A stretch of 64,000 bases of DNA from NCBI GenBank assembly GCA_000435515.1, contig FR884179.1, forward strand, positions 2,780 to 66,779. Reading direction: 5' to 3'. The position numbers and the translations under genes are program-made. This document shows, piece after piece, positions 1 through 64,000 of this stretch (positions within the stretch are counted from its first letter, which is position 1; each line of letters starts with the position of its first letter). Source of the stretch: Firmicutes bacterium CAG:582. GTDB taxonomy: Bacteria; Bacillota_I; Bacilli_A; RF39; UBA660. Below the pieces are notes generated by a model that saw only the letters and a list, made by a program, of their open reading frames with translations, was not told the origin of the DNA and searched no databases.

Positions 1-256
1 TTTTACCCCAAAGGGAAAAAGTTTCTTTTCTTTCTTCTTTTTCTTTTTTAAATGGCCAAATACTTTTAAAATAAAGTATAACTACCGCCAGTATAGCTCC
101 AAGTTGAATAACAACTTCAAATAACTTATAAAATTCACTTGTAACATTTAAATGAATAAAATTATTCAAAAGAATCATATGCCCAGTACTTGATATCGGA
201 AGCCACTCAGTTATTCCTTCAACTATACCAAATAAGATAGCCTTTAAAATTTCCAT
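1..256 (-). CDS. uppP: undecaprenyl-diphosphatase (UppP/BacA), N-terminal part; continues past the left window edge
   Basis: Absent from the ORF track because it is open at the window edge. Minus-strand translation from the ATG at 254-256 gives [33 protein letters not shown]..., which contains the [14 protein letters not shown] signature of BacA/UppP. Confidence 0.8.
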
Positions 257-343
257 AAATATCCTTCTTTCGCTTAATTCATTATATCATATATGAAAGT
301 TTTTTATTCGTAAAAAAGTTATTTTACATAAATCTTGATATAT

Positions 344-372
344 AAAAAAGTATGATATTTCTATCATACTTG
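344..372 (-). terminator. rho-independent terminator downstream of ssb
   Basis: Minus strand reads AGUAUGAUA-GAAA-UAUCAUACU followed by a U-run. Confidence 0.6.
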
Positions 373-391
373 GTGAGAAAACGTTTTTGTT

Positions 392-724
392 TTATTCTGC
401 TTCCCTTTTACTAGCTAAAAAAGAAACCTTATCAACAATTACTTCAGTTATATATTTTTCTTCTTCTTGCTCATTTTTATACTTTCTTGTTTGAAGACGA
501 CCTTTAACTCCAACTAAATCACCTTTATGGCAATAGTCACTTGTACTCTTAGCTATACCATTCCAAAGAATACATCTTATAAAATCAGTTTCATATAAAC
601 CATTTTCATTTTTATAGCTTCTTTGAACAGCTAAATTAATTGTAAGCATGTCTTTTTCATCGCCAATATTCTTAAGAGTTGGGTCTTCTGTAAGCCTTCC
701 AATTAAGTAAACAACGTTATGCAT
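392..724 (-). CDS. ssb: single-stranded DNA-binding protein, short SsbB-like form without an acidic C-terminal tail
   Basis: OB-fold SSB sequence MHNVVYLIGRLTEDPTL...GVKGRLQTRKY. The start is moved to the ATG at 722-724 because GGAGG lies 7 nt upstream of it. The protein ends ...SKREAE with no D-D-x-P-F tail. Confidence 0.85.
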   Translation of the reverse strand: MHNVVYLIGRLTEDPTLKNIGDEKDMLTINLAVQRSYKNENGLYETDFIRCILWNGIAKSTSDYCHKGDLVGVKGRLQTRKYKNEQEEEKYITEVIVDKVSFLASKREAE

Positions 725-855
725 TATCTTTCCTCCTTTCATGTTTTTTAGCCTATCACAAAGGCCTATTTCTTGTAAAAACGCAAAATTTTAAATTTGG
801 AGGGTCAGATCTTTAATATCTGTATTGATTTATATGCAAAACGTAAAAATCTGTC

Positions 856-888
856 AAAAAAAAGCTACCAATTTTAAAGTTTGGTAGT
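856..888 (-). terminator. rho-independent terminator downstream of sufB
   Basis: Minus strand: ACUACCAA-loop-UUGGUAGC followed by U8. Confidence 0.6.
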
Positions 889-901
889 TTTAACATTTTT
901 T

Positions 902-2209
902 TTAAATTTCTTTCATTAAACGGTTTAATTCAACAGCATATTCCATAGGTAATTCTCTCTTAAAATCACTTATAAATCCCATAATTAGCATCTCTTTTGC
1001 TTGATTTTCCGTTAATCCTTTACTTCTTAAATAAAACATCTTTTCTTCACTTATTTTAGAAACTGTTGCTTCATGTTCAAGCTTGCTTGAATCATTATTA
1101 ACTTCATTAATTGGATATGTATCACTTATCGCATTATCACTTAAAAGAATTGTATCACATTTGATAGATGCATATGAGTTCTTAGCGCTTTCAGCAATTT
1201 TTACTTTTCCACGATAATTAGCAACTCCACCATCATCTGCAATACTCTTTGAAACAATATTACTTCTAGTATTAGCGCCTATATGTATCATTTTAGCTCC
1301 AGCATCTAAATGTTGATTTTCTTTTGCATAGGCAATAGAAATAGAATTACCAACAGCATTATCTCCAAGTAAGATACAAGAAGGATATTTCATAGTAACT
1401 CCACTTCCAACGTTACCATCAACCCAATCCATTACCCCATTTTCTTCGACAATCGCTCTTTTAGTAACCAAATTATATACATCTTTACTCCAATTCTGTA
1501 TTGTTGAATACTTACATTTAGCTCCACGTTTTACATAGATTTCAACAACTCCAGCATGAAGTGAAGACACTGAATAACTCTTAGCTGTACATCCTTCAAT
1601 ATAAGAAAGTTCTGCACCTTCATCAACAATAATTATTGTTCTTTCAAATTGACCTAAAGAAGATGATTCTATTCTAAAATAACTTTGTAAAGGTCTATCA
1701 AGTTTAGTATAAGGAGGAATATATATAAAAGACCCTCCACTCCATAAAGCTCCATTTAAAGCTGTATATTTATTTTCATCATACTTAACAAGATTATTAA
1801 AATATTCTTTAAAAAGATCAGGATATTCTTTTAAAGCTTCATCTGTTGATAAAAATATTACACCTTTTTCTTGAATTTCGTCACGTCCATGATGATATAT
1901 TACTTCACTTTCAAACTGATTTGAAACTCCACTTAAATGTTCTTTTTCAGCATCTATTACTCCTAAAGTTTTAAATTTATTTCTAATGTCACATCTAACA
2001 TTATTCCAATCACTCGTTAAATTACCTTCTTTTTTATAATAATTTAATTTCGAGAAATCAAGTTCTATTTTAGGACCAAAATTTGGATTTTCAAGTTCTA
2101 AAAATTTTCTATATGAATTAAGTCTAAATTCAAGCATCCATTCGTCTTCACCTTTAGACTTACTTATTTTTTTTATTAATTCTTCACTTAACATTTCCAT
2201 AAACATCAC
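902..2209 (-). CDS. sufB: Fe-S cluster assembly protein SufB
   Basis: Full-length SufB-like translation, including ...YIEGCTAKSY...NWSKDVYNLVTKRA...GNVGSGVTMKYPS...HEATVSKISEEKMFYLRSKGL. The exact start is uncertain (GTG/ATG cluster, no clear SD). Confidence 0.9.
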   Translation of the reverse strand: MMFMEMLSEELIKKISKSKGEDEWMLEFRLNSYRKFLELENPNFGPKIELDFSKLNYYKKEGNLTSDWNNVRCDIRNKFKTLGVIDAEKEHLSGVSNQFESEVIYHHGRDEIQEKGVIFLSTDEALKEYPDLFKEYFNNLVKYDENKYTALNGALWSGGSFIYIPPYTKLDRPLQSYFRIESSSLGQFERTIIIVDEGAELSYIEGCTAKSYSVSSLHAGVVEIYVKRGAKCKYSTIQNWSKDVYNLVTKRAIVEENGVMDWVDGNVGSGVTMKYPSCILLGDNAVGNSISIAYAKENQHLDAGAKMIHIGANTRSNIVSKSIADDGGVANYRGKVKIAESAKNSYASIKCDTILLSDNAISDTYPINEVNNDSSKLEHEATVSKISEEKMFYLRSKGLTENQAKEMLIMGFISDFKRELPMEYAVELNRLMKEI

Positions 2210-2253
2210 GAAGATATTATATAATAAAAGAGTACATTTTTAAAGTACTCTTT

Positions 2254-2772
2254 TTAATCAAGTTCAAGTTCATATAGAAGTTCATCTCCTATATTACCTT
2301 CAATATCTTTTCTATAATCTTTTATCGTATCAATGAGTTCAAATCCAGCCTTTTCAAACATCAACTTAGCGCCAATATTTCTGCCATCACATGTAGCATA
2401 TAAACATTCCAAGTGACTCTTCTTCATTTCTCTTATAACACTTTTTAATACTTCTGTTCCATATCCTTTTCCCCAATGAGATTTTTCAATAAATATATTA
2501 ACTGATTTACTTCTACTATCCTCTTGATAAAGAAATACATACCCAATAATCTTATTGGTTTCTTTTTCTTGAATAACCGATCTAATCAAATATTCATCTT
2601 TATAAGCCCTCATAATATAGTCAGTGAAATCATCTATTGAATGAATATCTTTCATTTCAGGAATGTACATTAAAACATCCAAATCATTTCCCCATGTTTC
2701 ATACATAAGAGAAATATATTCAGGGATAAATTTTTTTATAATCAAACGTCTAGTTGTAAATTCCATAAACAT
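2254..2772 (-). CDS. GNAT family N-acetyltransferase (RimJ/RimL-like)
   Basis: Has the GNAT core ...HWGKGYGTEVLKSVIREMKK... and ...NIGAKLMFEKAGFE. Confidence 0.8.
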   Translation of the reverse strand: MFMEFTTRRLIIKKFIPEYISLMYETWGNDLDVLMYIPEMKDIHSIDDFTDYIMRAYKDEYLIRSVIQEKETNKIIGYVFLYQEDSRSKSVNIFIEKSHWGKGYGTEVLKSVIREMKKSHLECLYATCDGRNIGAKLMFEKAGFELIDTIKDYRKDIEGNIGDELLYELELD

Positions 2773-2843
2773 TCCTTCTATTCTTACGTTTATTATACCA
2801 TATCATAAATAAAAGTATACAAAAAAAATGTTGATGTGTAAAA

Positions 2844-3920
2844 CTAATCATCAACATCTGTATTGATATATAAAACAATAAATCTTATCAAATCACTTAT
2901 CATTTTCTTACTTTCTGAACTTAATTTTGTACTTTCTTTTAATATAGCTAATACATTTTTCAAATTTCTTCCTTTAAGTTCCAAAAGAGATGTAATATTT
3001 GCACGTTCAAATATAGAAAATAAATCTTTAACAAATTTCTCACGTGTTTCCAAGTCATATGTTTCTAACCATTCAGTTATACTTTTATCAACTCTTTTAC
3101 TGAACATTGAAAGCTTAACTCTTTTAAAATAATCCTCATCAACCATCCAACTTGTTAACTCATGAGCCATTATTCCCTTATTTGTAGATTTTACAACAAC
3201 ATAATCATTTTTATGATGTAACAAAAGTCCAACAACACTAGAATCTGGAATTATTAATTCATATTTAGGTAAAATTCTCATGTATTCTTTAGAGTCAATT
3301 TCGTGTTTTAAAATACCTGGTCCATCATTGCTATAAACTTTTATAATTTTATTTCTTATTAAAGGATTTGCATACATTGCAGCAACAAGAGCAATATTAC
3401 CACCCTTAGAATGTCCACCAATAATATATTTTCTTAAAGAAAAAGGAGAAATATGAGAGTTTATATATTTAATAGCAGCCCTTTGAGATGCAATTGGAAA
3501 CTTATATGCAAGTTCAAAATCTTCTCTCCATCCACTTACTAAATCATCAGTTCCTTCAAAAGAAATATAAGTAAGATTTTTATCAATATCGATAAATAAA
3601 CATGAGAATTGTAAATCACTGCTATATTGATAAGTATAATTATATAGCATCAAGTCTTTATATCTTTTTGTATCTTTAATACTTTCAAGAACTTCTACCG
3701 CATCTCTTGCCGCTAAAACAAAACCTTTTATTTCTTTTTTTGTATGATGTTCAAAATACTCAGTTGCACATGAATTAATACTTATTTTTTTATGTACCAA
3801 AATATCTTTATAATCAATATATGCAAGAGATGAAAATATTAAATTATCTACTTCATTAAAACCTTTTTCAGAAAAACTCTTATCTCCATAATTTTTTATA
3901 TAATCAAATATATTTGCCAT
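2844..3920 (-). CDS. alpha/beta-hydrolase, Mbeg1-like (DUF2974) protein
   Basis: Lipase-like nucleophile elbow GGHSKGGNIA. The length and N-terminal region fit my memory of the DUF2974 family; not searched. Confidence 0.6.
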   Translation of the reverse strand: MANIFDYIKNYGDKSFSEKGFNEVDNLIFSSLAYIDYKDILVHKKISINSCATEYFEHHTKKEIKGFVLAARDAVEVLESIKDTKRYKDLMLYNYTYQYSSDLQFSCLFIDIDKNLTYISFEGTDDLVSGWREDFELAYKFPIASQRAAIKYINSHISPFSLRKYIIGGHSKGGNIALVAAMYANPLIRNKIIKVYSNDGPGILKHEIDSKEYMRILPKYELIIPDSSVVGLLLHHKNDYVVVKSTNKGIMAHELTSWMVDEDYFKRVKLSMFSKRVDKSITEWLETYDLETREKFVKDLFSIFERANITSLLELKGRNLKNVLAILKESTKLSSESKKMISDLIRFIVLYINTDVDD

Positions 3921-3946
3921 ATAACCTCCACTTTAAAAAGAAAGAA

Positions 3947-4849
3947 CTAATCTTTCTTCATCATCATTCTCTTTAACACTTCTAGTAAAACGATTATCAA
4001 AGCTCCAATTATAAAGAATAATATATTAAATGTTTTAAAAGTCATCATTTCCATTGGAACTTCTAAAGTAGTTGGTCCATTAATTATTGCATATAAAGAA
4101 CCAACCATCATTCCTAAAATAAAATACACGGTTTTACTTCTATGGTTATTTAAGCAATTTTTTAATATTCTAACAAATGCTACAATACCAAATAAAACGC
4201 CTAAACCAAATATCATAAGCAAAGGAAATACTGAAAAATCAAAGCTAATAAATTTCTTTATTGCACCAATTATTGGAATATATAATCCAAATATCAATAA
4301 TAATGTTGAACCACTTATACCAGGTAAAACCATAGCCGTAATTGCAATAGCTGCTGCAAAGAATATATATATAATGTTGAAAAGACTTAAGTTATTAACA
4401 TCAACTCCTAAACTAGAGTGTGTTGTGAAATAACTTATTCCTGCTACTAGTATTGCTCCTAATATCAAGAATATAATATTTTTATAATGTCCTTTTACAG
4501 AATCCTTTTCTTCTTTAATAACTTGAGGAATTGAGAATATTATAAATCCTAAAAATAATGAACTCATTTCATATATCTTACTTGTAAACATATTTGAAAG
4601 CATGGTTGCAGCAAGTAAGAAACCAATTACCCAACCTAATCCTAATTTTATTAAGAACATAAATGCTTTTCTCTTTGAATCCATATTTCCTCTAAATAAA
4701 TCGTCTAAAGAATTTATAAACTCATCATAAAATCCTAAAAGAAATGCAATTGTTCCACCAGACACTCCAGGAACTGAATCAGCAAGTGCCATACAAAAGC
4801 CATTAAACACATTTATTAGTAATAATTTTATTTTTTTCATAATTACCAT
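3947..4849 (-). CDS. DUF368 family polytopic membrane protein (family implicated in undecaprenyl-phosphate recycling)
   Basis: N-terminal motif ALADSVPGVSGGTIAFLLGFYDEF, with an internal repeat of it (LPGISGSTLLLIFGLY). About 8 hydrophobic helices. Confidence 0.75.
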   Translation of the reverse strand: MVIMKKIKLLLINVFNGFCMALADSVPGVSGGTIAFLLGFYDEFINSLDDLFRGNMDSKRKAFMFLIKLGLGWVIGFLLAATMLSNMFTSKIYEMSSLFLGFIIFSIPQVIKEEKDSVKGHYKNIIFLILGAILVAGISYFTTHSSLGVDVNNLSLFNIIYIFFAAAIAITAMVLPGISGSTLLLIFGLYIPIIGAIKKFISFDFSVFPLLMIFGLGVLFGIVAFVRILKNCLNNHRSKTVYFILGMMVGSLYAIINGPTTLEVPMEMMTFKTFNILFFIIGALIIVLLEVLKRMMMKKD

Positions 4850-4901
4850 CCAATCTAGAATAATTATACATTACATACAAATTTAAAACAAGAAAAAAAC
4901 A

Positions 4902-6308
4902 TTAAGCATATTTCTTAATGTTTTCACTTGCTCTTTTTACATCTTTTTCATATGGAATCATTACATATCTTTTCTTGCTAGGTGCTGTATAAGTATTCAT
5001 TGATGCATCTGATCCAGATACACTTTGTCTTTCTATTTTATAAGCACTCATATCTTCAAGTTGATTCTTTACCATTAATGATATAAGACTACTTGGAATA
5101 TTAGTTTTATACAATTTACTTAAAGATGACAACGTTTTATCATACTTTAAAAGAATTGATTTATCAGTTGTAATTTTAGAAATGACAGCTTCTAATACTT
5201 GTTGTTGATTCAAAATTCGATGTCTATCTCCTAAAGCATATGCATGTCTTTCACGAGCATAACTTAGTGCCTCACCACCACTAAAATGATTCATCCCTTT
5301 TTTTACATTTGTTTTTATAGCTCCACCATCACCACAATAAGTTGTAAAAGCTTTATCACTTTCAATATCAATTCCACCAAGTAAATCAACTACCTCTACA
5401 ACTGATGAAAAACCAACTTTAATATAATAATCAATCTTAATATCAAACAAGTTTTCAACAGTTTTAACACTTGTATCTATACCATAAATACCTGCATGCG
5501 TAAGTTTATCTTTTAAACCAGTTTTACCATATACTGATACATAATAATCTCTTGGAATACTTGTTAAAAGTACTTTTTTATTTTTAGGATCTACACTTAT
5601 AATCATATTTACATCACTTCTAGTTTTACTAGCAATATAATTACTACGTGCATCACTTCCCGATAAGAAAATATTAAATGGCTTAAGTTCATCCACTAAA
5701 TTATCTTTTTTTACATTCTTTTTTATTTCAACATTAAAACTATATATTATATTAACTTTACTTTCATCAATTTCTTTTTCGTCAACAAGCATATTATAAT
5801 AAGTTTTATCAAGTAGCATTGAATTTACTTTATTATCTAAAAAATCATGAGCCAAAGAATACATGTCATCATAAGCGTTTTCACTTGCATTTACTCGTTT
5901 TTTTAATTCTTTTAAAGTCTCATCTGAATTTTCTTCATTTAGATATCCAAAATTTTTAATTGAACTTAAATCATAATTACTATCTTTTAAAACATAAACA
6001 CCATATTCACTTATTTCTACAGAATCATTATTAAAAGCATGACGCAGATAATCAATTGTTTCATTTCCATAATAATAACCAATTAAAGAAATAATAATTG
6101 TTATTATACTTATTACAAGACCAATTATATTAAGCCACTTTTTCTTTGTATATAAAAGTAAACTAATAAGATTAAATATAATTATAACACTTATAAATAT
6201 AATAAAATATTTATTTGGTAACATATTTAGACCTTTAATTGTAACTATACAAACAATTGATAATATAATGGTTAAAATACTAAGAACAATTTTTAATATA
6301 TTTTTCAT
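4902..6308 (-). CDS. LytR-CpsA-Psr (LCP) family cell-wall glycopolymer ligase
   Basis: N-terminal TM segments followed by an LCP core: ...RSDVNMIISVDPKNKKVLLTSIPRDYYV...LTHAGIYG...ALSYARERHAYALGDRHRILNQQQVL. Confidence 0.85.
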   Translation of the reverse strand: MKNILKIVLSILTIILSIVCIVTIKGLNMLPNKYFIIFISVIIIFNLISLLLYTKKKWLNIIGLVISIITIIISLIGYYYGNETIDYLRHAFNNDSVEISEYGVYVLKDSNYDLSSIKNFGYLNEENSDETLKELKKRVNASENAYDDMYSLAHDFLDNKVNSMLLDKTYYNMLVDEKEIDESKVNIIYSFNVEIKKNVKKDNLVDELKPFNIFLSGSDARSNYIASKTRSDVNMIISVDPKNKKVLLTSIPRDYYVSVYGKTGLKDKLTHAGIYGIDTSVKTVENLFDIKIDYYIKVGFSSVVEVVDLLGGIDIESDKAFTTYCGDGGAIKTNVKKGMNHFSGGEALSYARERHAYALGDRHRILNQQQVLEAVISKITTDKSILLKYDKTLSSLSKLYKTNIPSSLISLMVKNQLEDMSAYKIERQSVSGSDASMNTYTAPSKKRYVMIPYEKDVKRASENIKKYA

Positions 6309-6385
6309 AACATTCCCTCACATCGAGGCGTATTATAGCAAATTTTAAGTGCATTTGCAAGTTTCAACACATGCGAACAAACGTA

Positions 6386-6414
6386 TTGATTGTTTGTTGT
6401 TTTATTGTTATAAT
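6386..6414 (+). promoter_or_regulatory. sigma-A-type promoter of small-ORF module 1
   Basis: TTGATT, 17-nt spacer, TGtTATAAT (extended -10). Predicted start is ~6421, at GGAACAU. Confidence 0.55.
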
Positions 6415-6478
6415 TTATTTGGAACATCAGTTGTTGAGTGTCTGCCTCTAATCTTTATAGAGAGGAGGTTTGAGAGAT

Positions 6479-6571
6479 TTGAAAAAACGCGAATACTATA
6501 TAAAACTACTTCGTTACATATCACTCATTTTACTACTCTTAACCTTATTGGTTTTAGTAATAAAAAAATAG
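6479..6571 (+). CDS. 30-aa hydrophobic peptide, candidate type I toxin (module 1)
   Basis: GGAGG at 6464-6468, then a TTG start 10 nt downstream. Translation: (M)KKREYYIKLLRYISLILLLLTLLVLVIKK, stop TAG at 6569-6571. Different frame from track ORF 6349..6579. A paralogous module lies at 38404-38715. Confidence 0.5.
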   Translation: MKKREYYIKLLRYISLILLLLTLLVLVIKK

Positions 6572-6649
6572 ACACTTAATTCAAAAGAATTAAATGTCAC
6601 CACTAAAATAACGGGTAGACATTCAACATACCAAAACTGAATGTTCCCT
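6563..6649 (-). ncRNA. candidate ~85-nt antisense RNA convergent with the small ORF (module 1)
   Basis: Minus-strand TACAAT box at 6656-6661. Terminator GACAUUUAAUUC-UUUU-GAAUUAAGUGUC plus a U-run ends near 6563. Fully complementary to the ORF stop and 3' UTR. Ends are predicted only. Confidence 0.45.
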
Positions 6650-6714
6650 TTTTTTATTGTATGCAAATTTTCTTGCTAAATACATTTTACCATATTTTTA
6701 AATTGTTTTCTAGA

Positions 6715-7260
6715 CTAATTTATAGTATTTATTATGTCATTTGCAACAGTTTCAATTTTATCACTATAGTTTAGAATATCTGGATAATTTAAACAATTAT
6801 CAAAAAATGCTTTATATACCAGTTTTCCTTCTGCACTTTCAATAAATGATCCAAGTGATGTCAAAGCACCATCAGTTGAATATTCATTTCTAGATTTTGA
6901 ACCTATAACTAAAACTACCATTTTTTTATCTTTTAATTTTTTCTCACTATAAAGAGGATTTAACCTATCAATAAATATTTTTAAGTCACCTGATAAAGTA
7001 TTCCATCTCGTTGGTGTAATAAAAAGTAACACTTCTGCATTATTAACTTTATCAATATTTACTTTCATATCATCATTAAAATCACATACACCATTTTTAT
7101 CACAATCCATACATCCAGTACACAAATATATTTTTTGATTTCCTGGCACTATAATATCACTTGATATTCTATTTTTATCAAAAATGGATTTTAAACTATT
7201 AGCTAAATGAATTGAATTACCTTCTCTTCTTGAACCAACTATCATTAATATTCTAGACAT
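6715..7260 (-). CDS. flavodoxin-like NAD(P)H-dependent FMN reductase / iron-sulfur flavoprotein-like protein
   Basis: MSRILMIVGSRREGNS... flavodoxin-like N-terminus plus the Cys cluster LCTGCMDCDKNGVC. Confidence 0.6.
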   Translation of the reverse strand: MSRILMIVGSRREGNSIHLANSLKSIFDKNRISSDIIVPGNQKIYLCTGCMDCDKNGVCDFNDDMKVNIDKVNNAEVLLFITPTRWNTLSGDLKIFIDRLNPLYSEKKLKDKKMVVLVIGSKSRNEYSTDGALTSLGSFIESAEGKLVYKAFFDNCLNYPDILNYSDKIETVANDIINTIN

Positions 7261-7298
7261 ATTATCACCTAGAATTATTGTGTGATTAGTTCACATTT

Positions 7299-8339
7299 TT
7301 ATACATCTATTTTTTCTCTCGAATTTAAATATTTTTTGTCCTTATAACTTATAATTCCTAAAAACGCAAGTCGTGTATAATAAAATGTTAATGGAATATA
7401 ATTTTCTGAACAAAAATTAACTATTTCATTTTCACTCATAGTTTGCATTTTTTGAAAATCACTTTCTGATATCATACAATCTAACGCAAATCTATCTTGA
7501 CTATCCTCGTTTTCCTTATCATCCACAACTATCTTATTTTTCAATTTATTAAAATCTGTTTTAATGTGACCAAGTTCATGATACAAAGTAAAATATAATG
7601 ATGATTTTTCTTTAAACATTCTAGAAATGAATATACACGGATTATTCTTTTTAACCATTGAACAACCGCGAATCTTTGTTCCGGGTAAAGTGTCTTCGAT
7701 AATTAAATAAATTCCATACTTTCTAAATAAATTTTTAAGTAAATCTTCATCAAATTTTTGGAATCTTATTTTTTTTAATTCTTGTAACAAATCACCAATT
7801 TTTGATGAATTATATTCACCAATTTCCATATTTTGTTCAAGAATATTTTCACATCTTCTAATCCATAAATATGTTTTTAAATTATTTGCATTCTCACGCT
7901 TTTTAAATAAAACTTTACTATTAATATAAGGTAACACTTTATCAAAAGAATCGACATGTAGAAATTGTAATAAATCATAAGCATTTTGAAGATATGAAGT
8001 TTTATCTCTTAATACAATCCACTTATTCTTATAAAGATCATTTATATAAAAACTATCCAAATATTTTTTTATTTCCTTATCACCTTTAAAGCGGTCATGT
8101 AAATATATATCCAGTTTTTTAGAGTTTTCACAAAAGAAAATTAAATTAACGTCAATGTCCGTTATTAGAGAAATTGCTATCATTAATTCTAAAGATATAT
8201 ACGACTTATCATTTAATATTTCATTTAAATGCTTTTTAGAAATTCCAAGTCTTAATGCAAAATCAGTTTGGTTTATCTTATAATAATCCAAATAATCTTT
8301 TAACATTGGACCAAATCCTTGTTGTACTTTTCTTTCCAT
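7299..8339 (-). CDS. fused XRE-family HTH / ImmA-IrrE (M78) zinc-metallopeptidase protein; putative antitoxin or regulator
   Basis: N-terminal HTH (INQTDFALRLGISKKHLNEILNDK). HExxH site in YFTLYHELGHIKTD near residue 255. Begins 8 nt after the toxin-like gene ends. Confidence 0.7.
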   Translation of the reverse strand: MERKVQQGFGPMLKDYLDYYKINQTDFALRLGISKKHLNEILNDKSYISLELMIAISLITDIDVNLIFFCENSKKLDIYLHDRFKGDKEIKKYLDSFYINDLYKNKWIVLRDKTSYLQNAYDLLQFLHVDSFDKVLPYINSKVLFKKRENANNLKTYLWIRRCENILEQNMEIGEYNSSKIGDLLQELKKIRFQKFDEDLLKNLFRKYGIYLIIEDTLPGTKIRGCSMVKKNNPCIFISRMFKEKSSLYFTLYHELGHIKTDFNKLKNKIVVDDKENEDSQDRFALDCMISESDFQKMQTMSENEIVNFCSENYIPLTFYYTRLAFLGIISYKDKKYLNSREKIDV

Positions 8340-8347
8340 ATAATCAC

Positions 8348-8668
8348 CTACCCATCATTATAATGATTTAAATTTATTTCACTTAATTCTACTTCTACAA
8401 TATATACAAGATCTAAATTTTCATTTGCTGGTCTTATAAACAATCTTATTTTTTCATTTATTCTAGCTGTATAAAAAGATTTTAAATTACCACTTTTTTT
8501 CTCTATATGAAATATCTTGCTATAAGGATTATCAAGAAGCTCTCTCATATTACCTACAAGTTTTAAATACATTATAATTCTTTCAAGAGTTTCTATCTCT
8601 TTCTTCATATGCTTATTTAAAAGTTTTTTATAATCTCTTTTATATTTAGATGTATAATTTACTATCAT
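8348..8668 (-). CDS. RelE/ParE-superfamily toxin-like protein (HigB/YafQ-like)
   Basis: 106 aa. The N-terminus IVNYTSKYKRDYKKLLNKH resembles the RelE/YafQ beta1-alpha1 region; C-terminal ...INLNHYNDG. Toxin-first gene order, as in higBA. Confidence 0.55.
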   Translation of the reverse strand: MIVNYTSKYKRDYKKLLNKHMKKEIETLERIIMYLKLVGNMRELLDNPYSKIFHIEKKSGNLKSFYTARINEKIRLFIRPANENLDLVYIVEVELSEINLNHYNDG

Positions 8669-8686
8669 GTGTTCTCCTTTTTATGT

Positions 8687-8715
8687 ATTATAACCTCGAA
8701 AGTAAATATATGCAA
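8687..8715 (-). promoter_or_regulatory. sigma-A promoter of the toxin/XRE-M78 pair
   Basis: Minus strand: TTGCAT, 17 nt, TATAAT, about 15-20 nt upstream of the SD and ATG of the 8348..8668 gene. Confidence 0.6.
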
Positions 8716-8716
8716 C

Positions 8717-8743
8717 AAAAAAAAAGAAACAATTTATGTTTCG
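8717..8743 (-). terminator. rho-independent terminator at the end of the polysaccharide cluster
   Basis: Minus strand: GAAACA-UAAAU-UGUUUC followed by U9. Confidence 0.65.
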
Positions 8744-8867
8744 TTTGATATAATTTTTTTCCAAGAGCTATTTAGTAATTTATTATTTATTAAGGATTCA
8801 TCAAAATAACAAATTGAATTAACTACCTATTCAAGAGTTCTCTTTACACTGGACAAATTATTATGAT

Positions 8868-10400
8868 CTATTTTCTCTTTTTTAATCCTTTCAACATATT
8901 TATAAAATATTTAAAGTTTTCATCTTTTGAAAACAATAATAACATAATTACATTTGGAACGATTAAAGCAATTAATACATTACTTATGAATTGAAGATAA
9001 ACATTATCAAAACTTATTAATATAGCTAATGAATAAGTAAATCCTGCTATAAGAATAAATATTATAAAATAATAGATTGTCTCTTTAATATAATCAGAAA
9101 TTTTTCTTCCGAAAAGTTTATTATAAACATATTTCGGATAGCTATAGCACCATAAAACTAATCCACTTGCAATTGTTCCCATAAACACTCCCATAAGTCC
9201 AAATTTTTTAACAAATATAATTGATAAAACTATATTTAATAAAGATTCAATTATAGGAACAAAACGATCCTCATAAAATATACCTGCTGCTTCTTTAAAA
9301 GCTCCATATGTTGAACGTGATGAAACAATAAAGAAGTTAATTACCAAAACTAATAATACTTTTGTAGGTAAAACAAATTTATAACCTATCCAAATAGTTA
9401 TAAAACTATCCATTATCACAAATATACAAATCGATGAAAAACATGATATCCAGAAGTTAACAAAACGAATTTTATTAAAAATATCAAAGTGTTTTGTTTT
9501 TGATTCGGTTACAAGCAAATTACCAACACTAGCTCTTGTAGCTTGAATAATATGATTTATTACAGTTTGAACAGCATTAATAATCATATAATAATTAGAA
9601 TATAAACCAACAGTTACTAATCCTAAGTACTTAGAGATGATAATATTATCCGTTCCTGATACAATAAAAGTTCCTATTTTGTGAAAAAACAAAGCTTTAA
9701 TTTTTTGAAATATATCTTTTTCAGTTTTACTATCTAACTTTGTAACATTATTATCTAAAAGATAACTATATCTTCTATTAACATAAGAAGATATAACAAT
9801 ATTTTCAACTAAACGCATCATTACTTTTATTATTAAATATAAATAATAATCATGAGTAAAGTAAAGGAATGTAAGTTGCATTGTATTAACTAGTATTGTA
9901 TATCCCATATGAATTATATTTGTTATATACTCTTTTTGATCTGCATATAACATACTTCTCTTATAAGATAAAATATACGAGCAAATAGTTTCAAGCAAGA
10001 AAAGAATATAAACTAAATATACATTAATACCTACTGTAACACTTTCGATATCAACAATATATTTAATGAAAGGTATAATCATAATGCCTATAATTGAAAT
10101 TATTAATGTAATAATTCGATAACTTTTTTTATAAAATTGCATCAATGATTTAATTTTTTCATGGTTCTCCTCTGCAATTGGTTTATACATATTATAAATT
10201 ATCGCTGAACCCATACCCAGTTCAACAATACCAAGCATGGATATTACATTAGAAAAAAGACCATTTAATCCTAAATATTCAGATCCTAATATTTTAATAA
10301 AAACCGCTTGAGCAACAAGTCCAACTATAATCGTTAAAACATTTGAACTAACTGCAGTAATCATATTCTTAAAAGAACTTTTTTTACGTTCACTTTTCAT
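8868..10400 (-). CDS. wzx: polysaccharide/oligosaccharide flippase (Wzx, MOP superfamily)
   Basis: 510 aa with ~12-14 TM helices. Typical Wzx N-terminus (KNMITAVSSNVLTIIVGLVAQAVFIKILGSEYLGLNGLF). Sits inside a glycosyltransferase cluster. Confidence 0.75.
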   Translation of the reverse strand: MKSERKKSSFKNMITAVSSNVLTIIVGLVAQAVFIKILGSEYLGLNGLFSNVISMLGIVELGMGSAIIYNMYKPIAEENHEKIKSLMQFYKKSYRIITLIISIIGIMIIPFIKYIVDIESVTVGINVYLVYILFLLETICSYILSYKRSMLYADQKEYITNIIHMGYTILVNTMQLTFLYFTHDYYLYLIIKVMMRLVENIVISSYVNRRYSYLLDNNVTKLDSKTEKDIFQKIKALFFHKIGTFIVSGTDNIIISKYLGLVTVGLYSNYYMIINAVQTVINHIIQATRASVGNLLVTESKTKHFDIFNKIRFVNFWISCFSSICIFVIMDSFITIWIGYKFVLPTKVLLVLVINFFIVSSRSTYGAFKEAAGIFYEDRFVPIIESLLNIVLSIIFVKKFGLMGVFMGTIASGLVLWCYSYPKYVYNKLFGRKISDYIKETIYYFIIFILIAGFTYSLAILISFDNVYLQFISNVLIALIVPNVIMLLLFSKDENFKYFINMLKGLKKRK

Positions 10401-10413
10401 GCTTCACCTACTT

Positions 10414-11499
10414 TCAACTAAAAATGGACATATAAGGAACTGTCCTATCAGCCTTTAAAATACAATAATAATAAATCCAAAAACATAAAGCTAAAATTAA
10501 AAGTATAAACAAAAATATATTTTGATACTTCTTACCAACAAATATTTTAGGAAATTGTGGAATAGTAAATATTGAGAAATATAAATAATAATAAGAAAAT
10601 CTTTGAGCATAATTAGATATTTTTCCTAAGTTATAAAGAATAAACCCCATATAAATAACAAATGGAATATCTTTTAACTTTGTTTTACTAATAACTTTAC
10701 CACTAATAAAACATAATAAAGTTATCAAAATTACCATAACATGCTCAACACCAATAACATTTGATGAATTATCTTTTATATAGAATAAATATCTTTGACT
10801 TAGAATATTAGAATTAATTAAAAAACTAATTATTTCTTTATAAAAAATTACAAACATAACAACTAAAAACAATATAAAAATTTTTACTAAATTAGTGTAT
10901 TTACCTTTAAATAGACTAATTATTTTATACATTATAAATAAAATAAATCCAATAATAGCTGTATTATGAAATAAAAATGCCAACAGTATTAAAAATAAAG
11001 ATTTTTTATTATCAGTTTTATAAAAACAAAAAGAATATAAAATAATACTTATTGATATTGTTTGTCTGATCATGTTTAACGATCTATTATAAAAAAGTAA
11101 TAAAAACAAAAGATAAGAAATCCATGGAGGACAATCTTTTTCATAATAAACACATGCCTTCAAAATAAAATATTGTATTATAAATTGAAGAATAAAATAT
11201 ACTATATTTACACTTGGAATAGTTTTAACAACTAACATATTAATTAGTATATATAAGTATTCTATGTCTGTATGATTGGCAATATAAGGCATTGTTTTTC
11301 CTCTTAAACACAAATCATAAACTATTCTAACATAATTATTAGTGTCTGTTCCAATACCTGCTTGCCTAAATCCTGCTAAAAGTGATGGAAACAATATAGC
11401 AAAAATAAGAAACATTTTCTTTTTTGCTGAAGATGTTGTTTTACCATATAAAAATAGGAATATAGTACTTAATAAAAACACAAATAAATATATAAACAT
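10414..11499 (-). CDS. EpsG/Wzy-like polysaccharide polymerase membrane protein
   Basis: 361 aa, highly hydrophobic and polytopic, adjacent to wzx. The family call is by context and architecture. Confidence 0.55.
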   Translation of the reverse strand: MFIYLFVFLLSTIFLFLYGKTTSSAKKKMFLIFAILFPSLLAGFRQAGIGTDTNNYVRIVYDLCLRGKTMPYIANHTDIEYLYILINMLVVKTIPSVNIVYFILQFIIQYFILKACVYYEKDCPPWISYLLFLLLFYNRSLNMIRQTISISIILYSFCFYKTDNKKSLFLILLAFLFHNTAIIGFILFIMYKIISLFKGKYTNLVKIFILFLVVMFVIFYKEIISFLINSNILSQRYLFYIKDNSSNVIGVEHVMVILITLLCFISGKVISKTKLKDIPFVIYMGFILYNLGKISNYAQRFSYYYLYFSIFTIPQFPKIFVGKKYQNIFLFILLILALCFWIYYYCILKADRTVPYMSIFS

Positions 11500-11503
11500 G
11501 TTA

Positions 11504-12484
11504 TCACCTTTTTATCTTATAATAGATTTTATTAATTATAAAATAAAATCTATATTTTTTTTGAATTAATAACTTAGTAAGAAACCTATCTTTAAATTCT
11601 AAACTCTTTAAAGAATTCAAGTTTACTTGTATCATTTTAATATCAGTTTTTTCATAAATATAACTCATAATTTCTAAAAACTCTTTATAGTTTATGTTAG
11701 TTGTTTTAATCAAATATTTTAACTTCATATTTAATCTTTTAAAAATAAAAGTTTTCATAAAATCTGTATCATTACAATATTTAGAAAGTGATTTAAATAC
11801 ATTAACATTATCTATGCATTCTTTTACTCTTACTTCAACATTACTTTTCTTGGTCATGCTATTATCATTATATAGATAATTATATCCAACATAATCAACA
11901 TAACCATAACTGTTACCATTTGCAAAACACTCACATATAAACTTTATATCTTCAGCAAATTTTATACTTGTATCAAATCTTACATTTTTAATGATATCCT
12001 TTTTTAAAAAGATTCCGCCACCATAACCAAAAAATATATTTTTCATGATTAAATCCATTGAATCTTTTTTAAAGATAATATTTCCTAAAGGGTATTTTAC
12101 TTCATTAATTACTTTTCCATCTAAAGAAACATTTCTATACCCGCATCTTACTATATCGCATTCAGTTTTAGTAGCATAATTGTGTACAACTTCAATAAAA
12201 TCTTTATCGATGTAATCATCACTATCGACAAACATAATATAGTTCCCAGTTGATAAATCTATACCTAAGTTTCTAGCACTGCTGACTCCACCATTTTCCT
12301 TATAAACATATTTCAATCTCTTATCATTTACTTTTTCTATAATGTCTTTGGTATTATCAGTTGAACCATCATCTATAACTATTAATTCAATATTTTTAAA
12401 CGTTTGATTTAATATTGAATCAATACATTTTTTTATATACTTTGATGTATTATATGTTGGAACAATTACAGTAACAAGATTCAT
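11504..12484 (-). CDS. glycosyltransferase family 2
   Basis: VTVIVPTYNTSKYIKKCIDSILNQTF...IVIDDGSTDNT...FVDSDD (DxD). Confidence 0.85.
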   Translation of the reverse strand: MNLVTVIVPTYNTSKYIKKCIDSILNQTFKNIELIVIDDGSTDNTKDIIEKVNDKRLKYVYKENGGVSSARNLGIDLSTGNYIMFVDSDDYIDKDFIEVVHNYATKTECDIVRCGYRNVSLDGKVINEVKYPLGNIIFKKDSMDLIMKNIFFGYGGGIFLKKDIIKNVRFDTSIKFAEDIKFICECFANGNSYGYVDYVGYNYLYNDNSMTKKSNVEVRVKECIDNVNVFKSLSKYCNDTDFMKTFIFKRLNMKLKYLIKTTNINYKEFLEIMSYIYEKTDIKMIQVNLNSLKSLEFKDRFLTKLLIQKKYRFYFIINKIYYKIKR

Positions 12485-13357
12485 TTACATCGTCTCCAAT
12501 TCTTTAATTAACACTTTGCTAGACTTAATGGCATTTTTATAAACAAACAAATTTTTACTTCTTTTAGTCTTTTTAATCGAATTTGTAGCAGAATCTTCAT
12601 TGTGAAATATAACAATTTTAGGATTATATACAGATTTAAGCCCACATTTTTTTAATTTAGCAGCCAATATCTTCTCCTCCATATACATAAAAGTTCTTGA
12701 ATCCAATCCATTAAATTGTTCAAAATACTTTTTAGAAAATATTAAAAATGCTCCATGTAAAACAATATTCTCTTGTCTTTCATCAACACCATCCATATTA
12801 TAATAACTCTTTACTGTTCTTTTTTTCAAAAATATTTTTTTTAAACCATCATAAATAAAACTAATATAAAACAAGTTACAATAATAATTAACATATAATC
12901 TAAATACTCGTTTTTTCAACTCTTTTAAGGAAATCAACTCTTTTTGAATTGGATTTACTTTATTATCAGGAAGAAGTATTTTAGGCCCCATTACTGCATA
13001 ATGACTATTTTCATACTCATCTTTAACTAATTTATAAAAATTATCATCTAGTAAATAAGTATCATTATTGAGCATAACAACAAAATCAGCGTCAAAATTT
13101 TTATGAATATACTCAAATCCTAAATTATTACCATTCGCAAATCCCAAGTTTTTAGAAGAAAGTATAACCTCTATAGTTTTATCGTTTTCATACTCGGACT
13201 TTAAACTCACACCTGATTTATTCAGTGAATTATTATCTACAACAACAATTCTATAATTAGCATGAATATATTTTTTGATTGATTCAACACACTTTCTTGT
13301 ATCGTCAATTGTGTTATAGTGAAGAATTAAAAAAACAATATCAACTTTCTCTTTCAT
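12485..13357 (-). CDS. glycosyltransferase family 2
   Basis: VDIVFLILHYNTIDDT...VVVDNNSLNKSG...MLNNDT pattern of GT2 (rhamnosyltransferase-like). Confidence 0.75.
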   Translation of the reverse strand: MKEKVDIVFLILHYNTIDDTRKCVESIKKYIHANYRIVVVDNNSLNKSGVSLKSEYENDKTIEVILSSKNLGFANGNNLGFEYIHKNFDADFVVMLNNDTYLLDDNFYKLVKDEYENSHYAVMGPKILLPDNKVNPIQKELISLKELKKRVFRLYVNYYCNLFYISFIYDGLKKIFLKKRTVKSYYNMDGVDERQENIVLHGAFLIFSKKYFEQFNGLDSRTFMYMEEKILAAKLKKCGLKSVYNPKIVIFHNEDSATNSIKKTKRSKNLFVYKNAIKSSKVLIKELETM

Positions 13358-14021
13358 AAATTAACCTCTTTTCCCGTTTTTTTATCTCTAAAAGGAATTC
13401 ATTATCATCTTTGATATATGGTTTTAAAATATTATAGAATGATGAAGCATCGTCCCAATACTCATGATTTTTATACTTTTCTCCTAAAGTTTTTTCAACT
13501 CGTAAAGGAAACTTAAATGAATTATTATCCACTTTTATTGCACAACCATAATCAATAACCTTTATATTTTCTCGATTTATTATTATATTTTCTGGTCTAA
13601 TATCTCTATGTACAATTTTATAACTATATAAATAGTCTAAATATTCAATTATTTGCTTTAATATTTTATCATTGACCATATTTTCCTTTAAATACTCATC
13701 AAAAGTTTGGCCATCAACATATTCTTCTATAAAATATTTTTTAGATACTTTTAATATTCCAGGGACGAAATTACTTTGATTTAAAATATTCAAGATATTT
13801 ATTTCATTTTTATACAAATTAAAAATATCAAAACCTTTTATTATAACTTTCTCATTCAAGTACTTTCCAAAATAAACATTTGAACCACTAACATAATTAT
13901 GTTTCTTTCCTAATTGAATTGCTTGATATTCATTTTTAATTTTTTTATAAATTGAAGTGTTAAATAAATCATTAATTAAAATTATAATTCTATAATATAT
14001 AGCAACTAAATAATGTATCAT
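13341..14021 (-). CDS. minimal protein-kinase-like fold protein (Kdo/WaaP-like; possible sugar or polysaccharide kinase)
   Basis: Candidate VAIK-like Lys (VIIKGF), catalytic loop VHRDIRPENIII, and a DFG equivalent VIDYGCA. 226 aa. Overlaps both flanking GT genes. Confidence 0.55.
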   Translation of the reverse strand: MIHYLVAIYYRIIILINDLFNTSIYKKIKNEYQAIQLGKKHNYVSGSNVYFGKYLNEKVIIKGFDIFNLYKNEINILNILNQSNFVPGILKVSKKYFIEEYVDGQTFDEYLKENMVNDKILKQIIEYLDYLYSYKIVHRDIRPENIIINRENIKVIDYGCAIKVDNNSFKFPLRVEKTLGEKYKNHEYWDDASSFYNILKPYIKDDNEFLLEIKKREKRLIYERES

Positions 14022-14725
14022 TTTACCCTCCAGTATTCTACTATAAATATAATTCTATTTTTTATCATTTTAAACAAAGAATGATGTTTTAGCTCAGAAA
14101 CATTGTTACTATGTCTTCTATATCTAATTAATTTGTCGTTAATAAATACAACTTTCCCATGTTTTTCACATTGAATTCCAATCCATTGATCATGCATTTC
14201 AATATTATTTGGTATAGGTAAAATATATTTTTTCATATCTTCTCTTATAGCCATACAGCAACCTATATAAGAATTTCTTATTATATTCCTAATAATTCCC
14301 CTTTTAGAATTTCTTAATTTAAAAAAAGAATCATACAAAATATTATTTGTACCACTTTCAAATACAACATTGTCGTGAATAACACATGAACAACCAGTTT
14401 TATCAAAAGTATTTAGAACTTTTTCAACTTTAGAGGGTTCCCAAATATCATCCTGATCACTTAAAAATATATATTTTCCATTAGAATGACTTATAGCATT
14501 AGCAAAATTTTGTTTTACTCCCATCTTAGGACCTTCAATGACTTTTATACGCTTATCGTTAAAGTTTTTGATTATTGATAAAGTATTATCCAAAGAACCA
14601 TCATCAGAAATAATAACTTCATCATTTTCATTCAGTTGAACCAAAATTGATTCAAGCTGTTCCTTAATATATTTTTCCCCATTAAAAGAAGCTAAAGCAA
14701 CTGAAATAAAATAATCACGCTTCAT
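14018..14725 (-). CDS. glycosyltransferase family 2
   Basis: ISVALASFNGEKYIKEQLESIL...IISDDGSLDNT...LSDQDD. Confidence 0.85.
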   Translation of the reverse strand: MKRDYFISVALASFNGEKYIKEQLESILVQLNENDEVIISDDGSLDNTLSIIKNFNDKRIKVIEGPKMGVKQNFANAISHSNGKYIFLSDQDDIWEPSKVEKVLNTFDKTGCSCVIHDNVVFESGTNNILYDSFFKLRNSKRGIIRNIIRNSYIGCCMAIREDMKKYILPIPNNIEMHDQWIGIQCEKHGKVVFINDKLIRYRRHSNNVSELKHHSLFKMIKNRIIFIVEYWRVK

Positions 14726-15564
14726 TACTTTTTCCCCGCTTTCATTCCTAAAAATCTTGCTCCCATATCAAATGGATATCTAATAATTAAATGCCATTTA
14801 AAATCAGTAATAATACGTTTTAATACATATTTGGCAAGTTTTGCTCCACTTCCTGTTGTTCCAAATCTATCTAAATAAGAGTTTTCCTTAAAAAATTTAC
14901 CAGTTAATTTATATCTATCATATATTTCTTTTAACTTAAATTTATGAGAATGATTAACTACTGAATCAGCACAGTATTTTATTTTGAAACCATTCATAAT
15001 TATTTTATATGCAATATACATGTCTTCATTTATTGGTAAATTTTTATTATCATATCCATTTAACTCAACAAAAACACTTCTTTTTATAGCAGATGCTGCA
15101 TCAGAAAAGAAAAATGTTTTTAATCCTAATTCATCTATATTATCTTTTGAAACAATTCTCGATTTATTTGGATAATTAAATTCTCTAGTATATTTTTCAA
15201 TATTATTATATTTGGATATTTGTCTTGAATAAGTAGCTACAACTTCATCATTAATATCTTTTGTTAAATTATAAAGCCACAACTCATCAGTAATAACAAC
15301 ATCTTGAGTTACAAATACAACTATGTCTGCATCACTTTCCATTGCTTCTTTTTCTCTAACTAAACTATGTGAAAATTCACTTCTTCTAATCAAAGTATAT
15401 GAAATATTTGCATTATCCATTATCTCTTTAGTATTATCACTAGATTCAGTTAAGACATATCTTATTTTATTTAATAAAACATTCTTTTGCATTAAAAATG
15501 ACTTATTTAAATCTATAATATATTTACTTGCATTATAAAGTGGGCAAATAATATCAATTTTCAT
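14725..15564 (-). CDS. glycosyltransferase family 2-like
   Basis: KIDIICPLYNASKYI...VFVTQDV... GT2-like N-terminal Rossmann region. Confidence 0.65.
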   Translation of the reverse strand: MKIDIICPLYNASKYIIDLNKSFLMQKNVLLNKIRYVLTESSDNTKEIMDNANISYTLIRRSEFSHSLVREKEAMESDADIVVFVTQDVVITDELWLYNLTKDINDEVVATYSRQISKYNNIEKYTREFNYPNKSRIVSKDNIDELGLKTFFFSDAASAIKRSVFVELNGYDNKNLPINEDMYIAYKIIMNGFKIKYCADSVVNHSHKFKLKEIYDRYKLTGKFFKENSYLDRFGTTGSGAKLAKYVLKRIITDFKWHLIIRYPFDMGARFLGMKAGKK

Positions 15565-15610
15565 ACTTTCACCTCTATAAAAAAACTATATACATTTAAT
15601 TGTATATAGC

Positions 15611-16285
15611 TTATCTTGCACCATCTCTTTTAATAACAGAAATAATTGTCTTAAAAATAATTTTTATATCTAAACCAATGGATTGATGATTAACATAATA
15701 CATCTCTAATCTTATTCTATTAGCATAATTGGTTTGACTTCTACCATTACAAGCCCACCAACCTGTTAGACCAGGAGTAACACTTAAAAACTTACTTTTC
15801 ATCTTTCCATATTTATCAATTTCACCATCAATTATAGGTCTAGGTCCAACAATAGACATATCACCATTCATGATGTTTATCAACTGAGGAAGTTCATCTA
15901 AAGATGTCTTTCTTAAGAAATTACCGACTTTAGTCACCCTTGGATCGTTATGCAATTTAAAGTTTTCACTCCACTCTTTTGCTACTTTTGGATCTTTAAG
16001 TAACTCTGCTAATCTTTCTTGAGAATCTGTATACATCGTTCTAAATTTTAAGACATAAATATACTTTCCGTTTTTTCCAATTCTTTTATGTTTATAAAAT
16101 ACTTTACCTTTTGATTCAATCTTTATAGCAACTGCTATAATTAAAAATACTGGTAAAAGCACAATAAACGCGAATAAACTAGCTATACAATCAAATGTTC
16201 TTTTAATTCCTAAATATAAATTTCTTCTTATATTTGGATTTGTAACAGACATACTTTCTGCTACTGCAATACTTCCTTCGTTCAT
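15611..16285 (-). CDS. undecaprenyl-phosphate sugar phosphotransferase (small monotopic PGT; WbaP C-terminal / EpsL-like)
   Basis: KRTFDCIASLFAFIVLLPVFLI...KFRTM...DELPQLINIMNGDMSIVGPRP...PGLTGWWACNGRS, the bacterial sugar transferase signature. Confidence 0.9.
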   Translation of the reverse strand: MNEGSIAVAESMSVTNPNIRRNLYLGIKRTFDCIASLFAFIVLLPVFLIIAVAIKIESKGKVFYKHKRIGKNGKYIYVLKFRTMYTDSQERLAELLKDPKVAKEWSENFKLHNDPRVTKVGNFLRKTSLDELPQLINIMNGDMSIVGPRPIIDGEIDKYGKMKSKFLSVTPGLTGWWACNGRSQTNYANRIRLEMYYVNHQSIGLDIKIIFKTIISVIKRDGAR

Positions 16286-16456
16286 AACCTTAACCCCTCT
16301 TTTATGTACCCCCTACGTCTTGAATTGATAACTATACTAACACAAAAGAAGAAAAAAAGCAAATTTTCAAACGAAACATTCAAGTATTCTATAGTTATTA
16401 TAGCAAAAAGTAAGCATAATTCATTTAAAACAAACATTTTTAGGCACTTTATTTAC

Positions 16457-16480
16457 AAAAAAAAGAGGAAAATTCCTCTT
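16457..16480 (-). terminator. rho-independent terminator after the yjcZ-like pair
   Basis: Minus strand: AGAGGAA-UU-UUCCUCU followed by U8, overlapping the stop codon of the 38-aa ORF. Confidence 0.65.
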
Positions 16481-16595
16481 AATATGCATATATTGAACTA
16501 ACAATAATAGCAAGTAGAATAAATAATACAAGAATGATGAAGAATGTATTACCATAACCTTGATTATTTATTGAGGGTTTAGTATTACAATTCAT
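16479..16595 (-). CDS. YjcZ-family tiny sporulation membrane protein (38 aa)
   Basis: Absent from the ORF track. AGGAGGTG SD, then MNCNTKPSINNQGYGNTFFIILVLFILLAIIVSSIYAY. The VLFILL core is typical of the YjcZ family. Confidence 0.7.
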   Translation of the reverse strand: MNCNTKPSINNQGYGNTFFIILVLFILLAIIVSSIYAY

Positions 16596-16612
16596 GTCTT
16601 AACACCTCCTTT

Positions 16613-16705
16613 TTAGATAAATGCTCCTACTATGATAATTAATAAAATAAATAGAACTAATATGAAAGCAGCACCAGAAATATTATTATTGCAACATTTA
16701 TTCAT
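16613..16705 (-). CDS. YjcZ-family tiny sporulation membrane protein (30 aa)
   Basis: Absent from the ORF track. GGAGGGAG SD, then MNKCCNNNISGAAFILVLFILLIIIVGAFI, with the FxLxVLFILLIIVG core of the YjcZ family. Confidence 0.7.
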   Translation of the reverse strand: MNKCCNNNISGAAFILVLFILLIIIVGAFI

Positions 16706-16830
16706 TATTCTCCCTCCTTTTCATTACTCACTTTATTGTATGGTAAATCCATCACTTTTGTGCCTGTTTTAAAGAAATTAATATTATTTTTTTTATATAC
16801 GTGATATAATACCTATTAGGGAGGATAGAG

Positions 16831-17826
16831 ATGAAAAAGAAATTATTAGTTGTAGTAATGGCAAGTGTTATGCTTACTGGTTGTGGGAAAACAATTCCTA
16901 AGCTAAGTAATGGTGAAGAAGCAATCGTCAATTTTAAAAATGGTGATAAGATAAGTGTTAATGAAGTATGGAATGAAGTTAAAACTTCTTATGGACTTAA
17001 TGTAATCCTTGAAAAAATCGACACTAAAATATTAGAAGATAAATTTAAAGACAAAAAAGCTGATATTGATGAATATATGAAAAACTATGAAACATCATTA
17101 AAAGCTAATTATGTTGATAAAAGTGGAAATTATGATGAAACTGCACTTTTAAGTGCATTAAGTCAATATGGATATTCTTCATTAGAACAATACTTAACTC
17201 AACGTAGACTTTCTTATATGGAAAATTTACAAACTGAAAGTTATGCAAAAAGCTTAATCACTGATAAAGATATTGAAAAATATTATAAAAACAAACAAAA
17301 AGGTGACATCAGTTGTGTTCATATTTTAGTAAAACCTACATCTTCAAGCGATTCAGATACTAAGGCTGCTGAAAATAAAGCAAAAGAAATTATAACTGCT
17401 ATTGAAAATGATATAAAATCTGGTACAAGTGCTGCTGATGCTTTTGCAAAATACAAAGATAATTCAGAAGTAACATATCAAGATTTAGGATTCTTCAATC
17501 ATGGAGATATGGTAGAAGCTTTTGAAACAGCTGCTTATAAATTAAAAAAAGGTGAATATACAAAAGCACCTGTAAAAACAACTTATGGATATCATGCAAT
17601 ATTAAAAGTTGATGAAAAAGAAAAAGACACTTTAGAAAATCTAAAGGATAAAATTAAAGAAACACTTGCAAAAGAAAAAATAAATGATGATTCTACTATT
17701 TCTATTAATTCAATGGTTGAATTAAGAAAAGAATATGGTGTAAACTTTGATGATTCAGAAATTGAAAGTGCATATAATAAATATATAAACTATTTAATTA
17801 ATCAAAGTAAAAATTCATCTAATTAA
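16831..17826 (+). CDS. prsA: foldase lipoprotein PrsA (parvulin-type peptidyl-prolyl isomerase)
   Basis: Lipobox MLTGCGK. Parvulin domain ...ISCVHILVKP...GDLGFFNHGDMVEAFETAAYKLKKGEYT...TTYGYHAILKV. Confidence 0.85.
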   Translation: MKKKLLVVVMASVMLTGCGKTIPKLSNGEEAIVNFKNGDKISVNEVWNEVKTSYGLNVILEKIDTKILEDKFKDKKADIDEYMKNYETSLKANYVDKSGNYDETALLSALSQYGYSSLEQYLTQRRLSYMENLQTESYAKSLITDKDIEKYYKNKQKGDISCVHILVKPTSSSDSDTKAAENKAKEIITAIENDIKSGTSAADAFAKYKDNSEVTYQDLGFFNHGDMVEAFETAAYKLKKGEYTKAPVKTTYGYHAILKVDEKEKDTLENLKDKIKETLAKEKINDDSTISINSMVELRKEYGVNFDDSEIESAYNKYINYLINQSKNSSN

Positions 17827-17830
17827 AAAC

Positions 17831-17871
17831 AAAAAATAGAGAGGTTAACTTAATAACTTCTCTATTTTTTT
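17831..17871 (+). terminator. terminator of prsA (bidirectional hairpin overlapping the stop of the convergent gene)
   Basis: AUAGAGAGGUUA-loop-UAACUUCUCUAU followed by U7. Confidence 0.6.
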
Positions 17872-18933
17872 ATATGTTTCATCTTCTAATTCTATTTCAA
17901 AATCATTATCAACTGTTGTATTAGTTCTTTTTCTTAACCTTTTAGCAATTTTTATCAATCTTGCATAAATTTTTTCATGAGTTTCCTCGTATTGTTGAAC
18001 TAACCATGCAATATCAATGCCATGAGTTAAGTTATATGCATAATCCATAAAAACATCTTGTGGTAATTCTTGATACATTAAATGCAAGAAATCATATGCT
18101 CGGTGTCTATTAATTGAATAAACATAATCTGATAACAAAATCTCCATTTCTTCAGGATTATTATAATTAACATAAAAGTCATACATAAAACTGTTTATAT
18201 AATCATTATCACCTGTATAGAAATAATATCTATTCAATCCATTTTCAAGATCAGTTTGTTCCTTAAAACAATCCATTAAAACTGAAGGAACAGCTTCGAC
18301 ATGTTCCATTCTTCTAAAAGCATTTTTACTAATAAACTTACCAGCATAGGCCTCAATTAAAACATTTATGTAAGAAATCAAGATATCACGCATACTTTTA
18401 CTTTTTACATTTTTTTCTACATAATCTCTTGCTTCACCATATAATCCTCTATCTAAATACGATTTAATATTATTAACTATTTTATTTATATTTAATCTGA
18501 TAAGACTAAAAATTATATAATCAGACTTTTCTGATAAACTGCCATAAATTATATGATCATGATACAAAATTGTTCTTACAGTAAAATAGTCATGTAGATA
18601 AATACTTTCACGAATAAAATCATCCATTTGCTTTCTATTTGAATTCTTTCTTACCTCTAAGTCACTGAATTTTATGGAAGAAGTATGTAAATCAATATCA
18701 AGGTAATCACTTAATAATATTAAATAAGTATAATAATCACTTTTATCAGAAATTACTTTTTCTAATTTTTCTAAATAAGTTAAAACTTTCCCAAATTCAC
18801 CTTTTTTAATATAATTAAGTATCAAAATATTCAATACATATTCAGTACTGTGTTCTTTTTCATATTCTTCTAATAGTTCTATACCTCTTTCCCTATCTTC
18901 AATCAAAATTTTTTTTATTGTTTCTAATTTCAT
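17845..18933 (-). CDS. hypothetical all-helical (repeat-like) protein
   Basis: Long ORF with no motif I recognise. The N-terminus looks TPR- or helical-repeat-like. Confidence 0.4.
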   Translation of the reverse strand: MKLETIKKILIEDRERGIELLEEYEKEHSTEYVLNILILNYIKKGEFGKVLTYLEKLEKVISDKSDYYTYLILLSDYLDIDLHTSSIKFSDLEVRKNSNRKQMDDFIRESIYLHDYFTVRTILYHDHIIYGSLSEKSDYIIFSLIRLNINKIVNNIKSYLDRGLYGEARDYVEKNVKSKSMRDILISYINVLIEAYAGKFISKNAFRRMEHVEAVPSVLMDCFKEQTDLENGLNRYYFYTGDNDYINSFMYDFYVNYNNPEEMEILLSDYVYSINRHRAYDFLHLMYQELPQDVFMDYAYNLTHGIDIAWLVQQYEETHEKIYARLIKIAKRLRKRTNTTVDNDFEIELEDETYKKIEKLLS

Positions 18934-18997
18934 TTTTGGTTCTCCTTCATAAATTTATATATAAATATCTTTCAAATGAAAAACAAGCCCGAGCTTG

Positions 18998-19666
18998 TTA
19001 ATCACGATCATTTAATTGCATTAAAAGATAAATCATTTCTAACATAGATGAAATTACAGCAGCTACATACGTAAATGCAGCACTATTTAAAACAGCATCT
19101 ACTCCAGATTTCTCACTATCACTAATCATTCCATCACTAAGTACAATTGATTTTGCTCTTTTAGAAGCATCAAACTCAACTGGCAAAGTAACAAGTTCAA
19201 ATAAAAGGCCTAAAAATGTAAAACCTATTGCTGCATATACATAATTTAAGTAACTTAAAAACAAACCGATAATCATCACTACATAAGCAATTTTTTGACC
19301 AATATTTATAATTGGAAATATCATACTTCTAATTTTAAACCAAGTATACCCCTCTTTATCTTGAATTGCATGTCCACATTCATGAGCCGCAATAGCAAGT
19401 GAAGAAATACTAGTTCCATGATATACATCCGTTGAAAGTCTAACAGTCTTTCTTCTAGGATCATAATGATCACTCATGGTACCCTTTGTTTCAACAACAT
19501 AGATTTCCCCTAGATTGTTTTCATCAAGAATACGCCTTGCAACATCAAACCCTGTTAACTTTTTTTCATTATCTATTTTTACATACTTTTTATAACTTAA
19601 ATTTACCTTAATTGATGCGTAAACTGGTATAATTAACATCAATAAAAATATAATCAATAATTCCAT
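18998..19666 (-). CDS. membrane zinc metallopeptidase (Zn_peptidase_2 / YugP-like)
   Basis: HExxH in AAHECGHAIQD, flanked by TM helices. MSDHYDPRRKTVRLS is typical of this family. Confidence 0.75.
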   Translation of the reverse strand: MELLIIFLLMLIIPVYASIKVNLSYKKYVKIDNEKKLTGFDVARRILDENNLGEIYVVETKGTMSDHYDPRRKTVRLSTDVYHGTSISSLAIAAHECGHAIQDKEGYTWFKIRSMIFPIINIGQKIAYVVMIIGLFLSYLNYVYAAIGFTFLGLLFELVTLPVEFDASKRAKSIVLSDGMISDSEKSGVDAVLNSAAFTYVAAVISSMLEMIYLLMQLNDRD

Positions 19667-19668
19667 AA

Positions 19669-21069
19669 CTAATCACCTATTATTTTATAAGTTGTACCTT
19701 CTCTTGTATCAATAAGTTCAATTCCACGATTATAAAGTTCATTTCTTATTGAATCAGCAAGTTCATAATCACGACTTTTCTTTGCTTCATTTCTTTTTTC
19801 TATAAGCTCTAATATTTCTGAATCATCTTTTAAAGAAGTTTCTTTAATTAAATTTACCGAAAATACTTTATCAAATTTCTTTATTAGTTCAAGTTTTGTA
19901 TGTCCATTAACTTGTTCATCCTTTAAAAGCTCATACATAACTGATATAGCATTAGCTGTATTTAAATCATTAGATATTTCATTTATGAACATATTGTTAT
20001 AATTACTGAACTCACCTTCATCCAAAATACCTTCATCTTTAATATTAGCAATTTTATTTCTAAGTTTTTTTAACGTAGCTTCAGCTTGATTTAAAGCATC
20101 ATACGTAAAAACTAATTGTTTTCTATAATGACTATTTAAACACATAAATCTAAAACTTAATGGATCATAACCTTTTTCTTGAAGTAATGATACAGTTAAA
20201 AATTCACCCTTGCTTTTACTCATCTTACCTGTTGAATCTAAAAGATGTTCATTATGAAACCAGTAATTACACCATTTATGTCCAAGATATGCTTCACTTT
20301 GAGCAATTTCATTTGTATGATGTGGAAATATATTATCAACTCCACCACCATGAATATCCAAATACTCTCCTAAATATTTAATTGAAATACCACTACATTC
20401 GATATGCCAACCAGGATAACCTTTTCCAAATGGAGAATCCCAAAGCATTTCATGATTTTCAAACTTAGATGTTGTGAACCATAAAACAAAATCTGCTTGG
20501 TTACGTTTTTTTTCATCAACACTTACAGTTTCTCTTATTCCAACTTTATTACCATCAGCATTCATATTCGAAAGTTCATAATAGTTTTTGCAAGAAGAAA
20601 CATCAAAATAGATATTACCACCACTCTTATAAGCGATATCTTTTTTAAGTAAATCCTCAATTATTTTAATATACATATCTATATTTTCTGTAGCTTTCGA
20701 AACTATTTCTGGCATTTTACAATTTAAACTCTCAAAATCTTTAAAGAAAGCCTTTGTATAAAAATCAGCAATTTCATAAGCTGTTTTTCCTTCTCTTTTA
20801 CGAGCAACTTCCATTTTATCTTCACCAGTATCAGCATCACTTGTAAGATGACCAACATCAGTTATATTCATTGCTCTTTTAACATTATATCCTAAATATA
20901 AAAGAGTTTTTTCTAAAATATCGTGTCCAATGTAGTTACGCATATTACCAATATGTGCATAATGATATACCGTTGGTCCACATGTATACATATTAACAAT
21001 ATTTTCTTTATAAGGAACAAATTCCTCAATTTTTTTTGTTAATGTATTATAAAATTTCACATTTATCAC
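19669..21069 (-). CDS. cysS: cysteine--tRNA ligase
   Basis: Class I signatures HIGNMRNY (HIGH) and KMSKSKG (KMSKS). Full-length CysRS-like. Confidence 0.95.
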   Translation of the reverse strand: MINVKFYNTLTKKIEEFVPYKENIVNMYTCGPTVYHYAHIGNMRNYIGHDILEKTLLYLGYNVKRAMNITDVGHLTSDADTGEDKMEVARKREGKTAYEIADFYTKAFFKDFESLNCKMPEIVSKATENIDMYIKIIEDLLKKDIAYKSGGNIYFDVSSCKNYYELSNMNADGNKVGIRETVSVDEKKRNQADFVLWFTTSKFENHEMLWDSPFGKGYPGWHIECSGISIKYLGEYLDIHGGGVDNIFPHHTNEIAQSEAYLGHKWCNYWFHNEHLLDSTGKMSKSKGEFLTVSLLQEKGYDPLSFRFMCLNSHYRKQLVFTYDALNQAEATLKKLRNKIANIKDEGILDEGEFSNYNNMFINEISNDLNTANAISVMYELLKDEQVNGHTKLELIKKFDKVFSVNLIKETSLKDDSEILELIEKRNEAKKSRDYELADSIRNELYNRGIELIDTREGTTYKIIGD

Positions 21070-21113
21070 CTACTAAAAATTATTATACTAATTTATGAAG
21101 TGCAAAGCAACTA

Positions 21114-21938
21114 TTAACATAAATTGTTTGCCTTTACATACTCGCTTATCGAGCTTCCACTTATAAGCACAAGTTCATTCATCTCTTTATTTCCTTTATA
21201 ACTAAGTTCATAATTACCAAGTACAAGTAAATCTTTACTATCCTTTGAATTACATAAAGGGGAACCCGTCGTATCACCAAAGTTACTTGAAAGAATAAGT
21301 TTTCCATCATAAATTCGTGATACCTCTAAATTAATTGAATCCGTATTAAAAGAAACTTTCTCTAAAGACATTCCACTTAATGAATTAACACCTGTTAAAT
21401 TAACAATTATTTTACCATCTTCATTTATTCCAATTAAACGATTTTGTCTAGGTAAATTATTCTTTAAAAACAAAAACAATATATTATCAACTATAGAAAC
21501 CCTAGGTTCTAGCCTATCACATTCTCCAATATTAACATTATTAACAAGAATTTGATTTTTTCCATTTCCAGAAACCACATTTATTTTGAACTTATTTAAA
21601 CTATAAGAAAATTCAGTTGAGATATCATTTAAACTTATATCGATTACATTAAAATAATACTTATTTTTCTTTTCTGATGTAGTCTTTGTAGGAATATTTG
21701 CTATAACTTTTTTATTTGGTATATAAATATATACAATGAAAAATAGAAAAGCAGCAATAATTATAAGAATAATAGTTATAAATATAGCCGTTGATGGATC
21801 ATGCTCTTCACGATGTTTTTCATGGGTGTTTTCACACATGAAATCACCACTCGGCTTCACATCATTACTATCTTGTTCATCAACTTTAATAACTTTTGCT
21901 ACCCTGTTAATTTGGGGAATTTTATCATCATCCATCAT
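21114..21938 (-). CDS. hypothetical bitopic membrane protein
   Basis: Single TM (AIFITIILIIIAAFLFFIVYIYI) with an extracytoplasmic beta-rich domain. No recognised motif. Confidence 0.4.
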   Translation of the reverse strand: MMDDDKIPQINRVAKVIKVDEQDSNDVKPSGDFMCENTHEKHREEHDPSTAIFITIILIIIAAFLFFIVYIYIPNKKVIANIPTKTTSEKKNKYYFNVIDISLNDISTEFSYSLNKFKINVVSGNGKNQILVNNVNIGECDRLEPRVSIVDNILFLFLKNNLPRQNRLIGINEDGKIIVNLTGVNSLSGMSLEKVSFNTDSINLEVSRIYDGKLILSSNFGDTTGSPLCNSKDSKDLLVLGNYELSYKGNKEMNELVLISGSSISEYVKANNLC

Positions 21939-21981
21939 ATTTGAACCCTCTTTATAATTAAATTATACCATAAATATTTAA

Positions 21982-23802
21982 TTATGCCTTTGTTTTTATC
22001 TTATCAGTGTCTAGTTCATTGTCTAATAAAGATTCATCATTTTTATTATAGCCAACACACACCTCTCTTTTCTTTTTATCAAAAATTAAAAGAGAACTAT
22101 TAAAAACCACTTTATCACCCTTATTATCATATATATAACTTTTATCAATTATTGATTTAAATAAAGATATAACTTTCGGTGATGCTACTTCAATATTCTT
22201 TAAATAAATAAGCGTATATGGTTTATATTTTATCTTACTTATTATATTTGTATCATTATATCCGATATATCCTGGATCACTTCCAATAATTCTATTTATT
22301 GAAGTATCGGATATAAAATCTTTCATATCAAGTTCCAAGTAATTATATTTTAGTCTAGCAACTAAAAAATCAACCAATTCTTTTTTATTTTCTTTATTTT
22401 CTCCTAATAAAGTAAAGGTACTGGCCCTTCTAGCTTCACTTATATTCTTCAATACTTCTTCTAACCCACTAAATCCAAATCTTTCTTTTATTTCATGATT
22501 TATCTTCAATGCTTCATCTAAAGTAATAATTTTTATACCTGTCATACTTTCAACAGTTGTTTCAATGTCACTTAAATTCACACTTACTTTTTTCATAGTT
22601 TTTTTCTTAGTAAGATAAGCGTTTTTATAATCCTTATTTTTTAAATACAAATCTTCTTGACTACTTAAAAATTCATTTGAACAATTAATATTAACACGGG
22701 ATAAAACCGTATCTAAAAGATCTAAAGACTTATCAGGATTATGATTTATATACATATATTTATTAGCAAGATGTACAATATTTTTAATATTATCATCACT
22801 TATTTTAACATTATGATATGCCTCATACGAATTTTTTACACCTAAAAGTATTTGAATAGTTTCACTTTCAGTTGGTTCACTTACCATAACACTTTGAAAT
22901 CTTCTAGATAAAGCTTTATCCGGAGCAATAAACTTTTCATATTCCATAGTTGTTGTTGCACCAATTATTTTTATTTTATCATTAGCAAGATATGGTTTTA
23001 AAATGTTAGCAGCATCAATACTGCCTTCACCTCCACCAGTTTTAACGATAGTATGAATTTCATCAATAAATAATATTATATTTTTGCTTTTCTTAATCTC
23101 TTTAATAATATTATTAAGTCTTGTTTCAAACTCTCCACGATATTTTGTATTAGAAAGCATACTTGCCATATCAACAGAAATAATTTTTTTACCCCTCAAT
23201 TTTTCTGGTACTAAAGACGCATCAATTCTTCTAGCAAGTTCTTCAACTATGGCAGACTTGCCTACACCAGCTTCACCGATTAAAATAGGATTATTCTTAT
23301 TTTTTCTTAAAAGTATTTCAATAATTGAATTTATTTCCTTATCTCTTCCAATAAGTTTATTTGTTCCCACCAATTTTTCACCAATTTCATTTAATTCGCA
23401 ATAATCATCACTTGTTAACTCTTTATATAAACCATCAATATCGATATCAAGACCTAAAAGAAGCCTTAAAGCAATTCCATCATCACTTGTTAATAATATT
23501 CCTAATATTTCTTTTTCACTTATCTTTTTTTCTCTTGTAGCATCATCTATAACTTGACGAAGTAAAGGTGTATACAAAATAACTTCGCTTTTCTTACTAG
23601 CTTTTCCAACTACATTAATAAGCTCATTTTTTAAAATCTCATACGTCAAATTATATTTTTTAGTAATTTCACTTACACTCGCACACTTAAGCAAGCTTAA
23701 AAGCAAATGTTCAGTTCCTACATAAGGATGATTTAAACTCATACACTCCTTTTCTGCATTTTTCAATATTTTTTTTACTTCATAACTAAAATTATTATTC
23801 AT
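21982..23802 (-). CDS. ClpC/ClpB-like AAA+ protein with an intact D1 and a degenerate D2 domain
   Basis: Clp_N repeats (YVGTEHLLLSLLK...). D1 has Walker A GEAGVGKSAIVEELA and Walker B ILFIDEIH. The D2-equivalent has GENKENKK and YLKNIEVA in place of GPTGVGKT and LLDEIEKA. 606 aa. Confidence 0.75.
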   Translation of the reverse strand: MNNNFSYEVKKILKNAEKECMSLNHPYVGTEHLLLSLLKCASVSEITKKYNLTYEILKNELINVVGKASKKSEVILYTPLLRQVIDDATREKKISEKEILGILLTSDDGIALRLLLGLDIDIDGLYKELTSDDYCELNEIGEKLVGTNKLIGRDKEINSIIEILLRKNKNNPILIGEAGVGKSAIVEELARRIDASLVPEKLRGKKIISVDMASMLSNTKYRGEFETRLNNIIKEIKKSKNIILFIDEIHTIVKTGGGEGSIDAANILKPYLANDKIKIIGATTTMEYEKFIAPDKALSRRFQSVMVSEPTESETIQILLGVKNSYEAYHNVKISDDNIKNIVHLANKYMYINHNPDKSLDLLDTVLSRVNINCSNEFLSSQEDLYLKNKDYKNAYLTKKKTMKKVSVNLSDIETTVESMTGIKIITLDEALKINHEIKERFGFSGLEEVLKNISEARRASTFTLLGENKENKKELVDFLVARLKYNYLELDMKDFISDTSINRIIGSDPGYIGYNDTNIISKIKYKPYTLIYLKNIEVASPKVISLFKSIIDKSYIYDNKGDKVVFNSSLLIFDKKKREVCVGYNKNDESLLDNELDTDKIKTKA

Positions 23803-23846
23803 AAAAAAAATCCTCCTATTAATTATATGAGGAAATTTTTACATTA

Positions 23847-24578
23847 TTATACATATCTATCTTCAAGTTTTAATCTATCTGCTAAAGTTACAATGAATTC
23901 TCCATTAGTAGGTTTTGACTTATCACAATCAACAGAATTTCCAAATAACTCCTCCATATAGTCATAATCACCTCTACTCCAAGATATTTCAATTGCATGT
24001 CTTATTGCTCTTTCAACTCTTGAAGACGTTGTTTCATAACTTCTAGCAAGTCTTGGATATAACTCTTTTGTTATTGCTCCCATCATCGATGTATCATTAT
24101 ACATCATTTCGATTCCATCTCTTATATAAGAATATCCTTTTAAATTAGAAGGTATTCCTAAATTATGTAACATATCTGTTATTTTTAATTTTATAGTATT
24201 ATTACTTTTATTTTCTTTAAAATATATTGATGCAATAACTCTTTCAAGTTCACTGCAAGAATAAGGTTTCTTTAAGAAATAATTTGGTTGATATGAATTT
24301 ATTTGCATCATCATATCTGGACTCACATATTCACTTGTAATAATAACTTTTCTATTTATACCTAGTTCTTTCATCTTTGAAAGAATTAAACTACATAAAC
24401 ATCCACTTAGTAATAGATTGATAACTAAAACATCATAATCTTCAGTTATTGAAGACATTGCTTCATCCCTATTACTGATTGCTTTTACCACATTGACACT
24501 ACTAGAACTACTGAAATACTCCTCTACTGCATTTATATGATTAACATCTTCGTCAATCAACATTACACGTATCGCCAT
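23847..24578 (-). CDS. spo0A: sporulation master regulator Spo0A (atypical receiver domain)
   Basis: The C-terminal Spo0A DNA-binding domain is unmistakable: ITKELYPRLARSYETTSSRVERAIRHAIEISWSRGD. The N-terminal receiver has DVLVIN where the family has DVLVLD. Confidence 0.9.
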   Translation of the reverse strand: MAIRVMLIDEDVNHINAVEEYFSSSSSVNVVKAISNRDEAMSSITEDYDVLVINLLLSGCLCSLILSKMKELGINRKVIITSEYVSPDMMMQINSYQPNYFLKKPYSCSELERVIASIYFKENKSNNTIKLKITDMLHNLGIPSNLKGYSYIRDGIEMMYNDTSMMGAITKELYPRLARSYETTSSRVERAIRHAIEISWSRGDYDYMEELFGNSVDCDKSKPTNGEFIVTLADRLKLEDRYV

Positions 24579-24656
24579 AATATCTCCTTTTTCTAATAAT
24601 TATTCAACTGCTAGACTCATTATAGTATAAATAGATGTAAAGATAAAGAGTAAAAT

Positions 24657-24731
24657 ATGTCAATTTACGTCAACTATTGTCACATTATGTCGAACATAAA
24701 AAAATTGACACATTTTGTACTATTGTGTCAA
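24657..24731 (+). promoter_or_regulatory. array of 0A-box-like heptamers upstream of spo0A
   Basis: TGTCAAT (24657), CGTCAAC (24667), TGTCACA (24677) and TGTCGAA (24687) fall at exact 10-bp spacing. An inverted TGTCAAT lies at 24703-24709 and a direct TGTCAAT at 24725-24731. Confidence 0.5.
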
Positions 24732-25910
24732 TATTTCTATTGCTTTTTGAAGTTGATTATCCGTATCATCACAAGGATTTTTAGCATACTTTTTATCAAG
24801 AGTAACATATACACCAGGAGTAATTCCTATCTCATCTATTGAATTACCTAAAGGAGTATACCATTTAGCTGTTGTATATTTAAGCATTGTATTTTTTGTC
24901 AACCTATAAGTATTTTGTACTTTACCTTTTCCATAGGAAGTTGTTCCAACAACTATTGCTCCATAACTTTCTTTTAAAGATGAAGCTAATATCTCTGAAG
25001 CTGAAGCTGTTTTTCTATCGATTAAAACAACTACATCTTTGTCATACTCTTCTTTAGTTGTATCATAATAAGTTTGCTTTTTATTCTTTTCTTCTAAAGA
25101 ATAAAGAACATGTCCCTTTTTTAAAAACATATTTAATATATCAGTTACGCTGGTTAAATACCCACCAGTATTACTTCTTACATCAAATATAAGAGAATCA
25201 ATTTTTTCATTATCCAATTCTTTTAAAGCCGTTTTAACTTGACTAGCTGAATTTTCTGTAAAACTTGATAAATAAATATATCCAATTTTTTTACCATTTT
25301 TAGTAAAAACTTTTCTAGTAACAACTGGTTTTTCAATTGTTTTTATAGCTACTTTAAAATTCTTTTCTTCGTCATCACGTTTTACACTTATGTTTATTTC
25401 TTTTTTATCTTTAACTAAACTTAATACAGTTTCAATTGATGATGATGCATCTATTTTAGTATCATCAATTTTAACAATTATATCTCCACTTTTTAAACCT
25501 GCTACACCTGCAGGTGTATTTTCATAAACATTAACGATTTTAATTTTCTCATCAATCTTGCTTATTTCAATTCCAATTCCCTCGTAACTTCCCTCAAGTT
25601 TACTATCAAGATTAGTTGTTTCATCTGCCTTAAGATAACTTGAATATTTTTCATTCAAATAACTCATCATTCCATCAATTGCAGCACTTTCTAGTTCATC
25701 TTTATTAAATGACTTATAATATTCATTTTTTATTTTATCATAAGTTGCTTCTACCTTTAAAAGACTAGTATTTCCAACTATTTTAAATACAACAAATCCA
25801 ACAACCGAGCTAATTACTAAACTAACTACTAAAGTTACAATTAAAAGTTCTGAAAAACTATAACTAACATGTCTTTTTTTTATTTTAAATATCTTCTTGA
25901 TCTTTCTCAT
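24720..25910 (-). CDS. S41 family carboxy-terminal processing protease with PDZ domain (CtpA/CtpB-like)
   Basis: PDZ domain (TPAGVAGLKSGDIIVKID). S41 motifs DVRSNTGGY, TASASEILASSLKE and GKGKVQ. N-terminal TM anchor. Confidence 0.85.
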   Translation of the reverse strand: MRKIKKIFKIKKRHVSYSFSELLIVTLVVSLVISSVVGFVVFKIVGNTSLLKVEATYDKIKNEYYKSFNKDELESAAIDGMMSYLNEKYSSYLKADETTNLDSKLEGSYEGIGIEISKIDEKIKIVNVYENTPAGVAGLKSGDIIVKIDDTKIDASSSIETVLSLVKDKKEINISVKRDDEEKNFKVAIKTIEKPVVTRKVFTKNGKKIGYIYLSSFTENSASQVKTALKELDNEKIDSLIFDVRSNTGGYLTSVTDILNMFLKKGHVLYSLEEKNKKQTYYDTTKEEYDKDVVVLIDRKTASASEILASSLKESYGAIVVGTTSYGKGKVQNTYRLTKNTMLKYTTAKWYTPLGNSIDEIGITPGVYVTLDKKYAKNPCDDTDNQLQKAIEILTQ

Positions 25911-25935
25911 TTTGCCTCCAAAAAAAGACTTAAAA

Positions 25936-26469
25936 TTAAGCCTTACTAGATAATTCTTTTATGATTTCATCAATATTAGTTGTATAACTTACAATTTTTT
26001 TGCTTTTTACTTTTATTAAAGTCGGCTTAGTTAGCATTAAATCTTTAACATCTTTAACACTTACTTTTTCCTCACCAGCTACATTGTAATGATTTTTATT
26101 AACTGCTTCATCTAAGTTAACATAAAATATATCACTTTTAGTACTGCTTACTAAACTTGAATAAATTGAAGCTGACTTAGTATCCTCAGCATTATAAGCA
26201 AGAACATAATATTCATTCTTTTCACTTTTTAAAATATCATCAAGAGTAATAAGTTTAGTATTTATACTAACTGCATTTGTAGTGCTATCTTGAAATTCAT
26301 CTTTTGTTACATATTTACCATTTATAAAGAAAAGCAATCCAATAAATAGGGCTACAATAAGTAATACAACTAAAAAGCTAATAACTTTCTTTACATCATC
26401 ATTCATATATTTAGATTTTTTAATTTCTTTTGTTTCAAATCTTTTTGTTTCCTTTTTCATCCTAACCAC
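25936..26469 (-). CDS. hypothetical membrane-anchored protein
   Basis: One TM followed by a ~120-aa domain. No recognised motif. Confidence 0.4.
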   Translation of the reverse strand: MVRMKKETKRFETKEIKKSKYMNDDVKKVISFLVVLLIVALFIGLLFFINGKYVTKDEFQDSTTNAVSINTKLITLDDILKSEKNEYYVLAYNAEDTKSASIYSSLVSSTKSDIFYVNLDEAVNKNHYNVAGEEKVSVKDVKDLMLTKPTLIKVKSKKIVSYTTNIDEIIKELSSKA

Positions 26470-26529
26470 CTACTAAATATTTTATCACAAAATATATGTT
26501 TTATATATAAAAATATTAAAAAAATGGCT

Positions 26530-26700
26530 TTATTCAGCCACTTTAATCTCCTCAATATCATTTTCTAAAATAAAAGTTAGTTCTTTCTGCATTTTTTTTA
26601 TTGCTTCCTCGTTTTGTTTTATTTCTTCTTTTAAGATTTCATTTCTTGATTCAAATGCACTTAATAAAGCATTAATATCTTTTACTTTTTCGTCTTCCAT
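26530..26700 (-). CDS. 56-aa coiled-coil protein, unknown function (self-contained gene)
   Basis: Absent from the ORF track. TTGTAT-17-TATAAT promoter (26725-26753), GAGGTG SD, MEDEKVKDINALLSAFESRNEILKEEIKQNEEAIKKMQKELTFILENDIEEIKVAE, then a hairpin UGGCU-GAAUAA-AGCCA plus U7 overlapping the stop. Confidence 0.55.
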   Translation of the reverse strand: MEDEKVKDINALLSAFESRNEILKEEIKQNEEAIKKMQKELTFILENDIEEIKVAE

Positions 26701-26820
26701 AACTGCACCTCATTACAAGTGTTTATTATACTAAAATAGAATTCTTAATACAATCTTTTTATTTAATTATTTTAAATTTTTAACCAGAAAAAATGGCCAA
26801 TAAGCCACTTTTATCATCAT

Positions 26821-27969
26821 CTATTTTGTGCTTGCAACCAATGAAGTTCCATTTGTTATACTTTCAGCAATAGTCATCATTTCACTAGAATTTAATGTAT
26901 TGCTAGTTAAATAGAAATCTACTCCACTTGCACTCCAGTAAACTGAGTTATCTCCTAGTGCCCCAATTGTATTACCTAATATTACTGGTTCTCCATTAAC
27001 TGGAACAATTTCCATTTCATCATTAATTTTACTTGCTTCTTCTACTAATATAAATGGATCTACTCCAGCAAATGTCAAGATAACACGTTCACCATCATCA
27101 GTACTAACTTTATCCTTTGAATGAAGATATGTATCTGTTGGAACATATAAAGGATAAATTATATCATCAAGAACATTTCCAGTAGTTTCAGTTTTCTTAC
27201 ATTTATCTTTACATGTATCATCACTACAAGTGCTTATACAATCTTCTTCAGTTTTTTTATTTTCTTCTGTAGTTTTATTATCGGTTGTTTCAGTAGTTTT
27301 ATTTGTATCTTTATCTGTAGTTTTATTATTCTTTGAACTATCAGTTTCTTTAACTAGTGTATCTAATTTAAAATAATTTGAATCAAATTTTGGAGAATAG
27401 TTAATACTATTAACTTTAACTTTTAATAAAGAAACTCCTTCAGAATTTTTAACATTAATTTCTTTAATATCAAATTTCTTATCAGTTATAATAGTTTCTC
27501 TTTCAAGCTTTTGATTATTAGGATAATTAACTGATGAATCTATTTCATATCCACCATTAATCTCTTTAATAGTCGCTTTAGCATCATTATTAACGTCATT
27601 AATTAAAGACTCTATTAAATATGCTTGACTTGAATTACTTGGCCACTCACTCATGAATTTAAAACTTTTATTTAAGTTAGGTGTAACAACGTAAACCCCC
27701 TCAGAATTTTTTAATATTACTTGTTCATGATTGTTGATTGTATTCACTAAGCTAACTTTATAATTAGTTTTATTATCAACGCCAACTTTTATATTATAAG
27801 TAAATTCATCTTCATTACTTACAATAACCATCTCTCCAGTTAATTCATAACTATTTTTCTTCCCATTATAATCCTTAAATGACTTCATCAAGTCTTTAGT
27901 ATTGTTCATACATCCTGTTAAAAGGAAAACACTTAGGATTATAAATACTACCTTTTTTATATTAATCAC
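26821..27969 (-). CDS. lipoprotein, LolA-like fold / DUF4367-like C-terminus
   Basis: Lipobox LLTGCMN. A Thr/Lys/Cys-rich linker (CISTCSDDTCKDKCKK). The family call is tentative. Confidence 0.45.
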   Translation of the reverse strand: MINIKKVVFIILSVFLLTGCMNNTKDLMKSFKDYNGKKNSYELTGEMVIVSNEDEFTYNIKVGVDNKTNYKVSLVNTINNHEQVILKNSEGVYVVTPNLNKSFKFMSEWPSNSSQAYLIESLINDVNNDAKATIKEINGGYEIDSSVNYPNNQKLERETIITDKKFDIKEINVKNSEGVSLLKVKVNSINYSPKFDSNYFKLDTLVKETDSSKNNKTTDKDTNKTTETTDNKTTEENKKTEEDCISTCSDDTCKDKCKKTETTGNVLDDIIYPLYVPTDTYLHSKDKVSTDDGERVILTFAGVDPFILVEEASKINDEMEIVPVNGEPVILGNTIGALGDNSVYWSASGVDFYLTSNTLNSSEMMTIAESITNGTSLVASTK

Positions 27970-28005
27970 CCTTTCCTAATTAATTACTATGTCAAAAAGA
28001 TGTTT

Positions 28006-28031
28006 TTAATAACTAAAAAAGGAAAGTATTT
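28006..28031 (-). terminator. rho-independent terminator after the proS-like gene
   Basis: Minus strand: GGAAAGU-UAAAAU-ACUUUCC followed by U6. Confidence 0.6.
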
Positions 28032-28054
28032 TAACTTTCCATTAAATGACATTT

Positions 28055-29323
28055 CTAATTAAAATAATTTAAAACTAAATCAATATCAATATTATCTTTA
28101 GTTCCAAGTTGTATATCTTCTATCTCAATATTCTTACCATCAAATTTATTTCCTAAAACAATTAATTTTGGAGTTCCCAATAAAGAAACATCATTAATTC
28201 TATTACCTAATGAAAGATTTTCCCTATCATCAATTATAGCAGATATACCATGACTACTTAATACATCATATAAATTTTCAGCCACATTCTTATTATTTTC
28301 TGAATATATTATATGAACTTTATATGGAGCTATTTCATATGGTATTACAAAACCCTTTATCTTTCCATTTTTATATACCAAATTATTTTCTATGATAGTT
28401 GCCAATATTCTTCCTAATCCAATTCCGTAACATCCCATATAAAATGGCTTACTATTTCCACATTCATCTTGGTAGAATAATTTCATACTTTCTGAATACT
28501 TTGTGCCAAGTTCAAAATTATTTCCTAGTTCGACTGAGTTAACTTCAATCAAATCTTCCAACTTCAAATTGTCAAGCTGATTAATAAAGGTTTCTTTATC
28601 TTCAAATGACAAAACTTCTTTATTTATACCAATCTTTTTTTCCTTATCATATAAGATGATATCTTCACCTAATGAAGTAGGAGCTTGAAATTCTTCTGAG
28701 ACTCTACCTCCCATTGTTCCACCATCACTTATAACTGATATAACATTTATTCCAAGTCTTTTAAAAATATTAATATAAACATCATGCATTTTATTAAAAG
28801 TTTTATGCATATCCTCTTCGTTTTTATCAAAAGAGTATGCATCCATCATTACAAAGGTCCTAGGTCTAAATAAATATCCTCTAGTTCTAATTTCTTTTCT
28901 AAACTTTTCTCCTATTTGATAATAGATAGTTGGAAGTTGTCTATATGATAATAATCTATTAGCCCCAAATATAGTTGCACATTCCTCTGCTGTAGGGGCA
29001 AGTCCATATTCTCCAAGGTTATTTTTAAAATTAAACATTATATCTTTTTCAACTGTATATTGATTCCATCTGTTTGATTTTTCCCAAATACTTTTTGGTT
29101 GTAATTTAGGCCATTCAACCTGAATACAATCAGCTTTATCTAATTCCTCAATTATGATATTTTCTACTATTTTCTCAAATTTGGTCCATATATTTCCGTA
29201 ACCATAAATTCCACTTTCAAATTGATATAATTCACCTATTTTTAATAAAATATCTTGTGCTGAATAATTTTTATCAACATCTTCAAGATTTATTTTTTTT
29301 ATATTTAATTTACTTAATCTCAT
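28055..29323 (-). CDS. proS: proline--tRNA ligase-like class II aaRS, short form without the INS editing domain
   Basis: Motif 2 region YRQLPTIYYQIGEKFRKEIRTRGYLFRPRTFVMMDAYSF. Motif 3 GCYGIGLGRILATIIE. C-terminal anticodon-binding domain. Preceded by a T-box whose candidate specifier is CCU. Confidence 0.75.
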   Translation of the reverse strand: MRLSKLNIKKINLEDVDKNYSAQDILLKIGELYQFESGIYGYGNIWTKFEKIVENIIIEELDKADCIQVEWPKLQPKSIWEKSNRWNQYTVEKDIMFNFKNNLGEYGLAPTAEECATIFGANRLLSYRQLPTIYYQIGEKFRKEIRTRGYLFRPRTFVMMDAYSFDKNEEDMHKTFNKMHDVYINIFKRLGINVISVISDGGTMGGRVSEEFQAPTSLGEDIILYDKEKKIGINKEVLSFEDKETFINQLDNLKLEDLIEVNSVELGNNFELGTKYSESMKLFYQDECGNSKPFYMGCYGIGLGRILATIIENNLVYKNGKIKGFVIPYEIAPYKVHIIYSENNKNVAENLYDVLSSHGISAIIDDRENLSLGNRINDVSLLGTPKLIVLGNKFDGKNIEIEDIQLGTKDNIDIDLVLNYFN

Positions 29324-29394
29324 AAAATTATCCTCTCTTTCTATAATTTATATTTCAATCAAACGGTCGTTTTATTCTCATTCCTATTTTCCTT

Positions 29395-29606
29395 TCAAAA
29401 AAAAAGAATGATACCTAAGGAGTGCAAAAAGCACGGTACCATCCTACTATTAACTTAATTTAAATAACGGTATTACCGAAAATGTTTACATTTCACTCAA
29501 AAGATAGGAACTAATTATCCATATAACTTGTTCACACTATACCAAGCTCACTTTTATATTTCTTAATTAGCATTTCTTTATCATCGATTTAATAATAATT
29601 TGATTT
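29395..29606 (-). promoter_or_regulatory. T-box riboswitch leader (candidate Pro/CCU specifier) with terminator
   Basis: Minus strand has the T-box sequence AGUAGGAUGGUACCGUGC (29431-29448). The terminator GGAUGGUACC...GGUAUCAUUC is followed by U9. Candidate specifier GUU-CCU-A lies at 29506-29508. Promoter TTGATA-17-TAAAAT at 29613-29641. Confidence 0.75.
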
Positions 29607-29775
29607 TTGAATATTTTATGTAAAGATACAAAGTATATCAATACTATCATAGGATCTTCCATCAAATAATATTCATTGAGTTGACGTTTATAATGCCGCT
29701 TCCTGCTTAATTATAAACTATTGATAATTTTTTTGCAAATTTAACAATATAACAAGATAAATACTTTTTAATATC

Positions 29776-30561
29776 TTATTTTTTACATATGCATAACATG
29801 TGATTACTATATCCTTGTAATTCCTCTCTTTCACATGTAGATAAATGATATCTTACCCATACTTCAAATTCTTCATCACTTAAAGAATCAATTTTTTCTT
29901 TAAAATGATGAGATAATCCATCAGTTGCGATATTTTTTACTAAAGTTACATTGTGTTTTGCCATAATATCTTTAAATTCCTTAATATAAAATGCTGAGAA
30001 TATACCACCTGGGTAATTAATCATTTTAAAGTTTTTATCAAAGTCATTTGGATAACCATCAATTAAATGGTCTTTCTTTAATGCCCAATTAACAAATATT
30101 GAATCACTTGTTAAATAAGCGATAGCAACATATCCATCTTTCTTTGTAATTCTAATAGCTTCTTCTATTGCTTTATTAATATCAGTTTCATTATATAAGT
30201 GATAAAGTGGGCCAAGAACCAAAGTTACATCAAATGTGTTATCATTAAATCTTGATAAATCTAAAGCATCACCTTGTTCTGCATCGATATCCATGTTAGG
30301 TGTAATTTTGCTTTTTAAAATATCTACATTATGTTGAACAAATTCAATCGCGTTTACCTTGTACCCTTTATTAGCATAATATAATGAATACCTTCCAGTT
30401 CCTGCCCCTACTTCTAAAATTCTATCTCCATTTTTTAATAAATCATCAATATATTTTGTTGTTGTAATAAATTCTATACTACCATGTTTGCTTAATAATC
30501 TTTCTTCTTCATCACAATCTTCATTGTAAAATTTATTTAAGTTTACTGTTCTTTCGTCCAT
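29776..30561 (-). CDS. class I SAM-dependent methyltransferase
   Basis: Motif I ILEVGAGTGRYSL, followed by the acidic loop and post-I motifs. Confidence 0.8.
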   Translation of the reverse strand: MDERTVNLNKFYNEDCDEEERLLSKHGSIEFITTTKYIDDLLKNGDRILEVGAGTGRYSLYYANKGYKVNAIEFVQHNVDILKSKITPNMDIDAEQGDALDLSRFNDNTFDVTLVLGPLYHLYNETDINKAIEEAIRITKKDGYVAIAYLTSDSIFVNWALKKDHLIDGYPNDFDKNFKMINYPGGIFSAFYIKEFKDIMAKHNVTLVKNIATDGLSHHFKEKIDSLSDEEFEVWVRYHLSTCEREELQGYSNHMLCICKK

Positions 30562-30568
30562 AATTTAC

Positions 30569-31075
30569 CTACTTTCTTTTTAAATTGAAATATACATCAT
30601 CAACTTGCATGCCATTTCTTTCAACGACATTTTTTTCTCGCTTATATTCTTCAAAGCCTAATTGAACCATGCAATTAAGTGATCTTTCATTATCAGAAAA
30701 TACGATTGAATATATTTCATCTAGATTCAATACGTCAAATCCATAATTGATTAACCCTTTAATAATATCTTTCGCATAATGTTTCCCTTGCATTTTCTTT
30801 CTGATAGTTATTCCGATTTCTCCTCTATTATTATCTATTTCATTGAAAGAGCAATTACCAATATATTCTAAAGTCTCAGAATCATAAACAGAAAAAGTAT
30901 TATCTTCTTGATGAGCATTTATCCATTCAATTTCACTTTCTTTTGTAATTACTCTCTTTTTAGTGGACAACATTGATTGTATGCTTTCATCATTCATCAT
31001 TTCAACCATATCATCAACATTTTCTATATTTGGTCTTGCAAATATACATTTACCATATCTAAATATTTTTATCAT
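30569..31075 (-). CDS. GNAT family N-acetyltransferase
   Basis: ...RKKMQGKHYAKDIIKGLINYGF... and NERSLNCMVQLGFE, typical GNAT motifs A and B. Confidence 0.75.
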   Translation of the reverse strand: MIKIFRYGKCIFARPNIENVDDMVEMMNDESIQSMLSTKKRVITKESEIEWINAHQEDNTFSVYDSETLEYIGNCSFNEIDNNRGEIGITIRKKMQGKHYAKDIIKGLINYGFDVLNLDEIYSIVFSDNERSLNCMVQLGFEEYKREKNVVERNGMQVDDVYFNLKRK

Positions 31076-31148
31076 TATTCTTCACCTCCATTAAATTGCC
31101 CCTACTATTTTAGATAATTATAACATATAGTCTTTTGCTTTTAAAATA

Positions 31149-31184
31149 TAAAAAAGCACAATAATAATATTGCTTTATTGTGCT
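31149..31184 (-). terminator. rho-independent terminator after the 31191..31616 gene
   Basis: Minus strand: AGCACAAUAA-loop-UUAUUGUGCU followed by U6. Confidence 0.6.
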
Positions 31185-31190
31185 TCTGAC

Positions 31191-31616
31191 TTAGTTAAAT
31201 TGTCCCTTTCTTTGCCTTGAAAGTATTGGTCCCTTTTTCTTTGCCCATTTAAACGGACTTCCTACTCCATAATAATTTGGTTCACTGTCAAAACCTTGTT
31301 TATCCTCAAAGCCATATAAATATGCCATGTCATTACTGTATCTAATCATCCCATTTGCTTTTAAATATGCAAATAAATTTTCCTCAATATCATAATCTTC
31401 AATTAATTGACATTGTTCATTGTGACATGCAGCAACATCATACTCAGAATAATTTTCATCATCTCTTATTCCAAATCTTGGTTTTAAAGTGATGCTTATA
31501 AATGAATCAATCTCTAGTGTTGGACAACTCATTGTATTATCATCATACACAATAAATTCAATGACTATGCCATCAAATGATTTCGCATAAAATCTACCAA
31601 TTTCTTGTCTTTCCAT
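31191..31616 (-). CDS. hypothetical protein (141 aa)
   Basis: ORF with a GGAAAGGAAGTG SD-like region. No recognisable motif. Preceded by a structured leader. Confidence 0.45.
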   Translation of the reverse strand: MERQEIGRFYAKSFDGIVIEFIVYDDNTMSCPTLEIDSFISITLKPRFGIRDDENYSEYDVAACHNEQCQLIEDYDIEENLFAYLKANGMIRYSNDMAYLYGFEDKQGFDSEPNYYGVGSPFKWAKKKGPILSRQRKGQFN

Positions 31617-31787
31617 AAAATTTCACTTCCTTTCCTTTTTCGTGGAACAAAAAAAGCCACGAAAATATTTTTCGTGACTCCAATTAGATTGTGTAGGCTC
31701 TTTTACCATTAGCCCGAGATAGCTCACATTAATGCTTATATCTCCTCACTTGCCTAACAATTATACACTATTTTTTACTTTTGTCAA
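31617..31787 (-). promoter_or_regulatory. consensus promoter plus ~135-nt structured leader with intrinsic terminator (unclassified cis-regulatory RNA)
   Basis: Minus strand: TTGACA (31782-31787), 16 nt, TATAAT (31760-31765). The leader is locally GC-richer than its surroundings. Terminator CACGAAAA-AUA-UUUUCGUG plus GCU7 (31649-31678) lies ~35 nt before the ATG. Confidence 0.55.
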
Positions 31788-31826
31788 ATTATTATTTAAA
31801 TTACTAAAAAATTATTGATCAGCAAA

Positions 31827-32690
31827 CTATTTATTGCCAATTATTACTTTACCATCTAAGTTACATATATAACAATCCGGTAATTTTGAATTAATATAAC
31901 TTAATGCTTGTTTATCATTTTCAATTTTTTTACCAACTAAAACACCTTCAATTAGTCTTGGTGTAATTCCAAACATTATAGCAGCTTCTCTATCAGTCGT
32001 AGCAGCATTAAAATTTCCTTGAAGCATTTCAGGTAAAAAATAATTTGAGCAAAAATATTTCATAATGTCTTCTGTTCGATATTCAGGATTCCATACATCT
32101 TGCTTTGATACTTCTTCTGCATAATCACTCTCCATATTTAAAATAAACGCAATTTGGTTTTTATTTGAAAATAAACTTGGTACAAATCTTACTTCTTTTG
32201 TTTGTTCAGCACTCCATTGCCATACATCAGGTTCATTATTAAGCTCAACAAACCTTTTCTCTATTTTTCCACATGGAACCAATTCATAATAATCAGTTAA
32301 ACCTCTTTTTCTATCTCCGACTCTATATCTAATAGTTACACCACTATATAAAGTAATATAATCTTTTAAATACATATCTTCTTTTATATTCCACATACCC
32401 ACGCTATTTAAAATTTTCACTGTAGGTCTACCATTAAAGTCGCCACCGATAAAACCATTATCGCATACAAAATCAAAAATTTTAAAATTATTATATGAGT
32501 CTGATGATCCACCTAATCCGTGAATAAATGCACCTTTTTTTAAAAACACATCATCACCAACAATGTATTTATTTTTTTTGATTTCAACATTCTCTTGATA
32601 ATACAATTCCACATTTCTTAATAATAATTCTTTTGCTCGACCATTAAATCTTTCCTTAATAAATTGCTCATATTCTTCCTTAGTTTTCAT
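31827..32690 (-). CDS. hypothetical protein (287 aa)
   Basis: Long ORF with no recognised motif. Confidence 0.4.
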   Translation of the reverse strand: MKTKEEYEQFIKERFNGRAKELLLRNVELYYQENVEIKKNKYIVGDDVFLKKGAFIHGLGGSSDSYNNFKIFDFVCDNGFIGGDFNGRPTVKILNSVGMWNIKEDMYLKDYITLYSGVTIRYRVGDRKRGLTDYYELVPCGKIEKRFVELNNEPDVWQWSAEQTKEVRFVPSLFSNKNQIAFILNMESDYAEEVSKQDVWNPEYRTEDIMKYFCSNYFLPEMLQGNFNAATTDREAAIMFGITPRLIEGVLVGKKIENDKQALSYINSKLPDCYICNLDGKVIIGNK

Positions 32691-32789
32691 AATTTTTCCT
32701 CCTTATATTCATTTATAATTATACCTTTTTAGCTACCTTCTAACTTTATAAGTTTGGTGCAACCACTATTTTTTTCAAATTATAAGCAA

Positions 32790-32863
32790 ATAAAATAACA
32801 AGTGATATTTAATATTATATACAAAACCCGGATTTTGTCAACATAAAATAACAAGTGATATTT
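32790..32863 (+). repeat. two exact 21-bp direct repeats ATAAAATAACAAGTGATATTT, 53 bp apart, in a divergent promoter region
   Basis: Copies at 32790-32810 and 32843-32863. An inverted repeat ACAAAA-cccgga-TTTTGT lies between them. The second copy sits in a TTGTCA-17-(TGa)TATTTT promoter-like context. Confidence 0.7.
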
Positions 32864-32966
32864 TATAACAATAAAATTATATTTGAGACTCTTTCTAATT
32901 TTAAAATATTTCTATGTATAAAATCTTAAAAGCAATACAAAATAATACTAGAAATGAGGTGAAGGT

Positions 32967-33167
32967 ATGAATACATTACAAAAAGTGTGTTTAGTAGTTA
33001 CCATTATTGGTGCAATTAACTGGGGATTTATCGGTTTACTCGAAGTAAACTTGGTTGAATCATTGTTTGGAGTTGGAACTGTTGTTTCAAGAATAATCTA
33101 CTCTTTAGTTGGTTTAACTGGACTAATAAATGTTGGTATTTTATTCACTCATTTGGATGAAGATTAA
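32967..33167 (+). CDS. DUF378 family small membrane protein
   Basis: VVTIIGAINWGFIGLLEVNLVESLFG matches the DUF378 signature. GAGGTGAAGG SD. Confidence 0.75.
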   Translation: MNTLQKVCLVVTIIGAINWGFIGLLEVNLVESLFGVGTVVSRIIYSLVGLTGLINVGILFTHLDED

Positions 33168-33171
33168 AAAA

Positions 33172-33205
33172 ATAAGTACTTAAGAATTTAAACTTAAGTA
33201 CTTAT
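33172..33205. terminator. bidirectional terminator between the DUF378 gene and rpe
   Basis: AUAAGUACUUAAG-loop-CUUAAGUACUUAU, flanked by an A-run and a U-run. Confidence 0.65.
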
Positions 33206-33207
33206 TT

Positions 33208-33831
33208 TTATTTTAAAGAATCTATTTTTTCTTGAAAATTATCACTCATACAAATATAAGAACCACTTACTAAAACATCAGCTGAATTCAAAAATACTCG
33301 ACTTTCTAAATTAACTCCACCATCAATAGAAACAAGATAGTTATAGTTTTTTTCATGTTTCAATTTTTGTAAAATATCTAATTTTTCAATTGTTTCAGGA
33401 ATCATCTTTTGTCCACCTAAACCAGGATTAACACTCATTACTAAAACATATTCAACATTATCAAGGCATTCAACATTCATAACTCTAGTTTTAGGATTTA
33501 TTGCAATACCCGCACCAATATTATAAGAATGAATTAAATCAATATATTTTTTATAATCTGGAATTTCTGCATGAACAGAGATAAATCTAGGATTCAATTT
33601 TTTTAAAACCTCAATATAATTTGTAGGATTTTCAACCATTAAATGTATATCCAATGGTTTTTTTATACCTTTTAAACAATCTAAAAACTCATATTCATTC
33701 ATTGTTTTTTCACTTGTAAATTTTCCATCCATTATATCAACATGAATAAAATCAGCAGTAGTTTCATCAAGTTTTTCTAATGTATCTCTTACATCAGTTT
33801 TGTTTTTTAAAAAGGAAACCGATATTTTCAT
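33208..33831 (-). CDS. rpe: ribulose-phosphate 3-epimerase
   Basis: ...ADFIHVDIMDGKF...HLMV...MSVNPGLGGQK...IDGGVN, the Rpe TIM-barrel motifs. Conserved position after rsgA. Confidence 0.85.
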   Translation of the reverse strand: MKISVSFLKNKTDVRDTLEKLDETTADFIHVDIMDGKFTSEKTMNEYEFLDCLKGIKKPLDIHLMVENPTNYIEVLKKLNPRFISVHAEIPDYKKYIDLIHSYNIGAGIAINPKTRVMNVECLDNVEYVLVMSVNPGLGGQKMIPETIEKLDILQKLKHEKNYNYLVSIDGGVNLESRVFLNSADVLVSGSYICMSDNFQEKIDSLK

Positions 33832-34661
33832 TCCATCACCATCTTTTTATAATTTTCATATCTAGATTCAAGTATTACTTTGTTTTCTACATCTTCTAAG
33901 ACTTTACAACCAATTTCATTTATATGTTTACAATCTCTAAATTTACATTCATCATTTTTAAATTCTTTAAAAGCAAATTTAATATTTTCCTTTGGTACAT
34001 GAATATCTAAAGCTGAAAATCCTGGAGTATCAATAAAATAGATATCATTTATTTCAAAAAGTTCAACATGTCTAGTTGTATGTTTACCTCTACCTAAAGC
34101 TTCACTTATATCATCAGTTTTAAGATTTAAAGTTGGATCTAATTTGTTTATAAATGTTGATTTACCAGCACCAGTTTGACCAGTCAAAGTGACTGTTTTA
34201 CCTTTTAAATATTCAAACAAGCATGAATATTCAGTATTTAAAATAGTTTTATAGCCAACACTTTTATAATAATTTATTATATTATCAAATTCTTTTCTTT
34301 CTTCTTCAGTTAACAAATCATATTTACTGAAAACTATAATTGGTTCAATATCTGATAAAATAATATTAGTAAGCATCTTATCCAAAAGAAGAGATGAAAA
34401 GTCGGGATGTTTTAAACTAGTAACTATTAAACAAACATCTACATTAGCAACCCTAGGTCTTAAGAGTTCATTTCTTCTACTATATATATCAATTATATAT
34501 TTATTATCAAAATCAACTTTTACTCGATCACCAACTAAAGGAGTAAGCCCCATATTACGGAACTTACCCCTAGCTTGACAATCTACAAAAACATTATCAC
34601 ATTTTACAGTAAAAAGATTGCTTATAATTCTAACTATTATACCATCCATATAACTATTCAA
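33828..34661 (-). CDS. rsgA: ribosome small-subunit-dependent GTPase A
   Basis: Circularly permuted GTPase: FSKYDL, GQTGAGKSTFINKL, and the zinc knuckle CKFRDCKHINEIGC. Confidence 0.9.
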   Translation of the reverse strand: MNSYMDGIIVRIISNLFTVKCDNVFVDCQARGKFRNMGLTPLVGDRVKVDFDNKYIIDIYSRRNELLRPRVANVDVCLIVTSLKHPDFSSLLLDKMLTNIILSDIEPIIVFSKYDLLTEEERKEFDNIINYYKSVGYKTILNTEYSCLFEYLKGKTVTLTGQTGAGKSTFINKLDPTLNLKTDDISEALGRGKHTTRHVELFEINDIYFIDTPGFSALDIHVPKENIKFAFKEFKNDECKFRDCKHINEIGCKVLEDVENKVILESRYENYKKMVME

Positions 34662-36432
34662 TGTCGTCTACTCCATTATCAACTACTTCTTCAGAAATTT
34701 TTATTGTTAAAGTTTGACCATTTACAACGGCATCATCAGCTTTTTGACTTTGTTCAAAAATTGTTCCAGCCGGATATTCATCAGTTTCTACATATGAAGT
34801 TGTAAGTTTAACTCCATATTTTGTACACCATTCTTCAATTTGTTTCAAAGAATATGTTCCTTTAGTAAAATCTGGATAAGTTGTTGACATATCAGAAATA
34901 TAAAGAATAATTGTATCTCCTTCAACAAGCTTAGCACCAGCAGCAGGTTCAGTTTTTAATATTTCTTCACTAGTATGATTTCCTTTATCCTCAATTTTTT
35001 CAACTTTAACAAATAAATTATACATTTTTTCTAAGACAGCTTTTTCTTCAATATAATTTTTACCAGTTAAATCCTCCAATGTATATGCATTTTCACCACT
35101 TGAGATATAAATAGTAACTGATGCACCCTTTTTTCTAGTGCTTCCTTTTGATGGATATGTTTTAGTAACATTACCTTCTTTTATTGTAGAAGAAGATTCA
35201 CTCTTTTGTTCATCCGATATCGTAAATCCGGCACTTATAAGTTTACTTTCGGCATCCTCTACACTTAAACCTGTAACATCAGGAACTTTAATATCTTTTA
35301 CAGCTGTTATTCTAGGTATTAAAAATACTAAAGTAGTTACAATAAGTATTAATCCTGTAAATATAATTGCTAAGATAAGCAAAAATTTATTTTCCTTTTT
35401 TCTTAAATCTTTTTCAGTAATCTTTTTAGCTTTTATCTCGACATCTTCTTTCTTCTCTTCAATTTTTTCTTTATCTTTTTCAATTTCTTTTTTTGTTTGT
35501 TTCTTTTCTTGAGGCACTTCACTAGAAGGTACCTTCTTCTTTATTATATCCGCATCATCTTCAGGATATTCAAAAACATATTTTGGTTCATTTATTCTCG
35601 AATCATCCAAAGCCGTTTTTAAATCATCATGCATTTCTTTAGCATCTTGATAACGGTTTTTAACATTTTTAGCTGTTGCCTTCATAATGATGTTATCTAT
35701 CGATTGAGGTGTATTTGGTAAAAGTTCTCTTACCGATGGAACACTTTCTTTGATGTGTTTTAATGCTATTTCAACTGCATTATCGCCTTTAAATGGTAGA
35801 GTTCCTGTTAAAAGTTCATACATCAAAATACCCATTGAATAAACATCACTTTGAATTGTTGCTCCCTTACCACTTGCTTGTTCTGGTGGTAAATAATGAA
35901 CACTTCCCATAACGGAATTAGTTTGAGTAAGTTGAGTTGAATTAAGTGCCATTGCAATACCAAAGTCCGTAATCTTAATCAAACCATTTTCCAAAATCAT
36001 AATATTTTGAGGTTTAATATCACGATGTATTATATAAGAATCGTGTGCAGCACTCATACCATCAGTAACTTGAAGCATGATATCAACAACTTCAGTTAAA
36101 GTCAAACTTCCTCGTTTTTTTAGAAGCTGTTTCAAATGTTTTCCATCAATATATTCCATGACAATATAATATGAACCATTATCTTCACCAACATCATAAA
36201 CTTCGACAATATTTGGATGAGATAAACTGGATGCTGATAAAGCTTCTCTTTGAAATCTTCTAACAAACTTCTCATCTGTTGCTAAGTCTCCTCTTAAAAC
36301 TTTAACTGCAACATTTCTATCAAGAATAGTATCATATGCAAGATAAACATTGGCCATACCACCTTCACCAATTGTTTTGATGATTTGGTATCGGTCGTTT
36401 ATCTTTTGACCCTTCATTATCATACTACACAT
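34654..36432 (-). CDS. prkC: PASTA-domain Ser/Thr protein kinase
   Basis: Hanks kinase motifs GEGGMANVY, VAVK, HRDIKPQN and DFGIA. One TM, then PASTA repeats. The start codon is ambiguous (ATG cluster overlapping the prpC stop). Confidence 0.9.
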   Translation of the reverse strand: MCSMIMKGQKINDRYQIIKTIGEGGMANVYLAYDTILDRNVAVKVLRGDLATDEKFVRRFQREALSASSLSHPNIVEVYDVGEDNGSYYIVMEYIDGKHLKQLLKKRGSLTLTEVVDIMLQVTDGMSAAHDSYIIHRDIKPQNIMILENGLIKITDFGIAMALNSTQLTQTNSVMGSVHYLPPEQASGKGATIQSDVYSMGILMYELLTGTLPFKGDNAVEIALKHIKESVPSVRELLPNTPQSIDNIIMKATAKNVKNRYQDAKEMHDDLKTALDDSRINEPKYVFEYPEDDADIIKKKVPSSEVPQEKKQTKKEIEKDKEKIEEKKEDVEIKAKKITEKDLRKKENKFLLILAIIFTGLILIVTTLVFLIPRITAVKDIKVPDVTGLSVEDAESKLISAGFTISDEQKSESSSTIKEGNVTKTYPSKGSTRKKGASVTIYISSGENAYTLEDLTGKNYIEEKAVLEKMYNLFVKVEKIEDKGNHTSEEILKTEPAAGAKLVEGDTIILYISDMSTTYPDFTKGTYSLKQIEEWCTKYGVKLTTSYVETDEYPAGTIFEQSQKADDAVVNGQTLTIKISEEVVDNGVDDIE

Positions 36433-37174
36433 CCCCGCTTCTATCTTCTTTTACTAAATAAGCTATTGAAATGTTATCTTGTCCACCACGAACATTGCAT
36501 TTTTTAACTAACTTAATAAGTTTATCTTCAACACTTATATCTTCTTCATTTAAAACTTTTTCAATTTGTTCTTGAGTTAACATATTTGTTAAGCCATCGC
36601 TTGAAAGCATTATAGCATCAACATCAGTTTCAACCTCAAATATATCGAACTCACATGTATCAGCAGCTCCCAAAGCACGCATTAAAACATTTCTCTTTGG
36701 ATGATTTTTAGCTTCTCTTTCAGACAAATCACCAGTTTCAACTAAAAAATTAACTAGTGTATGATCATTCGTAATCTTTTTTAATTTACCATTTTTAAAT
36801 ACAAAACCACTTGAATCCCCTATATTAACAAACATCAAGAAATCCTTAGTTAAAAGAGCCATAACACATGTAGTTCCAAGTCCCATTGCTTCAGGATGTT
36901 CATCACTATATTTTAAAATACTAGCATTAACTTCATTTAAGTTTTCTCTTATCCAGTTAACAGCATCAATTTTTGTACCTATAGTTGACAAAGATTGAAA
37001 ACGAGAACCGATTTGAGTTACCACCATACTTGATGCAATTTCACCAGCTCTGTGTCCTCCCATACCATCAGCAACAATCATCAAATGTTCACTTGAAGAA
37101 TTCTTAACAATGGTAACTGAGTCTTCATTATGACTTCTAACTCTTCCTGAATCAGTTATATAAAATGATTTCAT
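36425..37174 (-). CDS. prpC: PP2C-family Ser/Thr phosphatase
   Basis: ...NEDS...VADGMGGHRAGE...SSDGL...GGQDNIS, the PP2C motifs. Confidence 0.9.
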   Translation of the reverse strand: MKSFYITDSGRVRSHNEDSVTIVKNSSSEHLMIVADGMGGHRAGEIASSMVVTQIGSRFQSLSTIGTKIDAVNWIRENLNEVNASILKYSDEHPEAMGLGTTCVMALLTKDFLMFVNIGDSSGFVFKNGKLKKITNDHTLVNFLVETGDLSEREAKNHPKRNVLMRALGAADTCEFDIFEVETDVDAIMLSSDGLTNMLTQEQIEKVLNEEDISVEDKLIKLVKKCNVRGGQDNISIAYLVKEDRSGDV

Positions 37175-38193
37175 CTTTCCACCTCATTTGCTCTAAGTTG
37201 CCCACAGGCAGCATCTATATTTCCACCAAACTCTCGTCTAACCGTTACATTTATTCCACGACGTTTTAAAGTATCATAGAATTTCATAACTCGATCATTT
37301 GGAGATTTTTTATACTCTATATGACTAGTTTCATTATAAGGAATTAAATTAACATAAACGTTCATTCCTCTAAGTAAATCTGCAAGTTCATTTGCATTTT
37401 CTTCACTATCATTTACCATACTAAGCATAACATATTCTATAGTAACTCGTCTATTAGTTTTTTCAATATATTCATTTATAGCAGCAATTAATTCACTTAT
37501 ATTATAAGCTTTATTTACTTTCATAATTTTATTTCTAAGTTCATCATTAGGTGCATGTAAACTTATTGCTAAATTAGTTTGCAAATCTTCCTCTGCATAT
37601 CTTTTTATCATTGGTACAAGTCCACTTGTTGAAACTGTAATATGTCTTGCTCCAATCGCGATTCCAAATGGTGAATTAATTATTCTTATGAAGTCCATTA
37701 TATTATCATAATTATCAAAAGGTTCGCCTATTCCCATTACCACTACACTAGAAATACGCATGCCCACATCTTCTTCAATCATAAGAATTTGTCTTACAAT
37801 TTCTCCAGGTAATAAATCTCTTACTTTTTTTAAACGTCCAGATTCACAAAAAGAACATCCCATATTGCATCCAATTTGACTTGATACACATACACTCAAT
37901 CCATAATCATGTCTCATAAGAACACTTTCAATTAAATTACCATCATCTAATTCAAATAGATATTTATTAGTTTCTTTACTTGTTTGACGTCTTACAAGTT
38001 TTAACATTGAAATATCAAAATCTTTTTTCAATTGTTCTCTTAATTCAAGTTTTATATTACTCATTTTATCAAAATCAAAAACACGTTTTTTATATATCCA
38101 ATCATAAATTTGTTTTGAAACAAATTTAGAATATCCATTATCTTCTAAATATGATGTTAAGTCTTCTAATTTAAAATCAAAAATACTTTTCAC
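37171..38193 (-). CDS. rlmN: 23S rRNA (adenine2503-C2)-methyltransferase, radical SAM
   Basis: CNMGCSFCESG radical-SAM cluster. C-terminal ...DAACGQL. Conserved rlmN-prpC-prkC-rsgA-rpe order, as in Bacillus. Confidence 0.9.
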   Translation of the reverse strand: MKSIFDFKLEDLTSYLEDNGYSKFVSKQIYDWIYKKRVFDFDKMSNIKLELREQLKKDFDISMLKLVRRQTSKETNKYLFELDDGNLIESVLMRHDYGLSVCVSSQIGCNMGCSFCESGRLKKVRDLLPGEIVRQILMIEEDVGMRISSVVVMGIGEPFDNYDNIMDFIRIINSPFGIAIGARHITVSTSGLVPMIKRYAEEDLQTNLAISLHAPNDELRNKIMKVNKAYNISELIAAINEYIEKTNRRVTIEYVMLSMVNDSEENANELADLLRGMNVYVNLIPYNETSHIEYKKSPNDRVMKFYDTLKRRGINVTVRREFGGNIDAACGQLRANEVER

Positions 38194-38403
38194 ACATTCA
38201 CCTCATATCCTATAGAAATTATATCAAAAAACAAATAAAAATAATAGAATTAACTATATCAGTTTTAAAATTTAAATATAAACGCCCTTATTTATAAAAT
38301 TATAATTCTATATAAAAATAGAACTCATTTTCTATTGAGTTCTCATTTAATATTAACTTTGTAAAAAAAAGTATATATCAATAAATAAAAAAACAATTAG
38401 CTA

Positions 38404-38432
38404 TTGCATATAAAACAAATGTTTGATATTTT
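38404..38432 (+). promoter_or_regulatory. sigma-A-type promoter of small-ORF module 2
   Basis: TTGCAT, 17-nt spacer, TGaTATTTT (extended -10). Predicted start ~38440, at GGAACAU as in module 1. Confidence 0.5.
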
Positions 38433-38494
38433 ATTTATAGGAACATTTAATAGTTGGGTGATTTGCCAAACTTCAAAAGAAGGGAGGCGATATT

Positions 38495-38578
38495 ATGAGC
38501 AAGAAAGACTTTTTAATCTTATCTTTAATCATTATTATCTTCCTATTAGTATCTTTGTTATACATAGTACTAATATAG
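38495..38578 (+). CDS. 27-aa hydrophobic peptide, candidate type I toxin (module 2)
   Basis: GGGAGG at 38482-38487, 7-nt spacer, then ATG. Translation: MSKKDFLILSLIIIIFLLVSLLYIVLI, stop TAG at 38576-38578. Different frame from track ORF 38404..38598. Confidence 0.55.
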   Translation: MSKKDFLILSLIIIIFLLVSLLYIVLI

Positions 38579-38581
38579 AAA

Positions 38582-38669
38582 TAAAAAAAATCACCTAACT
38601 CAGCAATGATTTAGGTGATTGCTAAAATATTACTAGGCAACACTCAACATGCGAATATTAAATGTTCCT
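38582..38669 (-). ncRNA. candidate ~85-nt antisense RNA convergent with the small ORF (module 2)
   Basis: Minus-strand TACAAT at 38676-38681. Terminator AAUCACCUAA-N12-UUAGGUGAUU plus U8-9 ends near 38582. Same layout and length as module 1. Confidence 0.45.
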
Positions 38670-38714
38670 CTTTTTATTGTATGCAAGTCTTTCTTGCTAA
38701 ATACATTTTACCAT

Positions 38715-38756
38715 AAAAAAAGTATTCATACAAGTTCAACGAATACTCTTTTTTTT
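38715..38756. terminator. bidirectional terminator after the AI-2E transporter gene
   Basis: AGUAUUC-N13-GAAUACU, flanked by A7 and U8 runs. Confidence 0.6.
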
Positions 38757-38760
38757 ACTT

Positions 38761-39978
38761 TTAATCTTTTTGCTTTTTACTTGGTTTAACGATTTTATCA
38801 AGCGTATAAGCTTCTGTTTCTACTGGTAACTTTTTATTCTTAAGTCTTTGATTTACTAAATCAATTACAAGTTCATATATAATCGTAAAACATGGAACTG
38901 CGATTAATAAACCAACAAGGCCAAATAATCCTCCAAATAAAGTAATTGCAAATAATACCCAAAATGATGGAAGTCCAGTTGCTTGTCTTTGAATAGCAGG
39001 CGTTACAAAATTTCCATCAATTTGTTGCAGTACAACAATGAATAAAACAAAAGTGATTGCTTTAACTGGAGAAATCATACAAATAAGCAAAGCTGATGGT
39101 ATAGTTCCAATATATGGTCCAAAATAAGGAATTAAATCAGTTAAACCCACTAAAGTAGCTATTAAAAGTGCATATGGATATTTACAAATAAGCAAGAATA
39201 AAAGTGTACAAGTAAATACAAATCCAAATGAGTCACATATCTTACCAATCATGAATTGACAGAATACATGATTAACATGTTTTACTTCATCAATAAAGGC
39301 ATCAACATGTTTTATATCAAAGAAAGAATATAAAGTTTTTCTAATTCCTGCTCCAAAGTTTTTAGTATTAGCTAAGATATAAACAGCAAATACTCCACCA
39401 ATTGCAAAGTTAAATATAAATGTTAAGAAGCCAAATACCCCACTTCTAACTTTATCTAAAGCCGATTGAGTTAATGGAGATATAACTGTATTTATTGCAT
39501 TCATTAAAGATTTAGAAATTTCATTATACTTTTCTAAAATATCAGCAGACAATTCTTTATTATTTGAAAGCCATCCAGTTATTGCACTCTCTAAATCTTT
39601 TAAATAATCCGGAACATTAACTAAAAGAGATTGAATACTCGTTAATAATTGAGGAATAATGATACTTATTAAAGCAACTAATAAACCAATAATAATAACA
39701 AATGTACATAGAATACTTAAATTTCTCTTGGTCTTTTCTTTTTCAATTTTATTAAACACTTTATTTTCAAATAAATTAACTATTGGATGCATTATATAAG
39801 CAAGCACTAAACCATATATCAAAGGCATCATTATATTTAAAATATTTTTAATAAAGTCAAATATTACTCCAATATTATAAATTATAAAAGAAAATAATAT
39901 TCCCGCAGCAATTACTAAAAAAGCAGTCACGCCAATTTGTACTACTTTATTATCAAATAGTTTTTTCACATTTATCAC
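38761..39978 (-). CDS. AI-2E family transporter (PerM/YtvI-like membrane protein)
   Basis: 405 aa, ~8 TM. ...GLTDLIPYFGPYIGTIPSAL... is typical of the AI-2E family. Confidence 0.75.
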   Translation of the reverse strand: MINVKKLFDNKVVQIGVTAFLVIAAGILFSFIIYNIGVIFDFIKNILNIMMPLIYGLVLAYIMHPIVNLFENKVFNKIEKEKTKRNLSILCTFVIIIGLLVALISIIIPQLLTSIQSLLVNVPDYLKDLESAITGWLSNNKELSADILEKYNEISKSLMNAINTVISPLTQSALDKVRSGVFGFLTFIFNFAIGGVFAVYILANTKNFGAGIRKTLYSFFDIKHVDAFIDEVKHVNHVFCQFMIGKICDSFGFVFTCTLLFLLICKYPYALLIATLVGLTDLIPYFGPYIGTIPSALLICMISPVKAITFVLFIVVLQQIDGNFVTPAIQRQATGLPSFWVLFAITLFGGLFGLVGLLIAVPCFTIIYELVIDLVNQRLKNKKLPVETEAYTLDKIVKPSKKQKD

Positions 39979-40021
39979 CTATAACAATTATAAAGAAAAA
40001 TTACTTTTTTGTAAACAAAAG

Positions 40022-41455
40022 TTAGTTCTTTCCAAGATAATCTTTAATTGTTTTCTTTAATATATTAATATTTGTTTCTGATATATCAATAAGAGTAATT
40101 ATATCACTTCTTAGTTCTTCATCGTTTTCTATCTGAGCCACCAAACCCGATAAGCCATAATTTTTTAGATTCAATAAAGCTTTGGGAAATATTTTTATGG
40201 AATTTAAAGATGCTTTTGCCGTTACTTTTATTTGACTTTTAATAACATATTCTAAAATGATTTCTTTCAACAATGCATCACAACTTACATAGTTTTGAGT
40301 AAATTTACCTACTCCATTTAAACAAACAAAAGCTTTTGCCATATCAAACAAGAATTCCGGTGGATCAAGTTCATACTTAGTAAATATCATAACCATATCC
40401 ATAAAATAATTAGTTACTTCTCTACCACGTAAGTTATCACAGTAAGTTTTAACTTCATCTTTTAACCTTTTCTTTTGCTTTTCGCTTAACGTACCATAAC
40501 GTGTTATTATAGAAAATATTTTTTCAAAATCACTTGTATAAGCTGCAAAGAAAAATTCTTTACAAAATTCAATTTCTTCTTTGCCTAAAGAAAACAACAA
40601 TCCCATATCTAAAAAATAAATATTACCAAAACTATCAACACATAGATTTCCACTATGAGGATCTCCATGAAAAATTACATTATCATTTTCTAAAAGAGAA
40701 TTAAAACTTAGTTTCAAATAACTATTTATAGCCGTTTTTATTAATTCTTTATTTTCTTTTGTTAAAGGAAGCTGATTGATAGTTTTATGAGGAATATAAT
40801 CCATTACAATAACATCACTTGATGATAATTCTTCATATACCTTTGGTATACATATTTTAGTTGTGTTAGCTACACTTCCATTTACCTTTTCTGAAAATTC
40901 ACCATATATTTTTATATTATTTATTTCATTATCAAAATTTGTCTCTTCGCTTATCCATTTTAAATATAAATTTAAGGCATGTTCTCCTCCAAAGAAATTT
41001 TTAAAATTGATAAACCTTCCAAATCTATGCATAAGTTTTTCTAATTTTTCAACATCTTTTACAATATTTTTTTCAACATCTTTTCTTTTAACCTTTATAG
41101 CAACATCTTTTCCGTTTTTAAGTTTAGCTTTATATACTTGAGAGATTGAAGCTGATCCAATCGGTGTTTCATCAATAGACAGAAATAAATCACGATAATT
41201 TTCCCCATAAGTACTTATCAAAGTATCTTCAACAATTTTAAATTCAACAGGTTCAATATCGTCACATATACTCGATAAAGCAACTCTATCACTTTCACTA
41301 AAATAATTTTGAAATTCATGTGTTGCTAACATTTGAGCAAGCTTTATATAAACAACACCCATATTAGTTGCAAAATCGCGAATCACTTCTCCATTTGATT
41401 TTCTTAACACTATTTTTTTCACTACAGCACGAAGTACTTCAAAATATAATTTCAT
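40022..41455 (-). CDS. ABC1/UbiB (AarF) atypical kinase family protein
   Basis: ...IGSASISQVYKAKLKNGKDVAIKVKR... and HGDPHSGNL...LDMG, the ABC1 kinase motifs. Confidence 0.8.
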   Translation of the reverse strand: MKLYFEVLRAVVKKIVLRKSNGEVIRDFATNMGVVYIKLAQMLATHEFQNYFSESDRVALSSICDDIEPVEFKIVEDTLISTYGENYRDLFLSIDETPIGSASISQVYKAKLKNGKDVAIKVKRKDVEKNIVKDVEKLEKLMHRFGRFINFKNFFGGEHALNLYLKWISEETNFDNEINNIKIYGEFSEKVNGSVANTTKICIPKVYEELSSSDVIVMDYIPHKTINQLPLTKENKELIKTAINSYLKLSFNSLLENDNVIFHGDPHSGNLCVDSFGNIYFLDMGLLFSLGKEEIEFCKEFFFAAYTSDFEKIFSIITRYGTLSEKQKKRLKDEVKTYCDNLRGREVTNYFMDMVMIFTKYELDPPEFLFDMAKAFVCLNGVGKFTQNYVSCDALLKEIILEYVIKSQIKVTAKASLNSIKIFPKALLNLKNYGLSGLVAQIENDEELRSDIITLIDISETNINILKKTIKDYLGKN

Positions 41456-41520
41456 AGAAAAAACTCCTTAAGAAAATATTATATATTATTTATTAACAAA
41501 AGAACATATATTTTTAACTT

Positions 41521-42927
41521 TTGGTTAAACTATTTAATGGTGATAATATGGACTATATAAAAAAGATAAATGAAGATTATAAAAACGTGACCGATTTAAA
41601 TATCAAAAAAATAAAAAATATCTATATTATCTATCTTGAATCTATTATTGATCAAAACAAAATAAACGATTATATTTTAAAAATCATACCTAAAAGTCAT
41701 ATACCTAGAGATATAAAAGAATTAATTCCAAGTCCTAATATAAAAGATGTTCCTGACTATGATACTTTATCCCTTTATTTGGAATCCGGTTTTACTATTA
41801 TTATAAATAGACATCAAATAATCGCGGTAGAAACAAGAGGAAACTTAGCACGTTCAATCGATACTCCAACTACTGAAAGTACAATATATGGTCCAAAAGA
41901 AGCTTTTGTTGAAAATTATCAAGTTAACTTAGGTTTAATCAAACGTCGAATAAAATCTAAACATTTAAAAAATAAAGATATCTTTATCGGAAGATATACA
42001 AAAAATACCGCAAGTGTTCTTTATATAGAAACAATTGCTGAAGAAAAGATATACAATGACGTTATTGAAAAATTAGAAGCCATTGATCGAGATGGAGTCA
42101 ATGATGTAACTCAGTTAAAAAAATATTTAGGTGATAAAACAAAAAACGCCTTTCCCGCTTTTAAAGTAACTGAAAGACCTGATGTTGTTGCCGCATCTTT
42201 ATTAGAAGGAAAAATAGTTGTTATTCTTGATAACTCTTCCAATGCTTTAATTTTGCCTTCATTTTTAGCCGATTTTATAAATCCAATTGCTGATCATTAT
42301 GAAAAAGCCATAAATATTAACTTTTTAAAAATATTACGTTTTCTTTGTTTCTTTTTAGCTATCTTAACACCAGCTATATATGTCGCTATAACAACATACA
42401 ATCAAGAAACTATACCAACAACCATACTTATCAATTTTCAAGAGCAACGCAGTAAGGTTCCATTTCCAGCTGTAATTGAATGTTTTATCACACTTATCAT
42501 ATGTGAAATTTTAAGAGAAAGTGATATTCGTTTTCCATCAAGTTATGGTTCTGCCACTTCTATTTTAGGAGCTCTTGTTTTAGGCGAAGCAGCTGTATCT
42601 GCAGGTATTGTTTCACCTATAATGATTATTATTGTTGCTATAACTTTTATTTCAAGTTTAATATTTACTGATCTTGAAATAATAAATTCTATAAGACATT
42701 GGAGATTTTTATTCTTATTTGTCGCAGCTATATATGGTCTTTTTGGAATAGGTATTTGTTTTATTGCATTAATTACTTCATTAACTAGTCAAGAAGTGTT
42801 TAATAAACCTTATTTTTATCCCCTATCACCATTTGATCTTACTTATATAAAACAAACCTTATTTAAAATGAAAACAAAGAAACGAAGCAAGTTATTAAGC
42901 AAAAATAGATATAAGGAGGCACCATGA
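41521..42927 (+). CDS. spore germination receptor, GerA-family A subunit
   Basis: GerA-family core ...ESTIYGPKEAFVENYQVNLGLIKRRIK... and C-terminal TM helices. The true start may be the ATG at 41548 (MDYIKK). Confidence 0.85.
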   Translation: MVKLFNGDNMDYIKKINEDYKNVTDLNIKKIKNIYIIYLESIIDQNKINDYILKIIPKSHIPRDIKELIPSPNIKDVPDYDTLSLYLESGFTIIINRHQIIAVETRGNLARSIDTPTTESTIYGPKEAFVENYQVNLGLIKRRIKSKHLKNKDIFIGRYTKNTASVLYIETIAEEKIYNDVIEKLEAIDRDGVNDVTQLKKYLGDKTKNAFPAFKVTERPDVVAASLLEGKIVVILDNSSNALILPSFLADFINPIADHYEKAININFLKILRFLCFFLAILTPAIYVAITTYNQETIPTTILINFQEQRSKVPFPAVIECFITLIICEILRESDIRFPSSYGSATSILGALVLGEAAVSAGIVSPIMIIIVAITFISSLIFTDLEIINSIRHWRFLFLFVAAIYGLFGIGICFIALITSLTSQEVFNKPYFYPLSPFDLTYIKQTLFKMKTKKRSKLLSKNRYKEAP

Positions 42928-43889
42928 AAAAACTAATTATTTTAATTCTAAGTATATTTTTTTTAACAGGATGTGCAAATTATCATGAACTAAATGATCT
43001 TGGAATTGTTTCCTCTATATTAGTAGACTATAAAGACAATCTTTTTTATACAACAATTGAAGTTATTGATGAAGAAGAATTTAAGACCTACTCTGGAATT
43101 GGAAATTCTTTAACAAATGCTTTAAATAACACTTTAATTGGTTCAAGCAAATATCTTTATTATGCTCATTTAAATGCTCTTATTTTAACAAACAATGTAC
43201 CAATTGAAACTACATTAGATTATTTTTTAAGAAGTCCTGAAACCAACAATACATTCTATCTTTGTATTACTGAAAAAACAGATATATATGATCAAGATAA
43301 AAATATGGGAGAAACATTAAAAAACATTTTAGAAAGAGTTTATAAAGATAACTTCTTTGATACAATAAAAAAACTAAAAGATAAAAACACTGACTTTGTA
43401 TTACCAATATTAGATGAAGACCTAAAAGTCAGTAAATTAAATCTATATAAAGGTAATAAAATGGTTACAACTCTAAATAATAATGAACTTAATACTTTAA
43501 AGTTGCTTTTTGGCTATGAAGAACTTTATATAAAAAATGGTAAAGATGATTACATTGAATTAAGTGTAAATAAAATTGATAAGAAAATTGATATAAAAGA
43601 AAAAATAAAAATAAGTTTAGATTTAGAAACAACAGTAAGGCAAATTACAACTGGCGAAGAAGCAAATAATATAAAAGACGTAAAAAAAATACAGAAAAGA
43701 TATAATAAAGAAATAGAAAATAATATTTATGAATTAATAGATAAATTAAAAACCTATCAAGTAGATGTTTTAGGAATAAACAATATGTTATTAAACAAAT
43801 TTCATAATATGGACAAACATTTCTATGATTATGATTTTGATATTGAAGTAAATACTCATATTAATAAGAAAGGACTTCTAATAAAATGA
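42924..43889 (+). CDS. spore germination receptor C subunit lipoprotein (Ger(x)C family)
   Basis: Lipobox FLTGCANYHELNDLGIV, typical of the GerAC/GerKC N-terminus. Overlaps both neighbours by 4 nt. Confidence 0.8.
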   Translation: MKKLIILILSIFFLTGCANYHELNDLGIVSSILVDYKDNLFYTTIEVIDEEEFKTYSGIGNSLTNALNNTLIGSSKYLYYAHLNALILTNNVPIETTLDYFLRSPETNNTFYLCITEKTDIYDQDKNMGETLKNILERVYKDNFFDTIKKLKDKNTDFVLPILDEDLKVSKLNLYKGNKMVTTLNNNELNTLKLLFGYEELYIKNGKDDYIELSVNKIDKKIDIKEKIKISLDLETTVRQITTGEEANNIKDVKKIQKRYNKEIENNIYELIDKLKTYQVDVLGINNMLLNKFHNMDKHFYDYDFDIEVNTHINKKGLLIK

Positions 43890-44836
43890 AAAAAGAATGG
43901 AACATTTTAAACTTTTTCAATATGCAAGGTTTATTTCTAGCAATAGGTTTTTCTAAGATACTGATTTCTTCCAAAGAAAAATTTCTATTTTCTATTTTAA
44001 TAGGTTATATTTTAGGAATGATACTTTTATATTTTCTAGATATCAAGAAAAAAAACAATATTTTTAATATCATACTTTATTCAATAATATCCGTATATGC
44101 TTTAGTAATTCTAATTAATATGGCATCAACTATGTATTTAAATTTAATGAGTAAATCAATGATAAGCATCCCTCTTTTGCTTTTGATGCTCTATGTATTA
44201 AATAAAAAGGAAATCGTCTTATATCGTGTAAGTAATATCATGATAGTTGTAAATATATGCATTTATCTTTTTGCTTTATTTTGTTTACTTCCATATTTTG
44301 ATATCACAAACTTTGTTTATACACATACTAAACCAATGAATATTTTAACGTCTGGTTTAAACTATACAATATTATCAACATCAATTGTACTTATGACTAA
44401 AGAAAATCAAAGAAAAGATGTAAGTATTTTAAAAACTTATACACTAGCAACAATATTTTTAATTATTGATTGTGTTATGATTTATGGAATATTTTCATAT
44501 CCACTTGTAGAAGTAGTAAGATATCCCGAATATGTTTTATTAAAAAAAATATCAATCGGAGGTTTTATTCAAAACTTAGAAAACTTAATTTCATTCATAT
44601 GGCTATTCAATATTATAATAAGCTTAGTATATTTAACAAATAGTATAAAAAATTGTTTACCTAATAAAAAAATAATAAATTTAATAGTACCTATTCTTTT
44701 CATATTTGCAAGTATAGTTAATAAATATTATGTAGCAATGCTTACGATGTATAAATACGAACCATTTATATTAGGTATAACATCATTAGTATTCATCATT
44801 TTTAATTATAATTTCAAGAAAAAAAACCACAAATAA
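43886..44836 (+). CDS. spore germination receptor B subunit (GerAB/GerKB-like permease), short form
   Basis: Polytopic membrane protein in the third position of an A-C-B operon (gerK-like order). 316 aa is shorter than the usual ~360 aa. Confidence 0.65.
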   Translation: MKKEWNILNFFNMQGLFLAIGFSKILISSKEKFLFSILIGYILGMILLYFLDIKKKNNIFNIILYSIISVYALVILINMASTMYLNLMSKSMISIPLLLLMLYVLNKKEIVLYRVSNIMIVVNICIYLFALFCLLPYFDITNFVYTHTKPMNILTSGLNYTILSTSIVLMTKENQRKDVSILKTYTLATIFLIIDCVMIYGIFSYPLVEVVRYPEYVLLKKISIGGFIQNLENLISFIWLFNIIISLVYLTNSIKNCLPNKKIINLIVPILFIFASIVNKYYVAMLTMYKYEPFILGITSLVFIIFNYNFKKKNHK

Positions 44837-44861
44837 GTGGTTTTTAATTGCTAAAATTTAC
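44818..44861 (-). repeat. left copy of an imperfect direct repeat flanking fic; a perfect terminator hairpin
   Basis: GAAAAAAAACCACAAATAAGTGGTTTTTAATTGCTAAAATTTAC. The hairpin AAAACCAC/GUGGUUUU works on both strands. Homologous to 46033-46076. Confidence 0.55.
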
Positions 44862-45924
44862 TTAATAATTCAATTAATCTTGTATTCTTATATATACTTT
44901 CTCTTCCTACTTTTTCATATTCAAGAAGACCAGCATCTACTAATTGATTTAGATAAGTTGCAGCAGTTTGTCTTGTAACCCCACAACTTTGTTCAATATA
45001 ATTTATTCTTGTATATACCTCAAAGAATAATGAATTCAATAATTCATCCGAATAAACCTTAGGCAATTTTTCTATAAATTCACTTTTAAAAGATTCCATT
45101 TCTTCTTGAATTTTTTTTATCAACTCTATCGTATTTTTTGATGTTTCTTCTACACCTTTTAAAATATAAACTATCCAATCCTCATAATTGTTTTCATTCC
45201 TAAATTCAGTAAATAGTCTATAATAGTCACCTTTATTTTTATTTATATAATTGCTTAAATAAAGAATCGGACTGTCTAATAAATTATTTAATACTAAATA
45301 CAAAACATTTAATATTCTTCCAGTTCTTCCATTTCCATCATAGAAAGGATGAATGCTTTCAAATTGATAATGGATTAATGCCATTTTAATTAATGGATCG
45401 ATGTCATCATCATAATTATTAATATAATCTTCCAAATTCTTTAACAAATCTCTGATTTCACTTTCAGATTGAGGTGGTGTATAAATAATTTCACCAGTGA
45501 GACTATTAACTAAATTAGTGCCCGGATTTTTTCTTATACCGCTCTTATTTGGTTCAATCATAGCTTGTAACTCAACTAATATATTTGTTGAAATAAATAC
45601 TTTTTCTCTTATTATTTCATATCCATGCCAAACAGCACTTCGATAATCAACTACTTCTTTTGCAGCACCATCTTTAAATCCACTTTCAGTTAGAACTTTA
45701 TAAATACTATCATGAGTTGTAACTATATTTTCAATCGCACTACTATCTTTTGCTTCATTTATAGTAATTGCATTTATAAGAATATGTTGATTTGGAATTG
45801 AATTAGCAAACCCTTTTAATTCGGCAAGAGATCTTGATGCATTATTTAAATATTCAAGAATTCTCGATGTCTTTAAATCATAGTCATTAAATGGTAATAC
45901 CTTCATAAATTCATCACTCCTCAT
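44851..45924 (-). CDS. Fic family protein (AMPylase-type) with an N-terminal inhibitory motif and a C-terminal winged-helix domain
   Basis: Fic motif HPFYDGNGRTGR. The N-terminal SSAIEN matches the (S/T)xxxE(G/N) auto-inhibition motif. The C-terminus ...GVTRQTAATYLNQLVDAGLL... looks like a wHTH. Confidence 0.85.
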   Translation of the reverse strand: MRSDEFMKVLPFNDYDLKTSRILEYLNNASRSLAELKGFANSIPNQHILINAITINEAKDSSAIENIVTTHDSIYKVLTESGFKDGAAKEVVDYRSAVWHGYEIIREKVFISTNILVELQAMIEPNKSGIRKNPGTNLVNSLTGEIIYTPPQSESEIRDLLKNLEDYINNYDDDIDPLIKMALIHYQFESIHPFYDGNGRTGRILNVLYLVLNNLLDSPILYLSNYINKNKGDYYRLFTEFRNENNYEDWIVYILKGVEETSKNTIELIKKIQEEMESFKSEFIEKLPKVYSDELLNSLFFEVYTRINYIEQSCGVTRQTAATYLNQLVDAGLLEYEKVGRESIYKNTRLIELLSKF

Positions 45925-46011
45925 GTTAAATAATACACTATTTTTTTAACATAAACAATAAATATGTTAAAATTTTACATTTTTTTTAACGTATTAAAAC
46001 AATGTGTTAAA
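45923..46011. promoter_or_regulatory. five alternating TGTTAAA / TTTAACA half-sites upstream of fic
   Basis: ATGTTAAA 45923, TTTAACAT 45945, ATGTTAAA 45964, TTTAACGT 45985, GTGTTAAA 46004. Spacing is 19-22 bp with alternating orientation. Confidence 0.45.
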
Positions 46012-46032
46012 AATTTTAAATAATTTGCATCT

Positions 46033-46076
46033 GAAAAAAACCACGAACAAGTAGTTTTTAATTATCTATAAAATTA
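46033..46076 (-). repeat. right copy of the direct repeat flanking fic; tyrS 3' end plus a degenerate terminator
   Basis: GAAAAAAACCACGAACAAGTAGTTTTTAATTATCTATAAAATTA. From CCAC to AATT there are 3 mismatches in 23 positions against the left copy. One mismatch breaks the hairpin. Confidence 0.5.
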
Positions 46077-47302
46077 ACTTTCAAAAATACTTTTTTACCT
46101 TTTTGTAATACTAAAGCATTATCTTTTAAGTCAGCATCTGTTACTATAAAATTTATATCATTTATTTTTTCTTGATTTAAACTAATACCATTTTGTTCAA
46201 TAAGTCTTCTTGCTTCAGATTTAGATGAAGCAATTTTTGCTTCAACTAGCAAATCAATTATATTTATATTTAGCATTTTTCTTGAAATATTAATTGATGG
46301 CATATTTTCAGATATTCCATTATTGTTAAATAGTTCTTCAGCTGTTTCTAGAGCTTGTTTTGCTTCAGCTTCTCCATGTACTAATTTTGTAACTTCAAAC
46401 GCAAGTAGTTTTTTCGCTTTTCTTATGTCATTTTTACATAATTCTTTAATATCCGATATTTCCATTCTTGTAAAAAATGATAGACTTCTTTCAACATCTT
46501 CATCAAAAGAATTTATCCAAGCTTGAAAAAATTCAAATGGTGTTGTTTTATCTCTTGAAACCCAAAGTGTTCCACTAGCTGTTTTACCCATTTTCTCTCC
46601 ATCAGCTTTTATAAGCAATGGACAAGTAAAACCATATAAAGGATCAATTTTTTTACCATTGTTATATCCTAGTTTTATAGAAAGATCAGCGCCTGCTAAA
46701 ATATTTCCCCATTGATCAGAGCCACCAATCTGTAATCGACATCCAAACTTTTCATTTAAATGCACAAAGTCGAATGCTTGCATTAACATATATCCCATTT
46801 CTAAAAATGTTAATCCACCGTTTTCTAATCTTTTTTTGTAACAATCAGCAGCAAGCATGTTGTTTACATTAAAATGAACTCCTATGTCTCTCATAAAATC
46901 AACATATGTCTTATCACAAATCCAGTCAGCATTATCTACTATAATAGCTGGATTCTCTCCATCTGTTTTAACAAATCTTTTTACTAATTCTTTAACTTCT
47001 GCTTTATTATGAGCAACCTCTTCTTTTGAAAGCATTTTTCTCATATCACTTTTACCTGTGGGATCTCCGATTAGAGCAGTTGCTCCTCCAATCAAGATTA
47101 TTCCATGATGTCCAAAGTCTTGAAGCCACCTAAATAATGTTAGAGCAAAAAAATGACCTATGTGCAAACTATCAGCAGTTGGATCAATACCTAAGTAAAA
47201 AGTCATAGATTCTCCATTAATTAATTCTATTATCTCATCTCTGTGAGTTAAATCTTTTACATATCCTCGTTCTTCAAGAATATCAAACAAATTCTTTTCC
47301 AT
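46058..47302 (-). CDS. tyrS: tyrosine--tRNA ligase
   Basis: HIGH (DSLHIGHF) and KMSKS-type (EKMGKT) motifs. C-terminal S4-like domain. Preceded by a T-box with a UAC specifier. Confidence 0.95.
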   Translation of the reverse strand: MEKNLFDILEERGYVKDLTHRDEIIELINGESMTFYLGIDPTADSLHIGHFFALTLFRWLQDFGHHGIILIGGATALIGDPTGKSDMRKMLSKEEVAHNKAEVKELVKRFVKTDGENPAIIVDNADWICDKTYVDFMRDIGVHFNVNNMLAADCYKKRLENGGLTFLEMGYMLMQAFDFVHLNEKFGCRLQIGGSDQWGNILAGADLSIKLGYNNGKKIDPLYGFTCPLLIKADGEKMGKTASGTLWVSRDKTTPFEFFQAWINSFDEDVERSLSFFTRMEISDIKELCKNDIRKAKKLLAFEVTKLVHGEAEAKQALETAEELFNNNGISENMPSINISRKMLNINIIDLLVEAKIASSKSEARRLIEQNGISLNQEKINDINFIVTDADLKDNALVLQKGKKVFLKVNFIDN

Positions 47303-47378
47303 ATTTTTTTATTTCTCCTTTTCTGTTTATATAGCTAATTAAAATTAATTCATTAAAGTAATAATAATAACTATCCAT
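47283..47378 (-). CDS. 31-codon upstream ORF with four consecutive Tyr codons, overlapping the tyrS SD and start
   Basis: Absent from the ORF track. AAGGAGGTG SD, 8-nt spacer, then ATG. Translation: MDSYYYYFNELILISYINRKGEIKKYGKEFV. Tyr codons at 47358-47369. Stop TGA at 47283-47285, inside tyrS and out of frame. Confidence 0.4.
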   Translation of the reverse strand: MDSYYYYFNELILISYINRKGEIKKYGKEFV

Positions 47379-47396
47379 ACAAACCACCTCCTTGAA

Positions 47397-47610
47397 ATAA
47401 AAAAGAGCAATAAGTCCAAAAAGGACGAATTGCTCGCGGTACCACCTTTATTCGTAATAATAGTTTATTACCTCTTCTTGATAACGGAAAAATCCGATTA
47501 AAATCATCATCTGTAATTCATTATTATAAAATTACTTGTTTACACCACCCACAAGCTCTCTATTTAACTCTTAAAATAACTACTTTAAATGAATCGCTTT
47601 TTAATTAACC
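47397..47610 (-). promoter_or_regulatory. T-box riboswitch leader (Tyr/UAC specifier) with terminator
   Basis: Minus strand: T-box AAAGGUGGUACCGCGAG (47433-47449). Terminator GAGCAAU...AUUGCUC plus a U-run. AGAGA box and distal loop CUUGU-GGGUGGUGUAA-ACAAG. GAAU-UAC-A at 47513-47515. Promoter TTGACT-17-TATATT at 47617-47645. Confidence 0.85.
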
Positions 47611-47718
47611 ATTAAAAATATACTATAATATATGAAAAAAGTCAAAACTTACCCTATTAATTTATCAAAACTTTTCGGCTAAATGACGATTTTTATTCGG
47701 TTAATCGCTGATTTTGGA

Positions 47719-47746
47719 TTAAAAAAACTACCTAAAAAGGTAGTTT
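47719..47746 (-). terminator. rho-independent terminator of ffh (overlaps its last codons)
   Basis: Minus strand: AAACUACC-UUUUUA-GGUAGUUU followed by a U-run. Confidence 0.65.
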
Positions 47747-49039
47747 CATATTTCCATTACTCATTTGTTTCATCATTGTTTTCATGTTTTCAAATTGTTT
47801 TAAAAGTCTATTGATTTCTTCAACACTTCTTCCACATCCTTTTGAAATACGTAGTTTTCTAGAATTTTTTATAACTTCTGGATGTTTTCTTTCATAAGGA
47901 GTCATTGAAAGAATTATTGCTTCTACATGAGCCATATCTTTTGGATCAATATTTATATTATTAAGTCCCATTTTTCTAGCTCCTGGCATCATTTTAAGTA
48001 AATTTTCTAAAGGGCCTAGTTTTCTGATTTGTTTCATGTTTGTTAAAAAATCTTCTAAAGTGTAATCACCTTTTTTCATCTTTTTAGCTAAATCATTTGC
48101 TTCATCTTCTGAAACAACGTTTTCAACTTTTTCAGCTATTGAAAGAATATCACCCATATCTAGAATTCTTTCAGCCATTCTCTCTGGATAAAATTCACTT
48201 AATCCATCAAGTTTTTCAGAATCTCCTATAAACTTAATTGGAATATTTGTTAAATGTCTTACAGATAAGGCAACTCCACCTTTTGTATTTCCATCCATTT
48301 TAGTTAAAATTGCACCAGTTAAATTAAGTTTATCATTAAATCCATTAATAACATTTATTGCATCTTGTCCCATCATTGCATCTATTACTAAAAGGATTTC
48401 ATCTGGTTTAAATTCATTTTCAACAGTTTTAAGTTCATCCATTAAAGATTCATCTATATGAAGTCTACCAGCTGTATCAATAATTATAAAATCATGATTA
48501 TTTTCTTTAGCATAAAGAAGGGCATCACTTACTATTTCTTTTACTGGTTTTGTTCCCTCTTCAAAAACTGGAATATTTAATTGTTTACCAATTTCTTTTA
48601 ATTGATCAATTGCTGCTGGTCTATAAATATCACACGCAACTAATAAAGGATTCTTTTTATTTTTCTTTCTAACTAAAGCTGCAATTTTACCTGAAGTTGT
48701 AGTTTTACCACTACCTTGAAGACCAACCATCATTACAATAGTTGGTTTTTTATTAACTTCAAGAGGAACATAATCTCCACCAAGTAAAGAAACAAGTTCA
48801 TCTTTAACAACCTTAATAAACACTTCTTCTGGTTTTAAAGATTTAGAAACCTCCATACCCAAAGCTTTATCTTTAACACTTTTAGTAAATTCTTTAACAA
48901 CTTCATAGTTAACATCTGCTTCTAAAAGAGCTGTTCTTATTTCTCTTATTGCATCTCCTATATTTGCTTCAGTAATTTTCCCCATGCCTTTAATATTTTT
49001 TATGGCATTGCTTAATCTATCTCCCATATATTCAAACAT
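47732..49039 (-). CDS. ffh: signal recognition particle protein Ffh
   Basis: NG domain GLQGSGKTTTSGK, DTAGRL and TKMDG. Met-rich M domain (MKQIRKLGPLENLLKMMPG). Confidence 0.95.
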   Translation of the reverse strand: MFEYMGDRLSNAIKNIKGMGKITEANIGDAIREIRTALLEADVNYEVVKEFTKSVKDKALGMEVSKSLKPEEVFIKVVKDELVSLLGGDYVPLEVNKKPTIVMMVGLQGSGKTTTSGKIAALVRKKNKKNPLLVACDIYRPAAIDQLKEIGKQLNIPVFEEGTKPVKEIVSDALLYAKENNHDFIIIDTAGRLHIDESLMDELKTVENEFKPDEILLVIDAMMGQDAINVINGFNDKLNLTGAILTKMDGNTKGGVALSVRHLTNIPIKFIGDSEKLDGLSEFYPERMAERILDMGDILSIAEKVENVVSEDEANDLAKKMKKGDYTLEDFLTNMKQIRKLGPLENLLKMMPGARKMGLNNINIDPKDMAHVEAIILSMTPYERKHPEVIKNSRKLRISKGCGRSVEEINRLLKQFENMKTMMKQMSNGNMKLPF

Positions 49040-49086
49040 AAACTCATCTCCTTGTAGTTAAATAATATAATTTATTTTATCATATC

Positions 49087-49752
49087 TTATTCATAAATAA
49101 TAAGAAAGTAATACTTGTTATCAACTTTATATATATTGATACCAACATAATTTAAATATTTATTTGTACCAACATCGGTATTCTTTAATGTTTCATTCGC
49201 GATAACTTTATAACCATTATTGCTGCTCAAAATATTACTTTGATATCCATAATAGTTATAACCATATAAATAACTTTTTAAACCTTCATCATGAATACTT
49301 TCCCATTTAATAGAAGCATCAATCGCTAAATCTCTTATATCCTTTTTCAAACTTAGGGTATTCAAACCATTTCTTTTTCTTGTATCATTAATAATATTAA
49401 AGATATTTAAACACCATTCATCAAGTTCACTTGGATTAACTATACTTACGATTTTCTCAGTTGTAGTTGTTATTCCTTTAGTTGTTATTTTTTTTGTTGC
49501 TGTTGTAGTAACTTTTGTTGAACTTGTTTTCGTCGTAGTTATCTCCGTAACTGCTTCTGTAACTATTTTTGTTGTTGTTTCAGTTGTTGATTCTTTTGTC
49601 GTTGTACTTTCTTGTATTGTTGTTTTATCATGTTTTGGTACTTTATTTTCTTCTTTAATATTAAAGTAAGTTATAACTGTAAAAGAAAGAAGTAATACAA
49701 CTATAAAGATAATTAAAGTTACTAACATTATTATTTTTTCTTTATCTCTCAC
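49087..49752 (-). CDS. membrane-anchored protein with a Thr-rich linker and a CAP/SCP(YkwD)-like C-terminal domain
   Basis: TM anchor, a low-complexity T/K/E linker, then ...IINDTRKRNGLNTLSLKKDIRDLA..., which resembles the CAP domain N-terminus. Tentative. Confidence 0.4.
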   Translation of the reverse strand: MRDKEKIIMLVTLIIFIVVLLLSFTVITYFNIKEENKVPKHDKTTIQESTTTKESTTETTTKIVTEAVTEITTTKTSSTKVTTTATKKITTKGITTTTEKIVSIVNPSELDEWCLNIFNIINDTRKRNGLNTLSLKKDIRDLAIDASIKWESIHDEGLKSYLYGYNYYGYQSNILSSNNGYKVIANETLKNTDVGTNKYLNYVGINIYKVDNKYYFLIIYE

Positions 49753-49775
49753 ATTCTCACCTAAACCTTATTATA

Positions 49776-52649
49776 CTAAATTTTACTTATATTAGATACA
49801 ACTATTTGATATTTATCCATTCTTTTTTCGACTCTTCCACGCACTTTAACTAAAGATCCAACTGAAACATCTTTTAATCCTGGAAAAGCTTCTTTAAATA
49901 TCGTAAATTCTGAAGTACCTGTTTCGTCACTTGCTTCTAAAAATGCCATATCATCACCATTTTTAGTTTTAATCTTTTTGATTTTTTCAACCAAAACTAC
50001 AGTATCAACAACTTTATCAAAGTTTTCTTTAATATTTGCTTGTTTAAATGAATTTACATATTTACTCGCTGGATGATTAGTAACATAAAAACCATAAAGA
50101 GAAAGTTCCATATTCATAAGTTCTCCATCATCAAATTCATCTACTTCATTCATAACAGGCTCACTTACTAAAGAAGAATCTAAATCGCGTATTAATTCAG
50201 CATAAGTTATACTGGAATTTAAATTGGTTATTAAAGTCTTTCTATTAATACCTAAATCATCAAAAACACCAGCTTTTATCAAAATTTCAACTATATTTTG
50301 ATTTACTATTTTTTTATAACATCTTGCAAGAAAATCATTAAAACTCTTAAACTCACCATTTTCTCTTTCTTTAATTATTCCATCTGTTACTTGAGAAGAA
50401 ATTCCTTTTATACTTCTAAATGGAAGTAATATGGCATTATTTTCACATTCATATAGATATCCTGATTTATTGATACTAGGTTTAATTATTTTTATATCAT
50501 TTCCTTTAGCTTCCGTAATATACTCTTTTGTTTTTTCTTCTCCACCAATATTAGTATTAAGTAAACTTGCATAGAATTCACATTTATAATTTACTTTTAA
50601 ATAAGCCATTTCATATGCTAAAAGTGCATAAGCAACCGAATGTGATTTATTAAAACCAAATGATGCAAATTTTTCAATAAACTTAAATACTTCTTCTGCA
50701 CATTCTTTAGAATATCCATTTTTTATTGATTCTTCAATGAATATTTTTCTTTCACTTTCCATTACTTCTACTTTTTTCTTGCTTATGGCTCTTCTAACAA
50801 TATCAGCATGAGCATAACTATAATTTCCCATCGTCCTTAAAATTTCCATTATTTGCTCTTGATATACAATTATTCCATAAGTTTCATCCAAAATACTCTT
50901 TAAAGACTCATCAAAAGTAGAATATTTAAAATGTTTGTTCTTACGATCACACAAAACATCAATATTTTCCATTGGGCCTGGTCTATATACTGCTAAAGCT
51001 AAAACCAAATCTTCAAATTTATCAGGTTTAAATTTTTTTAAAAAACTTTTCATTCCAAATGACTCAAATTGAAATATACCTAGAGTATGTGCCTCTTTAA
51101 AAAGATTATATACTTTTTCATCATTTAAGGGTATTGCCATTAAATTAAAATTATCATCAATTTTTTTAATTGTATTTTTAATAATAGTTAAATTTTTAAG
51201 AGCTAAAAAGTCCATTTTTAAAAGGCCAAGACTTTCAAGTTCATTCATTGTATACCCTGTTAAAGTTATATCACTTTTCTTAATTATTGGAATAACATCA
51301 GTTAATTTCACACTAGAAATAACTACTCCAGCAGCATGCATACTTTCATTTTTCTTTAATCCTTCAATAACACATGCTTCTTTATAAACTTTCTTTAGTA
51401 ATGAATTTCTATTTATTACTTCTAAAACATTTTTATTTAAATTGCCCTTTAAAGGCTTTTTACTATCAATAAATTGCAACAACGATTGAATTAAATTTTC
51501 TTTAACATTGTTGATTTTACCAACTGTTCTAATTGCTTCACGTGCTTGAAAAGTTCCGTATGTTATTATTCTTGCAACATACTCACTTCCATACTTTTCT
51601 TTTACATAGTTAAATACTTCATCTACTCTCTCATATTCAAAATCGATATCAATATCGGGCATAGTTATTCTTTCTGGATTTAAAAATCTTTCAAATAATA
51701 AATTATATTTTAAAGGATCAATTTCTGTTATACCAAGAGAATATGAAACTAAGGAAGAAACTGCACTTCCTCTTCCGGGACCAATTAGAATACCATTTTT
51801 CTTAGCATATCTAACATAATCAAAAACGATTAAAAAATAATTTGAAAACCCCATCTTATTGATTATATCTAATTCATATAAAAGTCTTTCTTTATATTTT
51901 AAAGGTACATCATTACTAAGTCTTCTATTTAATCCTTTAATTGCTAAATTCTTTAAATATTCTTGGCTATTTTCAACATATACCGGAATATATGAAGTAG
52001 CATTAGGAAATTCAATATCAATTAAATCTGTTAACCTAGAGGTATCATATTCTTTTATCTCTAAAATAGATTCTCTATAGTCTTTTAATGAAAATTCACC
52101 TAAAGTAATATTTTTATTTATCATATCTAAATAATTGATATATTTTGAAGCCTCTTCAGTTAAGGATAAAGTTTCATTTATATATATAACATCTTCACTT
52201 ATAGATAATTCATCTACTCTTTCTTCATCTGTTTTAAATGATAAAAATACTTTAGAAAAAATCTTCTTCATATTTTCATATATTTCTAAACTTTCATAGT
52301 TTATTACACATATAATATCTTCAGAATAATTTTTAAGAGTTTTAAAACTTTTTTCCTCTAAACTAGAAAATTTAAATAGATTAGTAAGTCCATGATAATT
52401 AACTGGATATAAATATACCTCTTTATCTTCAATTATAATATCTAAGCCTATTACTGGTTTTATATTATTTTTTTTACACATTTCATAAAATATATGTGAA
52501 GAATTTAAATTATCATCAAGAATTCCGATTACATTTAATCCATTATTTTTAGCATACAAAATATAGTCTTCAATTTTAATAAGACTTTTTAATATACTAA
52601 AATCAGTTTTAACACCTAACGGATAAAACATATCATCACCTATATCCAT
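49776..52649 (-). CDS. dnaE: DNA polymerase III alpha subunit, DnaE-type (short form)
   Basis: PHP domain, polymerase core (...GPGRGSAVSSLVSYSLGITEIDP...PDIDIDF...), HhH and a C-terminal OB fold. The start is probably MFYPLGVKTDFS at 52631. Confidence 0.9.
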   Translation of the reverse strand: MDIGDDMFYPLGVKTDFSILKSLIKIEDYILYAKNNGLNVIGILDDNLNSSHIFYEMCKKNNIKPVIGLDIIIEDKEVYLYPVNYHGLTNLFKFSSLEEKSFKTLKNYSEDIICVINYESLEIYENMKKIFSKVFLSFKTDEERVDELSISEDVIYINETLSLTEEASKYINYLDMINKNITLGEFSLKDYRESILEIKEYDTSRLTDLIDIEFPNATSYIPVYVENSQEYLKNLAIKGLNRRLSNDVPLKYKERLLYELDIINKMGFSNYFLIVFDYVRYAKKNGILIGPGRGSAVSSLVSYSLGITEIDPLKYNLLFERFLNPERITMPDIDIDFEYERVDEVFNYVKEKYGSEYVARIITYGTFQAREAIRTVGKINNVKENLIQSLLQFIDSKKPLKGNLNKNVLEVINRNSLLKKVYKEACVIEGLKKNESMHAAGVVISSVKLTDVIPIIKKSDITLTGYTMNELESLGLLKMDFLALKNLTIIKNTIKKIDDNFNLMAIPLNDEKVYNLFKEAHTLGIFQFESFGMKSFLKKFKPDKFEDLVLALAVYRPGPMENIDVLCDRKNKHFKYSTFDESLKSILDETYGIIVYQEQIMEILRTMGNYSYAHADIVRRAISKKKVEVMESERKIFIEESIKNGYSKECAEEVFKFIEKFASFGFNKSHSVAYALLAYEMAYLKVNYKCEFYASLLNTNIGGEEKTKEYITEAKGNDIKIIKPSINKSGYLYECENNAILLPFRSIKGISSQVTDGIIKERENGEFKSFNDFLARCYKKIVNQNIVEILIKAGVFDDLGINRKTLITNLNSSITYAELIRDLDSSLVSEPVMNEVDEFDDGELMNMELSLYGFYVTNHPASKYVNSFKQANIKENFDKVVDTVVLVEKIKKIKTKNGDDMAFLEASDETGTSEFTIFKEAFPGLKDVSVGSLVKVRGRVEKRMDKYQIVVSNISKI

Positions 52650-52694
52650 TATACACCATTACTTATCTAAACAAAATTAAAAACGTAAAAATTA

Positions 52695-52723
52695 TTGACT
52701 TATCTAAATTATCTTGATATAAT
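52695..52723 (+). promoter_or_regulatory. sigma-A promoter of rpmB
   Basis: TTGACT, 17 nt, TATAAT, about 30 nt upstream of the AGGAGGG SD. Confidence 0.65.
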
Positions 52724-52753
52724 CTTAAAGAATTCTTTAAAGGAGGGAAAACT

Positions 52754-52924
52754 ATGGCAAAGAAATTAACTGGTAGAAAACCTTTATTTGGAAATACTAG
52801 ATCACATGCATTAAATCATTCTAGAAGAAAACAAAAATTAAATACACAAACAAAGAAAATTGATGGTGTTAAAGTTACTTTATCAACTCGTGAATGGAAA
52901 ACATTAAATAAGGATGCAGCTTAA
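52754..52924 (+). CDS. rpmB: 50S ribosomal protein L28
   Basis: Absent from the ORF track (56 aa). MAKKLTGRKPLFGNTRSHALNHSRRKQKLNTQTKKIDGVKVTLSTREWKTLNKDAA contains the L28 core G(N)xxSHAxNxxxR. Confidence 0.85.
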   Translation: MAKKLTGRKPLFGNTRSHALNHSRRKQKLNTQTKKIDGVKVTLSTREWKTLNKDAA

Positions 52925-52958
52925 TCGCTGTTTTTTTATTTCTTTATAAGGAGAAAAT

Positions 52959-53702
52959 ATGGAAAATTATAAGGCTGATGTACACATACATTCTAGTTAT
53001 TCATTTGATTCGGATCTTCCAATCAAAACCATTATTGAAAGAGAAAAAGAACTTGGAAATGATGTTATAGCAATAACTGATCACGTTGAATTCGCTCAAA
53101 AAAATATTTTGCAAACTATCAATAGCTTAACAAAACGTGAAAAAGAAATAAGAAAATATGAACAAGGAAAAGATATATTAGTCATCAGAGGTATTGAGAT
53201 ATCAGAACCACATTTATATAAGGAATATGTTGAGTTTTTAAGAAATATGTATGGTATTGAATACATCATTGGAAGTATTCACCATCTAAATGGTAAATCA
53301 TTTAGATATAATAAAGATGCAGTTGATGATTATTTAAGATTAATGTTGGATATGGTTACCTATGGAGATATGGATACTCTTGCTCATATGGATTACATCA
53401 AAAAATATGGAACAAAAAAAAACCTCGATAAAGGCTTAATTGACGAGATTTTAACTACAATTATTGCAAGAGGTATAACTCTTGAAATAAACTCAAGTGG
53501 TTATCGAAGATGTGGGAGTCCATTTCCTAGTGTAGAAATTCTTGAAAGATATATTGATCTTGGTGGAAGCAATGTTGTTATTGGAAGTGATGCACACAAA
53601 AAAAGCGAGCTTTATGACGGCGTAAAACAAGCATGTGAAGATATAAAAGAACTAAAATTAAATAAAGGTGTTATTATTAATAAGCAATTTAAAAGTATAT
53701 AG
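52959..53702 (+). CDS. PHP-domain phosphoesterase (HisJ-family histidinol-phosphatase-like)
   Basis: DVHIHSSYSFDS at the N-terminus, then ...ITDHVEF..., ...GSIHH... and ...GSDAH..., the PHP metal-ligand pattern. Confidence 0.65.
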   Translation: MENYKADVHIHSSYSFDSDLPIKTIIEREKELGNDVIAITDHVEFAQKNILQTINSLTKREKEIRKYEQGKDILVIRGIEISEPHLYKEYVEFLRNMYGIEYIIGSIHHLNGKSFRYNKDAVDDYLRLMLDMVTYGDMDTLAHMDYIKKYGTKKNLDKGLIDEILTTIIARGITLEINSSGYRRCGSPFPSVEILERYIDLGGSNVVIGSDAHKKSELYDGVKQACEDIKELKLNKGVIINKQFKSI

Positions 53703-55610
53703 CTAAAAACTATATACTTTTTTCGTATCATAAAGTTCTTCATTAATAGAAACAAAAACACGATATCTATCACTAGGAATATCAATATTAAATACATTAT
53801 TAATATTCTTATCATCTTCATTTTTATAAACAAAAGAATATACTTTACCTCTTCTATTTAAGAAATAAAACTTAACTTCATCATTTTCATTTATTTTATA
53901 ATTTGTTGAAAAAGTATGCTTTGTAAACTCAAATGTATTTATCCATTCCATAGAAGAATCAACATCTATTTCATTTATTGATAAAACATCTAAATCAGAT
54001 TTTTCCACGGTATCAATGATATTAAATTGTTCCAAATCAACATTTTTAGTTTCTTCATCATAAAGATTATGTTTAAATGCACGATACTTACCTTCTTCAG
54101 TAGTAGCTTTAAATACTACTTTATCATTTTCATCCAACTCAATTATTAAACTATATATATCATCAACGTTTTTTTCAACTTCTACTAAACTATTATCACT
54201 TTTATCTCTAAAATCATCTTTTAAAATATAGCCACAATCCATAAACTTATGATTATTTTCTAAAACATTAAATATTCCATATTTTATAGAAAAATACTTT
54301 TTATCAAAATCACTTTTCCAAACAAGATTAGCCACATTATTTTTTATATCATAGATTTCCATAGCTGTATAAGCTGAATTATAATCCCCAACTTTATTGG
54401 ATTTATTTTCAAATGCTACTCCATAACGGTCATATCCGTTATTAAACAAAGCTAAATAACCATCTTTAGTAATTGTTGGAGTATGTTGCCCTAGTGGATA
54501 TCTTCCCGACTTTACTTTAACTAAATATTTTTTCCATACGTCAGAAGAGAATAAAGAATCAGCTCCTGTAAATACATAATTAAGTTTTTTGTTTTTATAA
54601 TCAAAATTAAACACTGTATTTATTTCTCTAAATGATACAACTAGATTTCCATTTTCTTCATCATAATAAAATCCGTTACGTATGGCTTTTGGTCCTAGAT
54701 ATTCTTCAGGAAAATCAGAATCTATTTCTTTTATTACTTCATATATATCAAGACCATCTATAACTTTTCCATCACTAGGATTCATTTCATAAATATATTG
54801 ATGATTAAAATAAATTGCTTTATCTCCACCTGCTAACATATAGTTACCATTTTTTAAAATTTGCATTTCAAATCCATAACCATGTTCCAAATTATAATAA
54901 TTATATATTTTTCCTAAATAATCCATTTCGACTAGACCAACAAAATTTTCACGAACCTGACCTTCAGAAGTACCAATTAAAAAATGTCCATTTGGAAGCC
55001 ACTCAACATCCATACGATTATCAACAGTTAAATAAAATCTTAATTTTCCATCTTTATCCCAGCCAGTAAAATAGGTTTTATATGAAGCAACCGTAAAGAT
55101 TATTCCGTTTTTATCGTTGATAACTTCATTTTTTTCAACATTTAAAGGATATTCAACATTTGCTTTTTCACATTTTATATAATATGTATATTCATACCCA
55201 TCCGTTTTCAAAGTGACTTTATTATTAAAGTCATCATATAAACCATATATTGGAATTACATGTTCTTGAGATTTTTCCATTTTAGTAAAGTATTCATCAT
55301 TAATATACACATCTATTGAATTTTTCTCTTTAGTTTGAAATATAATAATAGCTGATAATGGACTTATACCATAAGGATTTAATTCAACATATGCATTTTC
55401 AACGGTATATTTTTTACTTTTTCTAACCTTATCTAAACGATTATTTACCTTTTCTTGAATACTTACTTGTTCAATTGTTGAAGATAAAGTACTTCCTTTA
55501 AAGTAACTACTTAATCTTCTAGTTTCATTAAAACAATAAACTAAAACTACACCTAAAGTAACTATGATTAATATAATAAGATTAATTAATTTTTTCATAT
55601 CTACCTCCAA
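53703..55610 (-). CDS. membrane-anchored beta-propeller-like protein, possibly arylsulfotransferase (ASST) family
   Basis: N-terminal TM. NPYGISPLSAIIIFQT resembles the ASST N-domain. The rest is beta-rich. Call from memory only. Confidence 0.35.
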   Translation of the reverse strand: MEVDMKKLINLIILIIVTLGVVLVYCFNETRRLSSYFKGSTLSSTIEQVSIQEKVNNRLDKVRKSKKYTVENAYVELNPYGISPLSAIIIFQTKEKNSIDVYINDEYFTKMEKSQEHVIPIYGLYDDFNNKVTLKTDGYEYTYYIKCEKANVEYPLNVEKNEVINDKNGIIFTVASYKTYFTGWDKDGKLRFYLTVDNRMDVEWLPNGHFLIGTSEGQVRENFVGLVEMDYLGKIYNYYNLEHGYGFEMQILKNGNYMLAGGDKAIYFNHQYIYEMNPSDGKVIDGLDIYEVIKEIDSDFPEEYLGPKAIRNGFYYDEENGNLVVSFREINTVFNFDYKNKKLNYVFTGADSLFSSDVWKKYLVKVKSGRYPLGQHTPTITKDGYLALFNNGYDRYGVAFENKSNKVGDYNSAYTAMEIYDIKNNVANLVWKSDFDKKYFSIKYGIFNVLENNHKFMDCGYILKDDFRDKSDNSLVEVEKNVDDIYSLIIELDENDKVVFKATTEEGKYRAFKHNLYDEETKNVDLEQFNIIDTVEKSDLDVLSINEIDVDSSMEWINTFEFTKHTFSTNYKINENDEVKFYFLNRRGKVYSFVYKNEDDKNINNVFNIDIPSDRYRVFVSINEELYDTKKVYSF

Positions 55611-56479
55611 ATATCAAATGATACTTCATTAAAATATCTGTATAATGGATTTAATATTGGATCAACCTCTTTATTTTTTTCTATATCGGCATTTTCATAA
55701 ACTCCTGTTATCTCTAGAGAATTATAAATTGCATGAGTTGTTAATGCACTTAAATAAAAACCTTCATCTGTAAGTTCTAAAAATAATGATGTGTCATTTA
55801 TTAAAATATTATATTGATAATAATTAATAACATTCATCTTTAATTTATCATTGATATTTAAAGAATATCCTTTATTACCAAATGTTAAAGTTATATTATT
55901 TTTACCATTAACTTCAATTTTTTTATCATTAATATTTATTACATAATCGTCCAATCTTAAAGAATAACTTGAAACTTGTTTAATAAATCCATTTGTTTTA
56001 ACATCAATTGTTATAGTTTTAAAATCGGTACTATATATCTGATTTATAATATCTTTATCCAACTCATAAACTATAATATTATTTTTAGTTGTCTTATTAA
56101 CTATTAGTTCTGGTTCTAAAGTTTTTAAACTTGCAAATGTATCAATTATCTTAGTTAAAATAGACATATCAAACTCTAAAAAACCATCCTCATTTTCAAC
56201 AATATATATACCATTATCTAAAGAAAAATTATAATTAAACTCACTGGGATTGCTTTCTCCATGAGCACCCTTATATAGAGCATTAAGTTTTATTTTTCCA
56301 GTTTTATTAAAACTTATATTTATATTTCTTGCATAATCTCCAACTTTAATTATTTTTTCATTTAAATCATTAATAACGTAATCTCTTAACTTAAAATCAT
56401 CATTATATATTGTATGAATACATACAACACTTATAAAAAGAGCAACTATTATAAATAAAGTATTTTTTATTTTTTTCAT
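55601..56479 (-). CDS. hypothetical membrane-anchored protein
   Basis: N-terminal TM and a beta-rich ectodomain. Overlaps the downstream gene by 10 nt. Confidence 0.4.
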   Translation of the reverse strand: MKKIKNTLFIIVALFISVVCIHTIYNDDFKLRDYVINDLNEKIIKVGDYARNINISFNKTGKIKLNALYKGAHGESNPSEFNYNFSLDNGIYIVENEDGFLEFDMSILTKIIDTFASLKTLEPELIVNKTTKNNIIVYELDKDIINQIYSTDFKTITIDVKTNGFIKQVSSYSLRLDDYVININDKKIEVNGKNNITLTFGNKGYSLNINDKLKMNVINYYQYNILINDTSLFLELTDEGFYLSALTTHAIYNSLEITGVYENADIEKNKEVDPILNPLYRYFNEVSFDIWR

Positions 56480-56541
56480 ATTATCACCTATTGTATTAAT
56501 ATTATAACAACTAATAAATAAAAAAAAAAGTGCAACAAAGG

Positions 56542-57741
56542 TTACACTGGTGTATTTTGTAAAGTAACACAGTTAGAAAATCCACTAAAAGAACAAACTG
56601 TAGACATATCCTTGCTTGCCAAATTAAATGCACTTTCATTATATGCCCTTATAGTGGATGATGTTAGCTTGATTTCACCTAATTTAGTTAAATTATATCC
56701 AGAAATCATAAATATATTATTTGTTAAATAAAGATATATTTCATGTTTTTGTTTGACATTATTGATTAATACATATCCTCTAATATCACTTTTTTTCAAA
56801 TCATTTACTACATCTAAAATATAAACATTTTCCTGTAAAGTTATATTGTTTAAGGAATTTATTACATCATTTACTTTACTATGAAAATTTTCTTTTCCAC
56901 CATCTTTATCATACGAAAGATCATTTAAATTGCTACAGCCTTTCTTACTATATGAACGACATATATCTGCAACAGTTTTAGTTGAAATTTTCTCATCTTT
57001 TTTCATTATTTTTGATTTTTTAAATTCATCAACATATTTATAGTTAACATACATATACATATCATTATAAACTGTATAAACATATTTTATCTCACTTATA
57101 TCTTGAGCATCCACAATAATATATCCCGAAAACTCATCTTGATTAACTTCGTAATAATATATACCACTTGTATTAATCCCATTAATACTTTTTATTTTTT
57201 CAATTAATTTTGATTGAACATCATTTAAACCCGAGATAAATATATCTTTTGAACTTAAATTATCTTGAACTTTAAACTCGCCAGCTAAATTAATTTTATC
57301 TTCTAAATAAGATTTTATAACAATCTTTATTGACATATTTGTCTTTTTATAAGCAATTAAATTATATATCAACTTATCAGTTAAAATACTTTCATCCTTA
57401 AGCAATTGATAATTATCTTCACTTATTTTATAGTAGATTGAATATTTAACTAGTTCATTTGAAACATTTAAATCATTAATGTTTATTGAAAGAGTTACAT
57501 CCTTGTCTGTTTCATTTTTTATATCAATATATTTCTCATAAACATTTCCATATGTAATATCTGTATTAAACAAATTTCCAGCTTTATATGTTACTCCTAT
57601 ATCAACATTATCAACTAGTATTTTGCTTATATAATCGTTTTCATAATCTCCTTTAGAATCTTTTCTTTTAAACAAAAAAGAGATGCTTATTCCCAAAATA
57701 AAAACGATTATAATTATAATAAATGGTAACTTATTTTTCAT
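56542..57741 (-). CDS. hypothetical membrane-anchored protein
   Basis: N-terminal TM. No recognised motif. First gene of an apparent three-gene operon. Confidence 0.4.
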   Translation of the reverse strand: MKNKLPFIIIIIVFILGISISFLFKRKDSKGDYENDYISKILVDNVDIGVTYKAGNLFNTDITYGNVYEKYIDIKNETDKDVTLSININDLNVSNELVKYSIYYKISEDNYQLLKDESILTDKLIYNLIAYKKTNMSIKIVIKSYLEDKINLAGEFKVQDNLSSKDIFISGLNDVQSKLIEKIKSINGINTSGIYYYEVNQDEFSGYIIVDAQDISEIKYVYTVYNDMYMYVNYKYVDEFKKSKIMKKDEKISTKTVADICRSYSKKGCSNLNDLSYDKDGGKENFHSKVNDVINSLNNITLQENVYILDVVNDLKKSDIRGYVLINNVKQKHEIYLYLTNNIFMISGYNLTKLGEIKLTSSTIRAYNESAFNLASKDMSTVCSFSGFSNCVTLQNTPV

Positions 57742-57792
57742 ATCATCACCCTATTTTAATTATAATCGGCTTTTAAATTCATTTCAACTACT

Positions 57793-58116
57793 TTAGTTTT
57801 TAACTTTAAAAATTAATGTTACAATAGCTGCACATAAAATAGAAGATACTATACCTGTAGAAACATTTCCAAGCATATTTAAAATACCTAATTTTAATGC
57901 GCCATTATAAAGAGTATTACCAAAAGACATAATCACTACACTTGCTCCTCCTCCAAAGAACTTTACAAGTTTATCATAAATTCCCAAAAATCCGAGTAAA
58001 GCTCCAATAGAAACAAACAAACTAGTGATATGTCCACTTGTAAGTTTAGTATTATCTTTAATAATTTGTGCAATAACACAAACAATTCCTGTAAATATAA
58101 ATGATTTAATTATCAT
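57793..58116 (-). CDS. spoVAE: stage V sporulation protein AE (SpoVAEB-type)
   Basis: 107-aa polytopic protein with ...GHITSLFVSIGALLGFLGIYDKLVKFFGGGASVVIMSFGN... Conserved spoVAC-AD-AE order. Confidence 0.85.
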   Translation of the reverse strand: MIIKSFIFTGIVCVIAQIIKDNTKLTSGHITSLFVSIGALLGFLGIYDKLVKFFGGGASVVIMSFGNTLYNGALKLGILNMLGNVSTGIVSSILCAAIVTLIFKVKN

Positions 58117-59072
58117 AATACCTCCAATTCTACCACGTGAGCAATTGCTGGGATTGATTTTTTTTGATTAACAAGTGTAGGATTATGCAATGCACCAGTT
58201 CCAACAATAAGTATTTTCTTATTTCTTTTACTTAGTAAAACCTTATTGAATAGATAAAGTGGCAACACAACTGGACCACTTGCTCCACTTAATTTGTTTT
58301 GATTACTTTTATATAAACTAGCACCCGCATCAATTATATTAGATGCACTCATTCCATATTCTTCTTTTAAAATCATCAGTAAAAGTTCATTTCCTAAAGA
58401 GCCAAGATCACCTGTTAAAACAACATCATAATCATTTACTTTTTTATGCATATTCTTTAAATGTTCAACGATAGCCTTAGAAGCAGCTGGAGCCATAACT
58501 GCTCCCATATTTGCAACATCTTTAATATCATAATCAACTACGCTTCCAATTGTCGATGAAATAATTTTACATTTAGTTGTTTCATTAGATATTACACACC
58601 CAACACTTCCAGTTGCCGTAACAGTTGTATATTTTGCCTTTAATGAACCATATTCTATGGGGAATCTAAACTGTCTTTCACTCGTAAGTTCATGTGAACT
58701 TGTCAATAAACAAACTTTGTTTATTTGTTTTGAGGATATAAAATTAGCACCAATGATCATTGATTCTACAAAACTTGCACAAGCACCATAAACTCCTAAA
58801 AATGACATATTATTATTTTTTAATGTATAGTTCATACATCCAAGTTGATTTGATAGATCTCCTCCAATTACCAAATTGAAATCATGTACACTGGATAAAT
58901 TATTGATAACTGTCTTTTGCATCTTTATTTCTGCATCCTCTAAAGTCTTTTCTCCATAATATTTATCCTTTAAAACCATATTAACATTTTTAATGTTACC
59001 ATTTGCTTCATCACTTCCACATATTGTAAACCAATTATTCACATAAACATTATTGTATTTTATAGTAACCAT
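58113..59072 (-). CDS. spoVAD: stage V sporulation protein AD
   Basis: Thiolase-like SpoVAD sequence (...GGDLSNQL...GVYGACASFVESM...). Sits between spoVAC and spoVAE. Confidence 0.9.
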   Translation of the reverse strand: MVTIKYNNVYVNNWFTICGSDEANGNIKNVNMVLKDKYYGEKTLEDAEIKMQKTVINNLSSVHDFNLVIGGDLSNQLGCMNYTLKNNNMSFLGVYGACASFVESMIIGANFISSKQINKVCLLTSSHELTSERQFRFPIEYGSLKAKYTTVTATGSVGCVISNETTKCKIISSTIGSVVDYDIKDVANMGAVMAPAASKAIVEHLKNMHKKVNDYDVVLTGDLGSLGNELLLMILKEEYGMSASNIIDAGASLYKSNQNKLSGASGPVVLPLYLFNKVLLSKRNKKILIVGTGALHNPTLVNQKKSIPAIAHVVELEVL

Positions 59073-59461
59073 ATTAATCCTTTCACTAAAGCAAGTACAC
59101 TTGCAGATAATATTCCATATAGAATAACACTTCCAGCCAGTTTAAAATAGTTGCTTCCAATTCCAGTAATAAGTCCTTCATTTTTATATTCTAAAGAGGA
59201 TGAGGTAACTGAATGAGAAAATCCTGTAATTGGAATAATTACCCCCATTTTAAACTTATCAACAATATCATCAAAAACTCCAAGTCCAGTTAAAAAAGAC
59301 GCGAGAACAATCCATATAACAAGCATGTATTCAACCGAGAAACATTTTACTAAAATTTCTGAAATTGCTCCAATGGTTCCTCCAGATAAAAAAGCAATAA
59401 GCATATTTTTTAATCTATTCTCTTTTGGAGTTAAAGATTCAACTAACTTTTTATAATTCAT
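59060..59461 (-). CDS. spoVAC: stage V sporulation protein AC
   Basis: ...LIAFLSGGTIGAISEIL...GVIIPITGFSHS...GLITGIGSNYFKLAGSVILYG..., typical of SpoVAC. Confidence 0.9.
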   Translation of the reverse strand: MNYKKLVESLTPKENRLKNMLIAFLSGGTIGAISEILVKCFSVEYMLVIWIVLASFLTGLGVFDDIVDKFKMGVIIPITGFSHSVTSSSLEYKNEGLITGIGSNYFKLAGSVILYGILSASVLALVKGLIWLL

Positions 59462-59493
59462 ATAAAAACCTCCATTTATATTATGGAGATTTT

Positions 59494-60108
59494 TTAGGAA
59501 ATATATTCAAGCAATTCTTGTTTTCCTTTACTTTCCAATCTTGACACTTTTACCTGAGATATTCCCAAGACTTTAGCAACTTCACTTTGAGTCATATCCT
59601 CTTTATATCTATACTTAAGTACTAAAGATGATAAAGGATCTAAAGATTCAATTGACTCCATCAAAATCATCTCATCTTCATTTATGGAATTAACACCTAT
59701 TTGAATATTTTCATATTCATCATCTAAACTGAACATCTCTTCACAAAGCATCGATACATATTCGATTTCTTCCAGAGGAAATTCAATATAATCACTTATT
59801 TCTTTAAATGATGGTTCCTTATTTAAAACCTGTGCCAAATATGATCTTGCTTTAATTACAAGTTTATATAAATTGAGATAATACTTATTGAGTTTAATGT
59901 TACGACTTTTAACTGATAGTTCATACATCTCCCCAAAAATGTATTTATAAGCATAATTTAAAAAAGGTCCAAACTCCTCTTTATAGTTTTTTTGTGCTTT
60001 AATAAGCCCCAAATACCCAGCTTGGTAAAGATCTTCCTTTTCTACATTATAAAATTTCTTTGCTACTCTACGTATTAAAAATTCTTCTTCAGAAATTATT
60101 TTTTCCAC
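59494..60108 (-). CDS. sigF: sporulation sigma factor, SigF-type (short, 204 aa)
   Basis: Region 2 DLYQAGYLGLIKAQKNY. Region 4 RYKEDMTQSEVAKVLGISQVKVSRLESKG matches the SigF/G/B group. Lies between spoIIAA and spoVAC. The GTG start overlaps the spoIIAA stop (TAGTG). Confidence 0.8.
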   Translation of the reverse strand: MEKIISEEEFLIRRVAKKFYNVEKEDLYQAGYLGLIKAQKNYKEEFGPFLNYAYKYIFGEMYELSVKSRNIKLNKYYLNLYKLVIKARSYLAQVLNKEPSFKEISDYIEFPLEEIEYVSMLCEEMFSLDDEYENIQIGVNSINEDEMILMESIESLDPLSSLVLKYRYKEDMTQSEVAKVLGISQVKVSRLESKGKQELLEYIS

Positions 60109-60425
60109 TAAATTTTTAAAAGATCTAAAGCAACCAATTCATCAGTTATTTTATCAAATCTCAAACAAGTATTTACTTTATTATTTATTAATAATACACG
60201 ACCATCATTTTCTTTAACACTTTTTCCACCACTTAAAAGAGCATTTTCACCAACTGAATCAATAGATGAAAGTCCCTCTAAATTATAAACCATGTATTTT
60301 ATTCCATAATCTTCAATAATAGGTAATGTATATTCCATGAATTTTGGTGCAGTATTTTTATTTAAATTGCCCTTAAGTCTTACAAACAATATTCCCTTCC
60401 GATACTCTAAATTAATCTTCAACAT
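60108..60425 (-). CDS. spoIIAA: anti-sigma-F factor antagonist SpoIIAA (STAS domain)
   Basis: STAS fold with the conserved phospho-Ser context NLEGLSSIDSVGENAL (compare LSFMDSSGLG). The start is moved to MLKINLEY because GGGTGA lies upstream of it. Confidence 0.8.
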   Translation of the reverse strand: MLKINLEYRKGILFVRLKGNLNKNTAPKFMEYTLPIIEDYGIKYMVYNLEGLSSIDSVGENALLSGGKSVKENDGRVLLINNKVNTCLRFDKITDELVALDLLKI

Positions 60426-60497
60426 TTTTATCACCCACATTCGTTATAACTTAAATTAAATACGTATAAAAGAGATTCGACAAAATGATATTTTATC

Positions 60498-61646
60498 TTA
60501 CTTTTTTCTATGTAAAGTAAATATGATTATCTGTAAAGTAATAATAAGAAGAATAACGATTACTATAAATTTAATATTACTTGTTTTTTCTTTTGGAACT
60601 ATTTCATTAAATAAAGGTTCAGCTTGTAAAATCTCATTTTCTTCTAAATCTAAACCATTATTCTCATCACCGACTAATTTAGTTGTTGTAGTAGAAACTT
60701 TTTTTGGTTTAACCATTCTTGTAGTTGTTTTTGTAACCTTACTAGTTTTATCAATTGAAACGTCATCACTTATTTCTTCTTTTATTCTCGTATAGTAATT
60801 ATATTTAGTTATATAATCGTCATAAATTAAATTTTCTCCTTCAGTTACATAATCATTTAAAATAACTTTTTCTTCTCCATAACAATGATATTTCTTTATT
60901 TCTTTTTTGTAATATGGATTTAAAGATTCAAAAGTCTGACCATTTCCATTAGTAAAGCCATAATTTATAGACCCATATTTATTTTTAAGTTCATTAAAGT
61001 TAAGATCGTCAACAAAATATATATGGTTTGCTAAATTTTTAACAACTATTGTAGGTCCATTCTGAAAAAGATACATTGCTTTTGAATGAATTTCATCACC
61101 TATGATATTTATTATAATATCTTTTGCCAAATAACGACTTTGAATAAAAACCCCTATTTTATTACCATAAGATAAAGTGTAATAAGTACTTCTATCTCCA
61201 TCATTTAAATTTTTATAAATCTCTTTATTAGAATCCATAAATACATAATCGACCTTTTTATCACCACTAAAAACTTCAATTTCATATATTTTTACAGGTT
61301 CATCAAAATCATAAAAAGAGAAAGCTGTAAGAATAGAACTTGATGAAATTCCAACTGGTTGATATTTAATTCCTCCTGGTATTTCTTCCTTTGATTCTAC
61401 AGTTTCTAAAATATAGTCTGATGTATCACAGTTAATACACTCTTCTTTGTAACCCAAATCAACTTTCTTTATTTCATAAGTATTATAAAGTTTAACCTCC
61501 TCTCTTTTTAAAGTATCAGTTTCTTCCATATATTTATCAGTATTCATAATGAATTCTTGATATTCACCATAAACAACATTTGCATATACAAAAGACGGAC
61601 TTATAATCAAAAGTATAATTATAAGTATCAATATTTTTTTCTTCAT
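60498..61646 (-). CDS. hypothetical secreted protein with a C-terminal TM anchor
   Basis: Signal peptide, a Thr-rich stalk (KVTKTTTRMVKPKKVSTTTTK), and a C-terminal hydrophobic helix followed by HRKK. Confidence 0.4.
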   Translation of the reverse strand: MKKKILILIIILLIISPSFVYANVVYGEYQEFIMNTDKYMEETDTLKREEVKLYNTYEIKKVDLGYKEECINCDTSDYILETVESKEEIPGGIKYQPVGISSSSILTAFSFYDFDEPVKIYEIEVFSGDKKVDYVFMDSNKEIYKNLNDGDRSTYYTLSYGNKIGVFIQSRYLAKDIIINIIGDEIHSKAMYLFQNGPTIVVKNLANHIYFVDDLNFNELKNKYGSINYGFTNGNGQTFESLNPYYKKEIKKYHCYGEEKVILNDYVTEGENLIYDDYITKYNYYTRIKEEISDDVSIDKTSKVTKTTTRMVKPKKVSTTTTKLVGDENNGLDLEENEILQAEPLFNEIVPKEKTSNIKFIVIVILLIITLQIIIFTLHRKK

Positions 61647-61723
61647 ATATCCTCCCTTCTACTTATATATTTCGCGATAAAAATCAATTTTTCTTCTTTT
61701 TTACACCTTTTTTTAATATGAAA

Positions 61724-61752
61724 TAGACAATTAAGCAAAATTATAGTATAAT
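61724..61752 (+). promoter_or_regulatory. sigma-A promoter of rnj
   Basis: TAGACA, 17 nt, TATAAT, about 48 nt upstream of the ATG. AGGAGG SD. Confidence 0.6.
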
Positions 61753-61800
61753 CATAAGTACCTGGAATCTTTATTATAAACTTAATTTAGGAGGAAATTT

Positions 61801-63471
61801 ATGAAAGAAACAGAGTCCACTACGTCTGTTTTTGCTTTAGGTGGCTTAGGCGAAGTTGGAAAAAATATGTATGTTATTGAACATGAAAATGAAATAGTTA
61901 TTATCGATGCTGGAGTTATGTTTCCAGAGGACGACTTACTTGGAATAGATTATGTTATCCAAGATGTAACATATTTAAAACAAAATGAAAAGAAAATAAA
62001 GGCATTAGTTATTACCCATGGACATGAAGATCATATAGGAGGAATTACATTCTTACTTCAAAATGTAAATATTCCAGTTATTTATGCATCTCAAATTGCA
62101 AGTGACTTAATCAAGAAAAAATTAGATGACAAAAATATGAAATATGAAAATATAATAGTTTATAATAAAGATACCGTCATCAAATTTAAAAAATTAAGTG
62201 TAGAATTTATTACAACAACACACTCAATCCCAGATTCATTTGCAATCGTTATTCATACACCAAACGGCGATATTATTCATACAGGTGACTTCAAATTTGA
62301 TTTAACTCCAATTGGTCCAATGGCGGATATTCATAAAATGGCTGCATTAGGAACTAATGGAGTAAAATTACTTTTATCAGAAAGTACAAACGCTTTATCT
62401 CCAGGTTTTTCTGCAAGTGAAGCAATCGTTGATGAAGCTTTAGGTGATATTTTTGCTAAATCAAGTACAAATAGAATTATTCTAGCAACGTTTGCATCAA
62501 ATATCTATAGAATCAAGCACATAGTTGAAACTTGTCGCGAAAACAATCGTAAGATTATAACTTTTGGTAGAAGTATGGAATCTGCTAAAGAAATTGCATT
62601 AAAAAATGGTCTTATCAAAGATCCAACAATTTTTATAGATACGAATCAAGCTAAAGATTTAAAGAAAAATGAAATATGTATTTTATGTACAGGTTCTCAA
62701 GGTGAACCACTTGCTGCTTTATCAAGAATAGCAAATGGAACTCATAAGCAAGTTCAATTAATGCCAGATGATATAATCGTGTTCTCATCTAATCCAATAC
62801 CAGGAAATTCACAAAGCATTAATAGAATTATTAATAAACTTTACTTAAAAGGGGTTAAAGTTTATACAAATTCAGATGTTTCAGATATTCATACTTCTGG
62901 ACATGCTAAAGCTGAGGAATTAAAATGGATGTTAAGACTTATTAAACCTGAGTATTTAATGCCAATTCATGGAGAATATCATATGTTAAAAGCTCATAAA
63001 GATTTAGCTGTTTCCTGTGATATTCCAGAAAAGAATGTTTTCATTTGTAAAAATGGTGATGTTGTTTTAATGGATAAAAATGGATGTCGAAGAGGAAAAA
63101 GAGTTCAAGCCGGAGATGTTTATGTTGATGGATCTCGAATTGGAGACATTGGTTCAGTTGTCATAAAAGATAGAAAACTTATGAGTAAAGATGGTGTTTT
63201 AATAGCTATATTAAACATTGATTATTCTAAACATACTTTAATGATTAAACCAAATATCACAACAAGAGGATTCGTTCTTGTAAATGAAAATGCATCATTA
63301 ATAAGAGAAATAGAATACAAAGTTACAGAAATAGTTAACAAAGCTTTAAATGGACGCTACAACGTAACAGACATTAAAAATCAAGTAATACTTGAATTAA
63401 ATATGTTTATAAATGAAAAAACTGGAAGAAGACCTATGATTCTACCAGTTATCATGGAAGTGAAGAAATAA
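61801..63471 (+). CDS. rnj: ribonuclease J
   Basis: Metallo-beta-lactamase / beta-CASP protein: ITHGHEDHIGG, ...HTGDFKFD..., ...HTSGHA..., with the RNase J C-terminal domain. Confidence 0.95.
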   Translation: MKETESTTSVFALGGLGEVGKNMYVIEHENEIVIIDAGVMFPEDDLLGIDYVIQDVTYLKQNEKKIKALVITHGHEDHIGGITFLLQNVNIPVIYASQIASDLIKKKLDDKNMKYENIIVYNKDTVIKFKKLSVEFITTTHSIPDSFAIVIHTPNGDIIHTGDFKFDLTPIGPMADIHKMAALGTNGVKLLLSESTNALSPGFSASEAIVDEALGDIFAKSSTNRIILATFASNIYRIKHIVETCRENNRKIITFGRSMESAKEIALKNGLIKDPTIFIDTNQAKDLKKNEICILCTGSQGEPLAALSRIANGTHKQVQLMPDDIIVFSSNPIPGNSQSINRIINKLYLKGVKVYTNSDVSDIHTSGHAKAEELKWMLRLIKPEYLMPIHGEYHMLKAHKDLAVSCDIPEKNVFICKNGDVVLMDKNGCRRGKRVQAGDVYVDGSRIGDIGSVVIKDRKLMSKDGVLIAILNIDYSKHTLMIKPNITTRGFVLVNENASLIREIEYKVTEIVNKALNGRYNVTDIKNQVILELNMFINEKTGRRPMILPVIMEVKK

Positions 63472-63476
63472 TACCT

Positions 63477-64000
63477 TCACTTCTTTTTTATTAAATAAAT
63501 TAAAAATATAATCACACCAATTGGAACTCTAAAAATAAAAAATGCAACTATTCCCACACCAACAATATCAACTGTTGTATACTTTTTAACTTTTAAAGTA
63601 TATTCTTTAGTATTACTATATGCATCAGTTAATAACACTTTATATGCTACATCATATTGAAGATTATCATCTAAATTTAATACTTTATCATCATGATATA
63701 AAGTTAAAAATGCTTCTGTATTATCTAGCTGATAAACAATATCTTTTACTTTAGGATAAGAAAAGACATTAACTTCTATTAAACTACCATTTATATTTGC
63801 AGTATTACCATCAACAACAAATTTTTTGATAACATAATCCGATTCTTTTATTTTTCTCTGAATATTAAGAGTATAAAGTTTTTCACTTTCATCCTCAGCA
63901 ATTACTTTTATAACAAATTCACGATTCTCATCAACATTAAAATTATCTTTATCACCAATAATATCCACTTTTGATTTTGAATCATTTAAAACAACATCAA
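63477..64000 (-). CDS. C-terminal part of a larger surface protein (beta-sandwich repeats plus C-terminal TM anchor); 5' end lies beyond the window
   Basis: The reading frame stays open upstream of the track start (...DVVLNDSKSKVDIIGDKD...), so the gene is truncated by the window edge. Ends with the hydrophobic anchor IVAFFIFRVPIGVIIFLIYLIKKK. Confidence 0.5.
   Translation of the reverse strand, partial: DVVLNDSKSKVDIIGDKDNFNVDENREFVIKVIAEDESEKLYTLNIQRKIKESDYVIKKFVVDGNTANINGSLIEVNVFSYPKVKDIVYQLDNTEAFLTLYHDDKVLNLDDNLQYDVAYKVLLTDAYSNTKEYTLKVKKYTTVDIVGVGIVAFFIFRVPIGVIIFLIYLIKKK

Follow-up and report, generated by a model that had tools for sequence, protein, structure and literature searches.

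The window, by which we mean the whole stretch of 64,000 nucleotides that was analysed, carries on its reverse strand a row of sporulation genes headed by a SpoIIAA-type STAS gene (60108..60425), followed by a short sigma-F-like gene (59494..60108; GTG start, 204 aa with regions 2, 3 and 4) and then by spoVAC (59060..59461), spoVAD (58113..59072) and spoVAE (57793..58116). The three spoVA genes are readily recognized: SpoVAC by Pfam SpoVAC_SpoVAEB (5e-26) and TIGR02838 (3e-36), SpoVAD by Pfam SpoVAD (3e-86), and SpoVAE by TIGR02839 (2.5e-22). The first-ATG open reading frame of the STAS gene (60440..60108) encodes 110 aa. Most homologues are 105 aa long and begin at Met6 of the window protein, and a conserved GGGTGAT ribosome-binding site sits 5' of the Met6 ATG; the start is therefore likely at 60425, which yields a protein of 105 aa.

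The STAS and sigma genes meet in the pentanucleotide TAGTG (60106..60110), where, in the raw sequence, a single G is common to the STAS stop codon TAG (60110..60108) and the sigma start codon GTG (60108..60106). An overlap of this kind is predicted to be translational coupling. With one base in common, no open reading frame, and hence no spoIIAB, fits between the two genes. The overlap and the lack of space for spoIIAB had been pointed out in a first-pass annotation of the sequence, and both the open reading frames and the raw sequence confirm them. The same annotation had called the two products SpoIIAA-like and sigma-F-like and the sigma factor N-terminally short, and these assignments are borne out by Pfam, NCBIfam and PDB profile matches as follows.

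The STAS protein matches Pfam STAS (3e-11), and its best NCBIfam models are ant_ant_sig and spore_II_AA, with scores far under the curated cut-offs (40.6 bits for the SpoIIAA equivalog TIGR02886, cut-off 114.75). When a profile built from the lineage homologues was compared with the PDB, the best match was Geobacillus SpoIIAA (1TH8_B, 7e-17). The AlphaFold2 model (pLDDT 92) likewise has as its top Foldseek matches 1THN_B and 1TH8_B (TM 0.85), both of which are SpoIIAA chains out of SpoIIAA-SpoIIAB complexes. The protein thus has the STAS fold, a length in the range of about 105–117 aa and SpoIIAA as its nearest characterized relative; of the expected position directly 5' of spoIIAB and sigF, sigF is present and spoIIAB is missing. 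The sigma factor shows the Pfam domains Sigma70_r2, r3 and r4, and its best NCBIfam models are SigB/F/G and spore_sigF, the latter being the best of equivalog type, with 96 bits against a cut-off of 321 (TIGR02885). Since both proteins score far under the equivalog cut-offs, both are divergent. In the PDB the sigma profile finds sigma-F first (1L0O_C, the sigma-F chain of the SpoIIAB-sigma-F crystal; 5e-32), and the runner-up, a SigB-type protein, is ten orders worse (2e-21). The first position to align is residue 31 of the G. stearothermophilus sigma-F chain, which leaves the protein short of about 30 N-terminal residues; its linker between sigma3 and sigma4 is also shorter than in sigma-F, and together these differences explain a length of 204 aa where about 250 aa would be full length. 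We therefore place the protein as a group-3 sigma factor with regions 2, 3 and 4 that is nearest to sigma-F and shares with it the synteny with spoVA and an upstream 0A box, from which we infer dependence on Spo0A. The short form is typical of its kind: over 1000 homologues came up in a protein search, and the best 120, from MAGs labelled Bacilli or Erysipelotrichales, are nearly all 203–219 aa long.

The gene order STAS-sigma-spoVAC-spoVAD-spoVAE, lacking an HATPase gene, recurs on independent contigs at sigma identities of 61%, 58% and 50%, and one contig with this order is 1.44 Mb long. A scan with the sigma alignment confirmed 544 relatives among the GTDB species representatives; the best 80 of the 544 were read, and with seven contig loci they form a set of 87 related loci, which includes a closed circular chromosome of 1.54 Mb (OZ007038.1). 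In about 75 of these loci, an open reading frame of 95–120 aa adjoins the sigma gene at a distance of -14 to +30 nt, and most of these frames are detectably STAS-like. Comparison of the operon among relatives, which had been proposed alongside the first-pass annotation, hence finds STAS-sigma lacking spoIIAB again and again. A tblastn search for SpoIIAB/RsbW in the window and the 87 related loci gave no match at E<=1e-3, and hmmsearch and phmmer with filters off, run on all 2292 stop-to-stop open reading frames of the window and these loci, gave none below E=0.3; B. subtilis SpoIIAA, SpoIIAB, RsbW, sigma-F and Spo0A served as reference sequences, the register of SpoIIAA having been cross-checked against the PDB alignment. 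As judged by these searches, neither the operon nor the rest of the 64-kb window nor any of the 87 related loci encodes a GHKL-type anti-sigma kinase (SpoIIAB/RsbW).

These results fit the report of Field, Bowerman and Hugenholtz (2024), who list spoIIAB and spoIIE among the genes with reduced or no presence in RF39, in a presence/absence table that reflects KO annotation, and who predict RF39 sporulation under strongly differing regulation (PMC10868615). The spoIIAB-less arrangement is ancient and lineage-wide, its loci coming from a deep clade of uncultured Bacilli that includes named RF39 genera. Its distribution also shows that the deletion of spoIIAB from the operon predates diversification of the lineage. 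Loss of spoIIAB through an error of assembly or sequencing at 60108 had been named as a possible source of the junction; the identical junction in independent ENA, Logan, JGI and NCBI assemblies, including the long-read contigs of 1.44 and 1.54 Mb, excludes this for all practical purposes. Two nearby genes were considered as regulatory partners and rejected. The sole PP2C of the window (36425-37174) is at 249 aa a small PrpC-type partner of a PASTA kinase and not a SpoIIE, and the 382-aa gene upstream of the STAS gene (60498..61646) encodes a protein that carries a signal peptide, is anchored in the membrane at its C-terminus, evolves fast (it is 46% identical where sigma is 97% identical) and is absent in many loci.

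In the textbook scheme, sigma-F is activated in the forespore only, by means of the SpoIIE-SpoIIAA-SpoIIAB partner switch. We evaluated the residues on which this switch depends in an alignment of 162 distinct lineage STAS proteins and B. subtilis SpoIIAA. The window protein has a serine, in the context IDSVG, at the position of SpoIIAA Ser58. Across the alignment, the residue at this position is Asn in 44 proteins, Ser in 41 (about 25%), Glu in 18, Lys in 16 and Asp in 15, the rest being Ile, Cys, Gly and others, and close relatives of the window have Asn, Thr, Glu or Lys. The flanking Asp57 and Gly60 are kept in 160/162 and 161/162 proteins, respectively (about 99%). The first-pass annotation was hence right that the window protein has a serine in IDSVG, and misleading in taking this as a retained phosphorylatable context: a conserved phosphorylatable serine is not a property of the lineage, and the IDSVG serine is best described as one state of an unconstrained residue. 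As the Ser58 position drifts, there is no selection for a kinase/phosphatase cycle, and the alignment shows that such a cycle no longer acts on the lineage STAS proteins. The GELD motif, whose residues we take to be part of the SpoIIAB docking surface, with SpoIIAA Asp23 docking on SpoIIAB Arg20, has also changed: its acidic residues are replaced in the pattern G-N-L-N/T, such that the E21 position is Glu in 9/162 and the D23 position Asp in 2/162, a change that we report as an observation on the sequences. With Ser58 and GELD both unconstrained, the canonical SpoIIAB interface has changed, while the conserved Asp57/Gly60 loop is one that faces SpoIIAB in SpoIIAA.

These substitutions bear on whether the locus is the product of a plain rearrangement, with a canonical, active SpoIIAB kinase and SpoIIE encoded elsewhere and a Bacillus-like circuit still in place. 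The serine at the phospho-site of the window protein would suit such a circuit, but an active kinase cycle would not tolerate a site at which about three in four of the 162 proteins lack serine and close relatives carry Asn, Thr, Glu or Lys; given, in addition, the reduced or absent spoIIAB and spoIIE of RF39 (PMC10868615), we consider a rearrangement very unlikely.

The genes at the locus are well maintained. On unsaturated pairs, STAS dN/dS is 0.03–0.12, equal to or under that of sigma, so that both proteins are under strong purifying selection. Upstream of the STAS gene, about 55 nt 5' of its start codon, lies the heptamer TGTCGAA (60476..60482, minus strand; extended TTTTGTCGAAT), which we take to be a Spo0A box on the basis of the consensus from B. 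subtilis. The exact heptamer, usually within TTTGTCGAA, is found at -55..-61 of the STAS start in 55/63 distinct upstream regions, and TGNCGAA in 62/63, against a background for TGTCGAA of 2% per 163-nt interval and 0.1% per 13-nt slot. A second signal precedes spoVAC (59479..59508, minus strand) and consists of a -35 element GAATA (59508..59504) within the last sigma codons, an 18-nt spacer and a -10 element CATAATA (59485..59479); again by the B. subtilis consensus, it is a forespore-type (sigma-F/G-like) promoter. The pattern G[ACT]AT[AG]-N17-18-CAT[N][ACT]TA occurs before spoVAC in 52/63 distinct loci, as compared with 0.6% of random windows. Elsewhere in the window there are an intact Spo0A (Spo0A_C 4e-39), a CtpB-like protease and a gerA-type receptor operon.

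To place the window among its relatives, we built a neighbour-joining tree from sigma and SpoVAD. The relatives found in the GTDB representative scan include Ca. Coprosoma and Ca. Coprovivens, which belong to RF39/CAG-822 and RF39/CAG-1000, respectively (PMC8035907). In this midpoint-rooted two-gene tree, the place of the window is between Ca. Coprosoma and Ca. Coprovivens: the Coprosoma group branches off at the base, and the Coprovivens group has as its sister the large group to which the window belongs. On this two-gene basis, the window is most probably a member of RF39. A Hadza gut MAG shares about 97% identity with the window in these proteins. Eight of the 87 loci, Ca. Coprovivens among them, have no STAS gene, and there the 0A-box promoter (TTTGTCGAACCTGTTTAAAA...CTATATTCTA) lies directly 5' of the sigma gene. 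Because the basal lineages have STAS, its loss in this one subclade is secondary and clean. Taken together, the gene orders form a stepwise series, from SpoIIAA-SpoIIAB-sigma-F in canonical spore-formers (Bacillus and Turicibacter, for example) through SpoIIAA-sigma-F, the state of most of the clade, to a sigma-F with neither partner gene in one family.

The window Spo0A has an asparagine at the phospho-acceptor position. Its nearest 50%-identity cluster representative, 64% identical to it, shares this asparagine, and most representatives at a greater distance have Asp. The exchange is probably younger than the loss of spoIIAB, and, being seen only in the window and the nearest representative, it does not explain a loss that is clade-wide. 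The first-pass annotation had connected the missing spoIIAB with the Asp-less Spo0A, a link that is weak for this reason. In the species of the window itself, the exchange shows that a second phospho-switch is gone.

The degenerating pathway that the annotation had also suggested is not supported by these observations. Decay would mean that sporulation is fading in a reduced genome and that STAS and sigma are functionless leftovers, and one could cite in its favour the small AT-rich genome (26% GC), the Spo0A of this species with no phospho-acceptor Asp, the STAS loss in one subclade, the fact that RF39 spores have never been seen, a literature search for experimental RF39 spores having found none, and the non-sporulating scores that RF39 MAGs receive from a machine-learning tool (PMC12536801). 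However, the open reading frames are intact in nearly all 87 loci, with dN/dS of 0.03–0.2; the Spo0A box and the forespore promoter have each stayed at the same place over deep divergence; the spoVA, gerA, ctpB-like and spo0A genes of the window are intact; and the arrangement is ancient. We consider decay improbable.

Based on these observations, we favour a rewired, stripped-down sigma-F module that works without phosphorylation, and assign this explanation a probability of roughly one half. Rewired regulation was one of three readings offered in the first-pass annotation, and it is the one that the lineage-wide layout, the selection and the promoters support. In such a module, Spo0A would turn on a bicistronic STAS-sigma-F transcript, so that production of sigma-F would be switched at the level of transcription, and STAS, made in step with sigma-F, would serve as a phosphorylation-independent modulator. 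The target of STAS would most likely be sigma-F itself, which STAS would hold or inhibit, taking over part of the role of SpoIIAB. We favour such a direct, probably restraining action because (i) both known partners of STAS are gone, (ii) STAS is co-made with sigma-F, (iii) the evolutionary distances of STAS follow those of sigma more closely than the SpoVAD baseline accounts for (partial r 0.68, versus 0.15 for STAS-SpoVAD) and (iv) one family tolerated the loss of STAS, which is easier to reconcile with a modulator than with an essential activator. Mirror-tree correlations such as this partial r of 0.68 are easily confounded, and the co-variation is a weak, suggestive hint at a link between STAS and sigma. 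STAS would be dispensable and not essential, because the subclade that includes Ca. Coprovivens lost STAS and kept the promoter and sigma; this loss could also mean that the role of STAS is marginal.

A more specific proposal is that STAS has swapped its partner and binds sigma-F as a phosphorylation-free, one-protein holder or anti-sigma factor that replaces SpoIIAB and SpoIIE. We know of no STAS protein that binds a sigma factor directly, and among 98 STAS homologues there were no natural STAS-sigma or STAS-HATPase fusions. We put this proposal forward tentatively and consider it rather unlikely.

The main rival to the rewired module retains the partner switch: an unrecognized anti-sigma factor encoded elsewhere, which could be a very divergent or kinase-dead relative of SpoIIAB/RsbW or a non-GHKL protein, would hold sigma-F, and STAS would be its antagonist, controlled by something else than phosphorylation. 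The strong conservation of STAS and its intact SpoIIAB-facing Asp57/Gly60 loop speak for this, and an absence scored by KO annotation may miss divergent genes, as it could in a lineage in which STAS and sigma themselves fall far under their cut-offs. There are also precedents. In mycobacteria, the STAS antagonist RsfA acts without phosphorylation control and pairs with the non-kinase anti-sigma factor UsfX, and in P. aeruginosa the STAS protein HsbA binds FlgM; a review of STAS-only proteins lists non-canonical members with partners not yet known. The mycobacterial SigF system (UsfX/RsbW, RsfA, RsfB) thus resembles the present one in its phosphorylation-independent STAS antagonist and differs from it in that the anti-sigma gene adjoins sigF there, whereas none is detectable in the window and the 87 loci. 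Against an unrecognized anti-sigma factor stand, besides this lack of an HATPase-type open reading frame, the exact and ancient deletion in the operon, the unconstrained GELD and Ser58 positions with their changed interface, the subclade that has sigma yet no STAS, and the published scarcity of spoIIAB in RF39 (PMC10868615). We regard it as a serious possibility, albeit one that is unlikely on balance, and retain the rewired module as the favoured explanation.

Compared with the spoIIA operon of Bacillus, Clostridia and Turicibacter, the locus is alike in having SpoIIAA and sigma-F at either end, of orthologue grade as judged by their best PDB relatives, spoVAC-AD-AE downstream, a Spo0A box upstream and a forespore-type spoVA promoter. 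It differs in that spoIIAB is missing, the phospho-Ser and GELD positions are unconstrained and the sigma factor lacks about 30 N-terminal residues; SpoIIE, too, is missing from the RF39 order according to the literature (PMC10868615). Turicibacter sanguinis, a gut spore-former from a Bacillota lineage studied as distant from the Bacilli and Clostridia models, has kept the genes for SpoIIAA, SpoIIAB and sigma-F in a row, under consecutive locus tags (PMC13492147), and all endospore formers are regarded as having SpoIIAA, SpoIIAB and SpoIIE (Galperin et al. preprint). Single-domain STAS proteins with partners besides a GHKL anti-sigma kinase are found in V. fischeri (SypA), P. aeruginosa (HsbA) and E. 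coli (MlaB). In SypA and HsbA, unlike here, the phospho-Ser and a dedicated kinase and phosphatase are still required, and none of the three is translationally coupled to a sigma factor.

The bare absence of spoIIAB and spoIIE in RF39 is already known (PMC10868615). What appears to be new is the junction within the operon, together with the drift at the phospho-site, the selection that acts on an orphan SpoIIAA, the conserved Spo0A and forespore promoters and the stepwise loss. The RF39 table of Field et al. 2024 has nothing on the junction, on how the phospho-site was lost, on selection acting on STAS, on promoter conservation or on the secondary STAS loss (PMC10868615). RF39 is a large, common gut group with Spo0A, sigma-F, spoVA, germination receptors, promoter signals and SpoIIAA, and, without the anti-sigma kinase and the phospho-site, it amounts to a natural experiment on minimal sporulation regulation, in which the orphan SpoIIAA points to a novel STAS role. 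If STAS does bind sigma-F directly, the first compartment-specific step of endospore formation would proceed in RF39 with no phosphorylation switch on sigma-F. The prediction of spore-formers among gut taxa is affected as well, since RF39 comes out as non-sporulating in gene-content classifiers that depend on spoIIAB (PMC12536801).

Finally, the region between sigma and spoVAC contains a hairpin, CTCCAT-N7-ATGGAG followed by a T-run (59488..59470), which overlaps the spoVA promoter and contains the spoVAC ribosome-binding site.

The predicted forespore-type promoter of spoVAC, GAATA-N18-CATAATA (within 59470–59508, minus strand; consensus as in B. subtilis), is a pattern present in 52 of the 63 distinct related sigma loci, and its -35 element falls within the codons for the conserved C-terminal ‘EYIS’ of the short sigma-F-like protein. 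In the window's clade, a hairpin followed by a T-run encloses the -10 element of this promoter together with the ribosome-binding site, and could terminate or attenuate transcription between sigma and spoVA. Downstream of spoVAE, three genes encoding products of 399, 292 and 635 aa (53703–57741, minus strand) retain their order in many related loci and may be part of the same forespore-expressed unit as spoVA; the 635-aa product is arylsulfotransferase-like, and the 399-aa and 292-aa products have no Pfam match.

Linkage of spoVA to sigma is not universal in the clade, since no spoVA genes were detected downstream of sigma in related loci L058, L059, L061 and L063–L067. A short ORF adjoins sigma in all of these, but a resemblance of that ORF to STAS is detectable in just L058, L059, L061 and L063. 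The SpoIIAA-type STAS gene has also been lost in a subclade of CAG-1000-like RF39 that includes Ca. Coprovivens (L051, L052, L054–L057, L060 and L062), where sigma directly follows the promoter with the Spo0A box (0A box) and spoVA has a variant -10 element, CACAATA or CAAAATA. The sigma relatives in L068, L080 and L085 are 232 aa long, and are preceded by a near-identical, more G+C-rich leader that contains GGGAGTCCTGATCAATAGTTGGTG and is possibly structured; these proteins may represent a different sigma paralogue with an upstream RNA element.

Just upstream of the STAS gene, a 382-aa protein without a Pfam match (60498–61646, minus strand) combines a signal peptide with a membrane anchor at its C terminus. 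It evolves very fast, with 46–62% identity to its counterparts in strains whose sigma is 96–97% identical, and many related loci lack its gene; the protein probably sits at the cell surface and experiences diversifying pressure.

The Spo0A homologue (23847–24578, minus strand; Spo0A_C 4e-39, receiver domain weak) has Asn at the position of the phospho-acceptor Asp (VLVINLLLSG), a substitution otherwise found only in the nearest cluster representative (64% identical); most of the farther representatives have Asp, with N, E, S or C scattered among them. A TGTCGAA box (24688–24694, plus strand) precedes the gene by about 110 bp. The window also encodes a complete gerA-type germinant receptor operon (41521–44836, plus strand; GerA 7e-130, GerAC), in which a 316-aa membrane protein with no Pfam match occupies the GerAB position, and several relatives (L001, L006) have a similar operon close to their sigma operon.
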